NCBI GenBank assembly: GCA_039589315.1
Contig: JBDHHQ010000013.1
Location: forward strand, 1 to 64,000
Direction of reading: 5' to 3'
Source of the DNA: Gemmatimonadota bacterium
GTDB lineage: Bacteria; Gemmatimonadota; Gemmatimonadetes; Longimicrobiales; Gaopeijiaceae
Length of the DNA: 64,000 nucleotides
A program made the position numbers and the translations under genes. Each line of letters opens with the position of its first letter. The first letter of the stretch is position 1. The notes below the pieces were generated by a model, which was given only the letters and a program-made list of their open reading frames with translations, was not told the origin of the DNA and made no database searches. Positions 1-64,000 of this stretch are shown here, piece by piece.

Positions 1-110
1 ATGTATTCCGCCACGCGACCCTCGATGTGGAGCCGCAACTCGTCCTCGATCTCGCGCCGGCGATCCGCGTGGACCCGTCCCGCCGGCCGCCAACCCTCAC
101 GGCGCCTCAC
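1..110 (-). CDS. ABC transporter permease (ADOP-type, permease-prefix N-terminus), 5' part only; runs off the window
   Basis: Manual translation from GTG at 110 gives (M)RRREGWRPAGRVHADRRREIEDELRLHIEGRVAEY. The 'EIEDELRxH' pattern is typical of ADOP permease N-termini, and the gene lies just downstream of padR. Not in the ORF track. Confidence 0.7.
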   Translation of the reverse strand, partial: MRRREGWRPAGRVHADRRREIEDELRLHIEGRVAEY

Positions 111-159
111 GACTCGGGCTCTCGCCTGCGGGACCCGCGGCTGCCCACCGCCACCGGCT

Positions 160-510
160 TCACGCTTCCTCCACCAGCCCCAACACCCTGCCGATGGCGG
201 CCGTGTGCTTCTGCCAACTCTCCACCTCCGCCCGGAGCGCCTCCCGGCCCTCGTCGGTAATCTCGTAGAACTTGGCCCGGCGCCGCTTCTCGGAGATCTG
301 CCATTCCCCCTCGATCAGGCCCCGACGCTGCAAGCGGTGGAGCGACGGGTACAGCGCCCCCTCGTCGACGTGGAGGACGTCCTGCGAGCGCTCCTCGATG
401 TCACGGGCAATCTCCAATCCGTGCATGGAACCGGCCCGGTCCAGGGTCCTGAGCACCAGTGTGTCGAGGCTTCCGTAGATGGCTCCGGGTCCGGACTTAC
501 GTTTGGACAT
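160..510 (-). CDS. PadR-family transcriptional regulator
   Basis: GSLDTLVLRTL...MHGLEIA...EGALYPSLHRL...RRAKFYEIT..GR..L winged-helix pattern; start taken at MSKRK (ATG 510). Confidence 0.92.
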   Translation of the reverse strand: MSKRKSGPGAIYGSLDTLVLRTLDRAGSMHGLEIARDIEERSQDVLHVDEGALYPSLHRLQRRGLIEGEWQISEKRRRAKFYEITDEGREALRAEVESWQKHTAAIGRVLGLVEEA

Positions 511-552
511 GGCGAGGGCTCGTTCCGTTGTAAGCGGGGCGATCCGGTTGCA

Positions 553-576
553 TAGATGATTTATATAAATCATTTA
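553..576. promoter_or_regulatory. AT-rich palindromic operator between divergent padR and CBS-HEPN genes
   Basis: Perfect 18-bp palindrome ATGATTTATATAAATCAT at 556-573, flanked by TA/TA after one mismatch, in a high-GC background. Confidence 0.75.
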
Positions 577-747
577 GGTCAAGCTCCACAAGGGCTCATG
601 CCGCAGGGATGCGAGGGCGTGCTGATCGACCCGCGAGGGCCCCGCTCGAGATTCCGCGTGGCAGGGTTCGCGATTCCAGCTGGCCCGCTCGAGATCGGTC
701 TCCCTCCGGGGTTGCCGGGCTCCGCCGTGCCGGGCAATGTGCTCCCC

Positions 748-1467
748 ATGCCCCTTTCCTCCGCCCAGTACCGCATGAGGCGCCTCTTCACCGAGGACTT
801 CAACGCGGCCGATATCGCCGACCCGTGCCTCTCTTTCGACGCCGAGCGGAGCGCGTCCGTCGACGGCCTGGTGGCGGGGTACGTCAGGCAGGAGGACCTG
901 GGTTCCGGCACGGTGGGCGACGTGGTGCGAGCGTTCGCGCCGGGCGAGGTCATCCCCTATACGGCCGGGTTTCACGACGTGCTGGCGTCCCTCGCCGTCT
1001 TCGAGACGGTGTTCGTAACCTCCACCGGGACCGTCTCGGCGGTCATCGACCGACGGGATCTCCAGAGCGCGCCGGTCCGCATGTGGCTGTTCGGCCTGAT
1101 CACGATCCTGGAGTCGTTCGTCAGCCGCGAGCTCGAGGCCCGCTTCCCCGACGAGAGCTGGACCACGGAGCTGTCAGCCGGCCGTCTGGCCAAGGCCAGA
1201 GAGCTCCTCTCCGAGCGACGCCGGCGCAACCTCGAGGCCTCTCTGGTGGACTGCCTCCAGTTCGGTGACAAGGCCGGCATACTCGTTCGCCAGCCGGACA
1301 TCCGGGAGGATTGGGGCTTCGAGTCCAAGCGACAGGCGGATCGCCAGATCCAGGACCTCCAGTCTCTCAGGAACCACCTGGCCCACGCCCAGGACATCCT
1401 CACCTACGACTGGGCTACGATCCTGGAGCTGGCCCAGCGCCTCGACACGATCATCACCCGGATCTGA
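748..1467 (+). CDS. CBS-like domain plus Swt1-like HEPN domain protein
   Basis: N-half is CBS-like (ADIADP..SFD; VSAVIDRRDL). C-half is helical with the HEPN RxxxxH motif RNHLAH (1369-1386). Start chosen at MPLSS (748); the ORF-track start at 556 lies inside the palindrome. Confidence 0.65.
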   Translation: MPLSSAQYRMRRLFTEDFNAADIADPCLSFDAERSASVDGLVAGYVRQEDLGSGTVGDVVRAFAPGEVIPYTAGFHDVLASLAVFETVFVTSTGTVSAVIDRRDLQSAPVRMWLFGLITILESFVSRELEARFPDESWTTELSAGRLAKARELLSERRRRNLEASLVDCLQFGDKAGILVRQPDIREDWGFESKRQADRQIQDLQSLRNHLAHAQDILTYDWATILELAQRLDTIITRI

Positions 1468-1603
1468 TCCGGCTTCGGGGCTGCCTCCCGGCGCCACGGG
1501 ACGACGCCTTGAATCTCCAGTGGAGCGAATCCCGTAGGCCTCTTCAGAGCCGGGGCAATCGAGTCAGCCCGAGCTCGGTGATGACGATGGGAGGACGAGA
1601 GTC

Positions 1604-1744
1604 ATGTTGAGATACTGGATTCTGGAGCTGACCCTCCAGGACAGCGTGAGAGAAGGCGCCGAAGACAAGCACAGGGCACGGCGGTTGATCCTCAATGCGT
1701 TGGGGGCCCTGACCATGATCGTGACGGCGGTCGCGGTCTTCTGA
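1604..1744 (+). CDS. 46-aa small protein with C-terminal hydrophobic helix
   Basis: GGGAGG RBS, ATG 1604, MLRYWILELTLQDSVREGAEDKHRARRLILNALGALTMIVTAVAVF*, followed by a terminator-like hairpin. Confidence 0.6.
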   Translation: MLRYWILELTLQDSVREGAEDKHRARRLILNALGALTMIVTAVAVF

Positions 1745-1815
1745 AGAGACCCAGGGCGCGGTGGCGAGCCCATCTCGGGGCGTCCGACCGCGCGTGAGGG
1801 CCCGCAAACTCCTTT

Positions 1816-1852
1816 ACGGCCACCGGGACCACCCCCGGTGGCCGTGCCTTTT
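1816..1852 (+). terminator. Intrinsic terminator-like hairpin
   Basis: 12-bp perfect stem ACGGCCACCGGG/CCCGGTGGCCGT (1816-1845) followed by GCCTTTT. Confidence 0.6.
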
Positions 1853-2003
1853 CGCCGGCGCCTTCGCCGCCAACCCTCTGACGGCGAGTCTGGAACGGCG
1901 TGTCCGGTGCCGAGCCCCCGGCGCGCATAGACACCATGAAGGCAGGCGTAGCGGGAACCGATCCACGCTGCCAGAAGTTGTGTCTAGAAGGACGAGCCCT
2001 GAG

Positions 2004-2032
2004 TAGAAAGATACGAGAATGCACCATACAGT
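2004..2032 (+). promoter_or_regulatory. Candidate sigma70-type promoter for the 35-aa peptide
   Basis: TAGAAA-17 nt-TACAGT; the -35 is weak. Confidence 0.4.
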
Positions 2033-2066
2033 CGGACAGTGTTGCGCGGCGGAGGTGGGACCCGGG

Positions 2067-2174
2067 ATGCCCAGGTGGCTGTATTCGGTGATCCCGGCGT
2101 GCCGGCAGCCGCTCGTGGACTTCCTGGCCCTGGTCGTGATCGTGGCATTGGCCCTGGCGGGAATCGCCGCCTGA
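2067..2174 (+). CDS. 35-aa small membrane peptide
   Basis: GGAGGT RBS, ATG 2067, MPRWLYSVIPACRQPLVDFLALVVIVALALAGIAA*. Confidence 0.6.
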   Translation: MPRWLYSVIPACRQPLVDFLALVVIVALALAGIAA

Positions 2175-2223
2175 AGGAAGTAGGGATCGCGTCCCGACGG
2201 GGTGCGACCCCTACTGCCTTCAG
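2171..2223. terminator. Long hairpin between convergent genes
   Basis: CTGAAGG-a-AGTAGGG-a-TCGC-gt-CCC...GGG-gt-GCGA-c-CCCTACT-g-CCTTCAG imperfect inverted repeat, 53 nt in total. Confidence 0.55.
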
Positions 2224-2402
2224 AGCACTACCCCCGGACGCTCCTTCCCCTTCGCCTCACTCCCCCCATCCCCGAGCCCTGAGCCCGATCGGCCTCGAAC
2301 CGCTCGGGCGCGTCCGCATCGCTTCGGCGCTCCCCCTATGCGCGCAGGCTCTGGCGAGATGCGACGCCCAAGCGCCTGGGCGGGCGAATGGAATCGTAGT
2401 CC

Positions 2403-3122
2403 CTACGAAGTGACAGCCGGCGCTTCCACGGGGGCCTGCGCAGGTCGTGACCCACCCTTCACGTTGAAACGATACCCGGCCCAGATCAGCAGCAGGCCCA
2501 CGAGCTCGCCCACGTAGAGCACCTCGGTGTGCCCCATACGGGTGGCCGCGCCACCGATGCCGGGAAGGATCGCGCCCACGGCGATGAGCACGTTGCCCAC
2601 CACGCGGTGCCTCAAGTTGGGGTCGCCCCGGAAGCGATACGCCGAGTAGAAGGCCCCACCGACCAGGAAGAACACGGCATAGAGGTTGATGAACGGGCTG
2701 AAGCGGCGTACCCACTGCCACTCCATGACCTGGCCCGTCAGGCGGTGGGTCTCCACCAGGGAGTGATCCAGCGGGGTGAGCAGCACACAGGTGGCAGCCA
2801 CCAGAATGAACGGTACCAGCAGCGCGGTCAGTCGGTTGGCCGTCGTCCGCTCCAGCAGCAGGTACACCGTCCCCTGGGCCAGGGGCGCTCCGCCCATCAG
2901 CGCGCCGGAGATGTACCAGGCACGGAAGACGCCCTCCGACCATCCGAAGAGGGTGACCCACGATTCGGTGAACGTGCCCACCCCGAACATGAATACGCCG
3001 AACGCCCACCACGGCAGGTGGGGGCCGCTCCGCCGGTCTCGGTAGCGCCTCCACAGAACGATGGTGAAGGCAACCGAGATGAGAGTGGTGAAGATGGGGA
3101 GGAAATGAACGGGTTGACGCAT
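2403..3122 (-). CDS. Multi-pass (about 7 TM) membrane protein of unknown function
   Basis: About seven hydrophobic segments; WxxG and GTxxE patterns. Confidence 0.85.
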   Translation of the reverse strand: MRQPVHFLPIFTTLISVAFTIVLWRRYRDRRSGPHLPWWAFGVFMFGVGTFTESWVTLFGWSEGVFRAWYISGALMGGAPLAQGTVYLLLERTTANRLTALLVPFILVAATCVLLTPLDHSLVETHRLTGQVMEWQWVRRFSPFINLYAVFFLVGGAFYSAYRFRGDPNLRHRVVGNVLIAVGAILPGIGGAATRMGHTEVLYVGELVGLLLIWAGYRFNVKGGSRPAQAPVEAPAVTS

Positions 3123-3555
3123 GGCTTCGGTCCGGTCTACGGAGTCTGGCTCGGTGGCTCGGGACCCAACCCCGTAGGGCCCGGCGGTGTTTCATGATCG
3201 ACCCACAGTGGTGTCGAATCGGGCCATGGGAAAGGGGCGACTCCCGGGAGCCCGGCCTGGTACGGGCGAGGGTCCTCCCGGCCGGGCTGGCACGGTCGTC
3301 GGAGGGTCGGGCTCCTCGGACCATGGGATCGCCCACCGCCGACCACGAGATTTGTGGCGCCGTCGGATGCCGCGGCCCGACGTCCGGGCCGCACGACCCT
3401 ACACACCCATTCGCTGCGCGGTTGTCAGGGACGGGTCGCGGGACCGACGGTCGCCTCCCGGGGCGGGCGCCTCGGGAGGCGCGACCGGGCGTCACGAGGG
3501 GATCCTCCGGGTCGTTTGAGTCAGGAATCCAACCAGACTCGCCGGAGACACGATC

Positions 3556-4080
3556 ATGACGGCCTCACCCTCACGCAGACCACGGATGCCCGTCGTCGGC
3601 ACAACCGCCCGCCATGCCCTCGGTGCCCTCGTCGTCGGGCTGAGCACCCTGGTGGCGGGGTGCGGGATCGTGGACGGCGACGGAGATACCTGGAAGGAGG
3701 AGCTGGCCCTCGCCCGGCAACTGTGGCGAGATGCCGGTCTCACCGACTACAGCTACCGCGTCAGACAACTCTGCTTCTGCGGCTATGGTGGCGCGATCAT
3801 CGCGGTAGAAGTGCGTGGGGGTGTGGTGGTGGCGGCGACCGAGGTGGACACCGGCGAGGCGATCCCCGTGTCCCAGTTCCCCTGGGCCGCCCCGTCGGTG
3901 GAGGACCTGTTTCAGCGCATCCAGGAGATCATCGAGGGCGGCCCCGCGGAGTTCGCGGCCACCTACGATCCTCTCTTGGGGTACCCCAGGTCCGTCACGG
4001 CGGACCCCATCGCCAACGCCATCGACGAGGAATGGGGGGTCGAGGCCAGCGACATGGAGGCTGCGCCGCCCGCTTCATGA
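3556..4080 (+). CDS. DUF6174-like lipoprotein
   Basis: Lipobox VAGC; W...DYSY....CFC; SVEDLF; YDP.LGYP; AIDEE. Confidence 0.8.
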   Translation: MTASPSRRPRMPVVGTTARHALGALVVGLSTLVAGCGIVDGDGDTWKEELALARQLWRDAGLTDYSYRVRQLCFCGYGGAIIAVEVRGGVVVAATEVDTGEAIPVSQFPWAAPSVEDLFQRIQEIIEGGPAEFAATYDPLLGYPRSVTADPIANAIDEEWGVEASDMEAAPPAS

Positions 4081-4172
4081 GCCGCGCGAAAGCTCTCTGC
4101 ACTGGGGCCGGGGTGCGGTGAGGTAGAGGTCCGGTAGCTACCGAGAGGGCCGATGCGCCCGATCCAGCCACA

Positions 4173-5024
4173 CTAGAACTCGTACGTCAGCGTTTCCGTC
4201 CGAGCGTCGCCGGGAAGCTGGAGGTGGATGATGAGCGTCCGCTGCCCCGGGGGCTCGCCCGGATACGACTCGGCGTACGCGGCCTCCACGGGCCGCAAAT
4301 CGAAGCGCAGCGTGCGGACGACGATGGCGTCGCAGGGGTCGTCGTTGTCTTCGTGGCTGACGGCCATGCGGACCTGGACGGGAAACGACTCCATCCATCC
4401 GCCGAAGAGTGTGGCGTCGAGCTGATGGACCTCGCAGCCGCCCGAGTAGGCCACGTGCAGCTCCAGCAGCGAGCCTTCGACCGACAGTGAATCCAAGCCG
4501 AGCGGATCGCCGGGAAGGAGGGCGGGGTCGGCCTCCCAGTCGATGAGCACCGGCAGGATCCCGTCCGCGAGACCGGAGAGCTCGCCCACGACTGCCTGGA
4601 TCTCCCGGGGCATGAGGTCGGACGTGCCTCTGATCGTGGACTCGGCGAGCCCGTCCGAGTAGGTGAGGGACACATAGAACCGGTCGCAGCACTCGTTGCC
4701 GTAATCCGTGCCGGCCAGCTCCAGGATTCCCGCGGACAGCAGGTCGACGGCCCAGCCGTCCACCCGCTCCCGGCTCACCTCCATGATGGTCTGCCCCGAC
4801 GGGAAGGAGCAGCCGTTCACGCACGACTCTCCGAGCACGCTCAGGGTTGCCCCATCCACGACGATGGCGTAGTCGACGCCGACCAAGCCACCGGTCACGT
4901 GCAACCGGATCTGGACGTCGTCCGACGGGCTGGGCACCGTGGGGTCTGACGAGCAGGCACCCAGTGTGAGCGTCGCCGCCACCAACAGGCCGCCTCCAGT
5001 CAACCTCCTCTCGAGCAACGCCAT
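4173..5024 (-). CDS. Cys-containing lipoprotein of unknown function
   Basis: Lipobox LGAC after MALLERR (ATG 5024, purine-rich RBS); C-terminal YSGGC..H...ESFPVQ...DPCDA domain. Confidence 0.75.
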   Translation of the reverse strand: MALLERRLTGGGLLVAATLTLGACSSDPTVPSPSDDVQIRLHVTGGLVGVDYAIVVDGATLSVLGESCVNGCSFPSGQTIMEVSRERVDGWAVDLLSAGILELAGTDYGNECCDRFYVSLTYSDGLAESTIRGTSDLMPREIQAVVGELSGLADGILPVLIDWEADPALLPGDPLGLDSLSVEGSLLELHVAYSGGCEVHQLDATLFGGWMESFPVQVRMAVSHEDNDDPCDAIVVRTLRFDLRPVEAAYAESYPGEPPGQRTLIIHLQLPGDARTETLTYEF

Positions 5025-5319
5025 TCCGCTCCCCCCTTCGTCTCGTGTCCCACCGACCGGCCGCCCCACCGTGGCCGGCGGCACCTCGCGGTGATGCACC
5101 ACCACCCCAGGTACGATCGAGAGCCCTCCCTCGTGACGTTCGACACCGCCCGCCTGCAGGGGATCCCCGGAAACCCGCGCGCGAGACTCCTCGTAGGTCC
5201 CGTCGGGCAGGGAGCCCCCGGCGGGAAGGACGAACGACCGGTCCGGCCGGCCCGCCCGCCGGCATCGGCGACGGACGGACGTGACGCCCCGTCCTCCGAC
5301 CAACCAGCGAGGCACCGCC

Positions 5320-7770
5320 ATGGAACGGCTGAGACAGGACCTTCGATTCGCCATCCGGCGACTCATGCGCAAGCCCCTCTTCACGGCGGTGGCCGTGGTG
5401 TCCCTGGCCATCGGCATCGGGGCGAACACGGCCATCTTCAGCCTGGTGAACGCGGTCATCCTGCGGGACCTCCCGGTCGAGCGACCCGAGGAGCTGGTGG
5501 ATATCTACCGCAGCGTAGCAGGCTTCTCGCACGCCACCTTCTCGTATCCCGACTACCTGGACGTGGGGCGCGACGGCGAGGAGCTGTTCAGCGATGTGGC
5601 GCTGAGTCGGCTGGCCTTCGTACAGACCGACACCGACGACGGCGTGGAGCTCCTGCCGGGCGAGCTCGTGAGCGGCAACTTCTTCCCCATGCTGGGGGTG
5701 CCGGCGGTGGTGGGGCGGACGCTGCTGCCGGAGGATGACGTGTCTCCCGGCGGTCACCCGGTGGTCATGCTCGGGCACGCCTACTGGCAGCGGCGCTACG
5801 GCGGCGATCCGGGCGTGGTCGGCGACGAGATCCGGCTGAACGGCCGGAGCTATGCCATCGTCGGCGTGGCACCCGAGGCGTACACAGGCAGCCTGCGGGG
5901 CATCATGCCCGACGTCTATGCCCCCTACATGATGGTGGGCCAGCTGAACCCGAGCGACTACGACGAGATCGAGTCCCGAGGCTCGCAGAGCCTCTTCCTG
6001 AAGGGACGGCTGCGCCCGGGCATCGGCCTGCTCCAGGCCCAGGGGTGGGCCGATCGGTTGGCGGCCAACTTCCGCGAGCAGTATCCGGGCAATTGGATGG
6101 CCGACAACGAGATCACGCTGGTAGCCACGGCGGACGTCATCATGAACCCCATGGTGGACCGCTACATCTTGCCCGCGGCGGGCCTCATGATGGTGGTGGT
6201 GGGCCTGGTCCTGCTCATCGCGTGCGCGAACCTGGCCAGCTTCCTCCTGGCGCAGGCGGCCGACCGCAAGAAGGAGATCGCCGTGCGCCTGGCCCTCGGC
6301 GCCAAGCGTCGACGCCTCATCGGCCAGCTCCTCACGGAGTCGACCCTCCTGGCAGGCGTGGGCGGCCTGGCCGGCGTAGGGGTGGCCGCGCTCATGCTCC
6401 AGGCGCTGGTGAAGGCGGATCTGCCGCTGCCCTTCCCCATCGCGCTGGACCTTTCCATGGACGTCCTGGTCCTGGGCTTCGGTCTGTCGGTGACGCTCGG
6501 AGCGGGCCTCCTGTTCGGCCTCGTGCCGGCGCTCCAGGCCACCAACGCCGACGTGGCCCCCACGCTCAAGGACGAGGGCGCCGGGGGCGGCCGGCCCAAG
6601 CGGGTGACGCTCAGGAGTGCGCTGGTCGTCACGCAGGTGGCCGTGAGCCTCGTCCTGCTGGTGGGTGCCGGACTCTTCCTCCGAAGCCTCCAGGCGCGGG
6701 TCGCCGTGGACCCCGGCTTCGGCTACGAGCCCGCGGCGGTCGTCAGCTTCCAGACCCCTCCGGACCTCTACGAGGAGGAGGAGACGCGGGTCTTCATGCG
6801 CTCCCTCCAGGACCAGGTACTCGAGCTCCCGGGCATCCGAGCGGTGGGCCTGACCTCGGATCTGCACCTGAGCTCCATGAACAACCAGAGCATGGGCATC
6901 GTCGCGGACGGCGTGGAGCCGCCCCCCGGTCAGGACTTCCACCTGGTCGAGTGGGCCGGGGTGACCCCGGGCTTCTTCGAGGCTGCGGGGATACCGGTCG
7001 TGCAGGGCCGAAACTTCGATCGCTCGGACGTCCCAGACGCAGCGCAGGTGGCCATCGTAAGCGAAGCCATGGCCGCCCGCTTCTGGCCCGGGCAGGACCC
7101 CGTGGGCCGGACCTTCCGCCGGGGCGACGGGGACTACACGGTCGTGGGTGTGGCCGGTGACGCCAAGGTGCGATCGCTGGGAGAGTCGCCGAGGCCGTTC
7201 ATCTACCGGCCCTACGATCAGGCCTTCAGCTCGGGCATGACCATGGTGGCCACGACCCGCGGTGACGCGCAGAAGGCGATGCTCGACGTTCTGGCCCTGG
7301 CGAGGCGCCTGGAGCCTGAGCTGATGGTCTTCGAGACCAAGACCATGGAGAGGCACCTCGGCGTCATGCTCCTGCCTCACAGACTGTCAGCGCTGATCGT
7401 ATCGTCGTTCGGGATCCTCGCCCTCCTGCTGGCCAGCATCGGGCTCTACGGGGTGGTGAGCTACGCCGTATCGACGCGGAGCCGGGAGGTGGGCATCCGC
7501 ATGGCACTGGGCGCGGACCCCGGACGAGTCGTGAGCATGCTCACCCGTGGCGGGCTCAAGCTGGTGCTCGCCGGTGCCGTATTGGGACTGGGGCTGGCCT
7601 TCGTCTCGGCCCGGCTATTGGGCTCGCTGCTCTACGGGGTGGAGGCGAACGATCCCGTCGCGTTCGTGGCGGTGCCTCTGCTGCTTGGCGGGGTGGCCTT
7701 CCTCGCAGCGTGGATCCCGGCGCGGAGGGCCAGTGTCATCAACCCGGTCCGGGCGTTGAAGGCCGACTGA
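5320..7770 (+). CDS. ADOP-family ABC transporter permease (duplicated MacB-periplasmic/FtsX)
   Basis: QDLRFAIRRL.RKPLFT..A...LAIGIGANTAIFS; LLIACANLA; EIAVRLALGA; REVGIRMALGA; PARRA..INPV.ALK. Confidence 0.93.
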   Translation: MERLRQDLRFAIRRLMRKPLFTAVAVVSLAIGIGANTAIFSLVNAVILRDLPVERPEELVDIYRSVAGFSHATFSYPDYLDVGRDGEELFSDVALSRLAFVQTDTDDGVELLPGELVSGNFFPMLGVPAVVGRTLLPEDDVSPGGHPVVMLGHAYWQRRYGGDPGVVGDEIRLNGRSYAIVGVAPEAYTGSLRGIMPDVYAPYMMVGQLNPSDYDEIESRGSQSLFLKGRLRPGIGLLQAQGWADRLAANFREQYPGNWMADNEITLVATADVIMNPMVDRYILPAAGLMMVVVGLVLLIACANLASFLLAQAADRKKEIAVRLALGAKRRRLIGQLLTESTLLAGVGGLAGVGVAALMLQALVKADLPLPFPIALDLSMDVLVLGFGLSVTLGAGLLFGLVPALQATNADVAPTLKDEGAGGGRPKRVTLRSALVVTQVAVSLVLLVGAGLFLRSLQARVAVDPGFGYEPAAVVSFQTPPDLYEEEETRVFMRSLQDQVLELPGIRAVGLTSDLHLSSMNNQSMGIVADGVEPPPGQDFHLVEWAGVTPGFFEAAGIPVVQGRNFDRSDVPDAAQVAIVSEAMAARFWPGQDPVGRTFRRGDGDYTVVGVAGDAKVRSLGESPRPFIYRPYDQAFSSGMTMVATTRGDAQKAMLDVLALARRLEPELMVFETKTMERHLGVMLLPHRLSALIVSSFGILALLLASIGLYGVVSYAVSTRSREVGIRMALGADPGRVVSMLTRGGLKLVLAGAVLGLGLAFVSARLLGSLLYGVEANDPVAFVAVPLLLGGVAFLAAWIPARRASVINPVRALKAD

Positions 7771-7984
7771 CTGACTGACCGCGTGTGCGGAGCGGTGCAG
7801 AGTCGGGTAGCCATGGAGACCGTGCCGGGGCAGCCGGTCGGCGGCGGGACGGCTGCCCGCCAGCGCTACTACGACGTCGCCCGTGCGGGCGAGCTGGAGG
7901 TGGAGGCCGCGGCCGAGCGCCTGCGTGTCCTGCCCCTGCCCACCGTTTCGGGGAACCCGCGCCCGGCCGAGAGCTGACTACGGA

Positions 7985-10417
7985 TCAGGACCGCCGCACC
8001 GGCACCCACGCGAGCACCACGCGCCGCACGTCGACGTCCCGCTGCTTCGGCTGGATCTTCACCGAGTCGAGCTCCTCGGCGGCGGGATCGTAGCGGGATT
8101 CGAGGCCGTCGATCTCCTCGGCCAGGTCCCGCTCCAGCGCCTCGAGGCGTTCGATCCGAGCGCCGAGCGTGTCCTCGGCGCGGGCTACGTCCTGGGCTTC
8201 CTTCTGACTGCGGCTCACGCCCCTGGCTGCCCGCCCCGCCCTTCGCACGCCGCTCGATCTGCGGCCGAGGAATGCGGTGAGCAGCCCCTCTCCCACGAAC
8301 AGTGCCGTGTCGAGCTTCGCCCGACGGGCCTGGTCGCGCTCTCGATCGACCGCCGCCTCGGCGGTCCGGATCGACTCTTCGGCCCTCCTGATGCGCGCCT
8401 TGAACTTGGCCCGCAACGCATCGACCGCCTCGTCCCGACGCTCTCGCAGCTTCTCGGCCACGCGCACCCGGAACTCCCGTTCCGCCTCGCCCGGCTGGGA
8501 GGTCTCCCCCGCCGCTCGACTCGTCAGGAGCACGAGGGGCCGGGACCGGTACAGGTGGTCCCGGAGATCCCGCTCCCAGGCGGCGTAGCGATCCCCGTCT
8601 GCCAAGATGGGTGGCACGGCCTCGAAGCCCGCCTCGGGCAAGGGCTCCGCGTCGAGCCGGTCCGGATCGACACCGAACGGTCGGGCTTCGTCCCAGTGAA
8701 CGTCCAGATCCCCCGGCTCCACCTTCCGCAGGAGCACTACGTCTTCCCGGTGGTCGATGCCCTTCCGGGTGTCCCGGTAGAGCATGCGGGCCATCCCCAG
8801 GACCGCCGGCACGTATCGGAGGCTCTCGCCGTCCACGTCCGAGCGGGGGCGCACGAACGCCTGGGGCACGTCCGGGGGTAGCAACGGCCGGGCATCGGGC
8901 TGCGCGTCGGCCACCGCGGGGGCGGGGCTGACGGGAGCTCCGGCGGGCTCCCGCGCCGGAGGGGCGCTCACGGTGGCCGGTTCCGCCGGTCCCTCCGCTT
9001 CCGCGCCGTGGGCGAGCCCCCGGATCTGATCCCGCGTCAGCGGCCCGCGCAAGTACGACATGGCCCACCGGGTGTGGAACAGCTCCGGCGCGCCTTCGTG
9101 GACGTTGTGGAGGAGAAACACCCGCTTGCCGAGCCCGGAGAGGATCTCGTCCATCTCCGACCGGTCGAGAGATCCGCCCGCGACCCGGGCCGCACCTTCC
9201 AGCCCTTCGAGAACACGCAGCTTGTCCCGCTCGGTCTGCAGGCGGCCCAGGAACCACGTGCCAGCGTTCGAAATCCCCTTGTAGTCGAGATCGACCGGGT
9301 TCTGCGTCGCCAGCACGACCCCCACGCCGAAGGCGCGGGCCTGCTTCATCAGGGTCAGCAGCGGCTTCTTCGAGGGCGGCTCGGCCACCGGCGGCATGAA
9401 CCCGAAGATCTCGTCGATGTACACGAGAGCCCGCAGGCTCGTGGTGCCGGATTGGCTTCTCACCCACCCCAGCGTCTCGTTCAGGAGCAGCGACACGAAG
9501 AACATGCGCTCCGCATCGGAGAGATGGGCGATGGAGAAGATGGAGAGCCTGGGCTTGCCCGACGGCGAATGGAGCATCCGGCCGATGTCCAGCGGCGCCC
9601 CCTGGAGCCACACGTCGAAACCCGGGGCCGCCAGGAGGCTGTTGAGCGCCATGGCCAGCTGGAACCGGTCCTTCGCGGGGAAGAACGACTCCAGATCCAT
9701 CACGCCGACGCGCTGCACGGTGGGCTTCTGGATCCTGTGGATCAGTCCCTCCAGGTCCAGATCCAACCCCCGGCTCCACGCCTCGCGCAGGATGGTGGAG
9801 ATCAGGATGTGCTCCCGGCTCTGGAGCGGATCGGCGTCCATGTCCATGAGGGCCAGCAGGCTGGTCACGGTCGACTCGATGCGGTCGCCCAGCAGCTCCC
9901 GGTCCTCGCGGATCGCCGGCGGCGGTGCGGCGAACGACGACAGAATCGACACGGGCAGGCCAGCTGTGCTCCCCGGAGTATAGACGGTGAACTCGGCCGC
10001 GTCCTTGAGCCTGGCGATGCGAGCGCCGTCCTGACCCCAATCGGCCAGGCCGTTCCTCCACAGCTCCGCCTGCTGCCCGGCGAACTCCGCCGGCTCCAGT
10101 CCCCGACGGCGCGCCTGGTCCGGGTCGATCCACGGCTCGAAGTCGCCGGGCGCCAGGTCGGGGAAGGTGAGCAGGAGGTTCGCCAGGTCGCCTTTGGGAT
10201 CGACGATCAGCGCCGGCACCCCGTCCAGGGCCGCTTCCTCGAGCAGCGTGATGCAGAGACCGGTCTTTCCGCTTCCGGTCATTCCCACGCACACCGCATG
10301 GGTGGTGAGATCTCTCGAGTCGTACAGGGTGATACCCGGCGCCAACTCACCGGCGTCGAGGTCGTACGGTCGACCCAGGTAGAACTGCCCCAGCTTCTCG
10401 TAGATTGACGGATCCAC
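7985..10417 (-). CDS. HerA/FtsK-superfamily ATPase (DUF87/HerA-like) with C-terminal coiled coil
   Basis: Walker A GMTGSGKT; IVDPKGD; Walker B VYIDE; KQARAFGVGVVLATQNPVDLD. Confidence 0.88.
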   Translation of the reverse strand: MDPSIYEKLGQFYLGRPYDLDAGELAPGITLYDSRDLTTHAVCVGMTGSGKTGLCITLLEEAALDGVPALIVDPKGDLANLLLTFPDLAPGDFEPWIDPDQARRRGLEPAEFAGQQAELWRNGLADWGQDGARIARLKDAAEFTVYTPGSTAGLPVSILSSFAAPPPAIREDRELLGDRIESTVTSLLALMDMDADPLQSREHILISTILREAWSRGLDLDLEGLIHRIQKPTVQRVGVMDLESFFPAKDRFQLAMALNSLLAAPGFDVWLQGAPLDIGRMLHSPSGKPRLSIFSIAHLSDAERMFFVSLLLNETLGWVRSQSGTTSLRALVYIDEIFGFMPPVAEPPSKKPLLTLMKQARAFGVGVVLATQNPVDLDYKGISNAGTWFLGRLQTERDKLRVLEGLEGAARVAGGSLDRSEMDEILSGLGKRVFLLHNVHEGAPELFHTRWAMSYLRGPLTRDQIRGLAHGAEAEGPAEPATVSAPPAREPAGAPVSPAPAVADAQPDARPLLPPDVPQAFVRPRSDVDGESLRYVPAVLGMARMLYRDTRKGIDHREDVVLLRKVEPGDLDVHWDEARPFGVDPDRLDAEPLPEAGFEAVPPILADGDRYAAWERDLRDHLYRSRPLVLLTSRAAGETSQPGEAEREFRVRVAEKLRERRDEAVDALRAKFKARIRRAEESIRTAEAAVDRERDQARRAKLDTALFVGEGLLTAFLGRRSSGVRRAGRAARGVSRSQKEAQDVARAEDTLGARIERLEALERDLAEEIDGLESRYDPAAEELDSVKIQPKQRDVDVRRVVLAWVPVRRS

Positions 10418-10631
10418 TCGGTCTTTCTCCTATTCCCAAGGGGATGGCCCCGCTAACTGGCCGTTCGGTACGCCCTGGGTCAAGAGAGCACGGCCCGCTG
10501 CTCCCGTCCCGGCTCGCGTGGCCCGCTGCGTGAAGGCACCACGGCCGCGACGCGTATAGTCCGTCGACCGGGGTCGCCGTGCGCGATGCGTGGCGGTGAG
10601 CCCACCCCCAGGGTCCAACACGGAGCACACA

Positions 10632-11273
10632 GTGACGGAATCGTCGACCAACGGCCGAGCCCGGGCACTCCGGGACCGGCTTCCCGGACTGGTGATCGAG
10701 GGCGTCTCCGTCGCATTCGCGGTTCTGCTGGCTCTCGCGGTGGACGAATGGCGGGAAGACCGGTCGAACCGACAGCTCGGTGCCCGGGCCGAGGCCAGCG
10801 TCCTGGCCGAGGTCCGGACCAACATGGAGCGCCTGGATGAGAACGCCGCCGCGCGAGACAGCCTTTTGACCTACCTGGCCGGCGTCCGCGCGGCGCTGGA
10901 GCGCGACAAAGAGCTGGGCTCGATCTCGGTCGACTTCACCCCGGCGTTTCTCGCCACCACGGCCTGGGAGACCGCCCGCGTGACCCGCGCCGTCCACTTC
11001 ATGGACTACGACCGGGTGGCCCGCATGGGACGCCTGTACGACTTCCAGAACCTGTACGAGCGGTCCGAGGAGAGCTTCGTCGAGCGCGTCTCGGGCATCG
11101 GTGGCGAGGACTGGAGCGATCCGGCGGAGACCGTGCAGTCCCTCGAGCGGGACCTGGCCCGGGTGGACGCCTTCGGCGACGAGCTCCAGGAGGTCTACGG
11201 CCGGATCCTGGAGCTCGGCTTCGACGCCTCCGTAGACGAGGAGGAAACCCGTCGGGTAGAACTCGGGAGATGA
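10632..11273 (+). CDS. Membrane-anchored hypothetical protein
   Basis: GGAG RBS plus GTG 10632; TM segment IEGVSVAFAVLLALAVDEW followed by a helical domain. Confidence 0.8.
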   Translation: MTESSTNGRARALRDRLPGLVIEGVSVAFAVLLALAVDEWREDRSNRQLGARAEASVLAEVRTNMERLDENAAARDSLLTYLAGVRAALERDKELGSISVDFTPAFLATTAWETARVTRAVHFMDYDRVARMGRLYDFQNLYERSEESFVERVSGIGGEDWSDPAETVQSLERDLARVDAFGDELQEVYGRILELGFDASVDEEETRRVELGR

Positions 11274-11316
11274 CCAGAGGGTCGCCGGCCCGATGGCCCC
11301 TCCTCACGGACCGCCG

Positions 11317-11826
11317 ATGAGCTCGCCGAGAAGCCAGATCACCTTCATGATCGTCGCGGCCGCCCTGATCCTCGTGGCGAGCCGGGTCTACCGAGCCACG
11401 CGCCCGCCATCGCCTTCCGAGCAGCTGGCGCCGCTGCGTGAGGAGCTGGCCCTCTTTCGGGCCGCTGCCGACTCGTGCAACGACGCGTATGCCGTGACGG
11501 AGGCGGACTTTCGCCTGTACGAGGCCAGGGTCGATTCGCTCCGGCAGGCCGTCCGGCACTACGAGGCTCTGGACCCCAACGGGGTCCCGGGCGAGGAGTA
11601 CCCCGAGTACCTCGAGACCTTCGATGCCTACAACGAGGCCGTACCGGAATGGGAGGCTCGCACCGACGCCCTCGAGGCGCAGCGTGATCGGTGTCGCTCG
11701 CTGACCGAGCAGCACAACGCCCTGGCCGACTCGGCCCGCGGTCGCCTCATCGATCTGGGACGCTGGCCCGATGATACGCTGGGCTTCCCCTCGGCCCCGT
11801 CCGAGGGCGACCCGGACCGCCGCTAG
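11317..11826 (+). CDS. Hypothetical protein with N-terminal anchor and helical domain
   Basis: Hydrophobic ITFMIVAAALILVA, two Cys, co-oriented with neighbours. Confidence 0.75.
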   Translation: MSSPRSQITFMIVAAALILVASRVYRATRPPSPSEQLAPLREELALFRAAADSCNDAYAVTEADFRLYEARVDSLRQAVRHYEALDPNGVPGEEYPEYLETFDAYNEAVPEWEARTDALEAQRDRCRSLTEQHNALADSARGRLIDLGRWPDDTLGFPSAPSEGDPDRR

Positions 11827-11830
11827 TGTC

Positions 11831-12829
11831 GTGACCGACGCCGACGCCCCGACGCTGGACGCCCGCGTCGACCGTCTGTACCGGCGGCCGCTGGGAGACT
11901 TCACGCGGGCTCGGAACGAGCTCTCGAAGGAGCTCTCGCGAGAGGGCGCCCGGGACGACGCGGCCCGGGTCAAGGCCCTGAAGAAGCCCTCGGTGACGGC
12001 GTGGGGTGCCAACCAGGTGGTCCATCACTACCCGGAGGCGTGGGCCGAGCTCCTGGAAGCGACGGACCAGGTCCGGGCCGCTCACGCCGGCGGGGTGGCC
12101 GACCTGGCACCGGCCCTCGAACGCCGGAAGCGGGCCCTGGCCGCTGCCGTCGAAGCGGCGGCCGGAGTCCTGAGCCGTGCCGGCCACCCTCCGGGCCCGC
12201 CACAGCTACGCAAGGTGGGCAACACGTTGGACGCCCTGGCCTCGGGCGTCGCCGTGGAGACTCCCGGGCGTGTCGTGCAGGACCTGGAAGCTCCGGGCTT
12301 CGGCGCGCTGGCCGGGCTCGCCTTCGCCTCCCCGCCGGCCGGTAGGGCGAGCACCGGCTCTGCGGCACCCCCAGGCTCGCGACCTCGCGGTGCGTCCCGG
12401 AGGGTCCCGGCCGCGAAGGCGAAGCGCGGGGACAAGGAGGGTAGGACGGTCGGCGCCCGCCAGAAGGCCCGGGCCGACGAGGAGCGAGCACGCAAGCGGG
12501 CGGCCGACGAACGACGGGCCAATGCACAGGCGGCGGCAGCCCGGGCACGCGACGCCGTGCAGCGGCTCGAGGGCGAGCTGGAGGTGGCGGCCCAGGGGCG
12601 GAGGACGGCGGAGCGGCAGCACGGCGACTCCGGGGCCGCCCTCGCCGCGGCCCGGAGCGCCGTCGAGGAGGCCCGCAGGAAGCTCGGTGAAGCTCAGGCT
12701 TCGGAGGCGAGCCTCCGCCGAAGGGCCGAGAAGCTCCGCGGGGCCGAAAGCCGGGCCGACGCCGCGCTGGCGGAGGCGCGGGCGACGTTGGCGAAGGCCC
12801 TCGCTACCCTCGAGAAGACGAGCTCCTGA
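11831..12829 (+). CDS. Hypothetical Ala/Arg-rich coiled-coil protein
   Basis: LY..PL.DFT.ARN.L...KKPSVTAW..N N-terminal pattern, then a long coiled coil. Confidence 0.75.
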   Translation: MTDADAPTLDARVDRLYRRPLGDFTRARNELSKELSREGARDDAARVKALKKPSVTAWGANQVVHHYPEAWAELLEATDQVRAAHAGGVADLAPALERRKRALAAAVEAAAGVLSRAGHPPGPPQLRKVGNTLDALASGVAVETPGRVVQDLEAPGFGALAGLAFASPPAGRASTGSAAPPGSRPRGASRRVPAAKAKRGDKEGRTVGARQKARADEERARKRAADERRANAQAAAARARDAVQRLEGELEVAAQGRRTAERQHGDSGAALAAARSAVEEARRKLGEAQASEASLRRRAEKLRGAESRADAALAEARATLAKALATLEKTSS

Positions 12830-12836
12830 AAGCGGG

Positions 12837-15800
12837 CTAGCCGCCCGGCCGCCGAGGCACGTCCATGGGCGTCGAAGTCTCGGGCTCGAGGCCCTCGTCC
12901 TCCAGGCGTCGCCTGAGCTCCGGTACCCGGTCCGCGACCAGCGCGTTCACGCGCTCGATGATGCTCGGGGCGCGCTCCCACGCCCGGTCGATCTCCCAGA
13001 GCTGATCGTCGGTCGGCCGCGTCGTCGATCCCTCGAGGGCCGAGCGCATCCGACCTGGAGAGAAGTCGTCCAGGTCCTCTTCCAGGGCGTCCAGCTCGGC
13101 CTCGATGCTGTCGGCCTCCTCCGTGATCCGGTCAGGCGTCGCGTCACCGAACTCCTCGAGGATTCCCCGCAGGCGATCCAGCTCCTCGCGGGCCGCCGTG
13201 ACCCGCTCCTCGGCCTCGTGGAACGGCCCGGCCAGCGCATGCACAGCCATGACCGCGTCGTGGCGCGCCTGGCGATCCTCGGGGGAGATCCCGATGCGAG
13301 GATCCGCCTCCACCGACAGGCGCGTCGTCCACTCGCTCTCCGTGGCCGCCAGGGTCGCCGTGTACTGCCCGGGCATCACCAGGGGGCCACGGGCGCCTCC
13401 ACCGAAGAAGCCCTCGTCCGCGTCGTCCGCCTCGTAGGGCGGATCCATGCGCAGGTCCCAGACCACCTGGTGGAGTCCCGCCGAGCCGGGCCCCTCCAGC
13501 GTGCGTACCACGGTCCCGGAGGCGTCGGCAATCCGGATGGAGACGCCGCTGTCCTCGGTCCCATCCGCCACGGCCTGCGGCTCGGCGTCGCCTTCGACGG
13601 CCCCGCCGTCGTACGCCGCCTCGGGCCGCTCTGCGTCCTCGGCCGCGTCCGTCACCTGGCTGTCCCCACTCAGCGGGGCGCCCAGGCTGTAGCGGAGGAC
13701 TACGCCGTCCGGCGGATTCTCGCCCTGGAACTCGTCGCCCCAGAACGGCCAGCCACCGGAACGGTTGGCTTGTCGGGCCGCCCTGGGCGCGAAGAGGTGG
13801 GTGTCAGCCGCCAGCACCGCCTCGTCCGTGAGGGCCTCCAGCACGCCCAGATCGTCCAGGATCCAGATGCTCCGGCCGTGGGTGCCCACGACCAGGTCGT
13901 TGGCGCGGGGGTGGATCTCGATGTCGTCGACCGGGACGGTCGGTAGTCCCCCCAGCCTGTCCCACGCGCCGCCGGCGTCGAGGGACACGTACACGCCCAC
14001 CTCGTTCGCCACGAAGAGCAGATCCGTGGAGCGGGGGTGTTCCTTGACCCGGTTCACCGACCAGTCCGGAAGACCTGCGGAGATCCGCCGCCAGGAGTCG
14101 CCGCCGTCCTCGCTGACGTAGACGTAGGGCCCGTAGTCGTCGTTTCGGTGCCCGTCGAACGAGGCGTACACGCGCCCCTCCACCACCGACGGCTCGATGC
14201 CGCTCACGTAGGTCCGCTCCGGCAGCCCGGGAAAGCGGCCCGTCAGATCCGTCCACGTGGCCCCGGCGTCGCCGGTGCGTTGAACGTTGCCGTCGTCTGT
14301 GCCGACGAAGAGCACGTCGGCCGTATGCCGGGACTCGCCGATGGCCGTGATGGTGCCGTAGTGGCGGATCCCGTCGTTGCCGGACAGCGTCTCGTCGGTG
14401 ACTTCGGCGCCCATGATCAGCAGCGTGTCCCGATCGATGTTCCGGGTGAGATCGGGGCTCGCCTGCTCCCAGCTCCGGCCCCGGTTCCGGGAGCGGAGCA
14501 GGTGGTTGGCGCCGATGTACACGGTGGCCGGGTCGTGGGCCGAGACGACGACGGGGGCGTTCCAGTTGAAGCGGTACGCCCGCTCCTCGTCGGCGTCGGT
14601 GGGCCGAGCCACGGGACGGATGCGGGCCGATTCCCCGGTCCGCGCGTCGTACCGGGAGAGGTTGCCGCCCTGGGACTCGGTGTAGATGACGTCCGGGTCT
14701 GAAGGATCGACCACGTTGTAGAAGCCGTCACCGCCCGACACGTCCACCCAGTCGCCATTCCGGATCCCGTAGTCGGACATGGTGTTGTGGGGCGCGCACC
14801 AGGAGGAGTTGTCCTGGAGCCCGCCGCACACCCGGTACGGGTCGCTCATGTCCACTCCGACCTCGTAGAACTGCCCAAGGGCCAGGTTGTCGATCTGGCG
14901 CCACGTCTCGGCCCGGTCCCACGAGGTCGCCAACCCACCGTCGTTGCCGAGAATCAAATGGTTCGAATTGGCCGGGTCGATCCACAGCGCGTGGTGGTCG
15001 ACATGGATGCCACGGGCCCCGTCCTCCCGCCCGAAGGTCTTCCCACCGTCGTCGGAGACGCCGAAACGGACCCCGCCGATGTAGATCCGATTGGGATCGT
15101 TGGGGTCGATGCGGATCATGGAGAAGTACATGGGGCGGGGGTTGGTCTCCCCCACCTTCTCCCACGTGTCGCCGCGGTCACGACTCCGGTAGATACCCCT
15201 GCCGGCATCCTCTCGGGCCTCCACGATGGCGTACACCAGGTTGCCGTCCCGCCGGTGGATGTCCAGCCCGATGCGCCCCTTGTATCCCTCCGGCAGGCCC
15301 TCGGTGAGCTCGACCCACGAGTCCCCGCCGTCGAGGGTGCGCCAGATTCCGCTGCCCGAACCGTCGGCGCTGAAGCCCCACCCGGTCCGCCGGCGCTGAT
15401 ACATGGCCGCGATCAGGGTCTCGGGATCGCCCGGGTCCATGACCAGGTCGATGGCCCCGGTGTTCTCGTCGAGGTAGAGTACCCGCTCCCACGTCCGGCC
15501 CCCGTCGGTCGTCCGGTAGACCCCCCGCTCCGGATTGGGGCCCCACAGGTGCCCCACGGCCGCGACGTAGACCACGTCCGGATCGCGGGGGTGGATGACC
15601 ACCGCCCCCACGTGCCGGGTTTCGCGTAGGCCCATGTGGGACCAGGTCCGTCCCCCGTCCATGGACTTGAACACCCCGTCGCCCCACGGCGAGCTCTGGC
15701 GGTTCTGGGGCTCTCCCGTGCCCACCCACAGGATGTTGGGGTTGGACGGGGCCAGGGCCAGCGCACCCACCGAGGCGGTGGATTGGTCGTCGAAGACCGG

Positions 15801-16115
15801 TGCCCAGCTCTGACCGTGGTTCGTGGTCTTCCACACCCCACCGGTAGCGGCGCCGACAAAGAAATGGGCCGGGTTGGCTTCGTTCACGGCCAGATCGCTG
15901 ATGCGGCCACCCATGACGGCGGGCCCGATCTCCCTGAGTGAAAGATCCGCCAAGAGCCGTTCGGCTTCTTGAGCCGCCAACGGACCGCCTGGAGCCTGGC
16001 TCGCCACAGCGGCCAGTGCTGTCCATGCGACCCACTCCCGGGCCCACGACCTGCCACGGCGTGGCCCGCGCCTGCCCGCTGCCTCGACGCGCCGTGCGTC
16101 TTGCGTCCGACTCAT
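12837..16115 (-). CDS. BNR/Asp-box repeat (VPS10/sortilin-like) glycosyl hydrolase-like protein
   Basis: REIGPA.MGGRISD; repeated S/T.DGG.TW Asp-boxes; GGLQDN; GGDGF; GTHGRSIWILDD. Confidence 0.9.
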   Translation of the reverse strand: MSRTQDARRVEAAGRRGPRRGRSWAREWVAWTALAAVASQAPGGPLAAQEAERLLADLSLREIGPAVMGGRISDLAVNEANPAHFFVGAATGGVWKTTNHGQSWAPVFDDQSTASVGALALAPSNPNILWVGTGEPQNRQSSPWGDGVFKSMDGGRTWSHMGLRETRHVGAVVIHPRDPDVVYVAAVGHLWGPNPERGVYRTTDGGRTWERVLYLDENTGAIDLVMDPGDPETLIAAMYQRRRTGWGFSADGSGSGIWRTLDGGDSWVELTEGLPEGYKGRIGLDIHRRDGNLVYAIVEAREDAGRGIYRSRDRGDTWEKVGETNPRPMYFSMIRIDPNDPNRIYIGGVRFGVSDDGGKTFGREDGARGIHVDHHALWIDPANSNHLILGNDGGLATSWDRAETWRQIDNLALGQFYEVGVDMSDPYRVCGGLQDNSSWCAPHNTMSDYGIRNGDWVDVSGGDGFYNVVDPSDPDVIYTESQGGNLSRYDARTGESARIRPVARPTDADEERAYRFNWNAPVVVSAHDPATVYIGANHLLRSRNRGRSWEQASPDLTRNIDRDTLLIMGAEVTDETLSGNDGIRHYGTITAIGESRHTADVLFVGTDDGNVQRTGDAGATWTDLTGRFPGLPERTYVSGIEPSVVEGRVYASFDGHRNDDYGPYVYVSEDGGDSWRRISAGLPDWSVNRVKEHPRSTDLLFVANEVGVYVSLDAGGAWDRLGGLPTVPVDDIEIHPRANDLVVGTHGRSIWILDDLGVLEALTDEAVLAADTHLFAPRAARQANRSGGWPFWGDEFQGENPPDGVVLRYSLGAPLSGDSQVTDAAEDAERPEAAYDGGAVEGDAEPQAVADGTEDSGVSIRIADASGTVVRTLEGPGSAGLHQVVWDLRMDPPYEADDADEGFFGGGARGPLVMPGQYTATLAATESEWTTRLSVEADPRIGISPEDRQARHDAVMAVHALAGPFHEAEERVTAAREELDRLRGILEEFGDATPDRITEEADSIEAELDALEEDLDDFSPGRMRSALEGSTTRPTDDQLWEIDRAWERAPSIIERVNALVADRVPELRRRLEDEGLEPETSTPMDVPRRPGG

Positions 16116-16347
16116 GAGCGCCTCTCCCGGCTCTCGAAAGAGCGCGTTGGAGTCCCTGCGGGACCTGACCGCGCCGGCCCGGCGCTCCGTCACCCCTCCG
16201 GAACGCATCGTAGCCACGGATTGTAGGCACGGGGGCGGATTCCGGTCAAAAGGGGCCGAAGCGGGTCCGACGCCTTGCTCCCCGACCGGGCCGTCCGGCA
16301 TCTTCGAACGGACGGGCGGTGTCCTCGTTCCACGATCCCCGGTGCAC

Positions 16348-18060
16348 ATGACCCACCTCCCCAGACGACTCAGCGCCTTCTTCGGCGAGCTGAAGCGGAG
16401 GCACGTCATCCAGGTGGGCATCGGCTACGCCGCCGTCGCCTTCGTGCTCATCGAAGCGGCGAACAACATCCTCCCCGTCCTGGGCGTGTCCGAGGCTTGG
16501 GTCCGCTTCGTCGTGGTGTTGGGGCTGCTGGGGTTCCCCGTGGCCCTGACGCTGGCGTGGATCTTCGACGTCAAGCCCGGGGGCGTGGTGAAGACCGAGC
16601 CTCTCCTGGGCGCGGGCACGAGCGATTCTTCGCGGCGTATCAGTCACGAGACCCGGTTCGAGGCAAAGGCCCTGGACCCCAAGACCGTGGCCGTTCTGCC
16701 CTTCGCCAACATCGGAGGCAACGAAGAGGACGACTACTTCAGCGACGGGATCACCGAGGAGCTCATCGCCAACCTGTCCAGAATCCGGGACCTCAAGGTC
16801 GTCTCCAGGACGTCGGTCATGGTGTACAAGCACGAACAGGCCAACGTTCGGAGGATCGGTCTGGACCTGGGCGCGGGATCCGTGGTCGAGGGCTCGGTGC
16901 GGCGGTCCGACGGCCGGGTCCGCATCGTGGCACAGCTCATCGACGCCCGCACGGACGAGCACCTCTGGGCGGACAAGTACGACCGGTCGCTGGAGGACAT
17001 CTTCGCGATCCAGTCCGACGTGGCCGAGAGCATCGCCACGGCCCTGAAGGCCGAGCTCTCGCCGTCTGTGGCGGCCCGTATCGAGCGACGCGCCACGGTG
17101 GACATGGAGGCCTACGACCTGTATCTGAAGGGCCGTTTCCTCACCAACCTGCGTACCGAAGACGGGTTGCGGAGCGGTGTCGAGTTCCTCGAGGAAGCCA
17201 TCGGTCGCGACCCCTTGTACTCGCTGGCCTACGCGGGGCTCGCGGACTCCTTTCTCCTTCAGGGGCTCTACAACGCGGAGCGTCCGGAGCTGGTCATGCC
17301 CCGGGCCAAGACCGCCGCCCAGAAGGCTCTGAGCCTCGATCCTGGTCTCGGCGAGGCCCTGACCTCGCTGGCGTGCATCCACTCCATCTACGATTGGGAC
17401 TGGGCGACGGCGGAGGTCGAGTTCAGGCGGGCCATCCTGGCGAACCCTCGCTACCCGACCGCCCACCAGTGGTTCGCCATGAACCACCTGGCCCCCAGGG
17501 GCCGGTTCGAGGAAGCCCACCGGGAGCTGCGCCTGGGCCAAGACCTCGATCCCCTCTCCCCGGTCCTCGAAGCCAGCCGCGCCTTCATGCTGTTCCTGGA
17601 GGATCGCCAGGACGAGGCCGAGCATGTCCTGCGCAAGCTTCTTTCGGCCGACCCCGGCTTCGTCCTCGCCCATCAGTTCCTCGGGAACGTCCTGGACCGA
17701 CAGGGGCGCCACGACGAGGCCATAGACGCCTACCGGTCCGTGGAGGCCGTGCGCGGGCGAGCCACGGACGTCGTCACTGCCCTGGGGGAGGCCTACGCGC
17801 GGGCGGGTCGGCTGGATGAGGCCCGGGCAGCGCGGGACGAGCTCATCGCCGCCGGCGAGGAGCGTTACGTGTCGCCAGGGCGGATCGGCCAGGTGTGCCT
17901 CGCCCTGGGAGAGCACGACCAGGCCTTCGAATGGTGGCACCGGGCCGTGGACGTCAGGGCCGTGGACCTGATCTGGCTCGAGGTCATGCCCCACCACCAG
18001 GACCTCCGCGGGGATGCCCGGTTCCAGGAGCTCCTGGCACACGTCGGGCTGGCCGACTGA
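16348..18060 (+). CDS. Membrane-anchored TolB-like domain/TPR protein
   Basis: ELKRRHV plus two TM segments; VAVLPFAN...YFSDGITEELI..L...LKVVSRTS; EGSVRR...RVRIVAQLID; TPR repeats. Confidence 0.9.
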   Translation: MTHLPRRLSAFFGELKRRHVIQVGIGYAAVAFVLIEAANNILPVLGVSEAWVRFVVVLGLLGFPVALTLAWIFDVKPGGVVKTEPLLGAGTSDSSRRISHETRFEAKALDPKTVAVLPFANIGGNEEDDYFSDGITEELIANLSRIRDLKVVSRTSVMVYKHEQANVRRIGLDLGAGSVVEGSVRRSDGRVRIVAQLIDARTDEHLWADKYDRSLEDIFAIQSDVAESIATALKAELSPSVAARIERRATVDMEAYDLYLKGRFLTNLRTEDGLRSGVEFLEEAIGRDPLYSLAYAGLADSFLLQGLYNAERPELVMPRAKTAAQKALSLDPGLGEALTSLACIHSIYDWDWATAEVEFRRAILANPRYPTAHQWFAMNHLAPRGRFEEAHRELRLGQDLDPLSPVLEASRAFMLFLEDRQDEAEHVLRKLLSADPGFVLAHQFLGNVLDRQGRHDEAIDAYRSVEAVRGRATDVVTALGEAYARAGRLDEARAARDELIAAGEERYVSPGRIGQVCLALGEHDQAFEWWHRAVDVRAVDLIWLEVMPHHQDLRGDARFQELLAHVGLAD

Positions 18061-18107
18061 TGCCCCGACGCCGACGATGCTCGGGCGGTCGGGAGCAGTA
18101 GACGCCG

Positions 18108-19721
18108 TTGGACACGCCTACCCCGCAGGGCGGCCCTCCCCCGGGGCCGGACCGATCCAGCAGGGTCTACCTCACGACCCTCCGCCACGACCTGCGCGCG
18201 CCCATCAGCGCCATCATCGGGTACGCGGAGCTGCTCGCGGAGGATCTGGACGGACCCGAGAACCGGGAGCTCCTCGCCGACCTGGACAAGATCCGCTCGG
18301 CGGGGCGTGCCCTGCTGGCGCTGGTCGACGACCTGTTCGAACCCGGCAAGATCGCCCGGGGCGAGCTCGATCTCGACCGAGTGGGTAGCAGGCTTCGCCA
18401 CGACCTGCGAACGCCGCTGAATCACGTGATCGGGTACTCCGAGATGTTGGCCGAAGAGGCCGAGGAGGAGGGCCAGGGCGACCTGGCCACCGACCTGTTT
18501 CGCATCCGCGATTCAGGACAGCACGTCCTCCGCATGATCGAGGCCGTGTTGACCGCCGCCCCGGCAGGAGTGGCTGGGCCGGCTGAAGGGGGCGCCGGCG
18601 ACGACGGCCTCTCCGAGCTGGCCGTCGAGGTCCTGACGGACCTGGAGGCGTTCGGTGAAGCGCGGACGCCCGCCGAGGGCGGCGAGATCCGGGGACGGGT
18701 CCTGGTCGTGGACGACAACGAGTTGAATCGCGACATGCTGGCCCGGCGCGTCCGGTCCCTCGGGCACGAGGTGGCGGTGGCGACGGATGGTGCCCAGGCG
18801 CTGGAGATCCTCGCCGATGAGGACTTCGACGCCGTGCTCCTGGATATCATCATGCCGGGCATGAACGGGTACGAGGTCCTCAGTCGCCTGAAGGCGGACC
18901 CCGCCCTCCGGTCCATCCCCGTGATCATGATCACGGCCCTCGACGAGGTGGAGAGCGCGGTGCGCTGCATCGAGATGGGAGCCGACGACTACCTGCCGAA
19001 GCCGTTCGACCCCACGATCCTCGGGGCTCGCCTGGGCGCGTTGTTGGAGAAGAAGCGGCTGCGTGACCGCGAGGTCCTCTATCTCCACCGGATCGAGGAG
19101 GAGCAGAGGAAGTCGGACGAGCTGCTCCACGTGATCTTCCCTGCCGAGATCGTGCGGGAGCTGCGGGCCACCAGCACGGTGTTGCCTCGCCGGTACGACA
19201 GGGTGGCCGTCATGTTCACCGATATCGTGGGCTTCACCAGATACTCGGAGGATCGGGAGCCGGAGGAGGTGATCTTCAGCCTGCAGCAGCTGGTCCAGGC
19301 TCAGGAGCAACTGACCGAGCGCTTCGGTATGGAGAAGATCAAGACCATCGGCGATTCGTTCATGGCTGCCGCCGGCCTGCTCCGTCCCTGCGAGAACCCG
19401 GTTCTCTCGTGCGTGCGGTGCGGGCTCGAGATGATCCGGGCCGCCCGTGATCTCCCGCCGCGGTGGGAGCTGCGGGTGGGCGTCCACGCGGGTCCCCTGG
19501 TGGGCGGCGTGCTGGGCCGAAGTCAATATCTGTTCGACGTGGTCGGCGACACCGTGAACACTGCGGCTCGGGTCGAGACCCACGGGGTGCCGGGATCCGT
19601 GACCCTGACCGAAGGCGCCTGGAGTCAGATCGCCGACCTGTCCCACGGAGAGTCCCTCGGCTGGGTCGAGGCGAAGGGCAAGGGACGTCTGGAGCTGATC
19701 CGCTTCGCTTCCTTTCGTTGA
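18108..19721 (+). CDS. Response-regulated class III adenylate cyclase (DHp-DHp-REC-cyclase)
   Basis: Two H-boxes HDLRAP and HDLRTP; REC VLVVDD/LLDIIMP/DDYLPKP; cyclase FTDIVGFT, KIKTIGD, FDVVGDTVNTAAR (Lys/Asp pair consistent with ATP specificity). Confidence 0.88.
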   Translation: MDTPTPQGGPPPGPDRSSRVYLTTLRHDLRAPISAIIGYAELLAEDLDGPENRELLADLDKIRSAGRALLALVDDLFEPGKIARGELDLDRVGSRLRHDLRTPLNHVIGYSEMLAEEAEEEGQGDLATDLFRIRDSGQHVLRMIEAVLTAAPAGVAGPAEGGAGDDGLSELAVEVLTDLEAFGEARTPAEGGEIRGRVLVVDDNELNRDMLARRVRSLGHEVAVATDGAQALEILADEDFDAVLLDIIMPGMNGYEVLSRLKADPALRSIPVIMITALDEVESAVRCIEMGADDYLPKPFDPTILGARLGALLEKKRLRDREVLYLHRIEEEQRKSDELLHVIFPAEIVRELRATSTVLPRRYDRVAVMFTDIVGFTRYSEDREPEEVIFSLQQLVQAQEQLTERFGMEKIKTIGDSFMAAAGLLRPCENPVLSCVRCGLEMIRAARDLPPRWELRVGVHAGPLVGGVLGRSQYLFDVVGDTVNTAARVETHGVPGSVTLTEGAWSQIADLSHGESLGWVEAKGKGRLELIRFASFR

Positions 19722-19885
19722 GGCCCTGAACGGGGGGCGCAGGCGCAGTCCCCGATTGCCCGCCCTGGGTTCTTTCAGCGGTCAGCGACGCGGTGAGGGC
19801 GGTGGCGCCGGGCTCTTGCGCCGAATGCCCGGCGGGGATTACGTGAGAGCATCATGTCGTCGCGCCCATCTGGAGCAGTCCTTCG

Positions 19886-20410
19886 ATGAAGATCCGTCCG
19901 GTCCTTCCGCTTTTGCCGCTCCTCCTCCTACCGGTCATGGCGGCGTGTGGCTCGTCCCCTGAAGGGGATGCCGAGCCTCCAGCCCCCGCGGAGTCCGCCG
20001 ACCCCGGGCCGGAGCTCCTCCCGGAGCCCGAGCCCGAGCCCGAACCCGAGCCGGAACCGGAGCGCGAGCTCACGTTCATGGAGCTGGGAGACCAGGCTGC
20101 GGCGAACGGGGATTGGGCGGAGGCACGGAGGCTCTACGGCGAGGCCGCCACTGAGGAGGATGTCCCGCCCGAGCAGTTCGCCGAGGCCGAGGTCAAGATC
20201 GCCATGCTCTACCTGCTGCTCACGGAGGAGCCGGACCTGGACGCCGCCCAGCTTCGACTGGACGAAGCGCGCAACTCGTCCCCCACGACAGCGCGTCTCG
20301 AGGCCGCGGCGGTGCAGAAGCTCGTGGACGAGATCCGGGAGCGGGACGAGACGGTGCGGCGATTGACCGAGCTCATCGGCAACGAGCGTCTCCAGTTGGA
20401 GCGACCCTAG
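19886..20410 (+). CDS. Lipoprotein with (PE)n linker and TPR-like helices
   Basis: Lipobox MAAC; PEPEPEPEPEPEPE; helical C-terminus. Confidence 0.8.
   Translation: MKIRPVLPLLPLLLLPVMAACGSSPEGDAEPPAPAESADPGPELLPEPEPEPEPEPEPERELTFMELGDQAAANGDWAEARRLYGEAATEEDVPPEQFAEAEVKIAMLYLLLTEEPDLDAAQLRLDEARNSSPTTARLEAAAVQKLVDEIRERDETVRRLTELIGNERLQLERP
20021..20062 (+). repeat. Hexanucleotide coding repeat (Pro-Glu)x7
   Basis: CCSGAR repeated 7 times. Confidence 0.85.
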
Positions 20411-20472
20411 TCCAACGGCCCTCTTCTCGCTTACCCGACGGCCGCGCCCGATCCCGAATCCAGCTTGGACCC

Positions 20473-21675
20473 ATGAGGATTCATGCGGTTGTGCAGCTCG
20501 ACTCTCTGCCGGGCGTGGCCGCCGTGCGGCCGCGTCGTCGTTGGGCTGTCGCGATGGGGTTCCTCGCCCTGGCACTCCTGTCGCAGCCGGTGGCGGGCCA
20601 ACAGGGCACATCACGGACCCAGGAGGTGACGGAGAGCGGCCAGGAGGCTCCCGTCGAGGACGGCAACACCTTGGTGCCCCTCCCGGTCCTGTTCTACGAG
20701 CCCGAGACGGGACTCGGCTTCGGCCTGGCGGCCAACTACTACACCCGCCTCACCCAGAGTCCACCGGACGTGGTGGTGCCCCCCTCCGTCTTTCAGCTCA
20801 TCGCCGTCTATACCGTCAAGAGCCAGATCATCACCCTGCTTCGGGGAGAGCTCTTCCTGGGTGGCACCCGGTACCGTCTGCTCGGTGACATCGGCTACAC
20901 GAAGTTCCCCACCAAGTTCTGGGGCATCGGCAACGACACGCCCGACGATGCCGAGGAGGACTACACGCGGGAGCGGATCAACGTCCTCACCACGGACGCG
21001 CAGCGGGAGTTGACCCGGGGATGGTACGCGGGAATCAGTGCCCGTGCGGTGCAGCGAAGCATCACGGAGGTTCAGGAGGGAGGGCTGCTGGAGACCGGTG
21101 AGGTCCCGGGCTCGCAGGACGGCTGGAGCCTGGGGTTGGGGCTGGTGGCCACGCGTGACACGCGGTCCAGCACCACCTTCCCGACGCGGGGCAGCTTCCA
21201 CCAGCTGCGCGCCACCTTCCACTCCGAGGCGTGGGGAAGCGATTTCGGGTACGGCGCCTACCTGCTGGACCTCCGGCGCTACCTACCGTTGGGTGAACGA
21301 AGAGTCCTGGCCCTCCGGGGCCTGGGATGGGCCACCAGCGGCACCCCGCCCTTCGACCAGCTCCCTCAGGTCGGTGGTGACCAGCTGTTGAGGGGATACT
21401 TCCAGGGACGGTTCACCGACAGACAGATGCTGGCCCTGCAGGGTGAGTACCGGGGACCGGCTTTCTGGAAGCTGGGATGGGTGGCGTTCGGGGGCATCGG
21501 CCAAGTGGCGGACCGATGGGGCGACCTTCAGCTCGACGGGTTCAAGGCGTCGGTGGGCGGTGGCGTCCGGTTCCTGATCAGCCCCCGGGAGACGCTCTTC
21601 ATCCGGGCCGACCTCGGCTACGGCATCGACACCGGGTCGACGGGCTTCTACCTGAACATCGGCGAGGCCTTCTGA
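20473..21675 (+). CDS. Omp85/BamA-TamA-family outer-membrane barrel protein
   Basis: LPVLFYEPETGLGFG; GG..LLRGY..GRF.D loop motif; C-terminal YLNIGEAF. Confidence 0.85.
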   Translation: MRIHAVVQLDSLPGVAAVRPRRRWAVAMGFLALALLSQPVAGQQGTSRTQEVTESGQEAPVEDGNTLVPLPVLFYEPETGLGFGLAANYYTRLTQSPPDVVVPPSVFQLIAVYTVKSQIITLLRGELFLGGTRYRLLGDIGYTKFPTKFWGIGNDTPDDAEEDYTRERINVLTTDAQRELTRGWYAGISARAVQRSITEVQEGGLLETGEVPGSQDGWSLGLGLVATRDTRSSTTFPTRGSFHQLRATFHSEAWGSDFGYGAYLLDLRRYLPLGERRVLALRGLGWATSGTPPFDQLPQVGGDQLLRGYFQGRFTDRQMLALQGEYRGPAFWKLGWVAFGGIGQVADRWGDLQLDGFKASVGGGVRFLISPRETLFIRADLGYGIDTGSTGFYLNIGEAF

Positions 21676-21705
21676 CCCTGCCACGTCCGGTCCCGAGCGC
21701 GGGGA

Positions 21706-22068
21706 TCAACAAAGAAGCGCTTCCATCTTCCCCAGCAGCCGCTTCAAGTCCACGGGCTTCGTGTCGTAGTCGTCACAGCCCGCGTCGAGGGCGCTCTGGC
21801 GATCCTCCGACAGCGCGTGGGCCGTCAGGGCGATGATGGGGATGGGCCGCGTCTTCCCGTCCGCCTTGAGGGTCCGCGACGCCTCCCAGCCGTCCATGAC
21901 CGGAAGGCTCATGTCCATGAGGATCAGGTCCGGCGTCTCGCTCCGGGCCATGTCGACGCCCTCTCGGCCGTCCACGGCCACGATCACCTCGTAGCCCTTC
22001 CTGGCCAGCCGCCGGGAAAGCATGTCGCGGTTCATCTCGTTGTCCTCGACAAGCAGTATCTTGTTCAT
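21706..22068 (-). CDS. Single-domain response regulator (DivK/CheY-like)
   Basis: KILLVEDN; LILMDMSLP; IALTAHA; DDYDTKP. Confidence 0.93.
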   Translation of the reverse strand: MNKILLVEDNEMNRDMLSRRLARKGYEVIVAVDGREGVDMARSETPDLILMDMSLPVMDGWEASRTLKADGKTRPIPIIALTAHALSEDRQSALDAGCDDYDTKPVDLKRLLGKMEALLC

Positions 22069-22144
22069 GCCTTCCCACGCTCTCGTGATCATGATCCGCG
22101 TCGGCGCGCCGGGCGTCCGCCCTCTGGGTCCGTCGGACGCCTCG

Positions 22145-24658
22145 TCACCCGTGGTCGGAGACCTCCCGCACCTGCCGGGTCAGCTCGGCGAGGAAGTCCT
22201 CCTCAGGCACCTCGTCCTTCTTGAAGACGGTCGTGATGTAGCCGCCTAGACGGGCGCGGTCGTCGGCCGTCAGGTCCTTGGCCGTCACGACGAGCACCGG
22301 AATACGGTATCCACCCTCGCGAGACCGCAGCTCGTCCAGGAATTCGAATCCGTCCATCTCGGGCATGATGAGGTCCAGCACCACCAGGTCTGGGGGGGCC
22401 TCATCGAGAGCCTCCAGCGCCACCTTTCCGTTCTCCGCCTCGGTGACGTCCCACCCCGCGTCCTCGAGGGCCCGCTGCATGAGCCGACGCGTCGCGTCGT
22501 CGTCCTCCACCACCAGCACGCTACCGGGCACACCGTCCTGCAGCTCGTGAATCAGCCCGACCAGACGCGTCGCGTCCACGGGCTTGGTCATGTACTCGTA
22601 GGCGCCCAGGGCGATGCCCGCGCTGCGCTCCTCGTCCAGGGTCGTCACCATGATCACGGGAATGTCCACCGTCTTGGGCGAGTGCTTGAGAGCGGCGAGG
22701 ACCGACCAGCCATCCATGCCGGGCATGATGACGTCGAGGGTCACGGCCGTGGGCCGCAGGGCCCTCGCCAGCTCGAGGCCGTGCCGCCCCTCGGAGGCCG
22801 TCAGCACCCGAAAGCCCTCCTTGACCAGGTAGCGCATGATCAGCTCGCGTGCTTCCGGGTCGTCGTCGATGACGAGCACCAGCGGCGCCTCTTCGTCGAC
22901 GTCCGCCGCTCCTGCCAGCGCCGCTGCCGTCTCGGCGGCTTCGGCCGCCGACACGAGCGGTGTCGGTGGCGCCTGCAGCTCCGCCGCGGGCGCCTCCACG
23001 TCAGCGGGCAGACGCACCGTGAAGGTGGTGCCCGCCCCGACGGTGCTGTCCACGGTGATGTCGCCCCCCAAGAGCCGGCACATCTTCTGGCTGATGGGCA
23101 GGCCCAAACCGGTGCCCCCGTACTCCTTCGTCGTCGACGAGTCGGCCTGCGTAAACTCGTCGAACACCTCCTCGCACTGCTCCTCCGTCATGCCGATCCC
23201 GGTGTCCTCGACACTGAAGATGATCCAGTCGGAGTCCTCGGCCGTCTCCCGCCGGGCTTTCACGGCCACGGTCCCCTGGTTGGTGAATTTGCAGGCATTG
23301 GACAGGAGGTTCAGAAGCGTCTGCCGGACCTTGGTCTCGTCGGCGTGCATCTCGCCCAGCGCCGGATCCGCCTCGACGATCAGCTCGTTGTCGTTCGCGG
23401 AGGCCATCGGCCGGATGGTCATGGCCACCTCGTCGAGGAGCTCGCTCGGCGAGAAGTCGGTCAGGTGAAGCGTCACCTTGCCGGCCTCGATCTTCGACAG
23501 GTCGAGGACGTCGTTGATGAGAGAGAGCAGGTGCTTGCCGGCGCTCCGAATGCGGCTGAGGTCCTGGGTGAAGCTGTCCAGCCCCTCGTCTTCGGCATCC
23601 TCCATGAGCATTTCGCTATACCCGATGATCGCGTTCATGGGCGTCCGCAGCTCATGGCTCATGTTGGCCAGGAACGTGCTCTTGGCCCGGTTGGCGTCCT
23701 CCGCCGCGGTTCGCAGCGCCTCGACCTTCGTGAGCGCCATCATGAGGTTGTCGGCCATGCCGTTGAAGGCGTTGGCGAGCTGGCTCAGCTCGTCGCGGCC
23801 ACGCACGTCGATACGGTAGTCGAGGTGGCCCGCGCCCAGCTCGGTGGCGCCCGCCCTCAGCTGCGTCATCCGGGTCGTCAGGTACCAGAAGAACCAGATA
23901 GCCATCGCCAGAGCCAGCACGCTGGATGCCAGGAAGATGGCCAGGGAGACCTGATCGGTGGCGCGGGCCACTGCCCTCACCTCGTCGGTGATGAACTGGA
24001 TCCGGTCCCTACCCGCGGCCTCGAGAACCGCGAGGTGGCCCGAGGCCTCCTCGGTCGCGACCCGGTAGGTCGTGGCCGGCGGGACAACGGGCTCGAGCGG
24101 CGCCGCCGCGGAATCCGTGGCGAAAGCGTCCACGGGTGGCTGGTCACCAGGGGATCCGGCCTCGGCCTCCGGCTCGGATCCGGTCTGCGCCTCGGCAGCG
24201 GCCGCGACCGCTGCCGCGCCGGGCTGGCCCGGAGGCTCCACCGCCAGGGTGTCCGGGGGCCGGAGGAAGACCTCGAGCTCGCCAAGGGCCACCCTCATGC
24301 GGCCCAATGTCTCGACCAGGGGGTCGAGGCTGGACAACGCCACGGAATCCGTGGCGGAGGCGAGGCGCTGGATCTCCTGCTCCAAGGCGTCCAGGTCCTG
24401 ATCCAGCTCGGGCAGCTGGTCCCGGGCCAGGCCGCTCATGCCCGTTTCCACGAAGACTTCCACGGCGCGGGCCTGCTGGCTTCGGTCCTCCGCCGAGGCC
24501 TGCATCTCCACGATCAGGAATTGCCGCTGAAGCGCCCGCTCCAGGATGGCGAGCCCATTGTCGCGCACCGCGTTGCTGCGGAAGCCCAGGAGGATGTTGA
24601 GCGCGGCCAGGGCCAGGAGACCGACCAGAAAGATGATCACCCGAAGGCGGAGCGTCAT
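22145..24658 (-). CDS. Hybrid sensor histidine kinase (TM-periplasmic-TM-HAMP-HisKA-HATPase-REC-REC)
   Basis: FLANMSHELRTP; NLLSNACKFT; DTGIG; GGTGLGL; two REC domains with Asp (TLDVIMP, VLDLIMP). Confidence 0.93.
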   Translation of the reverse strand: MTLRLRVIIFLVGLLALAALNILLGFRSNAVRDNGLAILERALQRQFLIVEMQASAEDRSQQARAVEVFVETGMSGLARDQLPELDQDLDALEQEIQRLASATDSVALSSLDPLVETLGRMRVALGELEVFLRPPDTLAVEPPGQPGAAAVAAAAEAQTGSEPEAEAGSPGDQPPVDAFATDSAAAPLEPVVPPATTYRVATEEASGHLAVLEAAGRDRIQFITDEVRAVARATDQVSLAIFLASSVLALAMAIWFFWYLTTRMTQLRAGATELGAGHLDYRIDVRGRDELSQLANAFNGMADNLMMALTKVEALRTAAEDANRAKSTFLANMSHELRTPMNAIIGYSEMLMEDAEDEGLDSFTQDLSRIRSAGKHLLSLINDVLDLSKIEAGKVTLHLTDFSPSELLDEVAMTIRPMASANDNELIVEADPALGEMHADETKVRQTLLNLLSNACKFTNQGTVAVKARRETAEDSDWIIFSVEDTGIGMTEEQCEEVFDEFTQADSSTTKEYGGTGLGLPISQKMCRLLGGDITVDSTVGAGTTFTVRLPADVEAPAAELQAPPTPLVSAAEAAETAAALAGAADVDEEAPLVLVIDDDPEARELIMRYLVKEGFRVLTASEGRHGLELARALRPTAVTLDVIMPGMDGWSVLAALKHSPKTVDIPVIMVTTLDEERSAGIALGAYEYMTKPVDATRLVGLIHELQDGVPGSVLVVEDDDATRRLMQRALEDAGWDVTEAENGKVALEALDEAPPDLVVLDLIMPEMDGFEFLDELRSREGGYRIPVLVVTAKDLTADDRARLGGYITTVFKKDEVPEEDFLAELTRQVREVSDHG

Positions 24659-24957
24659 GGGCCTCGCACCTGCTGGCGTCTGGGGGAATGAGGGGCCGGG
24701 CCGGGCAGCCGCCCCGCCTCGGACCTCAAGAAGCGCCGCGCCCGGCTTCGCTGTCAAGCGATGGCGCGAGCGGGCCGAGATCGAGGCTCGGTTCGCGCCG
24801 GCCAAGCGCCTCGGGAGGTAGCTGGGAACTCCCGGTCCCGCCGGACGCTATAGCACGAGTCTCGTGGCCACGGAGGCGCCGGTGGCGCGCCTGGGTCCCG
24901 AGAGGTAGATACCGGACACGCGTCCGACCCTTTTGCCCGAACCGGAAGCCCAGCACC

Positions 24958-25437
24958 ATGAACGAGCACCGTTCCTCCCCGGCTGTCTCCCTCCCGGGGC
25001 CGTTGCCCCGACGGTCCCCCCGAGACCGCGGTGCTTGGCTGCTGGCCGTCCTGACGCTCGCCGTCGTGTCGAGCGCGTGTGAGGACGTCGGCACGAATCC
25101 GGGGACGCCCGTCGAGCCTCCGGCGGTGGGCGGTACATGGAACGGCTCGTACTTGGTGGGGGAGGATGCGTTCGCTGCCTCGTTCACCTTTTCGCAAAAC
25201 GACGTCGTGGTCACGGGCAACGCCTCCATCGACGTGCTTCTCCCCCCCTCGCCCGTGGAGGCCGCCATCGATCAGGCGGGCCGCCTCGTCATGCTGATCG
25301 AGAACGACTGCGAGGACTGGCTCGGCACCATGGAGGTCAGCACCGACGGCAGGACGATGTCAGGGTTGTTGCAGGTGGACCGGCTCCAATGTCCCACGGG
25401 CCTCAATGACATTGGGACCCTCACGCTGTCACGATAG
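24958..25437 (+). CDS. Lipoprotein with beta-rich domain
   Basis: Hydrophobic stretch and SSAC lipobox; GGTWNG. Confidence 0.75.
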   Translation: MNEHRSSPAVSLPGPLPRRSPRDRGAWLLAVLTLAVVSSACEDVGTNPGTPVEPPAVGGTWNGSYLVGEDAFAASFTFSQNDVVVTGNASIDVLLPPSPVEAAIDQAGRLVMLIENDCEDWLGTMEVSTDGRTMSGLLQVDRLQCPTGLNDIGTLTLSR

Positions 25438-25513
25438 ACCGGACCCGCGGGGTGACCGGTCCGGCGGTCCTCGGATCGGGTGAGCGCGGCGCTCCAACTC
25501 CCGCGCCCCGGTC

Positions 25514-26092
25514 CTAGCCCACCACCGCCGCGATCACGCGCGCCGGCCCGTGGACGCCGGTGACGACGATCCGACCGATGTCTGCCGACTTGCTCGGGCC
25601 CGAGTGGAGGGCCAATGCCGACACGTCCGCCGGCGCCTCCGTTCCCAGAGCCTCGGCCAGGGTGTCCCGGACTCGATCCACGGGCACCCACACCAGGTGG
25701 GTCGGCGGCAGGAGCTGCAGGAGTCGGCCCTCGGCGCTGCTCAACAGCAGGGAACCGGTCTCCGCCACCGCGTGCAGGGCCAGGGATACGCCCAGCTCCG
25801 CCTGCTCGGGCGGCGCGTCGGGCACCTCCACACGCAGCGCGGGCGGCAGGAGTGGGCTCTGAGCCACGCCGGTGAGCTCCGCCGCGAAGGTGGCGACCCA
25901 CTGACGGGCTCGCTGCACGTCGGGGAGGCGCACGACCTCGCCGCCGGCGGCCTGGAAGCTCGCGGCGAACCGGTCGACCACGTCTCCGGGCTCCGGGGTC
26001 ACCCTGGCGGTGGACGGAGACGCGCCGGGATGAGGGAAACGCTCCCGGCCGGCGAGGGCGGCACGTACCCGCGCCAGGACGTCGTCTCTCAC
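25514..26092 (-). CDS. lutC: Lactate utilization protein C (LUD domain)
   Basis: AVAETGS...LLPPTH...SGPSKSADI.....GVHGP; GTG start overlaps the lutB stop. Confidence 0.88.
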   Translation of the reverse strand: MRDDVLARVRAALAGRERFPHPGASPSTARVTPEPGDVVDRFAASFQAAGGEVVRLPDVQRARQWVATFAAELTGVAQSPLLPPALRVEVPDAPPEQAELGVSLALHAVAETGSLLLSSAEGRLLQLLPPTHLVWVPVDRVRDTLAEALGTEAPADVSALALHSGPSKSADIGRIVVTGVHGPARVIAAVVG

Positions 26093-27537
26093 GGAGCCGG
26101 CTCCACCTCCGACCCGGGCGCCCCCGTCTGGTCCGAGTCGGATGGCTGCGCGGCGCCCCCATGGCGCGGCCCACGCCGGACCGTGCCCCCTGACGGGTCG
26201 AGAGGGGCCCGAACACTCTCCCACGACCCGAGCACCGGGAGGTAGCGCGCCATGCGGCCCCCCGTAGCCGCCACCAGCCGGCCGGCGGCGCGGTAGAGGC
26301 CCGGCCGGGTCGCCACGGCGGAGAACGCCCGGAAGGCGGCGCGCTCGGCTCGTGGGGTCAATCCTTCGTCCACGGCCCTGCGTCGCCACGCCAGCAGAAG
26401 CTCCGGGATGGGAATCCGGACGGGACACGCCTCGGCGCACGCCCCGCAGAGGCTCGACGCGAACGGCAGGGGCAGCGTCTCGCTCAGTCCCAGCAGGCCG
26501 GGCGCCAGGACGGCGCCGATCGGACCGGAGTAGACGTAGCCGTAGGCGTGACCGCCGGTCTGGCGATAGACCGGGCACACGTTGAGGCATGCCCCGCAAC
26601 GAAGGCACCGCAGCGCCTCCCAGGCGTCCGGATCCGCCAGGACGCGGCTGCGCCCGTTGTCGACGAAGACCACATGGACCTCGTCCGGCCCGTCGGGCTC
26701 GTCGTCCCGGGCCGGGCCGTGGAGCAGCGAGACGAACGTGCCCACCGGCTGGCCCGTGGCGGCCCGGGCCGTGAGCTGTAGGAACACGGCCAGGTCCGAC
26801 CAGCGCGGGAGGAGCTTCTCGATTCCCACGAACGCCACGTGGACCCGCGGTGCAGACGTGGAGATACGGATGTTGCCCTCGTTCTCGATGAGCGCCAGCG
26901 TCCCGGTCTCGGCCACGACGAAGTTGCCCCCCGTGATGCCCATGTCCGCCGAAAGGAAGACCTCCCGGAGGGTCGATCGCGCGGCGGCGCAGAGCTCCTC
27001 GGGCGTCGCCTCCGGTGCGGTGCCGTGAACCTCGTGGAAGATCCGGCGGATGTCGTCCAACGTCCGGTGGATCGCGGGCCCGAGGATGTGGCTCGGCGGC
27101 TCGTCCAGGAGCTGAATGATGTACTCGCCCAGGTCGCTCTCCACCGCCTCCACGTCCTGGGACGCCAGGTGATCGTTGAGCCCGAGCTCCTCGCTCACCA
27201 TGCTCTTACCCTTCACCACCCGGGAGACGCCGTACCGGCTCACGAGCTCGTCGAGGACCCTTCGGGCAGCTGCTGCGTCGTCGGCCCAGTGGACGTGCGC
27301 CCCGTGCTCGACGAGGCGAGCTTCCGCCTGTTCGAGGTAGGTGTCCAGGTGAGTGAGCACGTGGCTCTTGACCTGCTCGGCCCACCGACGCCACGCGTCG
27401 ACGTCCACCTCGCCGTAGGCTCTCAGACGGTGGGCGTCGAAAGCGAGGGCTGCCTGGGTGACGGCGTCTCGCACGCCGGGGGTCTGCTCCAGCGTCTCCC
27501 GGGCCAGGCGGGGATAGTGGGCGCTACGCGGATCCAT
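26089..27537 (-). CDS. lutB: Lactate utilization protein B (LUD plus 4Fe-4S)
   Basis: KGKSMVSEE; DLGEYIIQL..EPPSHI; ENEGN; CLRCGACLNVCP; SSLCGACAEACP. Confidence 0.93.
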   Translation of the reverse strand: MDPRSAHYPRLARETLEQTPGVRDAVTQAALAFDAHRLRAYGEVDVDAWRRWAEQVKSHVLTHLDTYLEQAEARLVEHGAHVHWADDAAAARRVLDELVSRYGVSRVVKGKSMVSEELGLNDHLASQDVEAVESDLGEYIIQLLDEPPSHILGPAIHRTLDDIRRIFHEVHGTAPEATPEELCAAARSTLREVFLSADMGITGGNFVVAETGTLALIENEGNIRISTSAPRVHVAFVGIEKLLPRWSDLAVFLQLTARAATGQPVGTFVSLLHGPARDDEPDGPDEVHVVFVDNGRSRVLADPDAWEALRCLRCGACLNVCPVYRQTGGHAYGYVYSGPIGAVLAPGLLGLSETLPLPFASSLCGACAEACPVRIPIPELLLAWRRRAVDEGLTPRAERAAFRAFSAVATRPGLYRAAGRLVAATGGRMARYLPVLGSWESVRAPLDPSGGTVRRGPRHGGAAQPSDSDQTGAPGSEVEPAP

Positions 27538-28249
27538 CCATCCCCTCCCGAAGGACGGAGGCCAGGTGTCGCACGGTCAAGCCCATCCGACGGTGGCGGG
27601 CCCGTCCGTCCAGCTGCAGGAGGCAGCCCGGGTCGGCCGAGGTGAGGAGGTCCGCGTCGGGCAGCGTATCGAGCTTGCGATCGGCCATACCGGCCGACAC
27701 CGGTGGCAGCTTCACCGAGAACGTCCCCCCGAAGCCGCAGCACTCCCGATCCGCAGGCCAGTCCACGACGGTGGCGCCGGCGCCTTCGAGCAATGTCAGG
27801 GGCTCGTGCAGGAGGCCCAGCTCCCGGAGCGCGTGGCAGCCATGGTGATAGGCGATCCGCCGGCCACGGAGACCCTGGCCCACGCGCTCCCGACCCAGGT
27901 GGCGCACGATGTACTCGGACAGCTCCCACGTGCGGGCAGCGAGGTCGGTGGCGGCTCCGGCCGCGCTGTCACTTGCCAGGAGCCGGGGAAAGACCGTGCG
28001 GATCATGGCGGCGCAGCTGCCCGACGGCGTGACCACGGGCCCCGCGTCGGACAGGACCCTCACGGTGTGCCGGGCCACCCGAACGGCCTCGGTCATGTAC
28101 CCGGCGTTGTACGCCGGCTGTCCGCAGCAGGTCTGCCCAGCGGGGACGTCCACCTGGACACCCAGACCCTCGAGCACGTGGATGGCATCGTGCACGGCGT
28201 CGGCGAAGAAGTGATCTCCCAGGCAGGTGACGAACAGAGATACGCGCAC
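27524..28249 (-). CDS. lutA: Lactate utilization protein A (CCG-domain Fe-S oxidoreductase)
   Basis: LFVTC; QTCCGQPAYNAG; PSGSC; CCGFGGTFSVK. Confidence 0.92.
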   Translation of the reverse strand: MRVSLFVTCLGDHFFADAVHDAIHVLEGLGVQVDVPAGQTCCGQPAYNAGYMTEAVRVARHTVRVLSDAGPVVTPSGSCAAMIRTVFPRLLASDSAAGAATDLAARTWELSEYIVRHLGRERVGQGLRGRRIAYHHGCHALRELGLLHEPLTLLEGAGATVVDWPADRECCGFGGTFSVKLPPVSAGMADRKLDTLPDADLLTSADPGCLLQLDGRARHRRMGLTVRHLASVLREGMDGSA

Positions 28250-28352
28250 GCGTGATCGCGCCGGGGCTGAAGGGCGTCGTCCAGGTGGTGCCTCCGCGGA
28301 CCGCCTCTCCTTCGGCGACTGCGGTCGGCCGGCAACTTATGGAGACTGGTCG

Positions 28353-28961
28353 CTAGAACGCGAATCGGATGCCGGCCGAGAGCTGGCCCTGCCAGAGGAG
28401 GGGGCTGCTCACAGACACGAAGCAGCCGGAGCCGGAGGTGCAGAAGAGCTCGTCGGGACCGCCCACCGCGGTCACCCAGAGGCGCCCTTCCAGGCGCACG
28501 GCCACGGGACGGGCCGGCGGGAACGTCACCCCGGCCCCCGTGCTTCCCGAGAGGCCCCAGGCCTGGGCGCGGGACGCCTCCCGGGGATCGAGGTGGGTCA
28601 CGCCGACGGTGAAGACGAGGTAGGGCCTCGTGCCCGGCGCCCGGCTCCGGTACTGGGCGCCGGCGTGGAGGTACCGGACCGTGATGTCGGAGATCCGGGT
28701 CACGAACGATCCGGGGCGGCGCAGCTGAAGCTCGGTCGCCTGCTGCGCGTAGAGGATCTCCACTGTGGCCCCGTCCCAAGCCCGATAGCTCACGACGCCG
28801 CCGAGGGCCAGCGAAGAGGGGAGCTGGAGGCGTCCCTCCTCCACCGGGATCGAGCCCCAGAAACGGTAGGCCGCGAAGGGCCATACCTCGACGTCCTGTG
28901 CGGCTCCATCGCCAGCAGCCAGCAGCAGGAGGAAGATGGAAACGAGCGTCCTCAGCGGCAT
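28353..28961 (-). CDS. Small outer-membrane beta-barrel protein
   Basis: Signal peptide; alternating beta strands; C-terminal AGIRFAF. Confidence 0.82.
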   Translation of the reverse strand: MPLRTLVSIFLLLLAAGDGAAQDVEVWPFAAYRFWGSIPVEEGRLQLPSSLALGGVVSYRAWDGATVEILYAQQATELQLRRPGSFVTRISDITVRYLHAGAQYRSRAPGTRPYLVFTVGVTHLDPREASRAQAWGLSGSTGAGVTFPPARPVAVRLEGRLWVTAVGGPDELFCTSGSGCFVSVSSPLLWQGQLSAGIRFAF

Positions 28962-29048
28962 CCTCCGGACGTTGAGGCTTCGGGCAACCCTCCGTGGACG
29001 CCCGCCGATGCGGCAACGTCTGGCCGCGCTGGGCGCGATGCAAGCGGC

Positions 29049-31388
29049 TCAGGGGCGCCACGCGTACGACGCCTTGACGAAGAACGTCCGATCGGTCTGC
29101 ACCAGAGGGGACACGAGGAAGTCCCGATCGGTGCTGCCCTCCCGGGCATCTCCGTAACCCACGAAGAGGACGCTCTGTGGGTTCAGCTTGTACGAGAACA
29201 GGAACTGCGTGAGGACCGAGCGCCGGAAACGCCCCACGTCGTCCCGGTACAGATCCGGATCTCTCTCCGTGCTCCGATGCTGGACGATGGCCCGGAAGAA
29301 GGTCCGAGGCGTGAAGTTGTATACCCCCCGCAGCTGAGACACGTTTGCGTCCACGACGCTCCGACCCTCGAAGCTCAGCCGGCGGAAGGAGTGGCGGAGC
29401 TGCAGGTCGATGCGGGGCCCGATGCGGATCCCGACCTGTGGGTTGAGCTGAAGCTGGTCGGCCAGACGACCGTTGGCATAGTCGACCGACTGGCCCACGT
29501 TCCCGAAAAACTCGAAGCTCACTGCCCCGCTCGGCTCGACGCCGCCACCGAACCACACCTGGGGAAACGTGTGGGTCACGCCCTCGAACTGCTCCTGCCG
29601 CAGGTTGGGGTTGACCCACACGTTGCTCTGGGCCGGTCCCTGGAGCGTGGACGAGAGCCACACCCCCTCGTCCAGCAGGAGCCCCGCGGTAGTCTCGTTG
29701 TGCCAGAAGCCACCGGAGAGGTTGATGCGGGTGAACCAGGTCTCGTCCCCCCAGAAGGTCCGGCGGAGCCAGAGGTTCGCCCGCTGCACGTCCACCTGGT
29801 TCACGAAGCCGGCGTCGGCCCGGAATCCGTCCGACAGGCGTTCCACGAAGGTGCGAGCGAACCAGCTCCGGGTCTCGTACGTCACCTCCAGTCGTCCGGC
29901 GTCGCCGCCGAACGCACCCTCCGGCTGATCGTTCTCCAGCGCGATCGGCGGCGCGTAGCTGGTCTCGGAGTGGAGGACCTGCACCCGGGCCGTCACAGCG
30001 CCGAGAGGGCGGATGACCGCGTCGGCGCCCAACACACGGTTGAAGTATCGGCTTCCCTCCCGGGTAACCAGGAGCGCCCCGACGTTGTTGGAGGATCCCA
30101 CGTCCCGGCGGAGGCGGGCGACTCCCGTGACCACCTTGTCGTCCAGGGCAATGGCGCTCGACCCCTCCGCTCCCGGAAAGGTCAGCGTCGGCAGCTCGTC
30201 CCGGGCCAGCATGACCCCCAGCGCGCTCGCGCCGGCCTTCCCGGTGAGCTTTCCCCCGAAGTCGGGGCTCACGATGGTGCGCGTGAAGAGCGCCTGGATG
30301 GGCGTGGCAAAGAAGTCTCCGCCCTCCTGAAAGAACGACCGCTTCTCCGGGAAGAAGAGCCCGAACCGATTGTTCACGTCGAGTTGGGGTGCATCCGCTT
30401 CCACCTGGGAGAAGTCGGGGTTGAGCGTGACGTTGACGGTGAGGTTCGAGGTGACCCCCCAGAGCGCGTCCAGGCTCAGCTCCGACGTGGCGCTCCCGTT
30501 CTCGAGGGCCTGATCGGGGGCCGATCTGGAATCCGTGCGGCCGGCCACGACCGCCGGTGTGAACTGCAGGTTTCTTCCGGGCGCGATGTCCTGGAATCCC
30601 GTCAGCACGTTGGCCTGGCAGAGCTCGCAGGCGTTGCTCCGGTCCCAGTGCATCGAGCGGGTCTCCACGGCCTCGCTCCGGGGCCAGTACCGTGAGACGA
30701 AGAAGCCCCAGCTCTGAACGCCGGCGTCGCTGGGGAACCGCAGGGACTTGAAGGGTATGGCCGCCTCGACCACGAACCCGTCGCCCGTCACGCGGCCGGC
30801 CGAGCTCCAGATGGCGTCCCACGAAGCGTCTCGGTTTCCACCGCCGCCTCCCCCGTCCCCCGAGCCCTGCTGGTTGAACACCGCGTCGGACTGGACGCCC
30901 AGGGCCGAGACGCCGAACTCGAAGGCTCTACGTCCGTCGTTGAAGGGGTCGAGGGTGAACACGACCCGGTCGTGACTGTCGATGTCGTCACGATCCGTGA
31001 TGAACGCCCGGATCCGAGCCGGATCCGGGTCGATGGCCCGACACCCCAGGTACAGGTTCGCCGCGTCGAACGTCACCAGGCAGCGCGTTTCCACCCGTGC
31101 CGGCGTGTTGTCACCAGGGTTCGACTCGTACGGCAGCGGGATGACCTGACCGCTGGTCCAGGCGGCTTCGTCCATGCGCCCGTCCACCCGGACGTCGGCC
31201 CTCGCGCGCTCGACCACGAATTCGGTTCGCACGGCGTTACGATCGTCCCCGTCAGTGCGCGACGATCCCCCGGCTTCCGCTCCGTCTCCCTGCACGGCTC
31301 CCACGCTCAGCCCGCTGGCCACGGCGACTGCCAGCGCCTTCCCCAGCCCCACGCTGCCCAACATCCCCAGATCCCACATCGTCCCCAC
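29049..31388 (-). CDS. CBM9-like plus DUF5916 outer-membrane protein
   Basis: VDGRMDEAAW; E..IPFKSLRF; TLNPDFSQVEAD; FFPEKRSFFQEG; C-terminal FVKASYAWRP. Start uncertain. Confidence 0.87.
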   Translation of the reverse strand: MGTMWDLGMLGSVGLGKALAVAVASGLSVGAVQGDGAEAGGSSRTDGDDRNAVRTEFVVERARADVRVDGRMDEAAWTSGQVIPLPYESNPGDNTPARVETRCLVTFDAANLYLGCRAIDPDPARIRAFITDRDDIDSHDRVVFTLDPFNDGRRAFEFGVSALGVQSDAVFNQQGSGDGGGGGGNRDASWDAIWSSAGRVTGDGFVVEAAIPFKSLRFPSDAGVQSWGFFVSRYWPRSEAVETRSMHWDRSNACELCQANVLTGFQDIAPGRNLQFTPAVVAGRTDSRSAPDQALENGSATSELSLDALWGVTSNLTVNVTLNPDFSQVEADAPQLDVNNRFGLFFPEKRSFFQEGGDFFATPIQALFTRTIVSPDFGGKLTGKAGASALGVMLARDELPTLTFPGAEGSSAIALDDKVVTGVARLRRDVGSSNNVGALLVTREGSRYFNRVLGADAVIRPLGAVTARVQVLHSETSYAPPIALENDQPEGAFGGDAGRLEVTYETRSWFARTFVERLSDGFRADAGFVNQVDVQRANLWLRRTFWGDETWFTRINLSGGFWHNETTAGLLLDEGVWLSSTLQGPAQSNVWVNPNLRQEQFEGVTHTFPQVWFGGGVEPSGAVSFEFFGNVGQSVDYANGRLADQLQLNPQVGIRIGPRIDLQLRHSFRRLSFEGRSVVDANVSQLRGVYNFTPRTFFRAIVQHRSTERDPDLYRDDVGRFRRSVLTQFLFSYKLNPQSVLFVGYGDAREGSTDRDFLVSPLVQTDRTFFVKASYAWRP

Positions 31389-31599
31389 CTCCCCGACCCC
31401 GATCCATGGGCACGGTGTCCGCCCCCGGACACCCGTGACGAAAGTTTTTTTTCATATTTGGACAAGGAAAACACCCGGGCGTCTCCTTCCCCCACCGCGT
31501 GACCACCCCACCCGAGTCCGCGCGACCGTCGAAACGGCGCACGGGGCGACCGTGATCGCACCGCCCGGATGTCTTCCGAGTGCCACGCCAGCGCCGGTC

Positions 31600-33333
31600 C
31601 TACTTCCAGATCGCCACCCGTCCGTCGTCGCACTCCAACGCCGCGCTCGCTGCTTGCCGCACCTCCGCGTCCGGATCCTCGTCCGCCAGCCGGGCCATGG
31701 CCCTCTTGACCGGCCAGGTATCGAACGCGGCCAAGGCGTTGACCGCCGCCAGCCGCACCACTGCATTCGCGTCCTGCGTCGCTTCCAGGAGCGCCGGAAT
31801 CGCGGCGTCGCATCCGAGCTCCACCAGCACCGCCGCGGCCAAGGAGCGAGCCTCCGGGTCCGGATCCTCGGAGAGGATGCGAACCACCGGCTCCCAGACC
31901 GACGGATCGGGCGAAGCCACCGCTCCCACCACCGGCGTCAGAGCCCGGGTCCCCGGGCCATGGTGGGACAGCTGGGCCGCCAACGCCTCCGAGGCGGCAC
32001 GCTCATCGATCGCCCTCAGCGCCTCGGTGGCGATCCGCTTCTGGTGGAGGTCCCCGTGGCTGCCCGTGACCACGCCCACCAGCGCGGGCACTGCGCGGGC
32101 GTCCCCGACCCGACCCAGCGCTCGGGCCGCCGTACGGCGCACGATCGGGTCTTCGTCGGTCAGCGCCCGCGACAGCGCGGCCACCCCGTCGCCGGAGCCG
32201 TGGGCCTCCAGCACGCTCACCGCGGCCAGCCGCACCTCGGGCTCGGGCCGATCCATGATCGCCACCCAGTCGGCGGGCGTCCGCGGCGGACTGGCCCACA
32301 CCCGCACCGTGCCCACGGGCACGCTCACGGCCACCAGGAAGGCCACCGAGAGGAACACATGGGCGGGGGCGGCAGGACGGCGGTCCAACCCCGGGTCCAG
32401 GACGCCGTCGATCCGCGTACTCAGGATGGACGAGCGGGCCAGTGCCATGGCGCCGCGAGCCACCCGGGCGCCAGCGAGAACCCGGGCGAGCTGTAGCAGC
32501 AGCCTCGCGTAGTCCGCCGACGTCGCGCCCAGGCGGAGCGCCGTATCGTCGCAGGCCCGCTCACGCTCCATGCGTGCCCGGGAAATGGCCAGCCACGCCA
32601 GCGGGTTCGGCCAATACAAGGCCCGGGCCAGCTCGGACAACAGGTGCTTCGGGTAGTCCCAACGCTGGACGTGGGCCAACTCGTGCAGGAGCACGGCGTC
32701 GAGCTGGCTCCGGCTCCAGTCTCGGGCGTCCCTCGGCAATAAGACCACTGGGCGCCAGATCCCCCACGTGACCGGTATGCGCATCTCGTCGCTGACCACG
32801 ACGCGGACCTGGCGCGTCACGCCCTGACGGCGGGCCATGACCGTGGCGCGTCTCGTCAGCTCCCGGCAGGTAACTCCCGCCGTGGCGCGGGCCGTGATTC
32901 GGAGGATCCGTCCCCAGTCCAGAGACAATCGTGCCACGAGCAGCAAAGCGCCCAGGGCCCAGACGGCGAGCAGGACCTGAGCGGGCCCGGCCAGCCCCCG
33001 CACGGCTTCGCCACCGGAGGGACTCGCCACGACGCTGGTCGTCGGAGCAATCGCCGGGGCCGTCGTCGCCAGGGCCCGAGGCACTCCCAGGGCGACGAGC
33101 GAGCTGTCCACCCACCCCAGGTTCGTGCCCGGTGCCACCAGCGGGATCACGGGCAACGCCAGGAGAGCCGCCAGACCTGCGGTCCACACCGCGCAGCGGG
33201 TCGCGGCCGTCCCCCCGCGGCAGACGCGGGCGAGCATCCACGCCGCGGCCAACAGCAGGGAGCCCTTCACGAGAAGGATGACGCCGATCTCGGCTGCCCA
33301 ACCGGGCAGCAACGCAGGCTGGAGAATCTCCAT
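31600..33333 (-). CDS. BlaR1/M56-family metallopeptidase with C-terminal HEAT repeats
   Basis: LLHELAHVQRWD; WPNPLAW; ERERACD; repeated D.DP.VR..AA.AL HEAT motifs. Confidence 0.9.
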   Translation of the reverse strand: MEILQPALLPGWAAEIGVILLVKGSLLLAAAWMLARVCRGGTAATRCAVWTAGLAALLALPVIPLVAPGTNLGWVDSSLVALGVPRALATTAPAIAPTTSVVASPSGGEAVRGLAGPAQVLLAVWALGALLLVARLSLDWGRILRITARATAGVTCRELTRRATVMARRQGVTRQVRVVVSDEMRIPVTWGIWRPVVLLPRDARDWSRSQLDAVLLHELAHVQRWDYPKHLLSELARALYWPNPLAWLAISRARMERERACDDTALRLGATSADYARLLLQLARVLAGARVARGAMALARSSILSTRIDGVLDPGLDRRPAAPAHVFLSVAFLVAVSVPVGTVRVWASPPRTPADWVAIMDRPEPEVRLAAVSVLEAHGSGDGVAALSRALTDEDPIVRRTAARALGRVGDARAVPALVGVVTGSHGDLHQKRIATEALRAIDERAASEALAAQLSHHGPGTRALTPVVGAVASPDPSVWEPVVRILSEDPDPEARSLAAAVLVELGCDAAIPALLEATQDANAVVRLAAVNALAAFDTWPVKRAMARLADEDPDAEVRQAASAALECDDGRVAIWK

Positions 33334-33348
33334 GATGAGCGCCGAGGC

Positions 33349-33747
33349 CTACGCCTTCTCCCGGGTGGCGTCCTCGATCCTCGAGGCGATCTCCTCCAAC
33401 TCCTCGGGAGACAGCCTCTCGGAGGACATGTCCAGAAGGGCCAGAATGGCGCTGGAAGGAGAGCCCTGGAAGAACGTCCGCATGACGTGGGACAGGGCGA
33501 AGCGGGTCGCCCGGTCCCTGGAGACGGTGGGCTGGTAGACGTGGCGCTTTCCTTCGCGGCGGTGCCGCAGGAAGCCCTTCTTCTCGAGGATGCCGAGGAT
33601 CACGCGGATGGAGTCGTATCCGTCCTGGTCGTCGAGATGGCGGGCCACGTCGGCCGCGCCGGCCTCTCCGAGACGGTATACCGCGTCCATGATCTCACGC
33701 TCGCGTCGACTGAAGCTACCGTAGAACTGGTGGAGGGACTCTTCCAT
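33349..33747 (-). CDS. BlaI/MecI/CopY-family repressor
   Basis: SRREREIMD.VY; LEKKGFL.H.REG.R.VY; FFQGS. Confidence 0.92.
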   Translation of the reverse strand: MEESLHQFYGSFSRREREIMDAVYRLGEAGAADVARHLDDQDGYDSIRVILGILEKKGFLRHRREGKRHVYQPTVSRDRATRFALSHVMRTFFQGSPSSAILALLDMSSERLSPEELEEIASRIEDATREKA

Positions 33748-33783
33748 GTGGCGTCAGTGGGACAGGTGTGAAAAAAACTTTTC

Positions 33784-33825
33784 TATACGTACCCATGTAT
33801 ACGCCGCGCGCACCAGCCACGTCAA
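33784..33825 (-). promoter_or_regulatory. Promoter and BlaI-type operator
   Basis: Minus strand TTGACG-18 nt-TATACA. It overlaps TACC-CA-TGTA (33790-33799, one mismatch to the BlaI/CopY core TACA-NN-TGTA) within TATAC-N8-GTATA. Confidence 0.65.
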
Positions 33826-34149
33826 GTGTACGGTCCCGGCCGCCGGTTCTTTCGGTCGGGTGCCCGCATCCTCCGGCACCACTCCGTCTGACCCGGCCCG
33901 TCGCGAGCGCCTCGTCGAAGCGATCCCTCTCAGAATCTCTAGCGCAGGGCGACGGCCACCGTCGTGCGTGGTCCAACGCGTATCCGGACAGTCGGGTTCC
34001 ATTGCCAGCCGCGCCGCAGCGTGTCGCCCCCGGCCTGTACGACCGTGTTCCTCCCCGCAAGGTGCGTCACCGCGTCGACCCGGGGCCCGGGTCGAGCCCG
34101 GCTGACGGCGGCGGAAGCTCTCCGCCAGCGGCGTCCGGCCGGAGCTTCT

Positions 34150-35718
34150 TCAGCTGACGTCGCCGGGAAGCTCCTGAGCGAGGAAGGCGAGCATGACACG
34201 GACGCCCTCGACGAAGCTCCCCACCCGCAGGTTCTCGTTCGGGCTGTGCTGGTTGTTGTCGCCGTTCACGGTGGGGACGCCCACGGCGGGAATGCCCAGC
34301 GTCTGCACGAAGGGCGCGATCGGCACCGAGCCACCGGAAGTCCGGATCAGAATGGGCTCGCGTCCGTAGAGGTGCCGCATGCTGGCCCTCAGCCACCGAC
34401 CGGGCTCGGCGTCGAAGTCCGTCCGGTAGGCCAGGTACGATACGCCCCACGTGAACGTCGCGATCCTCGGATGGGTCCGACGCTCGTCCTCCGTGGGCAC
34501 TCGATCGATTACGTAGTAGCCGAGCTCCTCGATGTGACCCTTGATCAAACCCATGAGACGCTCGGGGTCGCTTTCCACGACCAGGCGCACGTCGACCTCG
34601 GCCACGGCCGTGGCCGGCACGATCGTGCGGGCCTCCTCACCCACCCAACCCGACCGAAGGCCGCGGACGTTGAGCGACGGGTATTGAACGGCCTCCTGCA
34701 GGCTGCCGGCCACCTGATCGGGCCGAGCGATCCCCAGCCGGTCGTGGATCTCGTCCTCGTCGTCCGGCACCGCGTCCAGGATCTGGCGGGTCTCGGCGTC
34801 GAGCTCGACGCCATCGTAGAAGCCCGGGATCGTCACCCGTCCGTCTTCGTCCTTCATGGACGCCAGTATCGCGGCGAGGCGGATCGCCGGGTTCGGTGCG
34901 TAGTTGCCGTAGTGGCCGCTGTGCTGCGGCACCCGGGGACCGTAGGTGGTGAGCGTGAAGCGGGAGATGCCCCGGTTGCCGAACTTGAGCGTGGGCCGGT
35001 TGGACACGTGCGGAGGGCCGTCGAGGATGATCAGCATGTCGGCGGCAAGACGGTGCCGGTACCGGGTGACGGCGTCCGGGAGGTTCGGTGAGCCCATCTC
35101 CTCTTCGGTGTCGACGATGACCTTCAGGTTGACGTCGGGCACGACGCCCCCGGCGTCCATGGCGTCCAACGCCGTGAGGAACTGGACGATCGGTCCCTTG
35201 GAGTCCGAGGCGGACCGGGCGAAGACCCTCCAGTCCGGATCCCAGTCGCCATGAAGTCGCTCCCAGGGAATCATGCGCCAGTCACCGTCGGGGCCGCGCT
35301 CCTTGAGGACGGGCTCGTACGGACTGTCCTGAAACCACTCCGCAGGGTCCACCGGCTGACCGTCGGACTGCAGATACACGAGCACCGTCCGCTCGGCGCC
35401 GGGGAAGTGACGCTCCGCGAGGAGCAGCGGGCTGCCCGGGGTCGGCAGACGCTCTGTCTCGAAGCCCCGGTCGTCGAAGGCCCCCTCCAGCCAGCCCACG
35501 ATCCGAAGCATGTCCTCCGTCACGTGGGCGTCGTTGGCAAGGCTGAGCAGCTCGTGGTAGTTGGCGAACGCCCTCTGGGTCTGGGCCGCGACCAGCTCGT
35601 CGATCTCCGGGACGGTCAGCTGCTGTGCGGCGAGTGGTGCCGCGAGCGATGCCGCGAGAGCGGCCCCGCCGATGGTGGCCGCCCGCGTCGCCACCCAACG
35701 AGTCCTTCGAACGTCCAT
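34150..35718 (-). CDS. Exported M20/M25/M40-family metallo-hydrolase
   Basis: Signal peptide; ARSASDSKG; DTEEEMGS; HSGHYGN; NQHSPNEN. Confidence 0.9.
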   Translation of the reverse strand: MDVRRTRWVATRAATIGGAALAASLAAPLAAQQLTVPEIDELVAAQTQRAFANYHELLSLANDAHVTEDMLRIVGWLEGAFDDRGFETERLPTPGSPLLLAERHFPGAERTVLVYLQSDGQPVDPAEWFQDSPYEPVLKERGPDGDWRMIPWERLHGDWDPDWRVFARSASDSKGPIVQFLTALDAMDAGGVVPDVNLKVIVDTEEEMGSPNLPDAVTRYRHRLAADMLIILDGPPHVSNRPTLKFGNRGISRFTLTTYGPRVPQHSGHYGNYAPNPAIRLAAILASMKDEDGRVTIPGFYDGVELDAETRQILDAVPDDEDEIHDRLGIARPDQVAGSLQEAVQYPSLNVRGLRSGWVGEEARTIVPATAVAEVDVRLVVESDPERLMGLIKGHIEELGYYVIDRVPTEDERRTHPRIATFTWGVSYLAYRTDFDAEPGRWLRASMRHLYGREPILIRTSGGSVPIAPFVQTLGIPAVGVPTVNGDNNQHSPNENLRVGSFVEGVRVMLAFLAQELPGDVS

Positions 35719-36362
35719 CAGAGCACGAAGGACAGGCCTGCGGAGATCTCGCCCTGTGTGGAGGTCTCACCGATCCACGTGGAGACGCCGGCGCCACCCG
35801 TGCCCAGGTAGAACCCCGTCCCGCCGGAGAGCGCGCTGACCCACGCACGGGCCTGGGCCCGAAAAGCCACGCGCTCCGAGAAGTACGCCTTCAGGCCGCC
35901 CCCGAACGAGAAGGAGAAGAACCAGTCGCTTCCTATGCCGTCGGCCCTGGGATTCGCTTGCGTGGCTCCCAGCGTGATCACGGCAAACGGCTTCACGTTA
36001 CCGGCGTTGATGGCCTCGTAGAGGCCACCGATGTGGTAGTACCAATTGGTGTGAGGGATCTCGCGGGTCTCCGTGCTCCCCACCTCGTTGAAGCGGAGGG
36101 TGGTGGGCTGGGCGTACACCACCGCCTCCACCCAGGCGCCCCTCCGGACCTCGAAATCGGCGAGGATCCCATAGGCGGCAGAGCCGGCGAACTTGATGTC
36201 ACCCCGCGTCTCGCCGCGGCGCACCTGCCCACCCCCGCCCCACTGGTACCCGACGATGGGACTGAGCTCGATGGCCCCCCGCCCGCCGCGCCGTTGTGCC
36301 TCGCCATCCTGCGGTAGCATGAGCCCCAACGCCGCCACGACCAACCACATGCGAACCCCCAC
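35718..36362 (-). CDS. Small outer-membrane beta-barrel protein (paralog of 28353-28961)
   Basis: GAGGAG RBS plus GTG 36362; signal peptide; C-terminal QGEISAGLSFVL; stop overlaps the M20 start. Confidence 0.82.
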   Translation of the reverse strand: MGVRMWLVVAALGLMLPQDGEAQRRGGRGAIELSPIVGYQWGGGGQVRRGETRGDIKFAGSAAYGILADFEVRRGAWVEAVVYAQPTTLRFNEVGSTETREIPHTNWYYHIGGLYEAINAGNVKPFAVITLGATQANPRADGIGSDWFFSFSFGGGLKAYFSERVAFRAQARAWVSALSGGTGFYLGTGGAGVSTWIGETSTQGEISAGLSFVL

Positions 36363-36613
36363 GGGCCCCTCCTCTCGTTTCGACCATCTATGCGTGCGCG
36401 CTTGCCTGCAAAAGACTGCCACTCCCACGCCGGAGCCGACTGCTGCAGCCGATGACGGCACGCTGCAACAGAGGCCTCCGGCGCTCGGAGCGGCGCCTAA
36501 GGATACCCAGGACGGCGGCGCCCGGCTACGGCCTTTCACCCGATGGCGTTCGGCCCTATCTATAGGCCAGCCGGCAAGGCGCGACCTGGAACCCCCCGTG
36601 GCCGAGAGCGAGC

Positions 36614-38329
36614 ATGGACGAGGTCGGAGCTCCCCCCAAGGAACCCACCACGAGTCCACCGTCCGACCTGACCCCGGAAGTCGTCCGGCAGCGAGCCGCG
36701 TCCCTGCAGCGCGTCGTCCGGGGCTACGACCCAGAGGTCGTCCAATCCCTTCTGGACTCCGCCGCGAATCACCTGGAGCAGGTCCAGGCTCAGAACACCT
36801 CCCTCGAGAGCCGCGTCAACGAGCTGGCCAAGAAGGTCTTCTTCCATGAAGGCCGGGCGTGGGCCGTCCAGGAGGCGCTGGTCGCGGCCCAGGCGCTCCG
36901 GGCGGAGACGCAGAGCGAGGCCGCGGAGGAAGCCGCACGGCTCCGGGTGCAGGCCTCCCGCGAGGCGGAGGCGCTACTGCGCGCAGCCCGCGAGGAAGTG
37001 GCCCGCCTCGACGAAGATGCCCGTCAGATGCGGCAGGGGCTCAACGGCATCAGGAAGAAGCTGGCCAAGGAGATCGATGATCGGCGCGTCCGCCTCACGG
37101 CCGAGACCGAGGCGACGCTGACCGAGGCGCGACAAGCGGCCAGCGCCCTCCGCGCAACGGCCGAGCTGGAGGCCCAGAAGGCCCGGCAGGAGGCCGAGGC
37201 GTTCGCGCGAAAGAACCGCAACTCGGCCGCCGAAGAGGCCGCCCGCGTGAAGGATCAGGCCACGGCCGAGGCCGAGGACATCCTCTCACGAACCGAGGCG
37301 TGGGCCAGGGAGGAGCGTCGGAGCACGGCTTCCTCCGTCGAAGCGCTCCTGGAAGAGGCGCTTCAGGAGTCGCGGCGTACGCGCGACGAGGCCGTCAAGG
37401 TCTCGAAGGCGCTCAGAGAGCGGGCCAAGCGCGACGCTCGAAAAACGCGCGAGAGAGCTCGCGAAGAGCTCGAGCGGGCCGAGACGGAAGCCCGCCAGCT
37501 TCGCGACGAGGCACGCGCAACCGCCGAGAGGTCGGAGACCGAAGCGCGTTCGGCTCACGACGAGGCCCAGGCAGCCATCGAGCAGGCGCGCAAGGACGCC
37601 CGCCTGATTCGCGACGAGGTCAAGCAGGAGGTGGAGACCCTGCGGGAGCGATCCACCACCGAGGCCGACTCCCTGCGGGCCCTGGCAGAAGCGGACGCTG
37701 CCCGGATCCGGCAGACCGCCGAGGAGGAGGCCCGGGCGCACGCAGAGGCGGCGCGCATCGAGCTGGAGCGCATGAGCAGCAAGCTCCGCATCCAGATCGA
37801 CGAGCGCCACAGGATCCTGGAGCGCCTCGACGAGAGGCGGAGCCGGATTCTCAACAATCTCCACACCGTCCTGCTCCGGGAGCTGGAGCATATCGAGGAG
37901 GAGAGGGCGCGCGTCGTCGCGGCGGAAGGCCCAGCGGACCCGGATTCCAATCCGGAATCTCCGGATCCGGTGGTGATCGGGACTGCCCTGGCCGAGGTGG
38001 GCACGCCCGCTGCGCCCGAGGCCGACCTGCCTCCCCGCCCGGCCGCCCGCGTGAGGATGGGTTGGTCGACGGTGATCAACCCGGAGACCGGAGAGGTGGT
38101 CACCGACGCGGACGCCTTGCCTCTCGTCGGGGGGCACACCGAAGCCTCGGGAGCCCTCACCGACGCGCCCGGCCCTCTGGACGGAGCCGCCGAGCTCGCC
38201 GCGCAAGGGGACGACGCAGGCGCCGCGGCGGAGGAGCCCGCGCCGCCTGCAGGGCCCGAGGCCGAGGTGGACGCTACCGCTGCGGACGGATCCGGGAGCG
38301 GGCAGCGCCCCGAGGACGCGATCCAGTAG
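36614..38329 (+). CDS. DivIVA-domain protein with very long coiled coil and acidic tail
   Basis: LTPE.V......VRGYDPE.V..LLD N-terminal DivIVA motif; ALVAAQ; about 400 aa of Ala/Glu/Arg coiled coil. Confidence 0.8.
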   Translation: MDEVGAPPKEPTTSPPSDLTPEVVRQRAASLQRVVRGYDPEVVQSLLDSAANHLEQVQAQNTSLESRVNELAKKVFFHEGRAWAVQEALVAAQALRAETQSEAAEEAARLRVQASREAEALLRAAREEVARLDEDARQMRQGLNGIRKKLAKEIDDRRVRLTAETEATLTEARQAASALRATAELEAQKARQEAEAFARKNRNSAAEEAARVKDQATAEAEDILSRTEAWAREERRSTASSVEALLEEALQESRRTRDEAVKVSKALRERAKRDARKTRERAREELERAETEARQLRDEARATAERSETEARSAHDEAQAAIEQARKDARLIRDEVKQEVETLRERSTTEADSLRALAEADAARIRQTAEEEARAHAEAARIELERMSSKLRIQIDERHRILERLDERRSRILNNLHTVLLRELEHIEEERARVVAAEGPADPDSNPESPDPVVIGTALAEVGTPAAPEADLPPRPAARVRMGWSTVINPETGEVVTDADALPLVGGHTEASGALTDAPGPLDGAAELAAQGDDAGAAAEEPAPPAGPEAEVDATAADGSGSGQRPEDAIQ

Positions 38330-38365
38330 CGGCGCCGCCGCCGGCGAGCGCCTTTCCCGGCTTCG

Positions 38366-39604
38366 TTACGGCCAGATGCCCCTGTCCAACGCCACCCGGG
38401 CTACGCGCACCACGGCCAGGACGTACGCAGCCGTGCGCAGATCCACGGATTGCAGGGGGGGGCCACCGTCCCTGCCGTACTGCCGTCGCCTGGACTCGAT
38501 TTCGCCGAGGCCCCCATTGATCTCCAGCTGCTTGTCCAACACGCCATCGGTGGCCCGAACCATCTTCCTGTGGAGCTTGGCGTTGACCTCGTCCTCGTCC
38601 CACTGCTCGTTCTCGTTGTTCTGCACCCACTCGAAGTAGCTGACCGTCACGCCACCAGCGTTCGCCAGGATGTCCGGGAGCACCGGGACGCCACGTTCAA
38701 GGAGGATGCGGTCCGCCTCGGGCGTCGTGGGCCCGTTGGCGAGCTCGAGCACGAGTCGAGCCTGGACGTCAGGCGCGTTGTCGCCCCGGATCTGGTTCTC
38801 CAGCGCCGCCGGGACGAGGATGTCACACGGGAGCGCCAGCAGCTCCTCGTTGGTCACGGTCTCGCAACCCTCGAGGCCCACGACCGAGCCGGTCTCGGCT
38901 TTGTGGGCGATGGCGGCCGCCGGGTCCAGTCCGTCGGGGCAGTGGATCCCGCCACGGGAATCGCTGACGGCGATGATCTTGGCTCCTTCCGCGTGGAAGA
39001 GCTCGGCGCCGATCGACACCCGGCAGGATGCCCCGCTCGATGGCCCGCTGGGTCACGAACAGGCCGCCTCGAGACGTGGCCTCGCGCCGTCCCAGGGACC
39101 CTCCGATGTGCACGGGCTTCCCGGTGACCACACCCAGGTTGTTCTTCCCCCTGTGCATCATCTCGTACGTGTCGTAGATGAGCGCCATGGTGGACGCGTT
39201 CGTGTTCACGTCCGGCGCCGGGATGTCCGTGTAGGGGCCGATCTCATCGCCGAGCTCCGCGATGTATCGCCGCGTCAGCTTCTTGATGTCCTTCTTGCTG
39301 AGTCTTTTGGGGTTGCACACCACGCCACCCTTCGCGCCGCCGAACGGCACGTCCACGACTGCCGTCTTCCACGTCATCCAGCACGCCAGCGCCCGCACCT
39401 CGTCCGCCGTGACGTCCGGGTGGTACCGAATCCCACCCTTGCCGGGACCGCGGATCCTGTTGTGCACCGCCCGGTAGCCGACGAAGTTGCGGACCTCGCC
39501 GGAGCTGGTCTCGATGGGGAACTCCACGATGACCACCCGGTCCGCTGCTGTGCGATCAGGAAGGGGTTGAGCTCTTCCGTTTGGGTCTGCGTCTCTAGAG
39601 TCAT
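38366..39604 (-). pseudogene. gdhA: Glu/Leu/Phe/Val (glutamate) dehydrogenase disrupted at two frameshifted junctions
   Basis: Three pieces separated by frameshifts: MTLETQ...NPFLIAQQ; DRVVIVEFP...GPGKGGIRYHP...FGGAKGG...DIPAPDV...VTGKP...GGSLGR; SIGAELF...LANGPTT...PDILANAGGVTVSYFEW. The GxGxxG segment is absent. Confidence 0.85.
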
Positions 39605-39627
39605 CAGCGCTCTTCAGTTGAGCCCGG

Positions 39628-40992
39628 TCATCGCGGGTTCAGCCACATGATTCTCGGATCGGCGAGCTCCTCCGGCGGAGGCAGCTCACCGTCCACGAAG
39701 CGATTCCACTGGCTATTGGCGACGTAGTAGAAGCGGTCGCCCACCATGAGCCCCAGTGTCGGCTCGTCCCAATCGGGAAGGTTGGCGGCCAGGACCCGAA
39801 CCTCGGTGATCTCACGCCCGTCTCCGGACAGCTCCAGCCTCAGAATGCGGTGGGGCATGGTGCCGTTCTGGACCGCGATCAGCGCGTCGCCGTCGCGCAC
39901 CAGGCCGTCGATCCCGAGGAGGGTCTGGTTTTCGGGGTGTGACAGTCTCACGGCCTCCCGCGTCGCTCGGCGGACGTAGTAGACGCCTTTGGAATAGTCC
40001 GCAACGTAGAGACCCCGCTGATCGGAAGAAAGTGCCAGTCCCTGGGGCGATTGGAAGACGCCGGGCTGGACGAATGTCTCCAGGAAGTCGCCGCCGGCAC
40101 GGATGCGGTGGACCCCCGACCCCCGAGCGTCGGATACGTAGACCTCTCCGTCCGACGCCACGGCCAGATCCCCGACCACCCTGCGCTGCTCGCTGTTGGA
40201 GAAGTGGTAGTGGAGAAGGAGTTGGCCCGACTCCAGGTCGAACTTGAACACCGCGGAGCGGCCCAGATTATCCTCACGGAGCCCACCTGTCTCGGCCACA
40301 CCGGCCGTGCACACCCACAGCACACCCTCGTCCGGATCCACCTGCATGCCCATGACGCTCATGAGCCCCGCGAAGGCCGCGGGCGCGAACTCCGACACCA
40401 CGCCGTCCGCCGACACCCGTACGATCCGGCGCTCGTGGACGCTGCCCACGTAGAACGACCCGTCCCGTGGATCGTACGCAATTCCCTCGGGGACGAACGT
40501 GGGCGCACTGGCGATGGTGAATGCCGTCGTAGAGGTCCCCCTCGCCCTGCGGTTCTCGCGGAGCTTCTCGAGTACGGCCAGGAAGGCCGGGTCTTCGGTC
40601 AGCACGTCGAAGTCGGGATCCGCGTCTGCCCGAAGCCCGAGACCCATGTTCGCCACGCGCTCCAGTGACTCGACAGCGCCCCTGGTGTCCCCGGTAAGAG
40701 TCTGACCGACGGCGATGTAGTAGATGAGCTCGGGGTGGCCCGGACGCAGCTTCTCGGCCTCACGCAACTGGTCCAGGAAAGTGGTCGGATCGCCGTCTTC
40801 GCGAGCCTGGAAGGCCTCCTGGACGTGTTCGCCGGCCCGCGCCATCTGTTCGCGGGACTGGGCCTCGGCCGATGAGCACAGGGCGGCCGTGACCGTCAGA
40901 ATCGGGATCGGCCATCCGGTGAGCTGGAGTCTTCGGGTGATCGGCCCGCCCGTGTTGCGGTGGTCTCGATCCAGCGTGAAGAACGACTTCAT
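39628..40992 (-). CDS. Exported TPR plus SMP-30/gluconolactonase-like beta-propeller protein
   Basis: PEGIAYD; FQSPQGLAL; LYVADY; GIDGL; VQNG..P.RI; RBS GGAGG. Confidence 0.83.
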   Translation of the reverse strand: MKSFFTLDRDHRNTGGPITRRLQLTGWPIPILTVTAALCSSAEAQSREQMARAGEHVQEAFQAREDGDPTTFLDQLREAEKLRPGHPELIYYIAVGQTLTGDTRGAVESLERVANMGLGLRADADPDFDVLTEDPAFLAVLEKLRENRRARGTSTTAFTIASAPTFVPEGIAYDPRDGSFYVGSVHERRIVRVSADGVVSEFAPAAFAGLMSVMGMQVDPDEGVLWVCTAGVAETGGLREDNLGRSAVFKFDLESGQLLLHYHFSNSEQRRVVGDLAVASDGEVYVSDARGSGVHRIRAGGDFLETFVQPGVFQSPQGLALSSDQRGLYVADYSKGVYYVRRATREAVRLSHPENQTLLGIDGLVRDGDALIAVQNGTMPHRILRLELSGDGREITEVRVLAANLPDWDEPTLGLMVGDRFYYVANSQWNRFVDGELPPPEELADPRIMWLNPR

Positions 40993-41158
40993 GATCCCCC
41001 CCTCCTCCCCCGTCGACGACCGTGAGCGGTCCAAGATGGAGTCACCGCGGTCCGGGCATCAAGGGGCCGGCCGCCGGTAAGCGCCCCACGCCCGGGCGCG
41101 TACGTTGAGCTGCAGTCCCCCCACGGCGTGAGCTCCTGGGGAAGCGGAGGAGGCGAGG

Positions 41159-41566
41159 ATGATCAGGGAGCAGGGGGTTTCGATCGCAGCAGCTTGGGCC
41201 CTCGCGGTCACGGTGGGCCTCTCGGCGTGTGCAACCGCACCCCGCGACGCCACTAGCCGGGACCGCGTCATCACACGCTCCGAGCTGAGTGCCGCGGGTG
41301 AGAGCACGCTCTACGACGTCATCGGCCGGGTGCGGCCCACCTGGTTCGGACCGGGAGGGACCGACGACGGTGGTGACGACTCTTCGATGCCCACGGTCTA
41401 CATGAACCGACTGCCCCTCGGGGGAGCGGGAACGCTCGCCTCCGTGCGGGCCCGGGACGTGGTCGAGGTGCGGCTCATTCCCCCCGCCTTGGCCAGGGAT
41501 CGGTACGGCACCGACAACCCGGCAGGCGTCATCGAGCTCGTGACCACCGACGTGGGCGCCTACTAG
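41159..41566 (+). CDS. Small lipoprotein resembling a stand-alone TonB-dependent receptor plug domain
   Basis: Lipobox LSAC; VITRSEL; LYDVI..VRP; RYGT....GVI.L.T. Confidence 0.72.
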   Translation: MIREQGVSIAAAWALAVTVGLSACATAPRDATSRDRVITRSELSAAGESTLYDVIGRVRPTWFGPGGTDDGGDDSSMPTVYMNRLPLGGAGTLASVRARDVVEVRLIPPALARDRYGTDNPAGVIELVTTDVGAY

Positions 41567-41632
41567 TGTGGTGACTGCAAAGGCCTGGTAGCCACCGTCT
41601 CGGCGGGCCGCCGATCCCACAGAGGGCCCACC

Positions 41633-43837
41633 CTACCGCAAGACCTCGCCGAAGGCGACGTCCTCCGCCGCCAGGACGAACGCGGTGGTGGGAAGTCCGT
41701 GGGTGCGCTCCTGCAGACTGGCGATGTAGGCGGGAAAGCCGTCCCCCGGCTGCGCCAACCCCATGAACACCAGGTCCGCGTCGGCGGAGGACGCGCGCAG
41801 GATCTGGTCGAAGGGACGGCCGGCCGCCACGAGCACCTCGGGGTGGGCGCCGATGCGCAGCCCCCTGACCAGCTCGCGCAGGTTCTTGCGCGCGGAGTCG
41901 GCGGCGATCTCGTCGGGCACGACCAGCTTCAACCGCACCTCGGCTCCCCGCCACCCTACGTGGGTGCGCAGCAGATAGGCCAGCAGCATCATGAGCCCGC
42001 CGTTCCGTTCGAGCCCGCCCCACCAGACATCGATCCGGAGCCGGTCGCCGAAGCCACGGTCGTCGGACTCCCGGAGGATGATCACGTTGCGGCGCAGCTG
42101 ATGGAACGTGTCGATCATCTGACAGTAGCGCTCCAGATGCTCCGGCCGCTCACTGTCGCCCAGGATCACCGTGTTGGGGACCAGGGCACCCAGTCCATAC
42201 GTCTGGACGAGCTGCTCCGCGCCTTCGAAGGGGTTGGGGGCCGCCACCAGACGCACCATCGCCTCCACGCCCCGGCGAGCGAGGTACTCCCGCACCGTTC
42301 CTTCGAGGGCGGTCATGCGCCCCGCTTCGCGAGACCCCTGCGGGAGCACGCTGGCCACGGTGATGAGACCGCGGCTGTGTGACACGGCCTCGGCCAACTC
42401 GATCAGGTTCCACCGCTGCGTCGGCGCGCCCGAGAGCACGAGGCTGTGGGGCCGCCAGTTCTTGGGCTCCGAGTCGAGGCCCACGCGGAGGACACCCCCG
42501 CGGACCATGGCCATCCAGATGCCGTGCCGCACGTCCCCCCAGGTGGCCTCCAGCCCTCTGCGCTCGAGCCACAGGTACACCCCCAGGACCACCACGCCCG
42601 AGACCACCGTCGCCACGGCGTTCACCAGGAACATGGCGACCAGACAACCGGTCGCGCCGAGGAAGGACAGGAGCCAATGCACGCGGAAGGACGGACGGAA
42701 CGACGGGCTCGCCAGCAGGCGCTCCGTGCCCGCCGCGACGTTCAGCACCAGGTAGGTGGTCAGGAAGAACATGGTCAGCACGGGCGCGATCACGTCGAGG
42801 TCGCCCAGGGCGACGGCCGCGAGGGCCACGCCGATCGTGAACGCGGTTCCCAGGCGAGGCTCGTCGCTCGGGCCGCTCCCCTTGGACAGCCAGCGCAGGG
42901 CGCCGGGCAGCACCCCGTCATGGGCCAGCGCCTGGAGGACGCGGGGGGCGGCCAGCACGCTTCCCACCGCCGACGACAGGGTCGCGCCCCAAACCCCCAA
43001 CAGGATCGCGTCGCCCCAGAGCGCCATCCGCCGCATGATGAGCGGGTCACCCATGAGGCTGGCCGCATCCGCGCGGAAGGCCAGCAGCACGGGCAACGAC
43101 ATGTAGATCACGTAGCCCACGCCGATGGCCGAGAGCGTCCCCAACGGGATGGAGCGGGCCGGGTTTCTCAGATCCCCCGACATGTTCACCCCGGCCATGA
43201 TTCCGGTGACGGCTGGGAAGAACACCGCGAACACCGTCCAGAAACCCACGAGCTCCGGCGCGGGCCCGGAAGCCGGCGGCAGGGGCCCTGCCGGCATGCC
43301 AGCCACCAGGGAGACCAGAGACAAAGCGATGGCCCCCATGATGAAGTACTGTGCCCGTATGGCGATCCGTGCCGAGCGCAGTGCCAGCACGCCTACCAGC
43401 ACCGTGGTGATCAGGCCGACGGCCTTCTCGTTCACTCCCGGAAACGAGCGCGCCACCGACTCGGCGAACCCCACGGTGTAGAGCGCGATGGACAGGGCCT
43501 GGGCCAGGTACAGCGGGATCCCCACCGCACCCCCGGTCTCGATGCCGAGGGCACGGCTGATCATGTAGTAGGCCCCTCCCACCCGCACCCGCCGATCGGT
43601 GGCGATCTCCGAGATGGACAGCGCGGTCAGGAAGGTGATGAGGGTGGAGATGGTGACGATGACCAGTGTGCCCCAAAGGCCCACGTTTCCCACCACCCAA
43701 CCGAACCGCAAATACATGATCACGCCGAGAATCGTCAGGATCGACGGTGTGAAGACCCCCCCGAAGGTGCCTAGGCCGGCCCCCGCGGCTGCCTCGGCAG
43801 AGCCACGGACAGGTCCCTCTTGCGTGCGTGTGGGCAT
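41633..43837 (-). CDS. Cation-chloride cotransporter (SLC12/CCC-like, APC superfamily)
   Basis: LGTFGGVFTPSILTILGVIMYLRFGWVVG; GGAYYMISR.LG; FAVFFPAVTGIMAG; KNWRP; IDVWW in the cytoplasmic domain. Confidence 0.9.
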   Translation of the reverse strand: MPTRTQEGPVRGSAEAAAGAGLGTFGGVFTPSILTILGVIMYLRFGWVVGNVGLWGTLVIVTISTLITFLTALSISEIATDRRVRVGGAYYMISRALGIETGGAVGIPLYLAQALSIALYTVGFAESVARSFPGVNEKAVGLITTVLVGVLALRSARIAIRAQYFIMGAIALSLVSLVAGMPAGPLPPASGPAPELVGFWTVFAVFFPAVTGIMAGVNMSGDLRNPARSIPLGTLSAIGVGYVIYMSLPVLLAFRADAASLMGDPLIMRRMALWGDAILLGVWGATLSSAVGSVLAAPRVLQALAHDGVLPGALRWLSKGSGPSDEPRLGTAFTIGVALAAVALGDLDVIAPVLTMFFLTTYLVLNVAAGTERLLASPSFRPSFRVHWLLSFLGATGCLVAMFLVNAVATVVSGVVVLGVYLWLERRGLEATWGDVRHGIWMAMVRGGVLRVGLDSEPKNWRPHSLVLSGAPTQRWNLIELAEAVSHSRGLITVASVLPQGSREAGRMTALEGTVREYLARRGVEAMVRLVAAPNPFEGAEQLVQTYGLGALVPNTVILGDSERPEHLERYCQMIDTFHQLRRNVIILRESDDRGFGDRLRIDVWWGGLERNGGLMMLLAYLLRTHVGWRGAEVRLKLVVPDEIAADSARKNLRELVRGLRIGAHPEVLVAAGRPFDQILRASSADADLVFMGLAQPGDGFPAYIASLQERTHGLPTTAFVLAAEDVAFGEVLR

Positions 43838-44105
43838 GGCCCGAACAAGAGTCACAATGGGCGTTGCGGGTCAAGGTCCGCGTGCCACCGCCCGATATCC
43901 CTCCCCCCGGCGGGGCCCCGTAGCCATCTTGGTCGATACGGGCGGAGCTCGTGTTTGGATACCGTCACGGTCCCGGGCGGCACCTGGCGGACCCCAGGCA
44001 GCTCAGCGGTCGCCGGCAGCGCACGTCCGCCCCGTCCGCCTCGCGGCTGACGAGCTTCGGCAGCGGGGCGGTCGGCAGCCCTGGCGACGGCGCGGGAGGA
44101 GTGAC

Positions 44106-45095
44106 GTGGATCCCATCGAGTGGGTGGACATCGCAGAGATTCGGGCGGCGGCCGGACGCCTCCAGCCGCAGGTCATGCGCTCGCCTCTCGTCCCGTTGAG
44201 CCTCCCTGACCGGTCGGCAGAGATCTATCTGAAGCTCGAGAACCTCCAGCCCATCGGGTCTTTCAAGCTGCGCGGTGCCGGGAACGCCATGGCAATGGCC
44301 GACCCCGCGGCGCTGGCCAACGGCGTGGTCACGGCCAGCGCGGGAAACATGGCTCAAGGGGTGGCGTGGAACGCCAGGCGGCTGGGGATCCCGTGCCACG
44401 TCGTGGTTCCCGATCACGCGCCACGAACCAAGATCCGGGCGATCGAACGACTCGGTGGCAAGGTGGTCGCCACCTCCTTCGAACGGTGGTGGCAGGCTCT
44501 GGAGGAGCGTGCCTATCCGGGGCTGGACGGCCACTTCATCCACCCGGTGAGCGATCCGGCCGTGATCGCGGGCAACGGGACCATCGGGCTCGAGATCGTC
44601 GAGGACCTACCCGACGTGGCCGCCGTGGTGGTACCCTTCGGCGGCGGCGGCCTCTCGTGTGGGATCGCCTGCGCCATTTCCGCTACCCACCCGCAAGTAC
44701 CCGTGTACGCCGCAGAGGTCGAGACCGCGGCGCCCCTCGCCGCCTCCCTCACGGCCGGGAAGCCCACCCGGGTCCCCTACGCCGCCAGCTTCGTGGACGG
44801 CATCGGCTCGGCGCAGCTGCTGCCGGAGATGTGGCCGCTGGCCAGAGCGGCGCTCGCCGGATCGCTGGTGTCCACGCTGAGTCAGATCCGCGAGGCGATG
44901 CGCGTCCTGGTGGCTCGGGGCCGAGTGGTGGCCGAGGGCGCCGGGGCCGCCAGCGTGGCGGCGGCCCTGAGCGGAGGGGCGGGCAGTGGCAGGATCGTCT
45001 GCGTCGTCTCGGGCGGCAACATCGATCTCGACGTGCTCGCGACCATCCTCGACGAGGGCGCGCACGGGGACGCCCCGTCGCCCTCGGCCCGCTGA
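44106..45095 (+). CDS. PLP-dependent threonine/serine dehydratase family enzyme (no regulatory domain)
   Basis: LKLENLQPIGSFKLRGA; SAGNMAQG; PFGGGGL; SGGNID; RBS GGGAGGA plus GTG. Confidence 0.9.
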   Translation: MDPIEWVDIAEIRAAAGRLQPQVMRSPLVPLSLPDRSAEIYLKLENLQPIGSFKLRGAGNAMAMADPAALANGVVTASAGNMAQGVAWNARRLGIPCHVVVPDHAPRTKIRAIERLGGKVVATSFERWWQALEERAYPGLDGHFIHPVSDPAVIAGNGTIGLEIVEDLPDVAAVVVPFGGGGLSCGIACAISATHPQVPVYAAEVETAAPLAASLTAGKPTRVPYAASFVDGIGSAQLLPEMWPLARAALAGSLVSTLSQIREAMRVLVARGRVVAEGAGAASVAAALSGGAGSGRIVCVVSGGNIDLDVLATILDEGAHGDAPSPSAR

Positions 45096-45209
45096 CGAAG
45101 GATCTTCTTGCGCCGTCGGAGAGGGGGAGGCGGCCGTGTGCTGACGCCCGCCAAGTGCTCTCTCCAGTGGGATTCTCGTATGACAAAACCCTTGCGTGCT
45201 CCAATGCGT

Positions 45210-45239
45210 GAAACAAATGTTCCTGGAAACATTCGTTTC
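45210..45239. promoter_or_regulatory. 30-bp inverted repeat made of two GAAC-N4-GTTC-like boxes (candidate LexA-type operator)
   Basis: GAAACAAATGTT-CCTGGA-AACATTCGTTTC; the arms match at 11 of 12 positions. Confidence 0.6.
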
Positions 45240-45255
45240 CGAACGTGGAGGCCCG

Positions 45256-45582
45256 ATGTCCTTTTGGCGGTGGGGAATCGCCCTGTTCCTGGGCTGGATG
45301 CTGGCGGGGCCGCTCTTTGCAGCGGCCTTCAGGCTCCTTGGCTTGCAGTACAGGGTCCGGCCGAGCTTGCCCGTCGATCCGCGTCTGAGGGAGCACCGGC
45401 AGGCGCCGATTGCCGCGCCGGAGCGGAGACGACCTGGACGGGCCCGTGAAGCTCTTCCCAAGCCGGAGCTCGCCAGGGTCCGCATTCGACGGCCAAAGCC
45501 CGCGGCGATGGATGTCACGGTTGAGTGGTGGATGAGCATGGTAGGAGACGCCCGGGACTCCTCGGAGGCCATGGGCGACTGA
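45256..45582 (+). CDS. Small single-pass membrane protein of unknown function
   Basis: GGAGG RBS; MSFWRWGIALFLGWMLAGPLFAAAFRLLG TM segment followed by an Arg/Pro-rich region. Confidence 0.65.
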   Translation: MSFWRWGIALFLGWMLAGPLFAAAFRLLGLQYRVRPSLPVDPRLREHRQAPIAAPERRRPGRAREALPKPELARVRIRRPKPAAMDVTVEWWMSMVGDARDSSEAMGD

Positions 45583-45663
45583 TCCTGTCGGCCGCTTCCA
45601 CGAGGCGGCTCGGAAACGGGGTAGCCCCCCCGGCGCCCGGCCCTGGAACGGGTCGGGCGCAAC

Positions 45664-46443
45664 TCATTCCGGGAGGCGGAAATGCCGGGCGATGGTGTCA
45701 GCGAGGTCATTGAGACATCGCAGGCCGATCGCTCGGCTCATTCCCCGCGCGTCACCCAGGATTCCCGTCGGCGTCGCTTGTCGAAAGCCAGCGCCGATGA
45801 GCCGTTCGAACTCCTCCCTGCTTCCGTCCGGCCGATATCCTGCGGTCGCCTCCTCCTCCTTCACCAGCTCGGGGTGCATGACCAGCATGAGCGAGCTCTC
45901 GGCGATGTCGGCGTGTCCCCCCACGTGCTCGACTGGACCTCCAGCGGCCGCTACAGCCCTCTTCCAGACGGCGAAGAGACCCATGAAGTCCGTGTAGGCG
46001 CGAACCACGCACTCCCCCACTGCGGCCTCGTTCAGCTCTGCCAGCGCCCCGTCCAGCGGCTGAAAGTTGCCACCGTGGGTGGGAAGCATGCAGATCTTCG
46101 TGAAGCCGTGCCTCGAGAGGCTTCGGCAGTAGTCTCTGCAGACAGCCACGAAGGTCTGCGGCTCGAGGCTCAGGGAGCCGGGGAATGCCATGTGGTGCTC
46201 CGAAACCCCCACACGAATCGTGGGCGCCAGCAGGGCGTTGCCGAGGCGGCGCACCACCTCCTCCCCCAGCCACGTTCCGTGCTCAGCGTCCATGAAGAGG
46301 GGCAAGTGAGGTCCATGCTGCTCCACGGCGCCACACGGTACGATCACGGTGGTGAAACCGCTTGCCAGGGCCCGCTCGACATCGGGCCAGGTCAAGCGCT
46401 CCAGGTGAAGACTGGGAAGCTGAAGACCGGGATCAGGCTGCAT
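45664..46443 (-). CDS. Creatininase/MftE-family amidohydrolase
   Basis: P.GAVEQHGPHLP..D; GVSEHHMAFPGSL; HGGN; GGHADIAESS; TGILGD. Confidence 0.9.
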   Translation of the reverse strand: MQPDPGLQLPSLHLERLTWPDVERALASGFTTVIVPCGAVEQHGPHLPLFMDAEHGTWLGEEVVRRLGNALLAPTIRVGVSEHHMAFPGSLSLEPQTFVAVCRDYCRSLSRHGFTKICMLPTHGGNFQPLDGALAELNEAAVGECVVRAYTDFMGLFAVWKRAVAAAGGPVEHVGGHADIAESSLMLVMHPELVKEEEATAGYRPDGSREEFERLIGAGFRQATPTGILGDARGMSRAIGLRCLNDLADTIARHFRLPE

Positions 46444-46537
46444 GGCTCGCTCATCGGTGGTTGGTCGGCGGAGCTCCGCCCTATCGTTCAGCGCGCCGAC
46501 ACCCTTGCGCAACGGGCACCGGAGGCGCAGCGCGTTT

Positions 46538-46696
46538 GGCAATCGCGCTTGCGCCAGCTGCCACGCAGAGGAGGGCGGCGAAGGCACCGAGCTCGAGCCC
46601 GAGTTGCTGACCGACCACGGCAACGCCTTCGACATCTGGGACTACGTGGTGATCTCGATGCCGGAGGATGACCCCGGGGATGAATCACCAGACTAG
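46538..46696 (+). pseudogene. Cytochrome c fragment
   Basis: CASCH heme-binding motif and WDYV..SMP.DDPG axial-Met motif; no credible start or signal peptide, and the frame stops soon after DDPG. Confidence 0.55.
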
Positions 46697-47625
46697 CTCC
46701 CCGCCTCGTCGTCGCCCTCCGCCCGGATCGAGTCGGCTGCCGGCACCACGCGGTCGACCCGGAAGCTGGACAGCCGGAAGACCGTAGAGCCGCCGGGCGT
46801 TCGGGCCAGAAACGTCCCATCACCGCTTCCTGCTACATCCACCACCGCCAGGGTGTCCGTGCCGGCGCCCAGGGCCACGACGCGACGCCGGTCCTCGCCC
46901 TCGAAGGTGATCGTGTCGGGCGCGAACCCGGTGGCCTCCAGGCTGGCGAGCTCTCGCAGGAGATCCCCCACCCGCTCGGCCCTCGCAGGCGCGCCGTCCA
47001 CCGTCCACCCGGCGTCGACTCGCGCCAGGATGTGCTCGTCCCCTCCCCGCTCGAAGATCACGGACTCGACTGCGGCCGTGTCCACGACCACGATGGTCCG
47101 GTCACGCCAGTCCTCCAGGCGGCGCGTGGCGGCGCCCCGGAGTCCCCCCTCGAGCAGGTAGACGGCGTCTTCGTCCGGGAGGCGCGCGAAGCTGCTCGAG
47201 AAGCTCGGCCCCGGCTTGCCGAGCAACACCTCGACCGTGGGATCCTCGTCGGAACGGAACGCCAGGCGCCAGGTGCTGTCGGCCGATACGCCCAGCCGCC
47301 CGTGATTGGACGGGTTGGACGCCACCAGGTCCCTCACCTCGGCGTCCGACACGGCGTCCCAGAACCGTGCCACCGCTGCCGAGTCGGATGGATGGCCGTT
47401 GACGCGCCACGCCCCGGCGGCGCGCTCCAGGGCCACGGTGTCCGTGGGGCCTTCGATCCACACGCTCTGGACCGACGCCTCGCTCAGGCCTGTCAGGGCG
47501 CGAGCCAGCTGCGAGGCGTCCCCGGCCCCTCCCGCCCCGCCCCGACCGAACGCCAGCACCACCAGGTAGACGATGACCAGACCCAGTAGGGTTCCCAATG
47601 CCGCCTTCAGTGCCTTTTCGCTCAC
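46693..47625 (-). CDS. DUF4340-like membrane-anchored protein
   Basis: N-terminal TM segment; duplicated L.R..GAW.V.G..A pattern; DWRDR; last gene of the Gld-like ABC operon. Confidence 0.82.
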   Translation of the reverse strand: MSEKALKAALGTLLGLVIVYLVVLAFGRGGAGGAGDASQLARALTGLSEASVQSVWIEGPTDTVALERAAGAWRVNGHPSDSAAVARFWDAVSDAEVRDLVASNPSNHGRLGVSADSTWRLAFRSDEDPTVEVLLGKPGPSFSSSFARLPDEDAVYLLEGGLRGAATRRLEDWRDRTIVVVDTAAVESVIFERGGDEHILARVDAGWTVDGAPARAERVGDLLRELASLEATGFAPDTITFEGEDRRRVVALGAGTDTLAVVDVAGSGDGTFLARTPGGSTVFRLSSFRVDRVVPAADSIRAEGDDEAGS

Positions 47626-49874
47626 GACACCACCTCCTGCCAACGTCGCTCCGCTCGACGGCGTCGCCCGAGCACCCTGACGGCGCCGAAGACCACGAAG
47701 AGGAGTGGGATCCCGAGCAGGTTGCCCCACTTGAGGCCAGCTCGACTCAGCTCCGACCCGAACACCAACGGTGGCGGGCGCCGGTCCTTGGAACGGATCC
47801 CGATGAGCACCTCGTCCTGGGCCAACCAGTCGATGGCGTTGGCGGCGAAGGCCAGGTTCTGGGGATTGGCCCGTGCGAAGTCGTCCTCCAGGAAGTTCGC
47901 GTCCCCGACGACCAGCAGCCGGCCGACGCCAGTGATCTCTGCCTCGTCATCTGAAGCCCCTGCAGCAGTGGCATCTATGGCCACCGCGACCGTCTGCACC
48001 CCCAGCGACGCCGGATCTTCGGGCAGCGGCATGTCCGGCGTGATCGGGGCCCCGGCCGGCTGCACGCCTCCCGCCTCCGTGGTCTGCCACAACGGCACGG
48101 CAACGGTCGTGTCCGTCACCGTCAGGGGGCTCGCCCACCCCACCGTCAGATTGCCCAGGTCCCGGGTCGTCGCGTGATCCGCGCCGCGGAAGGTGATCGG
48201 CCAGAGGGGATACGACTGGACCAGCTGGAAGACGCCCTGCCTGCCCATGGAGATGCGCTCCGCCGACTGCAGGTCGTAGACGATCCCCTCGCCCACCTCC
48301 ACACCCCGTTCCTCCAGGAGGATCTCGAGGCCGGTGACCAGGGGTCGCGACGTGGGCATCTGTGGATTGATCTCCGTGCGCTCCACCAGGAACAAGGCTG
48401 CGCCCCCGTCATCCAGGTAGCTCTCGATCTGGGCCACCGCGCCTGCGTCCATCTCCTGCGTCGGAGCGGCCACGACTGCCACCAGGAAGCTGTCCACCGA
48501 GAGATCCGCGGTGGAATCGTTCTGAAGATCGACCGTGCGGATGTCATACTGCTCCGAGATCGCCTGGTGGAAGGCCTGGAACTGAAATGGGGAGCGGGCG
48601 CCGAAACCTCCGACGAACCCGAGCCTGGCCTTGTCCGTGTCCGCCATACCATGGATCGCCGAGGCGAGTCGGAATTCCAGGTCGTCGGTCCGGTCGATGA
48701 CGGGAATCACCTCGCGGCTATCCGCATAGAGGATGGCCAGTCCGAAGTAGCCGCGCCGCACCTGGAACTCGTCGTCCCGGAGCACGTTGAACTCGATGGG
48801 CGAGATGCCCAGGCTGGAGGCCTCTGCCTGGGCGTCCTCGTCGTCGTCCGGGTTCAGCGCCTCGACCCTGAGTCCTCCGTCGCTGACGCCGCGGAAGTCG
48901 GCAAGGAGGTCGCGCACGTCCCGGACGATGAGCTGAATCTCGGGGGGCAGCTGCCGGGAAACGAAGAGCTTGATGGTAACGAGATCGTCGATGTCCCGGA
49001 CGATCTGCCGGGTCCCCTCCGACAGCGTGTAGAGGCGGGCCGAGGTCAAGTCGAGGCGGCCCCGCACGTATCCCCCGAGGAGGTTGAGGACCACGACCGC
49101 CCCCGCGATCACCAGGGTCCCGATGCGCAGCCGTCCGTACGCCTCCCGCGATACGCTGAGACGCTCCCGGCTCACCATGGCGTAGGTGAGGAACAGGAAG
49201 AGGCCCGTGCCGGACGCGAAGTAGAGGACGTCTCGCAGGTCCACGACCCCGCGGGCGACGCTCTCGAAGTGAGCCATGACCGACAGGCGCGCCAACGCAC
49301 CGCCCAGGACCGGAGGCAGGCCGATGGACACCACCGGTAGTCCGATGAGGATCAGGGTGAGCGCGGCCGAGGCCGAAAGGATGAACGCGGTGATCTGGTT
49401 TCGGGTGACCGAAGATGCCCACAGGCCGAGGGAGACCAGGAGCGCGCTCAGGAGGGCGGCGCCGGCGTACTGCGCGACGAGTATGCCGGGATCCGCTTCG
49501 GAGACCAGCAGCACCCCGAGCCCCGTGGGCACGGTGGCAGCGAGGGTCACCAGCACGAAGAGCCAGTTGCCCAGGAACTTGCCGGCCACGACCTCGCCCT
49601 CACCGACCGGGTGGGCGAGTAGCCACTCCAGGGTGCCGGAGCGCTTCTCCTCCGACAAGCTCCGCATCGTGATGGCGGGAATGAAGACGGTGAAGAGCCA
49701 CGGGAGCAAGGCGAAGAAGGGGCGGAGGGTCCCGATGCCGGCCGCGTACAGGGAGCGGAACGCCAGGAACAGCCCCAACGCCAGGAAGGCGACGATCAGG
49801 ACGTACGCCGTGGGGTGATCGAAGAAGCCCCGCAGCTCCTGGCGGGCGACATGCCACACGCCACGCCGACTCAT
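47622..49874 (-). CDS. GldF-GldG-like fused ABC permease/auxiliary component
   Basis: PAITMRSLSEEKRSGTLEWL; S.T.NQI.AFI; RLDLT...LYTLS.GT; N...WL...E.LI.IRSK. Confidence 0.88.
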   Translation of the reverse strand: MSRRGVWHVARQELRGFFDHPTAYVLIVAFLALGLFLAFRSLYAAGIGTLRPFFALLPWLFTVFIPAITMRSLSEEKRSGTLEWLLAHPVGEGEVVAGKFLGNWLFVLVTLAATVPTGLGVLLVSEADPGILVAQYAGAALLSALLVSLGLWASSVTRNQITAFILSASAALTLILIGLPVVSIGLPPVLGGALARLSVMAHFESVARGVVDLRDVLYFASGTGLFLFLTYAMVSRERLSVSREAYGRLRIGTLVIAGAVVVLNLLGGYVRGRLDLTSARLYTLSEGTRQIVRDIDDLVTIKLFVSRQLPPEIQLIVRDVRDLLADFRGVSDGGLRVEALNPDDDEDAQAEASSLGISPIEFNVLRDDEFQVRRGYFGLAILYADSREVIPVIDRTDDLEFRLASAIHGMADTDKARLGFVGGFGARSPFQFQAFHQAISEQYDIRTVDLQNDSTADLSVDSFLVAVVAAPTQEMDAGAVAQIESYLDDGGAALFLVERTEINPQMPTSRPLVTGLEILLEERGVEVGEGIVYDLQSAERISMGRQGVFQLVQSYPLWPITFRGADHATTRDLGNLTVGWASPLTVTDTTVAVPLWQTTEAGGVQPAGAPITPDMPLPEDPASLGVQTVAVAIDATAAGASDDEAEITGVGRLLVVGDANFLEDDFARANPQNLAFAANAIDWLAQDEVLIGIRSKDRRPPPLVFGSELSRAGLKWGNLLGIPLLFVVFGAVRVLGRRRRAERRWQEVVS

Positions 49875-50884
49875 CGATCACCTCCCTCGTCGACGGGTGA
49901 CGCCGCGTCCGGCGCATGCGCGGCATGAGCGTCACCGCCTGGGGCGTCCGTCTCTCCGTCCTCGTCGGAGACGGTCAGCTGGCGGAACAGGTCCTCGAGG
50001 CTCGCCCGCTCGCGGTGGAGCTCCCACAGCGTCCACCCTCGGTCCCTGGCCAGGTTGAACACCTGGGGGCCGAGCTGTTCGGTGCCGGAGGCGGACAGCC
50101 GGACCCGCACGCGCCCGCTCAGTGGCTCGACCTCGTGGCTGTCCACGCCCGGGAGCGACGCGAGTCCCTGCGCCACGCCCTCCCCCTCGGCCTCCACGGT
50201 GTAGATCGACGCTCCGGCCTGGTCGGACAGGAGGTCTGTCACGTCGCCGTCGGCGACCAGGGCGCCGCGATTCACGATCAGCAGTCGTTTGCAGGTGGCT
50301 TCCACCTCCTGCATCACGTGCGTGCTCAGGAGGACGGTTCGCTCCTGGCCCAGGCTGCCCACCAGACGGCGGATCTCGACCCTCTGATTCGGATCGAGCC
50401 CTTCCGTAGGCTCGTCCAGGATCAGGATCTCGGGCCGGTGCAGGATGGCCGCGGCCAAGCCGACCCGCTGCCGATAGCCCTTCGACAGCTCCGAGATGGG
50501 GCGATAGAAGACCGTGCTCAGAGCCGTCTCGTCCACGGCGTCCGCCACCGCCAGGCGGAGCGTGGCCCCCTCGATCTCCCTCAGGCGTCCCGCGAAATCG
50601 AGGTACTCGCAAACGAGCATCTCCTCGTACAGCGGATTCGACTCGGGAAGATAGCCCACACGTCTCTGGGCGTCGGCCAGGCCATCGGAAATCGGCACAC
50701 CATCGAAGAGCACCCGCCCTTCGTCGGGCTCCAGCGTACCGGTGAGCATCCGCATGGTCGTCGTCTTCCCGGCACCGTTGGGACCCAGGAAGCCCACGAC
50801 CTCGCCTCGGTCGATGTCGAAGCTCAGGCGGTCCACGGCCGTCAGTGGCCCAAACCGCTTGGTCACGCCTTCGACAGAGATCAT
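49871..50884 (-). CDS. ABC transporter ATP-binding protein (GldA-like)
   Basis: GPNGAGKTT; LSKGYRQRVGLA; ILDEPT; LSTH. Confidence 0.95.
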   Translation of the reverse strand: MISVEGVTKRFGPLTAVDRLSFDIDRGEVVGFLGPNGAGKTTTMRMLTGTLEPDEGRVLFDGVPISDGLADAQRRVGYLPESNPLYEEMLVCEYLDFAGRLREIEGATLRLAVADAVDETALSTVFYRPISELSKGYRQRVGLAAAILHRPEILILDEPTEGLDPNQRVEIRRLVGSLGQERTVLLSTHVMQEVEATCKRLLIVNRGALVADGDVTDLLSDQAGASIYTVEAEGEGVAQGLASLPGVDSHEVEPLSGRVRVRLSASGTEQLGPQVFNLARDRGWTLWELHRERASLEDLFRQLTVSDEDGETDAPGGDAHAAHAPDAASPVDEGGDR

Positions 50885-50906
50885 CGCTCCTCCACTTCAT
50901 GGCACG

Positions 50907-50941
50907 AAAAAAGCGCGCCGCCCTCGTTGTGAAGCGACGCG
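50907..50941 (-). terminator. Intrinsic terminator in the 5' leader of the ABC operon
   Basis: Minus strand CGCGTCGCTTC-ACAAC-GAGGGCGGCGCG-C-TTTTTT, ending about 22 nt before the ATG. Confidence 0.65.
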
Positions 50942-51053
50942 ACGAGTGGCCCAATCTGACGGGGACGGCTGCTCCGTCGCGTCGAGTCAGTACGTGCGAT
51001 GCGCAGCGGATCCAACCCCCTCGCACCGTCGTGATTTGGTCCGAAACGCCCGG

Positions 51054-51082
51054 ATTCTATTCGCGGCCTACAGGTCTGTCCA
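51054..51082 (-). promoter_or_regulatory. Sigma70-type promoter for the ABC operon leader
   Basis: Minus strand TGGACA-17 nt-TAGAAT. Confidence 0.65.
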
Positions 51083-51273
51083 GTGGGGTGCGCCCGAAGC
51101 CGGACCACCCCTTCGATTCGGCGCACGCCTCTTCCGTTGCCTGGCCGCGGGCGCCTCAAGCGACCGGGACCGCGAAGGTCAACCCGTACGTGCACAGCCC
51201 CTGTGGCGGACCGAAGTTGTTGCGCCGAGCGCCGGCGATGCGCCGGCTCGGGCGGGGCTGCAAGGGGGCGTCG

Positions 51274-52551
51274 TCAGGGATGGGGGCGCTTGAACACCTC
51301 ACCGCCCCGCATGACGAACGTGACGCGCTGGGTCGCCGTGATGTCGTCCAGCGGGTTCCCGTCGAGGGCCACCAGGTCCGCGAGGCGCCCCGCCTCGATC
51401 ACGCCCCGGTCACGGACGCCCAACAGGTCGGCGGCGTACAGGGTCGCCGAGCGAAGCGCCTCGAGCTCGTCCATCCCTCGCTTCTGCACGAGCGTCACGA
51501 ACTCTCCCGCATTCTGGCCGTGAGGGTAGACGCCGGCATCGGTGCCGAACGCGATCTTCACGCCGGCCTCCACCGCCCGGGTCACGCTCGCCACCGCCAG
51601 AGGCAGCACCTCCGCCGCCTTGGCCCGAATGGGCGCCGGCAGGGCATCCATGTCGATCTCCTCGACCAGGTAGGTGGTGGGGACCAGGTAGGTGCCATGC
51701 TCCTTCATGAGCTGCATCGCCTCGTCGTCCAGAACCGAGCCGTGCTCGATGGAGGCGACACCCGCCCGGACGGCGGCCTTGATGCCGTCCCCGCCGTGGG
51801 CGTGGGCGGCCACCCTGACACCGTGGCGCGCCGCCTCGTCCACCATGGCCCGGAGCTCCTCGTACGTGTACTGCTGGGCCCCGACGGGACCCTCGAAGGA
51901 CAGCACGCCCGCTGTGGCGCACGTCTTGATCACCTTGGCGCCGTGCTTGATCTGGTAGCGGACCGCCTTCAGGACCTCGTCCACGCCGTCGGCCACGCCG
52001 TCCGTCCAGTCGTTCTCGAGGACGCCCGGCTTCCATCCCGTCGCGTCGCAGTGGCCGCCGGTGATGCCCAGCGCGTTCCGGGACGGGAAAACCCAGGGGG
52101 CGTCCGCCTCACCCCGTTCAACGGCGCGCTGCAGGGCCACAGTCACGTCACCGCCGAAATCGCGGACGGTCGTGAAGCCCGCCAGCAGGGTCTTCTCGCC
52201 GTAGAACGCGGCCTTGAAGGCAGACTCGGACTCGAGCATGCGCACCGGCGCGGTGAACATCTCCGGGCTGACCTGTCCGGCGAGGTGCGTATGCAGGTCC
52301 ATGAAGCCCGGCACGAGCGTCGCCGCGCCGAGGTCGACCTCCTCGGCGGCGGAGGGGAGGCTTCCCGGATTCACCGATTCGATGGTTCGGCCCCGCACGA
52401 CGACCACGGGGTCGCTGATCATCTCGCCCGAGACCACGTCGAGCATCCGGGCGGCGCGGAGCACGATCGGCGTGGCATCCTGACCCCACGACGGTGCGGG
52501 AAGAGCCAGGACCAGGAGGAGGAGCGCCAGCGTCAGGCGAGGGTGTGTCAT
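51274..52551 (-). CDS. Exported amidohydrolase-family protein (Xaa-Pro dipeptidase-like)
   Basis: PGFMDLHTH; AGFTTVRD; TGGH.D; AAHAHG; SIEHG; FGTDAG; GRLADLVA. Confidence 0.92.
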   Translation of the reverse strand: MTHPRLTLALLLLVLALPAPSWGQDATPIVLRAARMLDVVSGEMISDPVVVVRGRTIESVNPGSLPSAAEEVDLGAATLVPGFMDLHTHLAGQVSPEMFTAPVRMLESESAFKAAFYGEKTLLAGFTTVRDFGGDVTVALQRAVERGEADAPWVFPSRNALGITGGHCDATGWKPGVLENDWTDGVADGVDEVLKAVRYQIKHGAKVIKTCATAGVLSFEGPVGAQQYTYEELRAMVDEAARHGVRVAAHAHGGDGIKAAVRAGVASIEHGSVLDDEAMQLMKEHGTYLVPTTYLVEEIDMDALPAPIRAKAAEVLPLAVASVTRAVEAGVKIAFGTDAGVYPHGQNAGEFVTLVQKRGMDELEALRSATLYAADLLGVRDRGVIEAGRLADLVALDGNPLDDITATQRVTFVMRGGEVFKRPHP

Positions 52552-52750
52552 GCGGACCTTCCGTGCGGATCAGACAGTGGGTGAGATGACGAACGAGCGA
52601 GGCAAAGCCTTGGGGGGTAGCCCGGGACCCGAGTCCCTGAGGCCGGCTTCACCTCGCTCGCCGTCAATAGGCAAGGTAGGTTTCGCGGACGATCTCGTCT
52701 AGTCGGCCTTGCCCGACCAAGCCATTCGCCTGCGAGTCGAGAACGCTCCG

Positions 52751-55046
<2,296 letters not shown>

Positions 55047-55065
55047 CCCGCCGTCCTCGGCCCGC

Positions 55066-56214
55066 TCACGCGAACACTGCGCCGGCCGCGATGCGCCAAC
55101 GGGGCAGCGTGTCCCTGCGCACCCTCACGTCGCCCTCCTTGGGCGCGGTGAGGATCACCTGCCCGGTTTCCTCGCGCTCGATGAGCTCCAGAATCCGCGC
55201 ACTCCGACCCGCATCGAGCTCCGCGAATACGTCATCCATGAGCACCACCGGCTCCTGTCCCCGAGCCGTCCGGATGGTCTCGGCCTCGGTCAAGCGTAGC
55301 GCCAGCGCGGCCGTGCGTCGCTGCCCCCCGGAGCCGTAATCCCGAAGATCTATCTCGCCGCCCTCCGTGAAGAGCGTGAGACGGAGGTCGTCCCGGTGCG
55401 GACCCACGACCGTGTTGCCCATTCTCCGCTCTCGATCCGCGGCGGCGCAAAGCGCCTCGCGGAAGCGCGCCTGGACCTCCTCCTGATCGGGCGGCTCCAC
55501 GGCTCCCGGCTCTGTCGCATCGCCCAACGGTACACCGGAGTGATGCGTCATCCGACATCGTTGTCCCCCGGATATGCTCTCGTAATACCGGCCGAACGTT
55601 TCAGCCCACCGGGCCACCCAGGCCCAACGGGCCCGTGACACCGTCGTGCCTGAACGGATCAATGGCTCGTCCCAGACTTGTACCAACGCCGCCGGCTGCT
55701 CCCTCTTCAACGTCGCGTTCCTCTGTGCCAGGACATGACGATACCGCTGAAGGGCCTCGAGGTAGCCCTGTCGGTTCAGCGAAAGGACGATGTCCAGGAA
55801 GCGGCGCCGGGCCCCCGGCCCGCCGTTCACCAGCGCCACGTCGGCCGGGGAGAAGATGACCGCCGCCAGCCTGCCCAGTGCATCGCCGATGCGCTCCGTC
55901 TCCACCCCATCCACTGTGACCTTCTTCCGCCTTCCCCTCCGTTGGAACGCGGCCGTGACCTCCACAGGCCGATCCGCGGCGACCTGCGGCTGAAGCGAGG
56001 CGGCTACGTGGAACGCCTCGGCGCCGAAGCCCACGAGCTGCTCGTCCCTTCCGCCGCGAAAGGACCGAAAGGTCTCCAGATAGTAGATCGACTCCAGGAG
56101 GTTCGACTTCCCCTGAGCGTTTTCTCCGACGATCGCCGCTCCCTCCGGCGGAAAGAACAGCTCCTGTCTTCCCAGATTGCGGAAGTCGCGGAGCGAGAGC
56201 CGGCTCAAGTGCAC
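55066..56214 (-). CDS. recF: DNA replication and repair protein RecF
   Basis: L.DFRN; GENAQGKSNLLE; G.P..RRRFLD; GPHRDD; SGGQ; MDDVFAELD. Start taken at GTG 56214. Confidence 0.95.
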   Translation of the reverse strand: MHLSRLSLRDFRNLGRQELFFPPEGAAIVGENAQGKSNLLESIYYLETFRSFRGGRDEQLVGFGAEAFHVAASLQPQVAADRPVEVTAAFQRRGRRKKVTVDGVETERIGDALGRLAAVIFSPADVALVNGGPGARRRFLDIVLSLNRQGYLEALQRYRHVLAQRNATLKREQPAALVQVWDEPLIRSGTTVSRARWAWVARWAETFGRYYESISGGQRCRMTHHSGVPLGDATEPGAVEPPDQEEVQARFREALCAAADRERRMGNTVVGPHRDDLRLTLFTEGGEIDLRDYGSGGQRRTAALALRLTEAETIRTARGQEPVVLMDDVFAELDAGRSARILELIEREETGQVILTAPKEGDVRVRRDTLPRWRIAAGAVFA

Positions 56215-56340
56215 CGGAAGCGGGTCGGAGAATGCCGGAAAAGCATGAGGGAATTTAGTCACTTCGAGGCGATCGCGCTACCCCGACGGGGCGCGGAAAG
56301 CTCAACAATGACAACGATTTTGGGCGTTTTGCGGATCGGA

Positions 56341-56799
56341 CTAGCGGATCAGCGTGCTTACCGAGTCGACGGAGATCCTGCTGCCCTGGAGATCGTGGAT
56401 TTCGAGAAGGAGAGTCACGCCCGTCGCCTCCCGAAACTGATCAGGCTGCCCGCGGACGAAGACGGCCGTCGGCGGGCTCTCGTCGATCGTGAACTCGGTG
56501 ACGTGGAACGGCTGCGACCCGGCGTATTCCTCGTAGTCGAGGAAGGCCAGGAGCCGCAGCTCGAGGCCGGTCGGGAAGTTCCCCGCATAGGTGACCTGGA
56601 CGCCAGACCCGGAGATCCACACGTCGGTGAAGAAGACCTGATCCCGCTGGGGGTGGGTGATGAACACCAGCGGTGGGCCATTGGGGTCGCGCTGTTCTTC
56701 CTCGACCCCGGTGAGGGGCCGGGTCCTACCTTCGACGCAGGCGCCCGCCGCGAGTGCCAAGGTGACGACCGTACCCGTGAGAATCCAGTTGCAGCGCAT
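56341..56799 (-). CDS. Lipoprotein of unknown function
   Basis: Lipobox AGAC; beta-rich domain. Confidence 0.7.
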   Translation of the reverse strand: MRCNWILTGTVVTLALAAGACVEGRTRPLTGVEEEQRDPNGPPLVFITHPQRDQVFFTDVWISGSGVQVTYAGNFPTGLELRLLAFLDYEEYAGSQPFHVTEFTIDESPPTAVFVRGQPDQFREATGVTLLLEIHDLQGSRISVDSVSTLIR

Positions 56800-56838
56800 C
56801 CTGCAGTACTTCCCATCTGTGCCGCCGCGAGGGGCGAC

Positions 56839-57624
56839 TCAGCGACCTTGGAACTCCGGCTTCCGCTTCTCCGAAAAGGCGCCCATGCCTTCCTTCATGT
56901 CCTCGGTCGACGCGAGGACGCCGAACAGGGTCGACTCGAAGTTGAGCGCGTCGGCCATCGAAGTGTCCAGCGCGTGATACACCGATTCGAGCGCCATGCG
57001 CACCGCGATCGGGCCATTCCTGGTGACGCGGCGCATGCGCTTCGTCGCCTGCTCGAGCAGCGACTCCCTAGACACTACGGCTGTCACCAACCCCAGCCCC
57101 AGTGCCTCTTCCGCGTCGATCATGCCGCCCGTCAGCGTGAGCTCCACCGCCCGACCCAGGCCGACCACTCGGGCCAAACGGATGGTACCCCCGTACCCGG
57201 GGATGATCCCCAGGCCAACCTCAGGCAGGCCCAGCTTGGCGTTGTCCGAGGCGATGCGGAGGTGGCACGCCAGCGCCAACTCCAGCCCTCCACCCAGGGC
57301 GAAGCCTCCGATGGCGGCCATGACGGGCACGGAAAACCGCTCGATCATGAGGAAGATCTGCTGACCCTCACGGCTGATCCTCACGGCCCCCAGGCTGTCC
57401 ATCTGAGAGAGGACGCCGATGTCGGCGCCCGCCACGAAGGACTTCTCTCCGGCCCCGGTGATGATCACCCCCCGGAGGTCGGCGTCCCTGGCCAGGTCGT
57501 CGAAGGCCCGTCCGAGCTGGCTGAAGACGTCTGAGTTGAGGGCGTTCAGCTTGTCCTGCCGATCGATCACGACGATGGCCAGCTCTTCGTCCCGCTCGAC
57601 CCGGACGTAGGTGGTGTCGCTCAA
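56839..57624 (-). CDS. Enoyl-CoA hydratase/crotonase family
   Basis: KLNALN; FVAGADI; ALGGGLELALAC; PEVGLGIIPGYGGT; EKRKP.F.G. Start taken at TTG 57624 with GGAG upstream. Confidence 0.93.
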   Translation of the reverse strand: MSDTTYVRVERDEELAIVVIDRQDKLNALNSDVFSQLGRAFDDLARDADLRGVIITGAGEKSFVAGADIGVLSQMDSLGAVRISREGQQIFLMIERFSVPVMAAIGGFALGGGLELALACHLRIASDNAKLGLPEVGLGIIPGYGGTIRLARVVGLGRAVELTLTGGMIDAEEALGLGLVTAVVSRESLLEQATKRMRRVTRNGPIAVRMALESVYHALDTSMADALNFESTLFGVLASTEDMKEGMGAFSEKRKPEFQGR

Positions 57625-57815
57625 GGTTTGGAGCTCCGTGGCAAGGGGTTTTCGGAAGGCGCCCTGACGGGGCACGACGGGAAACGTAGTCACGCTGAAG
57701 CCTCGGCGCGACGGGCCCCGGCCGCCATGGCGTGCGACTTGAGCCCGCGGTACGTTCTGCCGGGTTCGGAAAGAGAAACCGGCCGATCGAGGTCCAACGC
57801 GGAGCAGGAAGAACC

Positions 57816-58247
57816 ATGAGCCGTTCCCTCAACAAAGTGATGCTGATCGGAAACGTCGGCAGCGAACCCGAAGTCCGGGCCACCGCCTCGGGTGCGCGCG
57901 TCGCCAAGGTGTCCCTGGCCACCAACCGGAGCTTTCAGGATCGGTCGGGGCAGACCCAGGAGCGGACCGAGTGGCATCGCCTGACGTTCTTCGGTCGTCT
58001 GGCCGACATCGTCGAGCAGTACGTGCGGAAGGGAGACCGACTCTACGCCGAGGGACGTATCGAGTACTCTCAGACGCAGGACGACAAGGGCGGCACCCGG
58101 TATTGGACGGACATCGTGGTCAACGAGATGGTGATGCTGGGCTCCTCCGGGACGGAGGGTGGCGGTGGCTACGCCAGCCGTCCAGTCGCAGAGCCCCAGA
58201 GCGCATCGACTCCCCTGAGCCAGCCCGACGACGACCTGCCCTTCTAG
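57816..58247 (+). CDS. ssb: Single-stranded DNA-binding protein
   Basis: SLNKVMLIGN; ATN; TEWHR; C-terminal DDDLPF. Confidence 0.97.
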   Translation: MSRSLNKVMLIGNVGSEPEVRATASGARVAKVSLATNRSFQDRSGQTQERTEWHRLTFFGRLADIVEQYVRKGDRLYAEGRIEYSQTQDDKGGTRYWTDIVVNEMVMLGSSGTEGGGGYASRPVAEPQSASTPLSQPDDDLPF

Positions 58248-58312
58248 TTACCACGCTAGCGCCTGGGGAGCTCCGGTGCGGGCTTCATCCGCCAGCGTAG
58301 CGCCTCGACCCC

Positions 58313-59227
58313 CTACGTTCCACCTTCGGGGGCCGCGCTCCGTACGGGAGGCAAGGAGCGCAGGTACGCCCAGACTGCCGCGAGCTCCACAGCCGTCATC
58401 TCGGCCGTGTTCCTCCACGGCATGACCGGGTCGATGGCGCTGCCGTCCGGCCGCGTGCCCTCTCGAAGCGCCCGGACGAAGTCGTCCTGACTCCAGGGAC
58501 CGAGGCCCGTCTCGGGGTCTGGAGTGAGGTTCGGCGCGGCGGGCCAGTCCAGGGGTGCGCCGCCAATGATCCCGCCACCCAGGTCCGGCCCGTGGCACCG
58601 CTTACATCCGCTGGCCAGGTACGCACCGTACTCGACGGTGGGCCCCGGGGCCGGAGCCCTGGGCCTGGGCGCCTCGTGGTCGATGAGCTCTGCGGGGACC
58701 AGATCCAGACGGCCGGTCGCGAAGAGGAACCGTCCCAGACCGCGGATCAGGAGCGACGGCTGCGAGGCGTCCACCGGCGGTACGGACTGCACGTAGCCCA
58801 GCAGGGCGGACAGGTCTTCGTCCGACAACACCCAGTAGTCGTGTGAGGGCATGTACACCAGGGGCAGCAGGTCAGGACCGACGCCATGGCGAATCGCCCG
58901 GACCCAGTCCTGGGGACCGTAGCGGGCGGCAATCCCACCGCTACCCGCCGTCAGATTGGGGGCCACGAGGCGCATGGGCGGCGCGTCTGCGACCACGGTC
59001 CCCGCGAGATCCTCCCCGTGGCAGTCGAAGCAGCCCCAGATCCGGGCCACGTGAGCGCCACGCTCTCGCCGATCGGGATCGACCGTCACGTTCAACTGCC
59101 GTGCCGGCACGTCGTAGGCCCGGGAGAAACGGCGCTCGGTGGTGAGATACACCCACGAGACCATGGCGAGCACGGCGACAACGGCCAACAACACCGCCGA
59201 GATCAGCCCGCTGACTAGTCGCCCCAA
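58313..59227 (-). CDS. Membrane-anchored diheme cytochrome c
   Basis: CFDCH and CKRCH; duplicated APNLT; MP axial-Met motifs. Confidence 0.9.
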   Translation of the reverse strand: MGRLVSGLISAVLLAVVAVLAMVSWVYLTTERRFSRAYDVPARQLNVTVDPDRRERGAHVARIWGCFDCHGEDLAGTVVADAPPMRLVAPNLTAGSGGIAARYGPQDWVRAIRHGVGPDLLPLVYMPSHDYWVLSDEDLSALLGYVQSVPPVDASQPSLLIRGLGRFLFATGRLDLVPAELIDHEAPRPRAPAPGPTVEYGAYLASGCKRCHGPDLGGGIIGGAPLDWPAAPNLTPDPETGLGPWSQDDFVRALREGTRPDGSAIDPVMPWRNTAEMTAVELAAVWAYLRSLPPVRSAAPEGGT

Positions 59228-59348
59228 TCCGGCCTCCCGACACGGAACCAGTGCTCACGGCCGCCCCCGGGTCGGAGCGGCTCAGTGGTGGAATTGACGG
59301 GGTCCCCCGCCTCAGGCACAAGGGTGCGCACGACGAGGCGGTTTTCGG

Positions 59349-61538
59349 TCAGCGGAGCGAAGCCTGGGCGTCGTGGGGTGAGCCCACCAGCCCGTTCACC
59401 GGAACAGGGGGCGCTCCCAGGCACGGCTCACCGGAGCCGCAACCGTAGAGGCTCGTGTAGATGAGGGCATTCTTCTGCACGACCTTCACGTACTCCCGCG
59501 TTTCCCGGAACGGAATCCGTTCCATGAAGAAGTCCCGATCGCTGTACTCGGGCATGTTGCGCCACCGACGGATCCGGGTGGGTCCGGCGTTGTAGGCGAC
59601 CAGGACATCCACCAGCTCACCGTCGTACCTCTGCAGCATGTTCTCCAGGAAGGTCATGCCCAGCCTCACGTTCACCTCGGCCTCGGTGAGCCGCCGCGCG
59701 CTGAACGGTGTGATGCCCAGCCGTGAGGCCAGCTCTCGGCCAGTGGCGGGCATCACCTGCATCATCCCGATCGCGCCGGCCCGGCTCTCGATGTCCTCGT
59801 CGAACATGGACTCCTGCCGGATCAGGCCCGCGGCGAGGAACGGATTCACTTCCAGCCGGGCCGCCTCTCGCACGATGAGCTCACGGTGGGGAAAGGGATA
59901 GACGATCCGCATCAGCCGGACGTCCCATCCTTGCTGGTCGCGCTGCAGCTCTCTGCCCAGGAGGATCCCCTGGATGGGAAGGCCACCGTCGATCAGGGCC
60001 TCGGCCAGGGCGTATCCGCCCCCCGCTCCATCTTTGAAGTACGCCGTCAGTCTGCCCAACTCGTAGGCGAAGGAGCCGGGCGTGGGCACCTTCATATGCA
60101 CCCGTAGGCGCGCCACGGCGTTCGCGAGCTCGGCGTCCAGGGCCCGCCCGTTCCCGATCGGACCGGCGGCGAGCTCCTCGGCGAGGAGGGGAGCGCCCAA
60201 CCGCCGTGCCGCCTCGCTGCCGTAGTAGGAAAGCGGATCGGCCTGGTAGACCTCCTCGAACCGGGCGCGGGCGCTGTCGGGCTCGTTCAACGCCTCGTAG
60301 ACGAGACCGCTCCAGTAGGCCGCCTGCTGTCTCGATCCGAGACGCCCTGCCTCCCGCCGGCGCCGATCGTAGATCTGGGCGGCCTCCGCGAGATGAGCAT
60401 CGGCGTAGGCCATGCCGCCAAGCCGCATTCCTGCCACATCCGCGGTGGTCGTGCGTGGAGCCACGTCCAGGATCCTTCGGTAGTAGGCCTGCGCGCTGGC
60501 GACACGGCCGGCGTCGTCATCCAGCTCCGCCAGGAGATACAAGGCGTCTCGGGCAGCCCTGGCGTCGGGAAAGCGGTCTGCCACGCTTTCGAGCGTCGCG
60601 CGGCCGGCTTCCCGTTGGCCCTGCCGGTAGCGGGCGCGGCCCTCGAAGTACAGCGCCCGGGCCTGGATGGGGGCGCCTGCCGTGCTGTCGCCCAGGAGCT
60701 CGACCGCGCCCCGTTCCGCGTCGCCGTAACGGCGCGTGGAGAAGTACGCTCGCACGAGGTCCAACCGGGCCTGGGCCCGCTCCTCGGGGTCCAAGGAGTC
60801 CAGTGTCACGCCGGCTTCCAGGCCGTCCACGGATCCACGCCACTCACCCTGGGTGACCTTGGTGCGGGCGATGGTGTATCTCGCCTTCGCGTCCAGATGG
60901 GGCAGTCGCGCCAAGACGTCCACGGCGTCAGTAGCCCAGCGGCCGCCGCGGTCCGAGGTGGCTGCCTCCGTCAGGGCCTCCCGGGCACGGCTGGAATCCC
61001 CCGCGGCCAACGCCAGCTCGCCCAGGCGGAGGAGCGCCAGGGAACGGGTCCGGTCGTCAGGGGCGGCAGCCACCGCGGCCTCCGCGATCGGCACCGCATC
61101 CCCCGGTGATTCCGCCACCTCCAGCGCCCGGGCGCGAGGGAGCCACGCCCACCGCTCGCGAGCGGCGGACCCGGCCGGCAGACGCTCCAGACGCTGCCGC
61201 ACCCCCATCGTGTCTCCCAGCTCTGCGAGCTCCTCCGCGACGAAGAGGGGGGTCCAGTCGGCCAGGGTCGGCAGGTAGTCGGAGAGCTGCCCCATGAGCT
61301 CGGCAGCCTCCCGGTGATCGCCGTCCCGGGAGTGAGCCACAGCCTCTTCCAGGGCCTGGAGGCCCGCCCGCAAATCCGCCGAGTCGGGTGCCGGAGCGGA
61401 GAGGTAGAGAGTCAGCGGATCCGGGGCCGGTGAGGGCCCCGTGGAGCCGGGAGGGCCCGGTGCCTGAGCCAGAACGGATCGGGAACCGCCAGCGGCGGTC
61501 CCGAGAACCATGAGTACGGAGACCAGACGAGAGAGCAT
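59349..61538 (-). CDS. Soluble lytic murein transglycosylase (Slt-like) with TPR repeats
   Basis: Signal peptide; TPRs; SYY; IRQES; GAIGMMQVMP; AYNAG; IPFRETREYV. Confidence 0.92.
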   Translation of the reverse strand: MLSRLVSVLMVLGTAAGGSRSVLAQAPGPPGSTGPSPAPDPLTLYLSAPAPDSADLRAGLQALEEAVAHSRDGDHREAAELMGQLSDYLPTLADWTPLFVAEELAELGDTMGVRQRLERLPAGSAARERWAWLPRARALEVAESPGDAVPIAEAAVAAAPDDRTRSLALLRLGELALAAGDSSRAREALTEAATSDRGGRWATDAVDVLARLPHLDAKARYTIARTKVTQGEWRGSVDGLEAGVTLDSLDPEERAQARLDLVRAYFSTRRYGDAERGAVELLGDSTAGAPIQARALYFEGRARYRQGQREAGRATLESVADRFPDARAARDALYLLAELDDDAGRVASAQAYYRRILDVAPRTTTADVAGMRLGGMAYADAHLAEAAQIYDRRRREAGRLGSRQQAAYWSGLVYEALNEPDSARARFEEVYQADPLSYYGSEAARRLGAPLLAEELAAGPIGNGRALDAELANAVARLRVHMKVPTPGSFAYELGRLTAYFKDGAGGGYALAEALIDGGLPIQGILLGRELQRDQQGWDVRLMRIVYPFPHRELIVREAARLEVNPFLAAGLIRQESMFDEDIESRAGAIGMMQVMPATGRELASRLGITPFSARRLTEAEVNVRLGMTFLENMLQRYDGELVDVLVAYNAGPTRIRRWRNMPEYSDRDFFMERIPFRETREYVKVVQKNALIYTSLYGCGSGEPCLGAPPVPVNGLVGSPHDAQASLR

Positions 61539-61705
61539 GGGCGCTTCGGACGAGAGGCCGCGTTCTTCTCCGTTCTACAACCCTCAGAAGCGGCCGACGG
61601 ATTCCGCTACCGACAGGGTAATAGCGGGCTACCGGGTCAAGCTACGTAGCGCGGTGGGCAGAAGCAAACAAATGTTTAAGAGGCAGCGCCGAGCCCGGCC
61701 CTCCC

Positions 61706-64000
61706 TCAGTTGTCGACCCCTGGCCCCCGCAGCGTCGAGTGTGCGCCCCGGTCCTCCTTCTCGGATCTGACGTCCCGGAGCAGATCCTGGACCCTACTCG
61801 AGAGAACCTCGGCCGGAAACGGCTTGTCGAGTATGGGATCCCGCTCGTGTGGAGCACCGGAGCCGGACCCCGTTTCGCCTGAATCGCCCGTGTAACCCGA
61901 CACGAAGAGTACCGGCAGGTCTGGCCGGGTCGCCCGGAGCCGGTCCACGAGAGCACGCCCACTCATCCAGGGCATGACGACGTCGGTCACGACGAGGTCC
62001 ACCTCCTCATGTCGTTGGTCCCACAGCCGCAGCGCCTCGATGCCGTTTTCGGCCACGAGCACTTCGTACCCGTCGGCCGTCAGGACACGCCGAGCGAAGT
62101 CCCGGATCGCACCATCGTCTTCGACGATGAGGACGGTGCTCGAGGGCCTCCGGGTGTCCTCGGTCGCGGAGCCGTCGCTCGCGCCCTGCTCCGGGCTCGT
62201 CAACGGAAGGAGGACGCGGACCGTCGTTCCCTCCCCGGGAGCCGACGAGAGCCACACGTACCCACCGCTCTGTTTCACGACACCATACACCGTGGAGAGT
62301 CCCAACCCTGAGGCGGGACGGTCCTCCTTGGTCGTGAAGAAGGGCTCGAAGGCATGCTCTCGAGTTGCCGGATCCATGCCGACTCCGTCGTCCGTCACCA
62401 CCAGAGAGACGTAGGGCCCCACCTCCACCGGATACCTGAATTCCCGCGCCTCCGCCTCCGTCATTTCAACGGTGTCGGTGCGGATCGAGATGTGACCCTC
62501 GGGAAACACGGCCTCCTGCGCGTTCCTCACGAGTTGAACCAACGCTTGCTCAATCTGCGCGGGGTCGACGCTGATCAGGTCCGGGGCCGCGTTCAGCTCG
62601 AGGCTCAGCTCCGGCCCTTCGCCCATCGTCGAGCGGAGCGTGGGCTCCATGGCCCAGATGATCTCGTTGAGCCCGGTCACTCGCGGACGGAGCACCTGGC
62701 GTCGCGTGTAGGCGAGGAGCTGCTGGACCAGCTTCGCCGCTCGGTCGGCGGCCTCCTCGATGGCGGTAAGGTCCTCGGCAAGAGGATCGTCACCCTCCAA
62801 CTCCCGTCGCATCAGCTCCGTGTAGCCGGAAATCGTGGTCAGGCAGTTGTTGAACTCGTGGGCGACGCCGCCCGCCACGCGACCGACGGCCTGGGCGCGC
62901 TCGGCCTGGAGCGTTCGCTCCCCCGACTGCCGGGGACCCCCGAGCTTCGTGGAGATGCTCACGATTCCGGTCGGCTCGCCATCCGCGTCGAAGAGGGGGG
63001 CTCCCGACAGAGACACCGGCACGGTGGTGCCGTCTCTCCTGCGGACGCGGATCTCCCCCGACCAGCCGTCGCCGGACATCATACGCTGCATGGCTTCGGT
63101 CGCCTGCTCCGGGGACGTCACGGCGTGCGCCGTCTCGGCCAGGTCCCGGCCCAGGGCCTCCTCCCTCGACCATCCATACAGCCGTTCGGCGGCTCGATTC
63201 CAATAGACGATCGTCCCATCCAGGTCCACCGCGACCACCGCCTCGCCCACCGCGTCCAGGAGCCGGGCCTCCAGGCCCTGCTGGCCCGCGATGCGCGCCC
63301 GGTCCAGTGCCTCGCTCAGGGCTGTCTCGGCCGCGGTCCTGGCCGCTTCGGCCTCGACGACCGCGCTGATGGCCCGCTCCTGCGCCTCGTCGCTCGCGAC
63401 CCGCCTTCGTCGCGCCTGGTCGAGCGCCTGCCTCAAGGAATCGACCTCGTCTTCCAGGCTCTGACGGACCGTCGTCAACTCCTCCTCGAGGGATCCACGC
63501 GCCGCTGCGACCTCGGCCGCCAGCGCTTCCCGCATGGTTTCCAGCTCAGCTTCATGCCCCTCCTGGACCGCTGCGACCTCGGCCTCCAGGGCCTCGCGAA
63601 CGACTGCGATCTCGGCCTCCAGGGCCTGAGCCCGCGCGCGCTCCTGGGCCCGGAGGGACTCCCCGGCGAGGAGCAGGCCCAGCTCTCCCGCCACCGCCTC
63701 TCCGAAGGGTACGTCTCGGGCATCGTAGGGCCTCTCGGTCTCGAAGCGCGCCAGAGTCAGCACGCCCAGTAAGGTGCCCTCGTGTCCCACGGGCAACGCC
63801 AGATAGCTGCGTGGCCCCAGGAGCGCGGCCGGAAGTCGGCCGCCCCCGGCACCGTGGGCCCCCGGGGCCGGCCCCACCTCCGAGACGATGGGCACACCGC
63901 CCTCGAAAGCCCTGGCGATCACGCTCCCCGGGGCTGTCATCCGCTCCCGGCCGTCGCTGAGAAACCGCTCGAGAACCGACTCCAAGCCCTCGTCCTGGTG
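61706..64000 (-). CDS. Hybrid histidine kinase (GAF-coiled coil-PAS-HisKA-HATPase-REC), 5'-truncated by the window
   Basis: Frame open to 64000; GAF LALPV....LLGVL; PAS YWNRAAERLYGW; GGVAHEFNN; D.GVGM; FEPFFTTK; GLGLS; REC TDVVMP. Confidence 0.92.
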   Translation of the reverse strand, partial: HQDEGLESVLERFLSDGRERMTAPGSVIARAFEGGVPIVSEVGPAPGAHGAGGGRLPAALLGPRSYLALPVGHEGTLLGVLTLARFETERPYDARDVPFGEAVAGELGLLLAGESLRAQERARAQALEAEIAVVREALEAEVAAVQEGHEAELETMREALAAEVAAARGSLEEELTTVRQSLEDEVDSLRQALDQARRRRVASDEAQERAISAVVEAEAARTAAETALSEALDRARIAGQQGLEARLLDAVGEAVVAVDLDGTIVYWNRAAERLYGWSREEALGRDLAETAHAVTSPEQATEAMQRMMSGDGWSGEIRVRRRDGTTVPVSLSGAPLFDADGEPTGIVSISTKLGGPRQSGERTLQAERAQAVGRVAGGVAHEFNNCLTTISGYTELMRRELEGDDPLAEDLTAIEEAADRAAKLVQQLLAYTRRQVLRPRVTGLNEIIWAMEPTLRSTMGEGPELSLELNAAPDLISVDPAQIEQALVQLVRNAQEAVFPEGHISIRTDTVEMTEAEAREFRYPVEVGPYVSLVVTDDGVGMDPATREHAFEPFFTTKEDRPASGLGLSTVYGVVKQSGGYVWLSSAPGEGTTVRVLLPLTSPEQGASDGSATEDTRRPSSTVLIVEDDGAIRDFARRVLTADGYEVLVAENGIEALRLWDQRHEEVDLVVTDVVMPWMSGRALVDRLRATRPDLPVLFVSGYTGDSGETGSGSGAPHERDPILDKPFPAEVLSSRVQDLLRDVRSEKEDRGAHSTLRGPGVDN
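63418..63630 (-). repeat. 33-nt (11-aa) degenerate tandem repeats in the kinase linker
   Basis: CTGCGA(C/T)CTCGGCC...-type units at 63505, 63571 and 63604; protein units such as REALEAEVAAV and REALAAEVAAA. Confidence 0.8.

What the first reader, a model, noticed from the sequence alone, without database searches (positions are those of the whole stretch)
50885..51082. Candidate new riboswitch/attenuator: promoter, switchable leader and terminator upstream of the Gld-like ABC operon
Seen on the minus strand, in order: promoter TGGACA-17-TAGAAT; a leader of about 165 nt; hairpin GTGCGA...TCGCAC (51026-50994); stem CTGAC...GACGG-AGCAG-CCGTC...GTCAG (50990-50956); a terminator hairpin with U6 (50941-50907); then GGAGGAG and the ATG. 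CGACGCGACG (50984-50975) is perfectly complementary to CGTCGCGTCG (50944-50935), which overlaps the terminator's 5' arm, while the GACGG/CCGTC stem sequesters part of that 10-mer. This is anti-antiterminator/antiterminator/terminator logic. I recognise no known aptamer and see no convincing leader peptide. The substrate of such GldAFG-DUF4340 transporters is not known to me, so the ligand could reveal it.
Basis: partly seen in the sequence, partly recalled or inferred. Interest (0 to 1): 0.72.

Follow-up and report, generated by a model that had tools for sequence, protein, structure and literature searches.

The report
Conserved orphan attenuator before Gld-like transporter
A short RNA leader in front of a poorly understood membrane transporter can fold either to stop or to allow transcription, and this switch-like design is conserved across many uncultured Gemmatimonadota genera, but nothing in its sequence yet shows that it senses a small molecule.

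Summary
The promoter, terminator and antiterminator are conserved. Among 141 upstream regions of gldA-like orthologs, 70 carry exact TGGACA-17-TAGAAT and 82 carry the terminator. A segment A (GCYCGAC) pairs with the terminator's 5' arm, with compensatory changes in both mutually exclusive helices (91% and 93% of cells paired; 58 sequences, 24 genera). A covariance model finds one copy in the window's genome. Of 18 non-seed hits (E ≤ 0.007), 16 lie directly upstream of gldA, and strong hits occur only in two families of one order (inferred Longimicrobiales). There is no Rfam match and no conserved leader peptide. A weaker family-level equivalent (A:J) is only suggestive. Ten of the eleven near-invariant positions lie in the two strong helices, so no aptamer core is evident. 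The element has been lost repeatedly. Best reading: an undescribed, finely balanced transcription attenuator set by a protein or by polymerase kinetics (0.45). Rivals are a fixed leaky dampener (0.30) and a riboswitch (0.17). No expression data were available.

The parts
51112..51141 (-). Upstream ECF-sigma-like promoter motif (GGCAACG 51141-51135, GAATCGAA 51119-51112); function inferred
   Evidence: A loose -35 half occurs in 61 of 139 upstream regions. The family-wide pattern gives 134 matches against 48 for the reversed control (hand count). A copy precedes a sigma70 r2+r4 gene at G000 C40. There is no excess within G000 alone.
51054..51082 (-). sigma70-type promoter TGGACA-17-TAGAAT; start site about 51047 (inferred, not mapped)
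   Evidence: unique in the genome; exact in 70 of 141 and score of 9/12 or more in 121 of 141 orthologous regions
50994..51026 (-). 5' hairpin GTGCGA...TCGCAC; specific to this genome, not conserved
   Evidence: Present in predicted folds, altered in congener L001. The 5' regions fold better than shuffles in only 5 of 36 leaders.
50975..50987 (-). Segment A, 5' strand of the antiterminator (family core GCYCGAC = 50987-50981, extended here to 50975)
   Evidence: Alignments A1 and A2; pair counts
50958..50978 (-). P2, a variable-length stem-loop nested inside the antiterminator (family register GACGG / CCGTC 50962-50958)
   Evidence: The top mutual-information pairs are 18:49 and 19:48. 77% of cells are paired, with two-sided changes at all 4 pairs.
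50948..50955 (-). Segment J (family YUCGYGC, here AUUGGGCC): conserved joiner, possible weak anti-antiterminator partner of A or a recognition site
   Evidence: G62 is 99% conserved. A:J has 76% of cells paired and 8:58 CG/UA covariation. Its energy is not above shuffles in any of 63 sequences.
50932..50944 (-). Segment B, shared by the antiterminator (A:B) and the terminator 5' arm (B:C)
50907..50941 (-). Intrinsic terminator: stem 50941-50914 (3' arm C 50920-50913), U6 50912-50907
   Evidence: 82 of 141 orthologous regions by consensus-guided search and 78 of 141 by consensus-free search; 92.7% of cells paired
50887..50893 (-). Shine-Dalgarno GGAGGAG
   Evidence: Its accessibility is unchanged between the two states (0.30 vs 0.27).
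49871..50884 (-). GldA-like ABC ATPase, 337 aa
   Evidence: PF00005; TIGR03522 310.5 bits, below the 402.6 cut-off
47622..49874 (-). GldF-GldG-like fusion: ABC-2 permease + DUF7088 + ABC_transp_aux, 750 aa
   Evidence: TIGR03518 and TIGR03521 both below cut-off
46693..47730 (-). DUF4340 protein, last conserved gene of the operon (the true start is probably downstream of the listed GTG)
   Evidence: PF14238. It co-occurs with gldA and gldFG in relatives; creatininase and SLC12 do not.

Best explanation
An undescribed, operon-specific transcription attenuator without a small-molecule aptamer. SHOWN by comparison: the leader holds two copies of one strand (A, C) and one full complement (B), so A:B (read-through) and B:C plus the U tract (termination) exclude each other, and both helices are conserved with compensatory changes. 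PREDICTED by folding: A:B forms once B leaves the polymerase, and C then has to invade it. The two end states lie within a few kcal/mol (terminator favoured in 59 of 81 leaders, median -3.9 kcal/mol; in this genome read-through is favoured by 1.7). INFERRED: the balance is tipped in vivo from outside the RNA, most likely by an RNA-binding protein acting on the A-P2-J arm (holding A on J favours termination, freeing A favours read-through), otherwise by polymerase speed or pausing. This would tune expression of an envelope-related Gld-like ABC system that has a strong sigma70 promoter and probably a second ECF-sigma promoter.
For: A:B has 91.3% of 404 cells paired, 34 two-sided changes, 0/500 shuffles reaching that, and 18-41% paired when slid. 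The terminator has 92.7% paired. Pair 7:81 switches among UA, CG and UG in several separate clades, and pair 74:100 switches GC/AU in two (GldA tree). In a set chosen without using A, 56 of 77 leaders have a helix of 7 bp or more to B against 28.2 expected, and 25 of 81 beat shuffles at p<0.05. Frequent G-U substitutions point to RNA-level selection. Non-seed model hits lie directly upstream of gldA in 11 of 12 and 5 of 6. With B exposed and C not yet made, A:B probability exceeds 0.5 in 46 of 58. There is no shared uORF and no Shine-Dalgarno switch.
Against: No transcript data: no RNA run was listed. No regulator is encoded in the conserved operon and no candidate protein was identified. The seed alignment was chosen for the very helices then counted, so the pair counts lean in their favour. 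Only 10 of 77 leaders are individually significant by helix length. A:J is no stronger than shuffles (0 of 63) and its covariation rests on 1-2 events. The element is missing from 59 of 141 regions, and some genera keep a terminator with weak or no A (g24, g35, g94), which a fixed dampener explains equally well. U tracts are often interrupted.
Confidence: 0.45

Rival explanations
1. A fixed leaky dampener: the partial antiterminator sets a constant read-through fraction behind a strong promoter, keeping a membrane complex at low dosage, with no regulated input.
For: Ten of 11 near-invariant columns are explained by the two strong helices. The energy gap varies from -13 to +11.5 kcal/mol between genomes. 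The element is lost repeatedly: 19 of 141 regions have the promoter within 70 nt of the start. Terminators with weak or no A persist in some genera. The G000 ensemble barely shifts between 15 and 50 C.
Against: A dampener could be had more simply with a weaker promoter or terminator. The three-strand layout, nested P2 and J motif persist across orthologs only 60-75% identical in protein and across two families.
Confidence: 0.3
2. A new small-molecule or ion riboswitch. The A:B/P2/J domain is an ON aptamer, or the A:J/P2 hairpin is an OFF aptamer, and the ligand relates to the transporter's substrate.
For: The architecture (P1 excluding a terminator) is that of ON switches such as the Na+ riboswitch (PMC9337991, main text parts 1-2 of 8 read). 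The joiner motif YUCGYGC is conserved, with G62 at 99% and a persistent mismatch at 7:61 in 45 of 58. The motif is always 5' of the same genes. Naville and Gautheret raise this option for similar ABC leaders (PMC2965389, section 9 read).
Against: No Rfam match in the window or in 15 homologues; RF03071 does not hit the leader. At most one near-invariant residue lies outside the strong helices. P2 and J vary in length, register and sequence, and genus g6 lacks J. It was not found before any other gene family.
Confidence: 0.17
3. Ribosome-, translation- or antisense-controlled leader, or a DNA-level repeat or operator with no RNA role.
For: 15 of 69 leaders have some SD plus start codon before B. 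A and C are direct repeats and B:C is an inverted repeat.
Against: Those starts are genus-specific and G000 has none. SD accessibility is not higher in the ON state (medians 0.28 vs 0.38, n=66), and there is no antisense sigma70-like promoter between B and the start codon in any of 69 (further downstream was not examined). G-U substitutions and a 1-11+ nt variable loop argue against an operator. The element is single-copy, so it is not REP-like.
Confidence: 0.08

Closest known systems
Orphan 'ABC-leaders' (Naville and Gautheret 2010, PMC2965389; section 9 and passages read)
   Same: Conserved 5' terminator with antiterminator upstream of ABC transporter operons, signal unknown
   Different: Those listed are in Gammaproteobacteria and Firmicutes before other transporters. 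This one is before a GldA/GldFG/DUF4340 operon in Gemmatimonadota. Their supplementary alignments were not seen, so no sequence comparison was made.
Protein-controlled attenuators such as B. subtilis rplJL L10(L12)4 leader (PMC4538822, abstract read) and PyrR (recalled)
   Same: Anti-antiterminator / antiterminator / terminator logic with a trans-acting protein and no metabolite aptamer
   Different: In the classical layout (recalled) the antiterminator is 2:3; here it is 1:3 and encloses P2 and J. The anti-antiterminator is weak and unproven, and no binding protein is known.
Na+ riboswitch, DUF1646 motif, RF03071 (PMC9337991)
   Same: ON-type competition between an upstream structure and an intrinsic terminator; the G000 leader has a chance-looking TCAGATTGGGCC stretch that I recalled as similar
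   Different: No RF03071 match at the leader. That stretch is not conserved in the family, and the genes are not Na+ related.
rimP-leader (PMC2965389, passage read)
   Same: A sequence-conserved terminator stem in a 5' leader without a larger aptamer
   Different: Different sequence and genes; here there is an additional covarying antiterminator strand.
Flavobacterium GldAFG (PMC9127263, passages read) and Myxococcus PilGHI (PMC3724824, passages read)
   Same: The downstream ATPase and permease resemble GldA, GldF and GldG by profile
   Different: All three scores are below the equivalog cut-offs, and GldF and GldG are fused. Homology to PilGHI is recalled, not tested. The substrate is not named in the passages read.

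Membership tests
Transcription attenuator (general) | Intrinsic terminator between promoter and first gene | tested here: met
   (sequence level only)
Transcription attenuator (general) | Conserved alternative helix that excludes the terminator | tested here: met
Transcription attenuator (general) | Conditional premature termination in vivo | not testable with these tools
   No RNA run listed
Known Rfam riboswitch classes | Match to a curated covariance model | tested here: not met
Metabolite/ion riboswitch (new class) | Cluster of invariant nucleotides outside helices (aptamer core) | tested here: not met
   10 of 11 columns at 90% or more lie in A:B or B:C; only G62 in J does not
Metabolite/ion riboswitch (new class) | Protein-free ligand binding that switches termination | not testable with these tools
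   Needs in-line probing and in vitro transcription
Leader-peptide attenuator | Conserved uORF with ribosome binding site overlapping the antiterminator | tested here: not met
   15 of 69 leaders have an SD plus start, none shared across genera, none in G000; leaderless initiation not tested
Protein-dependent AAT attenuator (L10/L20/PyrR type) | Conserved anti-antiterminator hairpin | tested here: inconclusive
   A:J 76% paired with covariation from 1-2 events; formed before B in 16 of 58; energy not above shuffles
Protein-dependent AAT attenuator (L10/L20/PyrR type) | Identified binding protein | not testable with these tools
   None in the conserved operon
BglG/LicT RAT antiterminator | CAT RNA-binding-domain protein in the genome | tested here: not met
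   PF03123 not found in G000 (95% complete); controls rang in 4 genomes
ANTAR-regulated leader | ANTAR protein in the genome | tested here: inconclusive
   PF03861 not found, but no control genome rang either
GldA/GldF/GldG equivalogs | NCBIfam score above the curated cut-off | tested here: not met
   310.5/402.6, 157.8/288.5, 120.3/389.85 bits

The most novel reading that the evidence does not exclude
The A-P2-J-B domain is the aptamer of a new riboswitch class, or the site of a new autoregulatory sensor, confined to one order of Gemmatimonadota. Its ligand is the substrate or an envelope signal of GldAFG/DUF4340-type ABC systems, which would give a direct handle on what these widespread transporters move.
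Probability: 0.17. Interest if true: 0.8.

Novelty: new member of a known kind. Interest (0 to 1): 0.48.

Why it matters
It is a real, apparently undescribed cis-regulatory RNA family, with about 75 sequences collected here and a working model, in a mostly uncultured lineage. It is the only leader-level control I found on a Gld-like ABC operon. It is short enough to test in vitro or in a surrogate host. If a factor or ligand tips it, that would point to the physiological role of a transporter type whose substrate was not named in the papers I read. If it is only a fixed dampener, it is a modest example of terminator tuning that is repeatedly deleted.

Tried and rejected
Rfam at gathering and E-value thresholds: nothing real in the window or in 15 homologous leaders. 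My first guess of a Na+/Li+ riboswitch came from recalled consensus; RF03071 does not hit the leader and the resembling stretch is not conserved. Second copies or a regulon: none in G000; 10 weaker family hits and 8 weak hits from other orders of the phylum are coding sequence or unrelated terminators, none directly upstream of a gldA ortholog; L174 and L285 are the two stronger exceptions. A:J by energy: 0 of 63 at p<0.05; the G000 A:J energy used wrong coordinates and was redone (-47.2 vs -53.2). J:C pseudoknot: no signal among the top mutual-information pairs. uORF, SD switch, antisense promoter and thermosensor: no support. RNA runs: no RNA holder listed, which is no evidence either way. 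Earlier scan findings: none returned. Literature searches (listings seen) showed no description of this motif, and the main text of PMC8632094 has none of gldA, Gemmatimon, Longimicrob, DUF4340 or gliding. Supplements of RNA-motif surveys were not read and could hold it.

Full report
OBSERVATION. The promoter is one of 2 in a 12 kb scan against 0.4 expected. The terminator is one of 2 against 3.7 expected. The exact promoter is unique in the genome. The 10-nt complement beats dinucleotide shuffles (p=0.0045). The leader as a whole folds no better than shuffles (z=0.18), and its minimum-energy fold is the antiterminated form. Downstream lie a GldA-like ATPase, a GldF-GldG-like fusion and a DUF4340 protein (all NCBIfam scores below cut-off). 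These three are the only genes that travel together in relatives. Rfam finds nothing.

COMPARATIVE SET. The ATPase has an ortholog at E ≤ 1e-100 in 194 of 314 genomes of the family. I fetched upstream regions for 140 orthologs, 138 from the family and 2 from another family of the same order, giving 141 with G000. The 44 matches not listed and a few listed ones were not fetched. The nearest named records are titled Longimicrobiales or UBA6960 Gemmatimonadota, so the order and family names are inferred. The best promoter match is exactly TGGACA-17-TAGAAT in 70 of 141, and scores 9 of 12 or better in 121. A terminator is found in 78 of 141 without a consensus and in 82 of 141 with a consensus drawn from the same data. 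The two sets share 68, and the 82 span 26 of 41 genera.

ANATOMY. The leaders share an order of parts: variable 5' region; A (GCYCGAC); variable stem P2; joiner J (YUCGYGC); B (GCCRCGUCGRGC); loop; C (CGRCGYGG); U-rich tract. In an all-column scan of the 46-sequence seed, the two longest helices are B:C and A:B. On 58 sequences from 24 genera, A:B has 91.3% of cells paired and 34 two-sided changes, and the terminator 92.7%. No shuffle of 500 reaches these values, and slid registers fall to 18-51%. The seed was chosen for these helices, so I also tested leaders picked by terminator alone. There 56 of 77 have a helix of 7 bp or more to B against 28.2 expected, though only 10 are individually significant, and 25 of 81 beat shuffles by duplex energy (G000 itself did not in that test because its helix is shifted). 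On a GldA tree of 34 element-bearing sequences plus 3 outgroups, pair 7:81 alternates among UA, CG and UG in several clades, 74:100 changes in two, and 8:80 in one.

SPECIFICITY AND RANGE. Model R1 finds one significant copy in G000 and matches in 38 of 151 family genomes. Of the non-seed hits fetched, 11 of 12 and 5 of 6 from an order-wide search (all five in the second family) lie directly upstream of the gldA ortholog. None of 10 weaker hits does. In 151 genomes across the phylum the strong hits are all from this order. Among 80 genome loci and 80 metagenome loci of GldA relatives, strong upstream hits number 3 and 2, all at orthologs 63% identical or more. Orthologs in records titled Gemmatimonadales mostly have short leaders without the element. 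It is therefore an operon-specific, lineage-restricted RNA, not a repeat and not a regulon.

The GACGG-AGCAG-CCGTC and GTGCGA/TCGCAC hairpins are changed in the congeneric genome. In the family, P2 nests inside A:B. Mutual information points instead to a possible A:J helix (8:58 CG/UA): five of six columns pair in 46-54 of 58 sequences and one is mostly mismatched. In the second-family hits J reads UCGGGU, UUGAGC, UCGAGA or CUGAGC, each able to pair A (read by eye). Against this: A:J forms before B in only 16 of 58 predicted ensembles, beats shuffles in 0 of 63, costs 6 kcal/mol in G000, and its covariation rests on one or two events. It stays a lead.

HOW IT LIKELY WORKS. Folding of nascent lengths gives A:B in 46 of 58 once B is out. 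With C added, the terminator wins in 39 and A:B persists in 18, including G000 (0.88). Across 81 leaders the terminated state is favoured in 59, median -3.9 kcal/mol. In G000 read-through leads by 1.7 kcal/mol. This is a poised switch by prediction only. There is no shared leader peptide, no Shine-Dalgarno switch and no nearby antisense promoter. Ten of the 11 columns conserved at 90% or more lie in A:B or B:C, and only G62 of J lies outside. By general knowledge of riboswitch aptamers, that is too little for a ligand pocket. I therefore favour an attenuator tipped by a protein on the A-P2-J arm or by polymerase kinetics (0.45), then a fixed leaky dampener (0.30), a riboswitch (0.17) and other mechanisms (0.08). 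No regulator was identified: no CAT-RBD protein, ANTAR inconclusive, and the second NusG-family gene lies among genes that look like nucleotide-sugar enzymes.

CONTEXT. A second motif, GGCAAC(C/G)-N15/16-GCRTC, lies upstream of the sigma70 promoter. It is enriched family-wide (134 vs 48 reversed control, hand count), and a copy precedes a sigma-factor gene in G000. In genus g16, 11 of 13 regions lack the sigma70 promoter and 10 of those show this motif. This suggests ECF-sigma input, but it is inferred. The element is missing in 59 of 141 regions, and several g54 leaders begin at the terminator's 3' arm, as expected from deletion between the A and C repeats or near them.

COMPARISON AND NOVELTY. 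It works like the orphan ABC-leaders of Naville and Gautheret (PMC2965389, passages and section 9) and resembles protein-controlled attenuators such as rplJL (PMC4538822, abstract). It fails membership of known Rfam riboswitches and of leader-peptide attenuators. Nine literature searches and one full-text find showed no description; supplements were not read and most subscription papers are not searched. Verdict: a real, apparently new RNA family of a known kind, with an unknown input. No RNA run was listed, so termination itself is untested.

Noticed in passing
window 51141-51112 (-); G000:C40:56956-56985 (L286): Conserved ECF-type promoter motif GGCAAC(C/G)-N15/16-GCRTCSMA. A copy precedes a sigma70 r2+r4 gene followed by an anti-sigma-like ORF with no Pfam hit; it could define an ECF regulon in this family.
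   Followed up: partly
L068, L112, L063, L116, L098 (genus g54): Leaders start at the terminator's 3' arm right after the promoter, which looks like repeated deletion of the attenuator.
   Followed up: partly
L009, L065, L066, L082 and other g6 leaders: Variant leader without J; a small upstream GCGAG-TTG-CTCGC hairpin could sequester A instead. Model R1 does not score these at E ≤ 0.001.
   Followed up: partly
G000:C32:1780-2325 (L287): Second NusG-family gene (LoaP/UpxY-like by recall) among genes that look like nucleotide-sugar enzymes.
   Followed up: partly
L179, L181, L180, L174: Terminators with stems very like B:C occur elsewhere: before an ORF that reads like glutaminyl-tRNA synthetase (recalled motif) and before a TetR-like ORF. 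They lack a convincing A-P2-J arm.
   Followed up: no
window 41633-43855 (-), 45664-46635 (-), 51274-52551 (-), 52751-56262 (-): SLC12-type amino acid permease, creatininase, amidohydrolase and gyrB/recF-like genes flank the operon but are not conserved beside it.
   Followed up: partly
L074, L085, L101, L110, L122 (g54): Long insertions in J or in the terminator loop keep the A, B and C segments in place.
   Followed up: no
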